Assembly: GCA_000004695.1 (NCBI GenBank)
Contig: CM000155.2
Span: forward strand, 1,632,001-1,696,000
DNA from: Dictyostelium discoideum
Lineage: Eukaryota
Length of the DNA stretch: 64,000 nucleotides
Direction of reading: 5' to 3'
Both the position numbers and the translations under genes were made by a program. This document shows positions 1 through 64,000 of this stretch, in pieces. Numbering within the stretch: position 1 is the stretch's first letter; each line of letters begins with the position of its first letter. The notes under the pieces are model-generated. The model searched no databases, had not been told where the DNA came from, and saw only the letters and a list, made by a program, of their open reading frames with translations.

Positions 1-36117: not shown

Positions 36118-38506
36118 TTAATTTAAATATTTTTTTAACCATAATGAAATATTAACCCATTGATCTAAACGAGCATCAATTGAATCAAGACTATGACCAG
36201 TTTTTGGATACATTAAACATTTTGTTGGTACATCTCTTTCTCTTAACATACGATAATATAATAAACCTTGAGAAGGTGGAACACGAAGATCTGAATCACC
36301 TAAAGCTAATAATGATGGAATTTTGATGTTTTCAATATGGAAACTTGGTGAACATTTTCTCATTTTTTCAATTTCTTCCATTGATGGTAATGTATGATAT
36401 TGAGAGGTTGGATCAGAGAGATTAATACCAGCTTCAAAGAAACACCAATCTGGAATATCGGATAAGGTTGACATTGATGGAATATCGATTACAGGATTTC
36501 TCATGATTGAAGTTTTGACAATTGGGAATCTACTTAGATGTGCTGATAAGAAACCACCATGACTACCACCAATAACACCAATTTTATTTCTATCGATTGT
36601 ATTATCGATTTTATCGAGTGTGTAATTAATTGCTTGAACACAATCGTCAACATCCAAATCACCAATATAACCTGGTAAACAATCTACGAAATCTTTACCA
36701 TAACCTGTTGAACCTCTATAATTTGGAATTATAATATTATAACCCAATGAGAGTAAATAAGTGATTGTTGAAACATAACCAACATCTAAATTTGAATGTG
36801 GACCACCATGAATGAAAACTAAACAACCCAATGGTGAAGATTGTGTACTATTTTTATTCTTTAAGTAAATCAATTCAAATGATTTAATTGACTCTGTGTA
36901 TGGTTGTGGTGTTGGTTTTGATACTGGTACATTATGAATGGTTGCATTAAATGATTTGAAAATTGAATTACATTGTTCACTTGGTTTTGGTGAGTAAATT
37001 AATTGTTTCTCTTTATCACTACCCAAATAATCAACTAAATAAACTTTAGTTGGTTGATTTACTGATGATTCACCAATTAAATATTTCTTTGATTTAAAAT
37101 CAATATCATATAAAACATAAAGTTTTGGTTCTTCGTCACCACCATCAGTTGATGATGGAATTTTAATAATTTTCAATTCCTTTGATTCATAATTAAAAGA
37201 AACAATCATTTCAGTTGATCTAATAATTGTTGAAAATAAAAATGTTTTTTCATCAATAAATGGTCTCTCTGGTAATGATTGACAGAAAACACCTGGGAAT
37301 GAATCATTAAAATTCTTATAATCCAACAATGTTTCAAATGATTGTGGTGGTTGTTGTTGTTGAGTGATATTGTTTGAAGACCAATTTAAAGAGAAAATCT
37401 TTGAACAAGTATCATGAGCATAAATTCTTTCGTTAAAACCCAAGAAAATTAATTTTGAAGAATCTGGTGTAAAACGTGGTGATCTATAACAACCATTATT
37501 ACCATTTGGAATTAAATTTACAATTTGCAATGGTGTTGTTAATTTGGTTTGTTTTGGATCCAATTTTTGGTTCTCTTTCCATTGATTTCTAGCATTAATA
37601 AACTCTTTGAAATTTAAATGATACAATGAACTTGATCTATTGAAACATGCTCTAATACCAAGTTTTCTTTTACCAAAATTCCAACCAACATAAACTAATC
37701 CCTCACCATTTGGTGTCCAAATGACTTGACCTGCTGATATCTTTTCAGATGGGAATGGTTCAACTGGGAATACAACCTCCTTTTCAATATCTAATATAAA
37801 TATTGATGGATTTGCAACTGGTGAATAAGTTTCACCCCAATCATCTCTAAATACAAATTGATCACCAATAGCTTTATCTTTTGGTTCCTTATCAAAAAAT
37901 CCTGTTACATTTAATTTTGAATCTGCAATAAATGCTACATATTTCTCACATGGTGACCATGAAAAACTACCAAACCATTCTTTTTTTTTTTTAAAAAAAA
38001 AAAAAATAAATAAAATTAATAAAAATTCCATTATTATTATTATTATTATTATTAAATTTTATTAATTACAAACCATCATTTAAAATTTTTTTATGAATAT
38101 CTTTTGAAGTAATTGAAGTAATTAAATGTGAACCATCAGTAATATCAAAAGAGAATTCGAATTCAGTTGAAGGGTTCTCTTTAATTGTTAAAACTTTCTT
38201 ATGTGATGGTGATACTGATATGATTGAAGTTGCTAATTCTTGTTGAATTGCTGATGAAATTACTTGGTTTTTCTTTGATGATGATGATGAATCTTTTAAA
38301 ATTGTTTTTTGTGACATATAAAATTTAGTTTTCTTATTGGTGATATCAATTTGAGATACAATGATTGATGCTGATGTTTGATTTTCATTACTTTCATCAT
38401 TGTTTGTAAAAAATGCGTTGTTGACTGTTGGAATTGATAATAACTCCCTGTAAACTTTAGTTGTATCTTCTCTATACTTTATTTCTTGTTCACTTAAACT
38501 TTCCAT
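36118..38506 (-). CDS. Acylamino-acid-releasing enzyme (acylaminoacyl-peptidase APEH, S9 family), 2 exons, about 764 aa
   Basis: Exon 1 38074..38506 (MESLSEQEIKYREDTTKVYRELLSIPTV...KILND), GTTTGT donor, phase 1. Exon 2 36118..37979, acceptor aaaaaag, (E)WFGSFSWSPCEKYVAFIADSK... with a beta-propeller region. The catalytic domain has HGGPH, GGSHGGFL (nucleophile Ser), and a C-terminal Asp/His region. Confidence 0.65.
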
Positions 38507-39354
38507 CTTTTATGTCTCTTTTTGAAAAAAAATTAAAAAAATAAAAAAAATTAAAAAAATTAAAAAATTAATTTAAACCACCACTTATTAAAAAAAAAAA
38601 ATAAAAAAAATAAAAAATTAAAAAAAAATAAAAATAAATTAAATTGCGAACTTAAAAAAAAAAATTCTCACACAAACTACCTTTCATAATTTTTTTTTTT
38701 TTTTTTTTTTTTTGTCAATAAATTAATCAATTAAAGATCTTTGATTTAACTCATATTTTTTTTTTAAAAAAAATAATAAAAAATAAAATTTAATAATTGT
38801 TTTAAAGGGAATGAAAAACAAATTAAAAAAATTTTTTTTTTTTTTATAAAAAAAAGTGTAAAATCTGAATATTTTTTGTTTAATATCAATAAAAAAAGTA
38901 AAAAAAAAAAAAAATGATTTTCCAAAAAAAATTAGAAAAAAGAAATTTATTAAATGTTAGGGTTAGTTATTTTTTTTCCCCCTCCCGAAAAATTTTAATA
39001 TTTTTAATAATAAAAAAAAAAAAATATGGGTTTTTTTTTCCCGTCCATTATCATATTTGCATCATTTTTTTTTTTTTTTATTTTTTATTTAATTTTTAAT
39101 TTATTTTTTGAGTCAATCCTGAAAAAAAAACCAAAAAAAAAAAAACCAAAAAAAGAAATTAAAAAAAAAAAAAAAAAAAAAAAAACAGTGTTTATATTCT
39201 TTTGATGGTAACCGAAAGAAATCAAAATAACATATAGTTGAAACATAAACTCTTACAATTCTTTAAAAATAATAATAACCCCAAAAAAAATAAAAAAAAT
39301 TAAAAAAATTAAAAAAAAAATAAAAAAAAAAAAAAAAAATAAAAAAATAAAAAA

Positions 39355-41121
39355 ATGATCAGAAACTTAATCAAAACAAAAACAAAAATAAATGAAATTA
39401 AATTTAATAGGAATTTTTTATCAAGTTCAATATTAAAAATAAGAAATCATAATGATGATAGTAATAATATATTATTTTCAAATTCAAATACCATTGAAAT
39501 TCAAAATCTCCCATTAAATATAACAACAACTGATCTATTGAATCAATTTAAAAATTATAAAATATCACCACATGGAATTAAAACAAAATATAATACAGAT
39601 AAAGGATTTGCTTATATTACCTTTGAAAATAATCAAGATTTTATGAAAGCAATAGACAAGAAATTAATTTCATTCAATAATTTAAATTATTCAATTGAAC
39701 CAATTAAACAATCATTATCATCCTTATTATTATCATCATCATCAAATGAAGAAGAAGAAGTAACAACAACAACTAGTGAAACTATAAATACAAAAGTTGT
39801 TCAACACGAAAATGTAAATATAATATCATCATTAAATTCAAATCATTATAATCATTCAATATCGTATCCAAATCAGTCAGCTATTACTCAACAATTATGG
39901 TTTGCAAGAGTTAGTAAAGAAGTTAATCCAGCAATAACTGAAGCACCAAAGTTAACAACAAAAACACCAGAAGAGAGTAAAGTTGAGGTGATTTTACCAT
40001 TTAGTAGTGATTTACAATTACGTGAAAATTATTTATCCCCATATGGTAATTTAAGAATCGGTAGATTCTTGGAAGATTTAGATGCAATTGCTACAGCTGT
40101 AGCTTTTAAACATGGTGAGAATGAGAATGACGGTTATAAGAAAATGTTTGTAACTGTATCAGTTGATACAATTAAAATTCTTAGACCCTTAATTCCAGAT
40201 AGGGATATTAAAATGGAGGCTAAATTATCATGGGTTGGTAATAGTTCAATGGAGATCATGATTAGAGTTTTCTCAAAAGATAATGACAAAACTCAACAAT
40301 GGGATCCTGTCCTAGTCGCATTCTTTACAATGGTTGGTGTAGATCCAAAAACAATGAAACCAACACTTATCAACTCATTAAAAGTTGAAACTCCAACAGA
40401 GAGGAGACTATTCGCTGAAGGTGAACAACATAAATTACAACGTTTAAATTCAAATCAGCAATCACTTGAAAAATTACCACCAACTCCAACTGAATTACAA
40501 ACTATTCATAATCTATTCATGATTTCAAAACAACAACACCAATCATCAGATGTTGTTGATAGAAATTTCATTCCAATGAATTCAACAAGTTTAGAAACTG
40601 TTATTTTATGTCAACCTCAAGAAAAGAATATTAACGGTCAAATTTTTGGTGGTTATTTAATGAGAATGGCATTTGAAACTGCTTATACAACTTGTTTTAT
40701 GAAGTTTCCAGAATCATTACCAAGATTTAGAAGTATTAGTGGTTTGAAATTCCTTAAACCTGTTGAAATTGGTGATATTCTTAATATGGAATCAACCATT
40801 ACCTACTCAAAGCCAATGAACTCTGAAGATGATTGTGAAAATCAAACTTATTATACTCAAGTAGAAGTTTTAGCCTATGTCACCGACCCTTCCATTGGTG
40901 AAAAAAAACTTTCAAATGTTTTTAATTTCACTTTTTATTGTGCTCCTTCAAAATCTCAAAAAGAAAAATTACAACAACAAAATACAAACAAAAAATTAAA
41001 ACAAATTTTACCTCAAACTTATTCCGAAGCAATGCGTTATTTAACTGGAAAAAGAATTATTGATAGTTATATAGAATTTGATCAATCACCTTCTAAAATG
41101 GATATTTTTAAAAATGAATAA
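39355..41121 (+). CDS. Acyl-CoA thioesterase (ACOT9-like, tandem hotdog) with an N-terminal RRM-like domain
   Basis: 588-aa ORF. Residues about 40-120 carry RNP2-like IEIQNL and RNP1-like KGFAYITF with canonical spacing. Two hotdog-fold thioesterase halves follow (LPFSSDLQLRENYLSPYGNLRIGRFLEDLD..., ...GQIFGGYLMRMAFETAY...), collinear with mitochondrial ACOT9/10. Confidence 0.55.
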   Translation: MIRNLIKTKTKINEIKFNRNFLSSSILKIRNHNDDSNNILFSNSNTIEIQNLPLNITTTDLLNQFKNYKISPHGIKTKYNTDKGFAYITFENNQDFMKAIDKKLISFNNLNYSIEPIKQSLSSLLLSSSSNEEEEVTTTTSETINTKVVQHENVNIISSLNSNHYNHSISYPNQSAITQQLWFARVSKEVNPAITEAPKLTTKTPEESKVEVILPFSSDLQLRENYLSPYGNLRIGRFLEDLDAIATAVAFKHGENENDGYKKMFVTVSVDTIKILRPLIPDRDIKMEAKLSWVGNSSMEIMIRVFSKDNDKTQQWDPVLVAFFTMVGVDPKTMKPTLINSLKVETPTERRLFAEGEQHKLQRLNSNQQSLEKLPPTPTELQTIHNLFMISKQQHQSSDVVDRNFIPMNSTSLETVILCQPQEKNINGQIFGGYLMRMAFETAYTTCFMKFPESLPRFRSISGLKFLKPVEIGDILNMESTITYSKPMNSEDDCENQTYYTQVEVLAYVTDPSIGEKKLSNVFNFTFYCAPSKSQKEKLQQQNTNKKLKQILPQTYSEAMRYLTGKRIIDSYIEFDQSPSKMDIFKNE

Positions 41122-41521
41122 AAAAAAAAAAATACAAATAAAAAAAAAACATTCAAATAAATTAAATTTATTATTATTATTATGTTAGATTAAAAAATTA
41201 AAAAAAAAAATAATTAATTATTTGTGTTACTGTTAAACATTTTGAAAATGAATTTGATGTTAATAATAAAACACATTTTGTAACTGGATGTGTTAGTAAA
41301 ATTAAATAAAGAATTGATTCAGAATAATTTTGAGGTATAATTCTTTTTATTTTTTTTTTTTTAATAATTTTTTTTTTTTTCTATTATTTTTTTTTATTAT
41401 TTTTTTTTTTACAAAACATTTTATGTTATATATATATATTACTATTAAAAAGAAAGAATCTGGAAAAAAAAAAAAATATACCAATTTTTTTTCTTTCTTT
41501 TGTTTTTTTTTTTTTTTTTTT

Positions 41522-42865
41522 TTATTTCCATAATTTGTTGATTGACATATTTTGTTCTGAATCCTTCTTCATAACTTTAGAAACTGCCATTTCAAAATCT
41601 TCTTGAGATACATGAACTCTTCTTTCACGAAGAGCATACATACCAGCTTCAGTACAAACTGCTTTTAATTCTGCACCTGAAGCACCATTCATTTTATCTG
41701 AAATCTTTTTAAGGTTAATTCCTCTTGTTAAATTCATTTTTCTTGAATGGATCTTTAAAATATCTAAACGACCCTATTTGTTTTTGAAAAAAAAAAAATA
41801 TAAAAAAAGGAATAATAAAGAAATAATAAAGAAATAATAAAAGTTAATTTAAATTATTTTTTTTTTTTGTTTTTTTTTTTTATGAAAAAAAAAAAAAATA
41901 CATACAGCATCACCTGGATTTGGAAATTCAATTTTTCTATCAATTCTACCTGGTCTTAATAAAGCTGGATCTAAAATATCAATACGATTTGTACACATGA
42001 GTACTTTAATGTTTTTAGTACTTTCAAAACCATCCAATTGATTGAGTAACTCTAACATAGTACGTTGAACTTCACTATCACCACCACCGGAACCAGATTC
42101 ACCACGAGATGAACCAATGGAATCGATTTCATCCATGAAAATGATTGAAGGAGCATGTTCTCTAGCCATAATGAATAATTCACGAACCATACGACTACCT
42201 TCACCAATATATTTTTGAACCAATTCGGAACCACTAACTCTAATGAATGTGCAATCGGTATGATGAGCAACGGCACGAGCTAACAAAGTTTTACCAGTAC
42301 CTGGTGGACCATACAAGAGTACACCCTTTGGTTGAGCGATACCTAAACTTTCAAATAACTCTGGATGTTTAATTGGCAACTCAATGACTTCTTTGATCTC
42401 TTTGATTTGTTTATCCAATCCACCAACCATATCATAGGTTGAATCTGGTATCTTTTCAACTTTCATCAAACTGACCAACGGATCAATTTTATTTGGTAAG
42501 ATTCTATGGAGTGTGTAACTTTCATGTTTCAATGCAGCTCTGGTTGATGGTGTTAACTTGGCAATATCAACGGTTGGATCAATATCAACCACGAATTTAC
42601 CCTCTGGATTAACCTTTACCAATACTTTATTCTTTCCCATTAATTTGACTACCTCTGCTACATGTGATCCTGGGTTAGTCAATAATTGTAATTCCTCTTT
42701 TAACATTCTTACACGATTATTTAATTCATTTCTTTGTGCTTCTAATCTTCTTAAATCTTGTGCTTTTTCATTAACTTTAATTTCTAATTCTTCAATCTTT
42801 GAACAATAATATGATTTAATACCTTTTGTTTCATCTTTATTTTGTTGATTATTTTGTGCAACCAT
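41522..42865 (-). CDS. psmC5: 26S proteasome regulatory subunit 8 (Rpt6/PSMC5, Sug1), 2 exons, 403 aa
   Basis: Near-identity to human PSMC5 over the entire length: KIEELE...[17 protein letters not shown]..., Walker [47 protein letters not shown], Walker [12 protein letters not shown]. Exon 1 41906..42865 ends ...IEFPNPGDA with a GTATGT donor. Exon 2 41522..41773, acceptor caaatag, [24 protein letters not shown]...MSINKLWK. Confidence 0.9.
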
Positions 42866-43356
42866 TTTTTTTTTTTTTTTTTTTTTTTTAATTAATTTAA
42901 TTCCTTTTTTTTTTAAAAAAACCCAAATAAAAATTTTTTTATTTTTTCCTCTGAATATTAAATATAATATATATCAAAGTAGGGGGGGGGGTTTTTTTAG
43001 AAAATTTTTTTTATAATGGAAAATTAAAAAAAAAATTTATTAAAATTAAAAAAAAAAATTTATTAAAAAAAAAAAAAAAAATTTAAAAAAATTAATTTAA
43101 ATTTTCCAAATTAAAAAAAAAAAAAAGGTGAACTTGATCATGGAAGTTCACTTGGTGTTTTTTTTTTATTTTTTTTTTTTATTTTTTTAACCCTTTTTTA
43201 TTTAAATTAATATAATTTAAAAAAAATATAAAATATAAATTAAAAAATAACTAATATCAAACAAATAATTTTTTTTTTTTTTTTTTTTTTTTTTCTTAAT
43301 TCTGGAAATTATGAACCGATTTCTCTTTTTTGTGAAAAATTATGAATTACTTGGGA

Positions 43357-43387
<31 letters not shown>

Positions 43388-44095
43388 CTTCTTATTTTTG
43401 TGTTATTAATTATTGATTTTTAAGATTAAACCTAATCCTTTTTTAATAAATAAAGATATTAATCTTTACTGTTTTTTTTTTCACATTATTTTTCCCAACT
43501 GCAAAATTTTTTTTTTTCCAAAATATTTAATGATCTTTTTAAATTTATATCCAAAATGTTTAAATATTTGAAAAAATAATAAATAAATGCACATATATAT
43601 ATATATTAATATAATTCGAAAATTTTAATTTTTTTTTATTCATATTTTAAAATAACCATCTTCTTTTTTCATTTTTTTAAATTATTTTAATCTCAAAAAA
43701 TGGAAAGTTAGTTCTTTTTTTTATTTTTAATATTAACTTTTTATTTTTGTCCTACTGTTTTTTTTTTCAAACATTGTGTTATTTAAAAAAAAAAAAAAAA
43801 ATATCCCGAATAATAATAATAAAATAAAGTAATAAAATAAAAGAGATTGCAAATAAAAGAGTTATTTTTAAAAAGTATAAAAAAATAAGAAAAAAAGGTA
43901 ATCTAAAAAAAAATAAAAAAATAAAAAAAAAAAAAAAAATAAAAAAAAAAAAAAAATAAAAAATTGTCAACACGGTAACACTAAAAAAAAATTTTTTAGA
44001 AAAATAAAAAAATCAAAAAATTTTGCGTCGCGCATTCGTTTTTGAATTTTTTTTTTTTTTTGAAAATTTTTTGTTAGTTACAGAATACAGAAAAA

Positions 44096-45186
44096 ATGTA
44101 TGTTGGACTATATCACATATCACATATCACATATAATAATTTAATGTGTGATAATATAACTCAATCAATTCACTCTCTCAAATTTGAAATATAATTATAT
44201 AATGATGGATAATAGTTGATTAGAGATATAATAGATAGAAAAAAAAAAAAAAGAGAAGGATTGAGGATATAGGATATAGATTATCAAACCACAATTACAG
44301 GTACACAGCATTAATTTTTTCAATCTTTAATCTTTAATTTCAATCTATCTTTAATCTTCAATAATTCAATCAACATATAAATTTATAAATCAAATGAAAG
44401 AGAAGGAGAAAGAGAGACGAGTAATATATAAAATATAGATTATGGATTATTAATATTGATTTAAATTAATTAATTAGGGCTCTTGACAATAAATTTGTTG
44501 CTAAAGGATTAAGACTCTACAGTGCTCGTTCTGTCGCAAACAGAACCAAGACCTTTGTTGCCAAGAAAAACAAGGTTGTTGCACCAAAGAAAGTTGTTGC
44601 CCCAGTCACACCAGTTGAAAAGACTTTCGGTAAAGGTAAACGTGTTATTGCTGCCAAAGCTTCCAAATTTGCCCCATCCATCCCAGCCGAAATCAGAAGC
44701 ACCGCTGCCAAAAAAGTTCAACAAAAAGTTGCTCTCCGTAAATCAATCACCCCAGGTACCGTCCTCATCATCCTTGCTGGTCGTTTCGCTGGTAAACGTG
44801 TTGTTGCCTTAAAACAATTAGACTCTGGTTTAATTTTAATCACTGGTCCATTCAAAGTTAACGGTGTCCCATTACGTCGTATTGATCAAAGATACGTCAT
44901 TGCCACCTCAACTAAAATCGACGTCTCAAGTGTTAAAGTTGCTGCCACCATCAACGACGCTTACTTTGCCGCTGAAAAGAAATCAACCACTAAATCTGAA
45001 GGTGCTTTCTTCAGTGACGAAAAGAAAGCTGAAAAGAAGAAAATCGCCGACTCACGTGTTGCTGACCAAAAATCCGTTGACTCTGCAATCTTAGCTGTCC
45101 TCAAGAAAGAAAAATTCTTAACTGTTTACTTAAAGACTAAATTCTACTTGAAGAAAGGTGAATTCCCACATCAACTCAAATTCTAA
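44096..45186 (+). CDS. rpl6: 60S ribosomal protein eL6 (RPL6), with the start codon split by an intron
   Basis: Exon 2 44478..45186 encodes (M)ALDNKFVAKGLRLYSARS...LIILAGRFAGKRVVALKQLDSGLILITGPFKVNGVPLRRIDQRYVIATSTKIDV..., which is the eL6 family. No in-frame ATG precedes the acceptor ttaattag|G. The only canonical solution is an exon 1 consisting of AT at 44096-44097, followed by a GTATGT donor (aaaaaAT|gtatgt) and joined to the G of exon 2. This gives ATG and 236 aa. Codon usage is GC-rich, typical of highly expressed Dictyostelium genes. Confidence 0.7.
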
Positions 45187-46098
45187 ATAAACTTTTTTTC
45201 TCTTAAATCCTCTTGCAATAGAAAATAATATATAAAAAAAAAAAAACTTTTAAAAAAAAAACTTTAAATTATAATTTAATATTTAAATTTTATTTATTTT
45301 ATTTATATCTCATTATATCATTCAATTTGAAAATTTAATATTATAATTTAACAATAAAAATTAATTATTTAATTTAATAATATTATCTATTTTAATTAAT
45401 TGATTTTTTTATTTTTTTTTTTTTTCAAAGAAAATGAAATTTAATATTACCATTATTTTTATTATTTTTTTTTTTTTTTCAGAAAAAATTAAAACAAATA
45501 TTTTTAAAAATTAAGAAATCAAAGATAAATATTACAACACAATGGTGTTTTGTTTTGTTTTGTTTATTTTTTTTTATTTTTTTTTTTACAGATTTCCTAA
45601 AAAAAAAAAAAAATAAAAAAATAAAAAAATAAAAAAAAGATCTAGTCAGTTTTTTTTTTTTTATTTTTTTTTTTTTTTATTTATTTTATTTTATTTTATT
45701 TTATTTTATTTTTTTTTATTCTTATTCACATATTTTCAATATCTTTGAAAAACCCTTGGTTTAATATTTAAAAAAAAAAATAATAAAAAAAATAAAAAAG
45801 AATTCCAAAAGGACTTCGAAAATCTGTTGAAAAGATCGCGAAACCAATTTTTTTAATATTATGACATAGGACCCTAACGAAAAGGCACTCCAAATATGGA
45901 AGGAAGTTGAAATAAATTAAATTTTGATTTTTTAAACTGTTTATTGTTTAATTTAATTTTTAAAAAAAAAAAAAAAATTAAATGAAATTCTTTCTCAATA
46001 TAAATTAAACAATTTTTACCATTTTTTTTTAATTAAATAAATAAATAAAAAAAAAATAAAAAAAAAATAAACTTTCCAATTTCCAAATTACTTATACA

Positions 46099-46131
<33 letters not shown>

Positions 46132-46243
46132 TATTAATCATAAAATAAAATAAAATAAAATAAAATAAAATAAAATAAAATAAAAAAAAAAAAAATAATA
46201 ATAATTATCAATTACTAATAATATATAATTTATAAATTAAAAA

Positions 46244-47313
46244 ATGAAATTATTATTTAAAATATCAACTTTACTTTTAATTATAATTCTTTGTAATTTT
46301 TTTAATTTAATATATGGTTTTCCTGGATCATATTCAGGATGTTCATCAATATCATATTCACAAAATGAGCTTGACACAATACCAGCTTCATTTGATGTTA
46401 GAACGAATTGGGGTGATTGTATGTCACCAGTAAGAGAACAACAGAGTTGTGGTAGTTGTTGGGCTCAAGTTACATCTGGAATTTTAGCAGATAGAATGTG
46501 TATTGAAAGTGATAAAAATATTAAAATGTTATTGTCACCACAATATTTAATGGATTGTGATGGAAGCTGTGTTTCCGATGGTGTAAGTGGTTGTAACAAT
46601 GGTTGTAAGGGTGGTTTCGTTGGTCTTGCTTTAACTCGTTTAATTAATGAAGGTATTGTTTCTGATGAGTGTCTTAGTTATCAAGCTTCAAAAGATTCTT
46701 CATGTCCAACAACTTGTGATGATGGTTCTCCAATTTCAAATACAACCATTTATAAAGCAACTAGTTGCAGAGCTTTTCCAACTGTTCAAGATGCTCAATA
46801 TGAAATTATGACAAATGGTCCTGTCATCGCAACCTTTATGTTATACAGTGATTTTAAACCACATAAATGGGATGTTTACATTAAATCTTCAAATACTCAA
46901 GTTGAAAGTCATGCAGTAAGAGTTGTTGGGTAAGTAGTTTATATATTTATTTTTTTTTTTTTTTAAAAAATTAATTATCTAATCATTTTTATTTTTTTTA
47001 TTTTATTTTAAAATTTAATATATTTAGATGGGGAACTACAAGTGATGGAGTTGACTATTGGATTGCTGCTAATAGTTGGGGAACTGGATGGGGTGATAAA
47101 GGATATTTTAAAATTCGTAGAGGTAGTGATGAAGCAGCTTTTGAAGAAGGCTTCATTACTGTTACTGCTGATACTGCATCAGTCCCAACTTCACAATATG
47201 GTTTGGAATATCAATTTGGAGGAAATTCTTCCACATTCTTAAAACCATCCTTTTTAATTTTATTAACTTTAATTGTTTTATACTTTTTATTAGTTCCAAT
47301 TATTTTATCATAA
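46244..47313 (+). CDS. Cathepsin B-like papain-family (C1) cysteine protease with a C-terminal hydrophobic tail (2 exons)
   Basis: Exon 1 46244..46929: signal peptide, QQSCGSCWA (active-site Cys) and an occluding-loop-like Cys-rich region; GTAAGT donor, phase 2. Exon 2 47028..47313 (no Met in this frame, so absent from the ORF track): (G)[32 protein letters not shown] (active-site His/Asn region), ending ...[31 protein letters not shown]. Confidence 0.7.
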
Positions 47314-47718
47314 TTTAATTGTTTTAAACAAATCGAAATTCCTGAAAATATTAAAAAAAAAAAAATTTCCATTAATTTTTTTTTTTTTTTCTAAAATATC
47401 AAATTTATTACTAATTATACTCAAGTAAATTAGGAAATAAAATAAAAATAAAAAAATTAATAAATAAAATAAATTGCTTAATTTTTATTTTTAAATTGTT
47501 GAATTTATTTCAACAGATCTTTTTTTTTTTTTTTTTTTTATTTTTTTTTTTATTTTTATTTTTAATAATTTTAATTTTTATTTTTTTTATTTTTTTTTTT
47601 TTTTTATAATTTCTCTTTTTTTTGAAACTATATATACAATAAATTTTATAATATATACATATATTTTTTTAAACCACTCCCTTCACAATTAATTAATTAT
47701 TTATTTTATTTTCTTTTA

Positions 47719-49302
47719 ATGTCAAATAATAGTAATAAAAAATATAGAGTTATAAATGAAGAGAAATATGTAGATTCATTAAATAAAATTATAGTTAGGG
47801 ATTTTTTCCCAGATTTACCAAATCTAAGGGATCAATTAGAATGGATGGAAGCAGTAGAAACAAATGATTTAGATAGAATTAGATCAGTTCAATTAGCATC
47901 ATTAAGAAAAGAAACAACTGTTAGAAGACAGCATGATGACATTACACCTTCAATTAATAATAATAATAATAATTCAACATCATTTGAAACACCTATAATA
48001 CATAACGAATTTGATAATAATAGTAATAATAATAATCAAGATAATAAGAAAATTAACAATATTGAGGATGATGATAAACATATAGAAAATACTAATTTGG
48101 ATAATTTTGTAAATACATTTGTAAGCGAAGATGATGCAAGTTATATAGATATTCAAAAGAAACAAAATGAAAGAATATTAATAAAATATAAATGGTTATT
48201 CGATAAAGCTAAAGAGATTAATAAACATAATCAATTACAATTAGAGGGAAATAAAGGAACTACAACAACAACAACCACAACAACCACAACAACCACCACA
48301 ACTAACAAAAATTTATCATCTATAATTGAATATAAACCACCAAAAAATATTGTACCAGATACATGGAATTATAAAGTTAGGAATACATTAATGTTTAAAC
48401 CTGAAAATCTTGATCCTTCATTTAATAGGGAAATAATTGGTGGTCCACCAAAAGAAATTCAACATAGTAATACAAGAATAACTGGTAATATTTGGGAAAA
48501 TGAACCAAAACCTCAAAATATAAATAGATTTCGTGATAGTAATAATAATAAACCATTTTCTGAAATGACATTACAAGAACAAATTGAAAAACTAAAACAA
48601 TTAGAAGAAGAAGGTAAATCATCGATGGAAATTGAGAATTCGACATTTGGTTATTTATCAACACCACAAATTATACCTGGTAGAAGTATTGATGATAGTA
48701 GTGGTGGTGGTGGTGGTGGTGTTGGAGAATCACCATTAATGACATGGGGTAGAGTTGATGGTACACCATTGTTATTGGACTCAAGACCCATTTCAACACC
48801 ATTAGATATTAAATTAAGAGGTAGTGGTGCACCATCATTTAAAATACCAGAAACACCAAAAAGAGAACAACTTGCAAATAAATTATTTGAAAAAGTTGCT
48901 GTATCAAAAACTAAATCACAACAATCACCAATTGTAAATAGAAATAAAAGAAATAGTACTGGAGGTATGACACCAACCAGATCACTTGAAAGTTTATCGC
49001 CTGCTGCTCAAAGATTACTTCAAGCTAAAGGTAGTTTAACTCCAACTCATATTAAATCTAAAAATCATATAGATGATCAATTAAGAAAGAGTTATACATC
49101 TTTATCACCTTCACCTAAAAAACAAGTTTCAAATAATTTTACACCAACACCAATTACACCAAAATCAACACCATCAAACCTTTCAAGAAATATTTATAAT
49201 AATGATACCAAAAAAACAACAACAACGATAAAAACGACAGCTGCACCACTTCCAAACCCTTCAAATTCATCAATAACAGATAATTTATTAGATTTTACAT
49301 AA
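47719..49302 (+). CDS. ES2/DGCR14 (splicing factor ESS-2) family protein
   Basis: The N-terminal block YVDSLNKIIVRDFFPDLPNLRDQLEWMEAVETNDLDRIRSV matches the conserved Es2 domain (…RDFFPD…). The remainder is low-complexity S/T/N-rich sequence. The assignment rests on the motif only. Confidence 0.5.
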   Translation: MSNNSNKKYRVINEEKYVDSLNKIIVRDFFPDLPNLRDQLEWMEAVETNDLDRIRSVQLASLRKETTVRRQHDDITPSINNNNNNSTSFETPIIHNEFDNNSNNNNQDNKKINNIEDDDKHIENTNLDNFVNTFVSEDDASYIDIQKKQNERILIKYKWLFDKAKEINKHNQLQLEGNKGTTTTTTTTTTTTTTTNKNLSSIIEYKPPKNIVPDTWNYKVRNTLMFKPENLDPSFNREIIGGPPKEIQHSNTRITGNIWENEPKPQNINRFRDSNNNKPFSEMTLQEQIEKLKQLEEEGKSSMEIENSTFGYLSTPQIIPGRSIDDSSGGGGGGVGESPLMTWGRVDGTPLLLDSRPISTPLDIKLRGSGAPSFKIPETPKREQLANKLFEKVAVSKTKSQQSPIVNRNKRNSTGGMTPTRSLESLSPAAQRLLQAKGSLTPTHIKSKNHIDDQLRKSYTSLSPSPKKQVSNNFTPTPITPKSTPSNLSRNIYNNDTKKTTTTIKTTAAPLPNPSNSSITDNLLDFT

Positions 49303-49384
49303 AATTATTTAAAAATAAAAAAAAAAAAAAAAAATTATATATTTATATATATATATATATATGGGAGGGGGTGAAAATTTTAAT

Positions 49385-51587
49385 TTATTTTTTTTTTACA
49401 ACTTTCTTTGATTTGTTATTTAAATTCTTTTTAGAAGCTGAAGGTATGAATGCTATTTCTAAATCACCATTATCTTTTTTAGTTATTTTAGTACCATCTT
49501 TTTCATCTTTATCATCTAAACCTGTTGCTTTCTTTATTTCTTTACCCACTCTAACACTGAATGGAGCACTCTTTAAAATTTGTTGTTTTCCAGATTCTTT
49601 ACCATTTAATGATGGTAATGAATGGCCAGTTTTAATTTCATACATTTTAATTGGTTTCTTTGATTTAATCTGTTCTTTTTGTAATTCTTTTCTTTTATTT
49701 GTAATTGGATTTGATTTAATTTTAATATCATCTTCATCATAATCGTCATCGTCATCACTATCTTCACTATCACTATTTCTATTTTTATTTTTATAATTAT
49801 CTTGATCGTCGTCGTCGTCATCATTGTCGTCATCACTATCTTCATCATCAAAATCAACTTTATCGAAATTATCTTGAATATGTTTATCCAATTTTGAAAT
49901 TTTAGATCTTGGATTTACTCTTAAGAAAGCTTCACTTCCTTCATCTTGTTCAAAATCTCTATTTTCAAACATTGCTTTAAATCTTGGATCTGATGAAGAA
50001 GATTGTGTAATTTCAGCATCCATTGGTTTGTGAGAATCTTGTTTTTGAATTTCATATTGAGCAGCGAGACGTTCAGCAAGTTTGGCATTGACAGCTGGTT
50101 TATTAATTGTAGTTGATGATGAAGAAGTTGGTTTCTTGGTGAGTGAAATACGAGTTTGATTCTTTTCAGCTAATTTATCTTTAATTTGTTGTTTACGTAA
50201 ATCTTCATAATTTGTTGGATTTTTAGACATTACAACTTTATTATATAATTTAATGTGAATGAAGTAACCATGCATATAAGCCTTCAAATAACCAGTACCA
50301 ATTAAATTTTCAATATCAAGTTTAGCAACTTCATCACGTGTAATGAATTTATAATCTTCGTATACTAATTGTTTATCTTCTTCGAGTTCTTCTGTTAAAT
50401 TATCCAAGAATGAACACCAACGTGGTGCAGCACCCAATGCAGGTACATAATAAGTTTGAATCTTTTGTGTGTTACCTGGCATTAACAATAAACCAGATCC
50501 ATTGGTCACCACCACGTCGGTAATCGGATTCTTTGGCTCCAATACCATATGAATTTTACCGGTATCCTTCTCGAATGATTTAAAGATTTTAGCATCTGAT
50601 GACATAATTCTTTGTGTACCATCACCACTAATATGGAAATTGATTGAATTAATTGGTAATTGGTATTGGTGCATCTTTATCATTGATGGCGATGCTGAAC
50701 GAATATCGTACATCAAGACACCGCCATTCGATGTGCCCAAACCCAATAACAAACCGTCTGGTCCGAATTTACCTGCAGTGATTGAAATTGGTTCAGAATC
50801 TTCATCTGCACTATTATAATCTGGCAATGCTGCTGCTGCGTTGATTGTTGATACCATTGTTCTAACCCTTGGATCCCAACATTCAATAAAACCATTTTCA
50901 CCACCCAACATCATCAATTGGTGTACTGGATTTTGAGCTATAACATTAATACCACCATTCAAATGAGTTGTCAATGGTGCTAAAAATCTACCTTCTTCTA
51001 AATTTAATCTATAAACTTCTGTATCTGATGCTGTAATATATAAATCACATGATGGTTTATGATATGTCATATCTCTACCTAATTTTGGAATTCTAGTTTT
51101 AAAATATGATCCAAATTTTGCATGAAATTCAATATATCTATCATCTCTTAAAAATACTGGTTTTGAATAATCATCTGATAACATCTTATATTATAAAAAA
51201 AAAAAAATTAAAAATTAAAAATTATTAATATATTTATTTTTTTATAGATTTGAAGATTTTTGTAAAAAAAAAATAAGCACTACTTACTTCAAAAGTTACA
51301 ACATTACAATCTAAATTTCTTGAAACTTTTTGAGATAATTGTGATAATTCAAATACTTTAAATTGTGGTGGATAAATACCAGTTGCCATAATATATTGAC
51401 CATCTTGTGAAATTCTAACACGTTGAGATGATGTTTCAAATGAGAAATCTTGAATTAATTCAATTCTTTGATTAAATTCTTTATTCTTTCTTAGTTCTTC
51501 TCTTTTATTTTCTGATAACCATTCTGGTAATGATTTACCTGCTGAAACATTATATATTTTAACACCATTTGTAGTTAATAAATTCAT
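49385..51587 (-). CDS. Nucleolar protein 10 (NOL10/Enp2) homolog, 2 exons
   Basis: Exon 1 51288..51587 (MNLLTTNGVKIYNVSAGKSLPEWLSENKREEL...IELIQDFSFETSS...VVTFE), GTAAGT donor, phase 0. Exon 2 49385..51184, acceptor tataag, MLSDDYSKPVFLRDDRYIEFH... Collinear with human NOL10 (…EVVTFEILSDDYSKIVFLHNDRYIEFH…), including the hallmark GAAPRWCSFLDNLTEELEE and the NUC153 region, then an acidic tail. Confidence 0.75.
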
Positions 51588-51879
51588 TTTTTATTATTAC
51601 TACTTTTAAAAAAATAGTAATTTTTAATTATTACTTTTTTAAATTATGAAAAAAAAAAAAAAAAAAAAAAAAAAATAAAATTTTATGAATTTTTTAAAAA
51701 ACGACAAATACTCGGTTTTTTTTTTTAAATTTTTTTTTTTTTTTATTTTTATTTTTTTATTTTTATTTTCCCCAATTCTTTTTTTTTTAATTTTTATTTT
51801 TATTTTCCACGATTCAAAATTTTTTTTTTTTTTTATTATTTACTAATTTATTTTATATATAAATAACAAAAAACAAATA

Positions 51880-53955
51880 ATGTCAGATTCAAGTGATAGT
51901 GAATCATCATATAATTCATCATCATCATCATCAAGTGAAAATGAATCAAATAAAGATGAAAAGAAAGTTTTATTTCAAGATGATTCAGAATCAGAAGCTG
52001 AAAATGAAATTAAAGTAAATGAAAAGTTTGAAAGAATGTATGAAGCTAAAAAAGCACATAATGAATTAATTTCAGCATCAACCACACTTGAAGAAGATGA
52101 ACAAAGTGAAGATGATGATGGTAAATTTGATTCAAAAGTAATGAAAGATGGTTTCCTTACACTTTTACCATTATTAGCAAAAAAAAAAACAGATTTATTA
52201 TTAAAGAATAAAGATGTAAAATTCTTTAATAATAATAATGATAATAATAACAATGATGAAGAAGAAGAAGAGGATGAAGGATCAGATGAAGCAGATAGCG
52301 AATCTGAAGAATCTGAATCTGAAAAAAAGAAAAAGAAGAAACCATTCACATTAAAAGATTATCAAAGAGAGAAACTTACAAAAACAATGAATAAAGATCA
52401 ATATGAGGAATCTGATGAAGAGGATTTCGATTCATTACCACATAATAAACAACAAGAGAAATTAAAGAAAGATTTCTTTGATGCTTCAAGAAAATCATTT
52501 AAAGATGGTGGTGGTGATGATGGTGATGACGATGATGGTGAAGATGGTTCAGATGATGATTTTTTAGTTAAAAGAAAAAAGACTGAACAAGATCAAGAGA
52601 TTGAAGATAAAGAATTTGAAGAATTTAGACAACGTTTAGAGAAAAAGAAATCACCATTCCTTGAAGAGACTGATACAATTAGTGAATTTTGGAAAGGTAA
52701 AGATGCCGATACTGATGAGAAATTCCTTAGAGATTATTTGTTAGGTCAAAAATGGCAATCTGACAAAGGTAAATTACCAACCTATGAAGAGATTCTTAAA
52801 GAATTGGATCAAGATGAAGGTGAAACCGTTAAACAAGATGATTTCGAACGTACTTTTAATTTCCGTTTCGAGGAACCAGGTTCAGCAATTATCGTCAATC
52901 ATCCACGTACAATTGAAAACTCAGTTCGTCGTAAAGATTCCGCTAGAAAAACAAAAAGAGAAAAGAAGAAAGAAAGAAAAGAACAACGTGCTGTTCAAAA
53001 TCAAGAGAAAATTAAACAACTCAAAAATGAGAAAAAGAAACAAATCCTTGAAAAAGTTAAAGAAATTAATAGTATCACTGGTTCAAATTTATTCAATTTA
53101 GATTCTGTTGATATTAAAAAGATTGATCCTGAAATAATGGTAAAATCAATTGGTAAAAAAGTTAAGCAACCACAACAACAAGATAGTAATAATAATGAAG
53201 AAGAAGGATATGATGAAAACTATGAAGGTGGTGAAGGTGATGATTATCAATATGATGAGGGTAATGGTGGTCGTTATGATTTAAATAAAATCATTGAGTC
53301 AGGACTTTATGATGACCAATTTGAAGATGATGGTGAAGTTTGGTCAAATGAAAGAATGTCAAAAGAACGTGAAGAATTAGAATCAATGTTAGATAGATAT
53401 TATGAAATGGATTATCAAGATCTTTTAGGTGATGATACTCCAGTTCGTTTCAAATATACAAAAGTTGAACCTGATTCAACCATTTCAATCGATGATATCT
53501 TGGAAAAGGATGATAAAGATTTAGAAAAGATTTTACCATTAAATAAAATCGCCACCTATTATAATCCTTCCTATAAAGGTTATCGTCAAAAAGCTGATAA
53601 AAGATATTTCGATAAACCTTCAACTAGTAAATATCTCACAAAATCTTCAAAAACTTCAACAAATTATAATAGTAAATATAATCAAAATAAACAATTTAAT
53701 TCTAAATTTGATAATAATAATAATAATAATAAAAATAATAATAATAATAATAAAAATAATAATAATAATAATAAATTTAATAATAATAAAAAAGAAGAAT
53801 TCAGTAATAATAAAAAAGATTATAATAATAATAAACCACAACAACAACCACAACAACCACAAACTACTGAACCAACTGAACCAGCTGGTGAAAAGAAAAG
53901 AAAAGCCAAGAACAAAAATAAAGCATCCACTAATAAAATTCAAAAAGTTGAATAA
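51880..53955 (+). CDS. KRI1-like ribosome biogenesis protein
   Basis: 691-aa acidic/basic protein. The central EFWKGKDADTDEKFLRDYLLGQKWQ and the C-terminal VRFKYTKVEPDSTISIDDIL resemble the Kri1 and Kri1_C conserved blocks. The N- and C-termini are poly-Ser/Glu and poly-Asn/Lys. Confidence 0.55.
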   Translation: MSDSSDSESSYNSSSSSSSENESNKDEKKVLFQDDSESEAENEIKVNEKFERMYEAKKAHNELISASTTLEEDEQSEDDDGKFDSKVMKDGFLTLLPLLAKKKTDLLLKNKDVKFFNNNNDNNNNDEEEEEDEGSDEADSESEESESEKKKKKKPFTLKDYQREKLTKTMNKDQYEESDEEDFDSLPHNKQQEKLKKDFFDASRKSFKDGGGDDGDDDDGEDGSDDDFLVKRKKTEQDQEIEDKEFEEFRQRLEKKKSPFLEETDTISEFWKGKDADTDEKFLRDYLLGQKWQSDKGKLPTYEEILKELDQDEGETVKQDDFERTFNFRFEEPGSAIIVNHPRTIENSVRRKDSARKTKREKKKERKEQRAVQNQEKIKQLKNEKKKQILEKVKEINSITGSNLFNLDSVDIKKIDPEIMVKSIGKKVKQPQQQDSNNNEEEGYDENYEGGEGDDYQYDEGNGGRYDLNKIIESGLYDDQFEDDGEVWSNERMSKEREELESMLDRYYEMDYQDLLGDDTPVRFKYTKVEPDSTISIDDILEKDDKDLEKILPLNKIATYYNPSYKGYRQKADKRYFDKPSTSKYLTKSSKTSTNYNSKYNQNKQFNSKFDNNNNNNKNNNNNNKNNNNNNKFNNNKKEEFSNNKKDYNNNKPQQQPQQPQTTEPTEPAGEKKRKAKNKNKASTNKIQKVE

Positions 53956-54298
53956 AAATATTTTTAAAAACAAAAATAAAATAAGAAATTAGATTTTCTA
54001 AAAAATTCTATAAATAATCCAAGATTTTCATTTTTTTTTTTTTTTTCTAATGGACAATTTAAGGTTTTTACCTTTTTTTTGTTTTTTAAAAAATTTCCCT
54101 CCAAATTTTGGGAAAAAAAAATAAAAAAAAAAAAAAACACAAAACAAACTTTTTTTTTTCATTTTCATACTTTATTCTTGTAATTAACAACTATTCATAT
54201 TGTAAATAAACTTTTTATTTTTTTGTAAAAAAAAAAAAAAGAGTAAAAAAGGTAAAAAAAAAAAAAAAAAAAAATATAGGTATATATAAATTCAAAAA

Positions 54299-56407
54299 AT
54301 GATTCAACAACTTCCAATGGTTAATGTTGAATTAATGATTAGTAATTTAAGAATTTTAGTTGAATCAAAGCAATTTTCATCAGCAGAATTTTTAGGTAAT
54401 TTTGTAATATCAGTACCAAATCAACAAAAAACACCTCATCAAAATATAATTTCATTTTCTTTATTTGGTGACTCTTTATTTGGAAAGAATGAATTTGTTA
54501 GATCATTAAAATATTTTAAACAATCATTAGATATATTATTTAAAGTCTATAATAATCCAAATAATAATAATAATAATAATAATAAACAAGCAGACTTTGA
54601 CAATAAACAATTTGAATACGAATTAAAATATAAAATATCATTATGTTATATTAAAATTAATAGAAATAATTTAGCAATTTCATATGTAAGTAATTTAATA
54701 TTAAATAAATATATATATATGTATATTTATAAATTTTTAAAAAATAGTTATTAATAACAAAAAAAAATAGCTTGAATCTATACCATTTAGCTCAAGAGGA
54801 TTAGATACACATTTAACAATTGCAAGATTATATAAAGATATTGGTAAAGAAAAATCAAAAGAATGTATTATTAGTTATAAAGAAGTTATAAAATTATGTC
54901 CATTATGTTTAGAAGCAATTAACTCATTAAAAGAAATGGGTGAAAATGTAGATCAAGTTTTAATACCATCAATAAATAAATTTCAACAAAAAAATAATAG
55001 TTTTAATTCAAATAATATAATAGATTTATCTTGGATATCTTTATTATCAATGTCTCAATATGAAATGAAAAGAAATCAACCTGAAAGTAATTATAATTAT
55101 TATTATTATTTTTTTTTTTTTTTTTAATATTATTATTATTATTAATTTTATATTATTAATATTATTTAATTATTATTTTAGAATCATTAATATTATTAAA
55201 AAAAGTTGAATCTAAATTTTCAACAAATTTATATGTTTTAGAGAAATTAGCATTATCTTATTTATATCATGATGAACCTTCAATAATTAATACATTTAAT
55301 ATCTTTCAAAAAATTAGATTATTAGATCCATATTATATTGGTTCAATGGATATATTTTGTTCATTATTAAAAAGAAGATCATTACAATTTGAATTAAATA
55401 AGTAAGTATTGTAATCATATAATTATTAATAAAAAAAAAAAATAAAAAAAAAACATATTATTAATTTTTTAAAAAAAAAAATAATAATAAACAAAGAGTA
55501 TGTAATGATTTAGTAGCATCAAATCCATATTGTGCAGAAACATGGACATCAGTAGCATTATTTTATTTTTTAAAAGAAAATGTTGAAAAATCATTAGAAA
55601 ATGTTGATAGAGCAATTAGTATTAAAGAATCACATGAATTTGCACATTCATTAAAAGGTGAGATATTATTATCATTGGATGAGCCAAGAGAAGCATTACC
55701 CTCATTGGAAAGAGCATTCCAACTTTCAAAGAATATTTTAACAGCACGTGAATTAGTTAGATGTCATTTAATATTAAATCAAATGAAAGAAGCTTTAGTA
55801 GTCGCTGAAACTATCAATAATCTTAGTCCTGACTACTCGAAAACAATGGCTTTACTTGGCATGGTTTTAGCAAATCAACCTGAAGAAAGAGAAGAAGCTA
55901 GAAAAATTTTAACAAAAGCTTTAACTTTATCTCCACATTGTACTGACACTGTTTTAACTTTAAGTAAATTAAATGTTGTTGAAGGTAGATTTCAAGAAGC
56001 AATTGATATGTAAGTTAATATATTAATAATACACTCACTCTTTATATATTTAATTTATTAATTCTTTTATTTTATTTTATTATATTAAACTAAATTTTAG
56101 TTTAAATAGTCAATTGGAATATCAAGAAACAGATTTAATGCACACAGAAATTGCAGGAGTTTATTTAACTAAAGATTATCATGAAGATGCAATGATTCAT
56201 TATAATAGTGCATTAGAAATTAATCCTCAATATGAACCTGCATCAAGAGGTATTGCAAGATTGGAATTAATTATGAAAGGTATTGATCCTGATCAAGAAT
56301 TAGATCAAGAGAATGATGATGATGATCAAGAAGAAGGTGAGGGTGAAAATGATCAAGAGGAAAATGATGACGATGATAATGACGATGATGATGAATATAT
56401 TTCTTAA
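54299..56407 (+). CDS. anapc7: Anaphase-promoting complex subunit 7 (APC7)-like TPR protein, 5 exons
   Basis: Exons 54299..54685, 54771..55086, 55182..55401, 55497..56009 and 56101..56407. The donors are GTAAGT, GTAATT, GTAAGT and GTAAGT, and all phases and lengths check. The TPR blocks and C-terminus (…VVEGRFQEAIDM|ILNSQLEYQETDLMHTEIAGVYLTKDYHEDAMIHYNSALEINPQYEPAS…) parallel the human APC7 C-terminus (…EGRYEEGIALLRNALANQSDCVLHRILGDFLVAVNEYQEAMDQYSIALSLDPNDQKS…). It ends in an acidic D/E tail. Confidence 0.5.
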
Positions 56408-57494
56408 AAAAAAAAATAATAATAATATTAAAAAAATAAATAAAAAAATAAAAGAATTTAAAAAAACTTAAATTTGATAAAAAAAAGCAAAAGAAGAAAT
56501 AAAAATAAAATTAAAAAAGATATTTTTTCTAAAAAAAAAAAAAAAAAAAAAATGAAAAATGAAAAAAAAGATATTTTTTTTTGATGCGAAAGTGGCTCAC
56601 GTGACTTTCCAGTTTTTTTTTTATTTTTTTAAAAAATTCGAATCCTTCTTTTCACTTTTTTCATATGATTCTGATAAGATAATAATCTTTATGAATAAAA
56701 AAAAAAAAAATTTAAAAAAAAAAAAAAATTAAAATAATAAAGGGTATATTTTGTGTTATTTGTCTTTGGCACGTGACTTTTGGGGTGCGATTTTCAAAAA
56801 ATAAAAAAAAATAAATAAAAAAAAATAAAAAGATAATTGCAAACATATTTCGTAAAATTCTTAATTTTAAAATCACCATTATAATAATAGATAATTGATT
56901 GAATTTAAGCTTTGAATATAAAAAACAAATAATAAAAAAAAAAAAATATATAAAAAAAAAAAAAAAAAATATAGGACTTAATATTTGCATGCAAAAATTA
57001 TAAAATCAAGTGGTTTTCAAAAAAAAAGAAAAAAAAAAAAAAAAAAAAATAATAAAAAATAAATGGGCAACAGTGTATAGTGTTGTTGTGTGTTTAAAAA
57101 ATTTTTTTGAATTTTTTTATTTTTAAATAACCACTCCCAACTTTTTTGATTTTTTTTTTTTTGAATTTTATTTTTTTTTTTTTTTTTGTTTTTTTTTTTT
57201 TTATTCTTTTTTATTTTTTTTTATTTTTTTTTTATTATTTTTATTTATTTTTTTTTCCAACACTAAAAACAATTGACACATAAACTGTTGTTAATTAAAT
57301 TATTATTATTATATATAACCAGTAATTGTTTAATAATAATTTTAACTTGATTGTGTAATTTTTATTTATTTTAAAATTAATTTTTTTTTTTTTTAATTCT
57401 TTATTTTTTTAGTTTTATTTTTTTTTAAAAAAAAAATAAGATAATTCCTGTTTTTTTTTTTTATTATAACAGAGTATTTTACTTTATTAATAAA

Positions 57495-57526
<32 letters not shown>

Positions 57527-57734
57527 TAATAAAAATAATAAAAAATAATAAAAATAAATAATAATTCAAAATAATAATATTGGTACTAAATAAAAAAGTT
57601 GCAAAAAGTGAATAGAAAAAAATAAAAAATTTTTTTTTTTTTTTTTTTAAACAAAATTTTCTCATTTTTTTTATAATTAAAATCCATAAAAAATTAATTT
57701 ATTTTCTTAGCTTTAGGGAAAAATTAGAAATAGA

Positions 57735-57735
57735 A

Positions 57736-57810
<75 letters not shown>

Positions 57811-59236
57811 TTTATAATAGCAATAATAATTATAGTGGTGGCAACAACCAATATAATAACTATTATAATAATAATAATAATAATAATATTAATAATAATA
57901 ATAATAATAATTCATATAATAATGAAAATAATAATGAATTTATAGAAGATTTACAGGATCCAGACTTAGATGCATTAACAAATTTAATAGTTAACAATAT
58001 ACCAAAATCAATGGATTCAAACGAATTAAAATCATTATTTGACAAATTTGGGGAAATAGAATCATGTAAAATTGTTTTCAATCGTAAAAAAGATGGCAAT
58101 GGCAATAGCAATATCAATATCAATAGCAACAACAGCAATGGCAGCAATAGCAACAACAACAACAACAACAGTAATAATAATAGTAGTTTAGGATATGGAT
58201 TTGTTAAATTTTCTAAAAAAGATGAAGCAGCTATGGCAATCGAACAATTGAATGGTTTTGAAGTCGATTCTAAACCACTCAAAGTGTCATATGCTCAAGC
58301 GAGCAGTAGTCAATCCACTCATGCAAATCTCTACATTAATAGATTGGAACCACATGTAACCAATGCTAATTTAAAAGAGGTATTTGGTAGTTTTGGAGAT
58401 GTGATAGATACTAAAATTTTAACTGACCCTGATACTGGGGCAAGTAGATGTGTAGGCTTTGTTCATTTCTCACAAAGAAGAGAGGCTTTAAAAGCTGTAT
58501 CTTCAATGAATGGTGCTAACATACCTTTTCAATCTACTCCCATTTACGTTAAAGTAAGTTGATTCTTTTTTTTTTTTTTTTTCATTTGAATGAATTGCTT
58601 CACTTTTTTTATTTTATAATTTTATACTTTTAATTTTTTAATTTTTTATTTTCCCTCTTGAAAATTAATCTTAACATTTCCTTTTTTTTATTTATTTATT
58701 TTTTTTATTTAATTTCTTTATTTATTTATTATTTTAATATATAACTTCCCGTTTTATTTTTTAATTTTTAAATTTAATTTGTCTGATAAATTTTATATTT
58801 TCCTTAAATTTTTAATTTCTAAACTAAGTTTGCAAATCAATTGAGTGGAAATAATAATGGCAATAATAATAATAATATTATTAATAGTAATAGTAATAAT
58901 AATAATAATAATAATAGTAATAGTAATTTTAATAATAATAATGGAAACTTTAATAACCCTTTCAACTTTAATGGTAATAATAATAATAACAATAATAATG
59001 GAAATAATTACAATAATAGTGGTAGTAGTAGTAATAATAATAATAATAACAATAAAAACAGTAATGGAAACCATAATAATAATGGCAATAATTTTAACAA
59101 TAACTATAATAGCAATTATGGTAATATGTATAATAACAACAATAATAATGGTAACACTAATAACAATTTTAATAACAATGGTAATGGGAATAACAATAAC
59201 AATAGGAATAGTTATAATGGTTATGATAACAATAAC

Positions 59237-59269
<33 letters not shown>

Positions 59270-59662
59270 TTTAGTGATGATTACAATGGATACAATAATT
59301 ATAACGGCAATAGTAGTAGTAATGGTAATAATAGTAATAATAATAATAATATAATGTCATCATTTCCAATTCATATTTCCAATTTACCAAATAATATAGA
59401 TGAAACCTTTTTATATAAGCTATTTGCTTTTGGTGCAATTTCAGGTGTTCAATTATTAAATAATGGTCAAGCTATTATCACATATTTAGATTATCAAACT
59501 GTTCAAAATGCAATTAATACCTTAAATGGTAAAATCATTTCCGGTAGATCATTAAAGGTTGTTTGTCTTACAAACTCTTCCCCTTCAAATGATAATAATA
59601 TGATATATGGTAATGGTAATGGTAATGGCAATGGCACCAATGGCAATAATATGTACTATTGA
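57735..59662 (+). CDS. ELAV/Hu-like RNA-binding protein with three RRMs and poly-Asn linkers (2 exons)
   Basis: Exon 1 57735..58553: RRM1 (LIVNNIPKSMDSNELKSLF...LGYGFVKFSKKDEAAMAIEQLNG) and RRM2 (NLYINRLEPHVTNANLKEVF...SRCVGFVHFSQRREALKAV). A GTAAGT donor and a 275-bp intron follow, with an aaactaag acceptor. Exon 2 58829..59662: N-rich hinge, then RRM3 (IHISNLPNNIDETFLYKLFAFGAI...LKVV). Confidence 0.65.
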
Positions 59663-59928
59663 AAAAGCTATTGAAATTACTTTCCACATTTTCCTTTTTT
59701 TTTTTTTCCTCGTTCTCAATCAATCCATAAAAAAAAATAAAAAATAAAATAAAATAAAAAAATGAAAATCAAAATCAACAAACAACAAAAAAAGATTATA
59801 TATAACAATTTTACATTAAAAATGGCACTCTCTCTTCTTTGTCTTAGCTTTAGTCTAGTCTTGGTTTTAGTTTTCAGTCAGTGTTTTAATTTTAGTGAAT
59901 TTAGAAAATCAATTTATTTTTGGTAATA

Positions 59929-59976
<48 letters not shown>

Positions 59977-60116
59977 AAAAACAAAAGCAAAATCTTTGTT
60001 AAATCTTTAATTATTTGATTTTTCTTTTTTTCTTTTTTCTTTTTCTTTTTTTCTTTTTTTCTTTTTCTTTTCCTTTTTTTATTATACAAAATTATATTCC
60101 ACATTTCTTAGGGTAA

Positions 60117-61421
60117 TTAGCAATCTACCGATTCTCCCATTGATAGAGTATTTCCACTAAATGCAAATTCTTTTGAAGGTTTCTTTTCTATTTTATCTGA
60201 ACTACTTATTGTACTCTCTGAATTAATTTTTGCCTTATTTAATAATAAATAACTTGACCAATGTCCATTGGAGAGCACTAACATTACAGATACCTAATTA
60301 ATTAAAATTTAAAAATTAAAATTTTAAATTTAAAATTTAAAATTTAATAATTAAAAAATCAAAAATTATGGATTACTTTATTAATTTAATAATAACTAAA
60401 TAACTACTTACCATTTGGGAAAACTCAATAATACCAGTTACAAATAATTTTAAAAATTGTTTTGAAGTCTGGTATGTGTCTGTATAATATATGTTGAAAA
60501 TAATCTCTTGGATTATAATAAACACAAAAACAAGTATAATTGTTGTAAGTAATATTTTGGTTTTGAAAATCATTAAATCAAAATGTTTCATTGGTGTTAC
60601 TTTTCTATGGATTTTTAAATGTCTAATTAAAACAAATCCATTAAACTAATATTATTATTATTAGTATTCTGGAATTTTTGGAAAAAAAAAAAAAAAAAAA
60701 ACTTACAACAATGATGGAAACAAAAATTATCAAGAGGATTATAAAACCAACAGTATCAACAGTTTCAATATTTTTCTCTAAAGTTATACTTGATACTATT
60801 ATTTGATATACAACAACCAGTGATACGAAAAAATATGTCATAATTCTAATTGGTTTAGTTCTATATTGTCCAATATCATCTGCCACAAAAAGTGAATACA
60901 TTATTAAAAGCCTTTTTTTTTTTTTTTTTTTTTTTATTTTTTTATTTTTTTTTTTTTATTTTGACATTAATAGTTAATATTGTTGGAAAATATTTTTATT
61001 ATTTTTAAATAATAAAAATATACATACCAAAATTGAACTATAAATGTCCATTCAACAAAAATCATAGCTGAACCTAAAGTAAAAAAAAAAAAATTGAGTG
61101 TTCCCATTCCAAGATTTGGATTTGAGTAAAAAAATGCTGTTTGAATTGCTCTAATTAAGATGATTAATTTATGTATTTTTTTTTTTTTTAATATTTGTCG
61201 ATACCATTATTTTTAAAATTACCCACATACCTTAAAACACAAAAAAGGGTAAGGCTAAAAAATACAAAAAATCTTGTTTCTTTTTTTTTATTCCTTAAAT
61301 TTTTTATTTCGAAAATTGTTTGAAATAAATTCATTATAAAAAAAAGTGTATAAATTATAAGCCTTATTCCCATAAAAGAATACAATAACCTATCATATAA
61401 TTTTGATTCAGTAATTGTCAT
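60117..61421 (-). CDS. Predicted seven-transmembrane protein (5-exon model, 309 aa); family not recognised
   Basis: Exons on the - strand: 61231..61421 (donor AG|GTATGT), 61028..61150 (acceptor ttaattag, donor GTATGT; 41 codons absent from the ORF track: AIQTAFFYSNPNLGMGTLNFFFFTLGSAMIFVEWTFIVQF), 60707..60911 (donor GTAAGT), 60412..60645 (donor GTAAGT) and 60117..60293 (...GESVDC*). All phases check and no stop occurs. The product has seven hydrophobic helices followed by a hydrophilic Ser-rich tail. Confidence 0.45.
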
Positions 61422-61427
61422 TTTTTT

Positions 61428-61463
<36 letters not shown>

Positions 61464-61791
61464 AATATAATTTTAAATTTTATGTTATATATAATTTGTG
61501 ATTTTGGTTATGGTTGTAGTGTTGTGAACTTGTCGTCTGATTTCTTTTTTTTTTTCCATATAAAATAAAAAAAAAAAAAAAAAAAAAATTTAAAAATAAA
61601 AATTTAAAAATAAAAAATTAAAAATAAAAAAAAGATTATTTTCAAAATCAAAGCAGTTTTTTATTATAATAAAAACAACACGATATTATGTTTTTTTTCA
61701 TTTTTTTTTTCATTTTTTTTTGTTACTGATTGACATTCGCATCTACTCTTGTGTAGTGCAAAATTCGCTTTTTAAAATTTTCCGTGGTTTT

Positions 61792-61829
<38 letters not shown>

Positions 61830-62637
61830 CTTTTAATAATTTTTTAAATATCCTTTTTTATTTTTAAATAATAATTTTTTAAATATCCTCTATAAAACAT
61901 TTACATATTAATTTTTTTGAAATAATAAAATTTTGGTGTTTAAAAAAAAAAAAAAGTAATCTAAAATAAACTTTTTTTTTTTTTGTTTATTTTTTTATTA
62001 ATTCTTTGAACATGGTAAAAAGTGCAAACTCTTTTGTCCAATCATCTTTGTTTTGAAGTTATTTTTAGATTTTTTTTTTATATGGAATTTGAAATTTTTT
62101 TTTTTTTTTATTTTTTTTTTTAAACCACCAAATCGAGATTTCTATGAAATTATAAATTACCAAACTGTAAATGTTCATATGAAATCCTTATTTCTAATTT
62201 GAAAATATAATAATAAGATATTACTTTCAAAAACATATTTAAAATACTAAAATTATTAATATATTTAATTTATTCTTTCTAATTTTCATTTCAATCAAGT
62301 CGGATTTTTATTTTTTTTTTTTACTTATTTTTTTTATTTATTTATTTTTTTTTTATATTCATTATTATTTTTTATTTATTTGTTTATTATTATTATTTGT
62401 TATTATTTTTAAAGTTTTTAATTTTTAAAATTATTTTATTAACTGAAAAAAAATTAAATTTTGGAGAATTTACTTAAAATAATGAATAATACATTTTTTT
62501 TCCAATTAAAATATTACAATCACTTAAAATAAAAATATTATTAAAAAACTTTTTTTTTTTTTTTTTTATTTTTTTATTTTTTTTTTATTTTTTTATTTTT
62601 TTTTTATTTTTTTTTTATTTTTTTTTTTTTTTAAAAT

Positions 62638-62675
<38 letters not shown>

Positions 62676-62800
62676 CTCAAAAAACCACAAACACCAATAC
62701 ATATAAAAAAAAAAAAATAAAAAAAAAAGGACTTAAACCTAAATATTATACACACAAATATATATATTTAAATATATATATATATATCCAATATATATAA

Positions 62801-64000
<1,200 letters not shown>

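Follow-up and report, generated by a model that had tools for sequence, protein, structure and literature searches.

Does a single protein of Dictyostelium discoideum join an RNA-recognition motif (RRM) to an ACOT9-type acyl-CoA thioesterase, and, if so, what might the RRM do there? The question is raised by DDB_G0292458, a gene in the window analyzed here (the whole stretch of 64,000 nucleotides, positions 1,632,001-1,696,000 of contig CM000155.2), where it occupies positions 39355-41121 of the plus strand as a complete, intron-less coding sequence of 588 codons plus stop. The translation of this interval is identical in sequence to XP_629631.1/Q54D65 from D. discoideum AX4, and the frame opens with an ATG preceded by an in-frame stop four codons upstream; the single uninterrupted 588-residue ORF that had been described from the DNA is hence confirmed, introns being absent. 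Four parts follow one another in this one uninterrupted frame, namely a presequence, an RRM, a linker, and a tandem-hotdog core.

The RRM (residues 45-118; 39487-39708, plus strand) is supported by Pfam, AF2, and Foldseek. Pfam RRM_1 (PF00076) scores 22.8 bits against the whole protein and 26.2-27.7 bits against the isolated segment, above the curated cut-off of 20.7, and matches 13 of 13 orthologous dictyostelid domains with a best E value of 1.6e-9. When a profile of this protein family's domain was compared with the PDB, only RRM proteins were retrieved (e.g., nucleolin at 2.8e-12 and hnRNP H at 1.8e-9). The AF2 model of the domain (pLDDT 87.2) has the order beta-alpha-beta-beta-alpha-beta, with b1 at residues 46-52, a1 at 58-64, b2 at 70-79, b3 at 84-90, a2 at 93-102, and b4 at 110-116, the last being preceded by an extra short strand (104-107), and all 50 matches listed in a Foldseek search of this model against the PDB are RRMs (TM 0.65-0.79). 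The significant HMM match and the confidently predicted fold both bear out the RRM of the original prediction, and on the profile and model evidence we conclude that the domain is a true RRM_1 homolog with a predicted RRM fold. Neither a further RRM nor any other domain of RNA processing was detected in Q54D65.

Some other assignments were considered and set aside. The Pfam match to Glyco_transf_20 (21.5 bits) was dismissed as falling below its cut-off of 32.5, and so were the weak, below-threshold matches to DUF4283 and RRM_Thc1. As a separate observation, the best matches of the RRM in sequence and in fold include hnRNP H, GRSF1, and RBM12. UHM domains are protein-binding RRMs whose RNP motifs are degenerate and in which helix 2 is followed by an Arg-x-Phe motif; this subtype was not supported, because Arg-x-Phe is not conserved and RNP1 is not degenerate. 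A K-x-F (KAF, KSF, or KIF) occurs in some orthologs, and there is none in Q54D65 itself (KKLISF), in D. purpureum 151354, or in the Heterostelium and Acytostelium proteins. Quasi-RRMs (hnRNP F/H, GRSF1) have non-canonical RNP1 and RNP2 motifs and bind RNA through loops, with an aromatic residue after an RGLP motif; this subtype was likewise not supported, RNP1 being canonical and the corresponding NLP-L/S-N stretch being without the loop aromatic.

The original prediction also held that RNP2 and RNP1 are both present with canonical spacing. The spacing stands, as does RNP1, since the octamer KGFAYITF (residues 83-90; 39601-39624, plus strand) of the D. discoideum protein agrees with the consensus [KR]-G-[FY]-[GA]-[FY]-[ILV]-x-[FY] at every position. 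RNP2 does not: the hexamer IEIQNL (residues 47-52; 39493-39510, plus strand), read from the sequence, fits the consensus [ILV]-[FY]-[ILV]-x-N-L at five positions but has Glu (Glu48) at position 2, which is normally aromatic (Phe or Tyr). Position 2 of RNP2 is Glu in 13 of 13 dictyostelid domains, and Glu48 shares its invariance with Lys76. RNP2-4 is basic (Arg or Lys) in 11 of the 13, RNP1-5 (Tyr87) is Tyr in 11, and RNP1-3 (Phe85) is Phe in 11 and Cys in D. firmibasis and D. dimigraforme; Cys is also found at the Phe85 position in D. citrinum, that is, in three sister species in all. At RNP1-1, which varies across the family, a basic residue is confined to the A-type copies of the D. discoideum group, the net charge of the domain ranges from -4 to +4 across the dictyostelids (near neutral, not clearly basic), and 11 residues of the RRM are invariant across the homologs. 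Many accepted RRMs, such as those of PTB and hnRNP F/H, deviate at RNP2 position 2, and the Glu therefore weakens the label of a canonical RNA binder and not the RRM homology. Canonical RRM_1 domains (nucleolin RBD2, PABP, DAZAP1, eIF3g) and the non-canonical RRMs of hnRNP F/H, GRSF1, and RBM12 resemble that of Q54D65 in being both its sequence-profile and its fold matches; unlike them, the Q54D65 family has the invariant RNP2-2 Glu, the near-neutral charge, and the fusion to a metabolic enzyme. RNA binding by the RRM is thus plausible but unproven, because the surface, as judged from the aligned residues, is atypical in its invariant RNP2 Glu, its near-neutral charge, and the replacement of Phe85 by Cys.

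Downstream of the RRM, on the plus strand, the thioesterase core comprises a conserved N-terminal helix (SYPNQSAITQQLW) with hotdog domain 1 (residues 170-365; 39862-40449), a helical connector between the hotdogs (residues 366-410; 40450-40584; AF2 helices at 347-367 and 378-393), and hotdog domain 2 with a C-terminal helix (residues 411-588; 40585-41118). Pfam 4HBT matches two stretches at 44 bits, the best at residues 236-312, and YciA-type and 4HBT matches are found in hotdog 2 at residues 417-476. In a PDB sequence search, hydrolases align to residues 231-361 and 408-484 and include acyl-CoA hydrolases, ACOT7, and ACOT12, the latter two at only ~29-32 bits. With Foldseek, the core matches ACOT12 (4mob, E 1.3e-19) and ACOT7 (4zv3, E 2.5e-17) at target-normalized TM values of 0.78-0.86, and ACOT12 is the best structural match (0.81-0.86 for 3b7k and 4moc); no ACOT9 entry is among the matches in the PDB sequence and Foldseek searches. 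The best non-dictyostelid matches (250-480 bits, in a one-way search) are ACOT9-like or "HotDog ACOT-type" proteins, and the identity of Q54D65 to these relatives is 27-36% over 46-66% of the protein. The two hotdog halves noted earlier are upheld and their likeness to ACOT9-type enzymes is supported, in that the core is a tandem hotdog like those of ACOT12 and ACOT7 and the nearest named non-dictyostelid relatives include "acyl-coenzyme A thioesterase 9, mitochondrial-like".

In the alignment to 1vpm and 5hz4, Asp243 (codon 40081-40083) falls on the conserved Asp of an IDEIA motif and Asn425 (codon 40627-40629) on the Asn of a DTN motif. Asp243 thereby corresponds to the Asp of acyl-CoA hydrolases from S. 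aureus and B. halodurans, and the title of PDB entry 5egk names an Asp43Ala mutant of the former enzyme. The reciprocal pseudo-symmetric positions, according to an alignment read by hand, are Ser228 and Phe440. Both Asp243 and Asn425 are invariant in the homolog alignment; among the best 150 of 5,194 relatives, Asp243 is nearly invariant and the Asn425 column is one of only two invariant columns. These alignments indicate that a single putative Asp243/Asn425 catalytic-type pair is retained across the two hotdog halves, its catalytic role being one that we assume from what is known of ACOT7 and YciA-type enzymes.

The two remaining parts of the protein have low-confidence models. Residues 1-44 (39355-39486, plus strand) form a basic, low-complexity segment that by composition is presequence-like and a putative mitochondrial targeting peptide (AF2 pLDDT < 50 for residues 1-43). 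The first 35 residues contain 8 Lys/Arg versus 3 Asp/Glu, in keeping with the basic start noted originally; orthologs have 0-2 acidic residues there, mostly none, and the N-termini are basic and acid-poor in all homologs, including the RRM-less ones of other eukaryotes. Mouse Acot9, for which location in the matrix has been shown experimentally, carries a predicted targeting sequence (bioRxiv 10.1101/705327), and by analogy we infer that Q54D65 is probably imported into the mitochondrial matrix as well. It is unmentioned in the main texts of a Dictyostelium mitochondrial compendium (PMC9118663) and of a spatial-proteomics preprint (bioRxiv 10.64898/2026.09.28.755154). Residues 119-169 (39709-39861, plus strand) are a disordered Ser/Thr/Glu/Asn-rich linker (AF2 pLDDT < 50 for residues 119-174) that is expanded in the DDB_G0292458 paralog. 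RNP2 and the SYxN core motif are 124 residues apart in Q54D65 versus 83-90 in most other dictyostelid homologs, which implies a linker of ~52 residues in the former and ~11-18 in most of the latter; by sequence spacing, linkers as short as those of most orthologs would also suit packing of the RRM against the enzyme.

The fusion is present in every full-length homolog recovered from six dictyostelid genera, in two paralog groups and more than 20 proteins; the RRM-thioesterase architecture is carried by Dictyostelium spp., Polysphondylium, Tieghemostelium, Heterostelium, and Acytostelium. An exhaustive HMM scan returned 5,194 family members, and among the best 150, the RRM is covered only by two dictyostelid representatives, its presence being assessed with a local HMM built from an RRM-only alignment and with Pfam on the ten longest extensions. 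All 147 non-dictyostelid relatives examined in this way are without the RRM, and none was seen in the Protostelium, fungal, choanoflagellate, heterolobosean, and crab homologs examined. It should be noted that Protostelium is the only other amoebozoan among the relatives identified and that its sequence starts right at the core and is possibly 5'-incomplete; the comparison of amoebozoan orthologs thus finds the RRM in the five named dictyostelid genera and not in Protostelium. The suggestion of a lineage-specific domain fusion was right, because dictyostelids carry the N-terminal RRM and the other relatives examined do not, and at the level of sequence, the RRM-ACOT fusion is limited to dictyostelids among those relatives.

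The second D. discoideum copy, Q54LP9 (XP_637683.1, 632 residues), has the same layout of presequence, RRM, and tandem hotdog; a Q54LP9-related cluster representative from D. cf. discoideum is 47% identical to Q54D65. Unlike Q54D65, Q54LP9 has a longer pre-RRM region with a conserved acidic SFDDIxD motif, a short RRM-to-core linker, and, ahead of hotdog 1, an insertion rich in His, Gln, and Asn. D. firmibasis and D. dimigraforme in addition contain secondary tandem duplicates that have dropped the RRM, so that the thioesterase core can exist without it. In an NJ tree, these short copies group with the A-type clade at 100% bootstrap; no claim is made on whether the A/B duplication came before or after speciation, because the deep nodes have very low bootstrap values. 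A 27-codon relic (CVTVKHFENEFDVNNKTHFVTGCVSKI) of a lost RRM-less tandem paralog lies at 41223-41303 on the plus strand of the window (tblastn, 63% identity, E 2.8e-4). Its best reciprocal match falls within the short tandem copy in D. dimigraforme (L006 9084-9164, E 1e-7), that of D. firmibasis contains a match as well, and the relic holds a syntenic position, with the RRM-ACOT gene on one side and the proteasome ATPase gene on the other.

We propose that Q54D65 starts with a targeting peptide and an RRM, which a flexible linker joins to a tandem-hotdog acyl-CoA thioesterase of ACOT9 type. After import into the matrix, this enzyme would hydrolyze acyl-CoAs, releasing CoA and free fatty acid, and its one composite active site would lie where the two hotdogs meet. 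The RRM would then serve as a ligand-binding accessory domain through which the enzyme is positioned or regulated. On the beta-sheet face of the RRM, Lys76, Phe85, Tyr87, and the basic RNP2-4 may contact single-stranded RNA in the organelle, with the invariant Glu48 as a candidate specificity residue, and this contact could anchor the thioesterase on mitochondrial RNA or on ribonucleoprotein, or allow its activity to be modulated by RNA. From the residues on the sheet face, we hold such binding of organellar single-stranded RNA, with tethering or modulation of the thioesterase, to be a real possibility that falls somewhat short of probable. A more far-reaching version, in which a functional matrix RRM physically links mitochondrial transcripts or the mitoribosome to a thioesterase that senses acyl-CoA/CoA, seems unlikely to us; if true, it would mean that RNA regulates the enzyme (riboregulation) or that local acyl-CoA hydrolysis affects mitochondrial gene expression, and it would constitute a natural, hard-wired link between RNA, enzyme, and metabolite in a genetically tractable organism.

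Two accounts would remove the RRM from consideration altogether. The RRM and the thioesterase could be encoded by different genes or transcripts whose frames coincide by chance, and the GC content of the first 400 nt of DDB_G0292458 (15-20%) is near intergenic values, as such an artefact of the gene model would have it. However, ~18.8 in-frame stops are expected in the first 600 nt of the ORF and none is present, this stretch stays open in 0 of 20,000 shuffles, and M1 and M97 are the only Met residues before hotdog 1, the next being M264, so that a thioesterase-only product would find no start between residues 97 and 264. The linker is open as well, and the identical architecture recurs in the more than 20 homologs. 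Logan contigs (assemblies of sequencing runs) of 1.8-2.0 kb contain the whole ORF and little else, two of them spanning window positions 39330-41148 almost exactly; they may be transcripts or the product of assembly breaks, and they are weak transcript evidence because they end in poly-A tracts, where DNA assembly also breaks. Taken with the homologs, these data make an artefact of this kind exceedingly improbable. The RRM could also be a functionless, neutral leftover of old exon shuffling in what is simply a mitochondrial thioesterase, as the RRM-less tandem duplicates of D. firmibasis and D. dimigraforme, in which the core is encoded alone, would allow. Selection argues otherwise: in the DDB_G0292458 paralog, dN/dS is 0.10-0.25 for the RRM versus 0.33-1.17 for the presequence and 0.32-1.51 for the linker, both roughly neutral, and the RRM of this paralog is under purifying selection. 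It is moreover kept in both paralog groups and six genera with its 11 invariant residues, and in D. discoideum it is the RRM-less copy that has decayed, leaving the relic at 41223-41303. We consider a neutral leftover very unlikely.

A closer competitor, raised already in the original prediction as a degenerate RRM serving protein interaction, is a pseudo-RRM that does not now bind RNA and serves as a protein-interaction or intramolecular regulatory domain, for instance by docking on the hotdog core or a neighboring subunit of the oligomer and gating substrate or CoA, or by recruiting a partner in the matrix. The invariant Glu at RNP2-2, the non-basic net charge, and the variable RNP1-1 speak for it, as does the fact that Phe85 has become Cys in three sister species, yet the RRM is still under purifying selection. 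The short ancestral linker (~11-18 residues) places the RRM close to the enzyme core, a weak match to PARP14 RRM3 (17.7-22.3 bits, below its cut-off) was recorded, and there is a weak likeness to non-canonical RRMs of the hnRNP H/RBM12/GRSF1 type. RRMs turned to protein binding through their helical face usually lose the RNP aromatics; here, two of the three RNP aromatic positions and the invariant Lys are retained on the sheet face, the UHM-type Arg-x-Phe after helix 2 is not conserved, and in the DDB_G0292458 paralog itself, the linker is long and, according to AF2, disordered. We regard a pseudo-RRM as a serious candidate, only slightly less likely than contact of the sheet face with organellar RNA, which remains our preferred, if tentative, reading.

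In either case, Q54D65 is a genuine, lineage-specific variant of a known enzyme family, set apart by its accessory domain. Like Q54D65, mammalian ACOT9/ACOT10 (type II, matrix) have two 4HBT halves per chain and a basic presequence, and ACOT9-like relatives share the conserved Asp/Asn catalytic-type residues; unlike these relatives, the crab ACOT9-like proteins included, Q54D65 has an RRM of ~75 residues and a linker between presequence and core. ACOT11 (Them1/BFIT) and ACOT12 (CACH) are tandem-hotdog thioesterases with a C-terminal lipid-binding START domain and thus, like Q54D65, combine a double-hotdog thioesterase with one accessory ligand-binding domain, but in Q54D65 the accessory domain is N-terminal and an RRM, i.e., a nucleic-acid-binding fold. 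The RRM is accordingly a different kind of accessory module from START on type II acyl-CoA thioesterases: a textbook RRM joined to a probable mitochondrial CoA-recycling enzyme and kept by dictyostelids under purifying selection. RNA binding has been reported for many metabolic enzymes that have no recognizable RNA-binding domain. Should the RRM bind RNA, D. discoideum would offer a simple knockout and tagging system for the role of RNA binding in a metabolic enzyme; otherwise, the protein would be a clean case of an RRM turned into a regulatory or protein-binding module.

Literature searches on DDB_G0292458, Q54D65, and Q54LP9 returned no paper on the protein, a search for an RRM on ACOT9 or another hotdog thioesterase returned no paper describing one, and a search combining Dictyostelium, RRM, mitochondria, and thioesterase returned nothing relevant. 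A better label than the current "hypothetical protein" would be [quoted passage not shown]. The fusion is already visible in databases, where the UniRef name for Q54D65 is "RRM domain-containing protein" and that of its paralog Q54LP9 is "RNA-binding region RNP-1 domain-containing protein".

At window positions 39355-41121 (forward strand), DDB_G0292458 is a single 588-codon ORF from its ATG, uninterrupted as the original prediction had it, and its product is identical to a publicly deposited protein of D. discoideum AX4 (DDB_G0292458; XP_629631.1; UniProt Q54D65), which NCBI labels "hypothetical protein" and UniRef "RRM domain-containing protein"; the window is accordingly nuclear DNA of D. 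discoideum. We are highly confident that the gene encodes an ACOT9-type thioesterase in a single chain, probably mitochondrial, that has a constrained RRM between presequence and enzyme and a single composite site made up of Asp243 and Asn425. That the gene model is an artefact, with RRM and thioesterase not belonging to one real product, is very unlikely in view of both the conserved architecture described below and the frame statistics: the first 600 nt have a G+C content of 15-27%, for which ∼18.8 in-frame stops are expected and none is observed, and 0 of 20,000 shuffles were open. The ATG is preceded by a poly-A-rich leader with an in-frame stop four codons upstream. Because the only Met residues ahead of the first hotdog are M1 and M97, and the following one (M264) is already within it, a thioesterase-only product cannot start 3' of the RRM. 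Logan contigs from seven public sequencing runs (L001 and L002, corresponding to window 39330-41148 and 39330-41132) include the whole ORF together with 25 nt of 5' and 11-27 nt of 3' flank. At 99.2% identity and with small indels, they specify a strain variant of 589 aa; they may derive from transcripts, or else from genomic DNA whose assembly broke at poly-A tracts.

The N-terminal domain is a genuine RRM and falls in RRM_1. The two motifs noted in the original prediction are present, IEIQNL at residues 47-52 (RNP2) and KGFAYITF at residues 83-90 (RNP1), and the Pfam RRM_1 model, proposed there as a check, scores 22.8 bits against the whole protein and 26.2-27.7 bits against the isolated segment, above the curated cut-off of 20.7 bits. 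All 13 orthologous N-terminal domains match RRM_1 separately (best E 1.6e-9), and a PDB search with the 13-domain profile returns RRM proteins only, led by nucleolin (2.8e-12) and hnRNP H (1.8e-9) and followed by PABP, Prp24, DAZAP1, GRSF1, and others. Structure prediction likewise gives a confident RRM fold: the AlphaFold2 model from the domain alignment (mean pLDDT 87.2) has b1 at 46-52, a1 at 58-64, b2 at 70-79, b3 at 84-90, a2 at 93-102, a short strand at 104-107, and b4 at 110-116, and all 50 Foldseek matches listed against the PDB are RRMs (TM 0.65-0.79), among them eIF3g, the hnRNP H qRRMs, ePABP2, RBM12, DAZAP1, and GRSF1.

The predicted tandem-hotdog thioesterase is also recognizable, and the core belongs with the type II ACOTs. 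Pfam finds 4HBT twice in Q54D65, bacterial acyl-CoA hydrolases from a PDB sequence search align to residues 231-361 and also to 408-484, and the full-length AlphaFold2 model (pLDDT 69.7, with residues 1-43 and 119-174 disordered) matches ACOT12 (4mob, E 1.3e-19) and ACOT7 (4zv3, 2.5e-17) in Foldseek, with target-normalized TM values of 0.78-0.86. As read by hand from the alignments to bacterial acyl-CoA hydrolases, the family Asp is kept in hotdog 1 (Asp243, within LEDLDA), where Ser228 occupies the Asn position, and the Asn is kept in hotdog 2 (Asn425, within EKNING), where Phe440 occupies the Asp position, a layout that we take to be one good and one degenerate site, as in ACOT7. Asp243 and Asn425 are invariant in our homologue protein alignment (A1), and only two columns, that of Asn425 included, are invariant across the best 150 of 5,194 family representatives; the two residues would together form a single composite putative active site.

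Word-index homology searches found the architecture again in several dictyostelids, namely in D. discoideum strains, D. citrinum, D. firmibasis, D. dimigraforme, Tieghemostelium lacteum, Heterostelium album, and Acytostelium subglobosum, and in two genes each in D. purpureum and Polysphondylium violaceum; the second D. discoideum copy, Q54LP9, is already named "RNA-binding region RNP-1 domain-containing protein". When 1.84 billion cluster representatives were scanned exhaustively with HMMER (E ≤ 0.001), 5,194 family members were recovered, and among the best 150 of these only two dictyostelid representatives align from profile position 1, the remaining hits beginning at position 129 or later, past the RRM. 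A local RRM HMM is positive in 27/27 full-length dictyostelid proteins and finds no RRM in the other 147 representatives (best E 0.58); the ten relatives whose N-termini extend furthest also lack one. The closest RRM-less relatives among the best 150 of 5,194 are from Protostelium nocturnum (a possibly truncated sequence whose first residues already belong to the core), blastoclads, chytrids, Basidiobolus, Pharyngomonas, and a choanoflagellate. Since the RRM is found in dictyostelids and the closest relatives are without it, the sequences covered (the best 150 of 5,194 members, and a dictyostelid sample recovered without a group 1 member, Cavenderia) suggest that it was acquired either at the base of Dictyostelia or inside the group, in line with the suspected lineage-specific fusion. 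Other N-terminal partners may occur in the family. In a Sorochytrium milnesiophthora protein (KAL7750838.1, 1176 aa), FDF and YjeF_N, the architecture of an Edc3-like mRNA-decapping enhancer, lie N-terminal to an ACOT9-like core (residues 773-1159); the gene model may be a merged one, or the protein may be another link, in a fungus, between RNA metabolism and ACOT9-like thioesterases. A 519-aa relative (P0099) has three MsrA_helical repeats (E 6.4e-20) N-terminal to the core, which would be another lineage-specific addition.

Nei-Gojobori dN/dS values for the four orthologous genes of D. discoideum, D. citrinum, D. dimigraforme, and D. firmibasis are 0.05-0.09 for the thioesterase core, 0.10-0.25 for the RRM, 0.33-1.17 for the presequence, and 0.32-1.51 for the linker; the RRM is under constraint and the disordered flanks are not. 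These values make a vestigial RRM unlikely. As to what the domain does, we tentatively favor RNA binding by its sheet face, at a little short of an even chance, because the domain retains the RNP1 aromatics and basic residues near them, as RRMs converted to protein binding seldom do. Of the residues predicted to lie on the sheet face, Lys76 and Glu48 (RNP2-2) are invariant across 13 dictyostelid domains, 11 of which have Arg or Lys at RNP2-4; Phe85 and Tyr87 are each kept in 11 of the 13. Three features speak against generic RNA binding: RNP2-2 is acidic rather than aromatic, a basic RNP1-1 is found only in the A-type copies (the paralogue group of DDB_G0292458) of the D. discoideum group, and the net charge of the RRM ranges from -4 to +4 across the dictyostelid domains. 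The invariant Glu and the neutral charge, together with a short ancestral linker and a Phe-to-Cys change at position 85, speak for a pseudo-RRM serving as a protein-binding or intramolecular regulatory domain, a serious contender that we hold to be only slightly less likely than RNA binding.

Position 85 in RNP1 is the canonical RNA-stacking residue. The motif (window 39601-39624) reads KGCCYITF in D. firmibasis and KGCVYITF in D. dimigraforme and D. citrinum, and every other dictyostelid homologue has Phe there; the pattern reflects either a reversion in D. discoideum or a parallel change in its three sister species. The RRM-to-core linker is ∼52 residues long in DDB_G0292458, because of a low-complexity insertion, compared with ∼11-18 residues in most homologues. 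Directly before RRM b1, most dictyostelid homologues (B-type, i.e., the other dictyostelid group, and non-Dictyostelium sequences; A1 columns about 140-150) carry a conserved acidic motif, S-F-D-D-I-x-D-F-Q-N, in place of which the A-type copy in the window has ILFSNSN.

The presequence-like start that was predicted is borne out in composition, a basic, acid-poor N-terminal segment being common to all homologues, with or without RRM. Mouse Acot9 has a predicted targeting sequence, is located in the matrix by protease protection, and is a CoA-inhibited enzyme acting on short- to medium-chain acyl-CoAs (bioRxiv 10.1101/705327). From these N-termini and the matrix location of the mouse enzyme, we infer that the Dictyostelium protein would be mitochondrial. 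What sets it apart from characterized ACOTs is its accessory domain: ACOT11 and ACOT12 have a C-terminal START domain, and we know of no characterized ACOT described with an RRM. The RRM sighting is not new, since automatic annotation already records it; we found no literature report of an RRM-hotdog thioesterase fusion, and the architecture is in databases but unstudied in the literature.

In D. firmibasis (L005 8363-9796, 477 aa) and D. dimigraforme (L006 8625-10103, 464 aa), a second ACOT9-like gene without RRM lies directly downstream of the DDB_G0292458 orthologue. Because a neighbor-joining tree groups this short copy with the A-type clade that includes DDB_G0292458 (100% bootstrap), we conclude that it is a duplicate of an RRM-bearing gene that secondarily lost the RRM, and that D. 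discoideum and D. citrinum later lost this copy. Within the 400-nt spacer 3' of DDB_G0292458 is a 27-codon open fragment, CVTVKHFENEFDVNNKTHFVTGCVSKI (window 41223-41303, forward strand), that matches the first hotdog of the intact paralogues at the syntenic position (63% identity to D. dimigraforme ACTA71_003428, 54% to D. firmibasis RB653_003885) and looks like the last remnant of the deleted tandem duplicate; no such relic was detected in the D. citrinum locus.

On the reverse strand, two adjacent flanking ORFs, 36118-38031 and 38066-38506, have the look of the two exons of a gene for an acylaminoacyl-peptidase-like S9 serine peptidase, the syntenic genes in the three sister species carrying APEH_N and Peptidase_S9. 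A second reverse-strand pair, 41849-42865 and 41522-41737, has a short AT-rich gap between its ORFs and looks like a one-intron gene for a regulatory AAA-ATPase subunit of the 26S proteasome; its syntenic counterparts encode 403 aa and carry Prot_ATP_ID_OB_C, AAA, and AAA_lid_3. All three sister species keep the gene order SET, peptidase, RRM-ACOT, proteasome ATPase, RPL6.

Follow-up and report, generated by a model that had tools for sequence, protein, structure and literature searches.

The 1.3-kb non-coding spacer that runs from the 3′ end of APC7 to the 5′ end of an ELAV-like gene, both on the + strand, contains a pair of CACGTG sites that is probably a small homotypic cluster of cis-regulatory protein-binding sites, palindromic and of E-box/G-box type (ACGT-core), within an upstream promoter module. 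The pair consists of an 11-base CACGTG-centred word, CACGTGACTTT, which occurs exactly twice in the window (the whole 64,000-nucleotide stretch of DNA analysed), at 56598 and 56770, on the same strand and 172 bp apart. The occurrence of the sites and their pairing are non-random, their conservation at the DNA level is strict, and signatures of an RNA gene or of a Pol III gene are absent.

The window belongs to Dictyostelium discoideum and has a G+C content of 22.8%. Its 691-residue open reading frame at 51880–53955 is 100% identical to the Kri1-like protein DDB_G0292468 of D. discoideum AX4. The gene whose stop codon lies at 56407 is APC7 (among PDB entries it matches human APC7 best, at E = 9e-13 and with collinearity over the C-terminus), and the gene whose ATG lies at 57735 encodes an RRM protein with 43–47% identity to animal ELAV-like proteins. 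These two matches confirm the placement of the pair between APC7 and an ELAV-like gene that was made in an earlier note on this DNA. A literature search with the identifiers of the neighbouring genes found nothing. The spacer, named here locus 2 to distinguish it from a second pair of CACGTG sites in the window (locus 1), is long for Dictyostelium and carries other conserved islands in addition to the pair. Its main features are the following:

56586–56597, + strand: upstream flank module of site A′, GCGAAAGTGG followed by CT; the family consensus is GYGAAARTSG, and D. firmibasis has GTGAAAATGG followed by CT
56593–56608, unstranded: core of site A′, TGGCTCACGTGACTTT, with CACGTG at 56598–56603; a perfect 16-nt block in D. 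firmibasis (L006 14809–14824)
56636–56645, + strand: B-box-like word ATTCGAATCC, judged a chance match and outside the element
56769–56786, unstranded: core of site B′, GCACGTGACTTTTGGGGT, with CACGTG at 56770–56775 and a G-rich tail, TTTTGGGGT; a perfect 17–18-nt block in D. firmibasis (L006 14965–14982)
56785–56796, − strand: 12-mer TGAAAATCGCAC, an exact match to 16775–16786; specific to D. discoideum, with TTATTTTAATAT in D. firmibasis
56877–56906, + strand: TATA-like block CATTATAATAATAGATAAtTGATTGAAT, 107 bp downstream of site B′, which holds the conserved 18-mer CATTATAATAATAGATAA

Motif A′ as first described, tgcgaaagtggctcacgtgactttccag, is found at 56585–56612 and is followed by the T10 run that had been reported after it (56613–56622). 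Motif B′, ggcacgtgacttttggggtgcgattttc, is likewise present, with its end at 56795 (56768–56795) and not at 56796, and the core CACGTGACTTT is indeed repeated, its second copy starting at 56770 and not at 56771. The 11-mer GAAAATCGCAC, said to be common to both loci, occurs at 16776 (+ strand) and at 56785–56795 (− strand). A perfect 10-bp palindrome, GTCACGTGAC, had also been placed inside motif A′, where it is absent; the letters there are CTCACGTGAC, and the palindrome is therefore limited to the 8-bp TCACGTGA at 56597–56604.

Both the occurrence and the pairing of CACGTG are beyond chance. Dinucleotide-preserving shuffles give an expectation of 0.83 copies for the window, and seven are seen. 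Because coding and intergenic DNA differ greatly in composition, the expectation was recomputed with local G+C. The 26.6 kb with less than 20% G+C contain three copies against 0.16 expected, and one more copy lies at 23% G+C; coding regions contain three against 2.3 expected, and are thus at expectation. In AT-rich DNA the hexamer stands about 20-fold above the local-composition expectation, and it is the commonest of the 24 palindromic hexamers with four G/C bases in the fraction of the window below 20% G+C. The intergenic copies, four in number, are arranged as two pairs with distances of 649 and 172 bp; when four positions are drawn at random in low-GC DNA, an arrangement into two pairs of at most 650 bp arises in just 0.2% of trials (p about 0.002). 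The earlier description of a recurring CACGTG motif grouped in pairs is borne out by this enrichment and this pairing. Paired sites are the usual pattern of clustered factor sites. No copy was found in a further ~10 kb of D. discoideum DNA to the left of the window, which indicates that the element is rare and is no general promoter word; neither the paired motif nor the extended B′ block was matched when metagenomes were scanned.

Orthologous DNA of other dictyostelids was reached by using the neighbouring Kri1 gene as an anchor. The top ELAV-like match had also been considered as the orthologous region and was rejected as a chimeric D. discoideum contig. In D. firmibasis, whose Kri1 is 81% identical, the gene order NOL10–Kri1–APC7–ELAV-like is retained. 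The earlier note had taken a lack of further copies in the genome, together with a lack of orthologous conservation, as the mark of a local coincidence; both CACGTG elements are instead perfect blocks in the aligned D. firmibasis spacer, TGGCTCACGTGACTTT at A′ and GCACGTGACTTTTGGGG(T) at B′. Over the 6.9 kb of intergenic DNA aligned between the two species, 34% of G/C bases are conserved. Among the G/C-containing perfect blocks of these 6.9 kb, those of B′ and A′ rank third and fourth, and in their own spacer they rank first and second, site B′ being the G/C-richest perfect block between APC7 and the ELAV-like gene. A control alignment to the reversed D. firmibasis spacer gave no block with more than one G/C. 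The layout is collinear in both species: B′ follows A′ after 172 bp in D. discoideum and 152 bp in D. firmibasis, and the 18-mer CATTATAATAATAGATAA, identical in D. firmibasis (L006 15059), follows B′ after 107 and 93 bp, respectively. Across the locus 2 region, a second assembly of D. discoideum shows no difference. The comparison, which is with one fairly close sister species, points to purifying selection on both sites.

The DNA between A′ and B′ is poorly conserved in this alignment and shows many indels. The B-box-like word ATTCGAATCC reads TCAATTTC in D. firmibasis, the tgcgattttc flank of B′ reads ttattttaat, and the CCAG together with part of the T-run after A′ is deleted; since they vary in this way, all three fall outside the element. 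The gaaaatcgcac flank (the 11/12-mer common to both loci) is absent from D. firmibasis and is not supported as a constrained part of site B′. In T. lacteum, Kri1–APC7 is retained with other genes downstream, and the 22 kb searched contain no CACGTG, so conservation of the element is not deep, or its position has changed. Neither H. album nor A. subglobosum retains synteny around Kri1.

These observations make it improbable that the sites are a coincidence, or a functionless leftover of a local duplication or of a mobile element. Only four intergenic sites are present in 64 kb, and other dispersed G/C-containing 10–12-mers do recur in unrelated spacers, as TTTCCCTCCAAA does at 23118 and 54094; coincidence, however, is opposed by the enrichment, by the pairing and above all by the perfect D. 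firmibasis conservation of exactly the A′ and B′ blocks. As regards a leftover, homology between locus 1 and locus 2 is confined to words of at most 12 nt, and terminal inverted repeats at the locus are absent except for A/T runs, which together argue against a duplicated segment or mobile element. Segmental duplication, a MITE and a dispersed repeat were accordingly rejected for want of extended homology, the inverted repeats being A/T runs.

The pair at locus 1 is formed by two sites:

16125–16143, unstranded: site A, made up of ACGCAAGTGG and then CACGTG, with a perfect 12-bp palindrome inside it, TGGCACGTGCCA (16132–16143)
16774–16793, unstranded: site B, GTGAAAATCG followed by CACGTG and CTTT, with 9 of 10 module positions as in D. 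firmibasis site A′

Site A is situated upstream of a CDK-like kinase gene on the minus strand, about 600 bp from its start, and site B is found some 780 bp beyond the stop codon of flavohemoglobin. At three places in the two loci, CACGTG is directly preceded by a 10-nt module, GYGAAARTSG, namely at 16125–34 (ACGCAAGTGG), 16774–83 (GTGAAAATCG) and 56586–95 (GCGAAAGTGG, then CT). The form that it takes in D. firmibasis, GTGAAAATGG, differs by two substitutions, both at the two degenerate positions of the family, and the 12-mer TGAAAATCGCAC beside B′ is the same module on the opposite strand. The likeness of the A′ flank to locus 1, written before as ‘gcRaagtggc', is recovered by reading as GYGAAARTSG at three CACGTG sites and is suggestive. 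The same grade applies to a putative composite, GYGAAARTSG-N0-2-CACGTG-(A)CTTT, since G/C-containing 12-mers common to unrelated AT-rich spacers exist in the window, though they are few. With respect to its neighbouring genes, the module does not point the same way at locus 1 as at locus 2. A fixed ‘A…B' unit was also considered and was rejected, the orientation of B differing between the two loci.

Two further observations concern locus 1. The perfect 12-bp palindrome of site A, TGGCACGTGCCA at 16132–16143, resembles the optimal site reported for the Drosophila E(spl) bHLH proteins, a metazoan family. Between the two CACGTG sites lies a DUSE-like ACCCATAA (16444–16451, − strand); DUSE is the upstream element of Dictyostelium small-RNA genes.

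An action of the motifs at the RNA level, in an unannotated transcript that would carry a hairpin GAAAGU…ACUUUC and then a U-run, or in a small non-coding RNA, has about the same low probability as coincidence. Site A′ can form a hairpin of 6–8 pairs (−9.4 kcal/mol) followed by T10, and it lies in a spacer whose 1.3 kb are a considerable length for Dictyostelium and which carries other conserved islands. The z value of this fold is only −1.9, however, with 9 of 200 shuffles equally stable, and those of the other segments (both strands of both sites, and the locus 1 sites) range from −1.4 to +0.5. Two-species consensus folds have energies of −1.55 and −1.1 kcal/mol with zero compensatory pairs, two species giving low power, and a G-to-A substitution in the D. 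firmibasis flank removes one stem pair. As a stem pair is broken and no compensatory change is seen, conservation tracks the DNA word and not the fold. The conserved structures that had been proposed for segments of locus 2 thus did not appear on folding (z −1.9 to +0.5, no compensatory change, one pair lost). Beyond two noise matches (E 2.7 and 5.2), a permissive Rfam search (E≤10) of 56400–57100 gave no family, and no DUSE-type element is present at locus 2, the window-wide count being 7 against 10.4 expected. A scan for bacterial-style promoters and terminators told little about the locus and gave no terminator-like site. The poorly conserved, indel-rich DNA between the two sites also speaks against a structured RNA spanning them.

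Downstream of the TATA-like block, three more islands are conserved: AAATGGGCAAC at 57061–57071, which could start a tiny upstream ORF (MGNSV-stop in D. discoideum, MGNCAL-stop in D. firmibasis), ACACATAAACT at 57276–57286 and CCTGTTTTTTT at 57447–57457. Taken together, they suggest that the 5′ leader is long or that the spacer gives rise to a separate short transcript.

The feature that had made locus 2 look unusual, a B-box without a tRNA and with it a possible role of TFIIIC, fails on inspection. The word attcgaatcc is present between the motifs as claimed; it lies at 56636–56645, not at 56640–56649, and it is not a perfect core, as it has A for the consensus first G. ATTCGAATCC thus matches 9 of the 10 positions of the B-box core and departs from the B-box consensus GGTTCGANNCC. 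When one mismatch is allowed, TTCGAATCC has nine matches in the window against 9.8 expected, which is chance frequency. ARAGORN and, at the gathering threshold, the Rfam tRNA models identify a genuine tRNA-Cys at 32088–32161 only, and Rfam finds no cloverleaf in 56400–57100 even at E≤10. Being imperfect, at chance frequency, lost in D. firmibasis and negative with ARAGORN and Rfam, the B-box-like word between the sites is a chance match.

A Pol III/TFIIIC element, that is, a decayed tRNA gene or an extra-TFIIIC site composed of an A-box-like TGGCTCACGTG and the B-box-like ATTCGAATCC, is accordingly the least probable of the readings considered and hardly credible. Its appeal lies in the resemblance of GCGAAAGTGGCTCA to tRNA positions 1–14, in the tRNA-like spacing of the B-box-like word about 43 bp downstream of the A-box-like word, and in TTTTCAC after the B-box-like word, which could pair with 6 of the 7 bases of GCGAAAG. 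The A-box-like word nevertheless agrees with TRGCNNAGTGG at only 6 of 9 specified positions, the T10 run at 56613–56622 falls between the two boxes and would terminate Pol III, and what has been conserved, CACGTGACTTT, is no Pol III element. Locus 2 resembles a tRNA internal promoter, or the Dictyostelium external B-box, in having a 9/10 B-box core with an A-box-like TGGCTCA ~43 bp upstream, and is unlike a tRNA gene in having no tRNA, an unconserved box at chance frequency and T10 between the boxes.

The reading preferred here is that of protein-binding sites in a promoter module. Factor-binding sites in Dictyostelium promoters usually take the form of short G/C islands in AT-rich spacers. 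Protein binding, the target gene and the class of factor are all inferred. A dimeric sequence-specific factor would bind each CACGTG palindrome and would contact the asymmetric flanks, GGC(T) on the 5′ side and ACTTT on the 3′ side. The two sites and the conserved TATA-like block ~100 bp downstream, in which CATTATAATAATAGATAAtTGATTGAAT would act as a TATA box, would make up an upstream promoter module driving a transcript from the + strand; its most likely source is the ELAV-like RRM gene, which has its ATG ~1 kb downstream. The target gene is uncertain, since the sites are about 1.0–1.1 kb from the ELAV-like ATG and only 190–365 bp from the APC7 stop codon.

The proximity to APC7 bears on another explanation, namely that the sites are a non-promoter element bound by a general factor: a boundary, a nucleosome-excluding site or a roadblock-termination site just after APC7, as with the general regulatory factors of Cbf1/Reb1 type in yeast, or a component of a replication origin. 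Site A′ lies ~190 bp past the APC7 stop codon and locus 1 site B ~780 bp past that of flavohemoglobin, the motif is used independently of gene orientation, and it is rare, as its absence from the further ~10 kb of D. discoideum illustrates. This explanation is nonetheless unlikely: no general factor of Cbf1/Reb1 type is known in Dictyostelium, the 3′ end of T. lacteum APC7 has no CACGTG, and the collinear conserved TATA-like block downstream suits a promoter better.

As promoter sites, those of locus 2 compare most closely with the class B E-box and the plant G-box, which are bound by bHLH-Zip or bZIP dimers and have the same palindromic CACGTG hexamer. The likeness extends to their location in intergenic promoter-side DNA, their homotypic clustering and their flank-dependent extended conservation. 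The flanks of the plant G-box are symmetric (GCCACGTGGC), whereas those of locus 2 are asymmetric, GGC(T)-CACGTG-ACTTT. The 8 bp of USF/Cbf1 sites, TCACGTGA, are found inside site A′. Of the CLEAR element of MiT/TFE, GTCACGTGAC, the half CACGTGAC is present in both locus 2 sites, but the 10-bp palindrome is not, the letters being CTCACGTGAC at A′ and GGCACGTGAC at B′. To our knowledge, no MiT/TFE, USF or Cbf1 homologue has been reported in D. discoideum. Among Dictyostelium elements, the GBF G-boxes/CAEs and the CCCCAC-type sites of DimB are, like the sites of locus 2, short G/C islands in AT-rich spacers and often paired, and the conserved tail of site B′ (TTTTGGGGT, which reads ACCCCAAAA on the opposite strand) is similar to C-rich/G-rich Dictyostelium elements (PMC3253789). 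The core CACGTG differs from the Dictyostelium elements described in the literature searched, which contains no CACGTG element.

The transcription-factor census of Dictyostelia lists 23 bZIP genes (PMC6873476). D. discoideum has a single HLH-containing gene, LsrA, which is Tcf25/Nulp1-like and shows weak bHLH similarity (PMC6873476; PMC3066132), further HLH genes being present only in dictyostelids outside group 4 (PMC6873476). As D. discoideum is thus reported to be without canonical bHLH proteins, a bZIP dimer would be the first guess for the binding factor, followed by LsrA or an unrecognised family; binding of a bHLH protein at the CACGTG sites is possible. bZIP dimers bind plant G-boxes. 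DimB, a Dictyostelium bZIP, has a CCCCAC-like site with no ACGT core (PMC3253789), and the conserved ACCCCAAAA tail of site B′ is possibly an adjacent second site of DimB-like kind, which is to be taken as a lead only.

A bolder version of the preferred reading joins the factor to the flank module of the two loci. The sites would then be an undescribed ~22-bp composite of group-4 dictyostelids, GYGAAARTSG-(0-2 nt)-CACGTG-(A)CTTT, used in pairs and read by a factor other than a canonical bHLH (bZIP, LsrA or a DNA-binding family that is new), the lineage having lost its classical bHLH proteins. We regard this version as conceivable but doubtful.

On present evidence, locus 2 represents one ordinary-looking promoter module at one locus and not a genetic element of a new kind. 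What is new is the site itself, none being found in the Dictyostelium literature searched; its kind, an E-box/G-box-like promoter element, is well known. Its significance lies in the fact that few cis-regulatory words are known in Dictyostelium, where most of roughly 290 transcription factors are without a known site, and that a rare, strictly conserved and paired CACGTG occurs here in a species said to be without classical bHLH proteins. Sites of 16–18 bp provide a concrete bait for DNA-affinity purification and could tie an orphan factor to its site.

The comparison with D. firmibasis also brought out conserved blocks in other spacers of the window. A block of ~130 nt at 45806–45935, in the spacer between RpL6e and a cysteine-protease (Peptidase_C1) gene, is highly conserved. 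Within it the 37-mer AAAAGGACTTCGAAAATCTGTTGAAAAGATCGCGAAA is perfect, and no intergenic block in the 22 kb compared is better conserved; Rfam gave no match to it at E≤1. This block could be an unannotated ncRNA, an exon or a UTR. Another block, ~85 nt at 59822–59905, lies where the ELAV-like gene and the next gene, on the minus strand, converge, between their 3′ ends. It is conserved in D. firmibasis, includes the perfect 36-mer TGTCTTAGCTTTAGTCTAGTCTTGGTTTTAGTTTTC, likewise has no Rfam match at E≤1, and may be a 3′-UTR element or a small RNA. Finally, two shorter G/C-containing words are each common to unrelated AT-rich spacers of the window: TTTCCCTCCAAA, at 23118–23129 and 54094–54105, and AACCACTCCC, at 47672–47681 and at 57129–57138, the latter in the APC7/ELAV-like spacer. 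Each of them may be a recurring promoter word.
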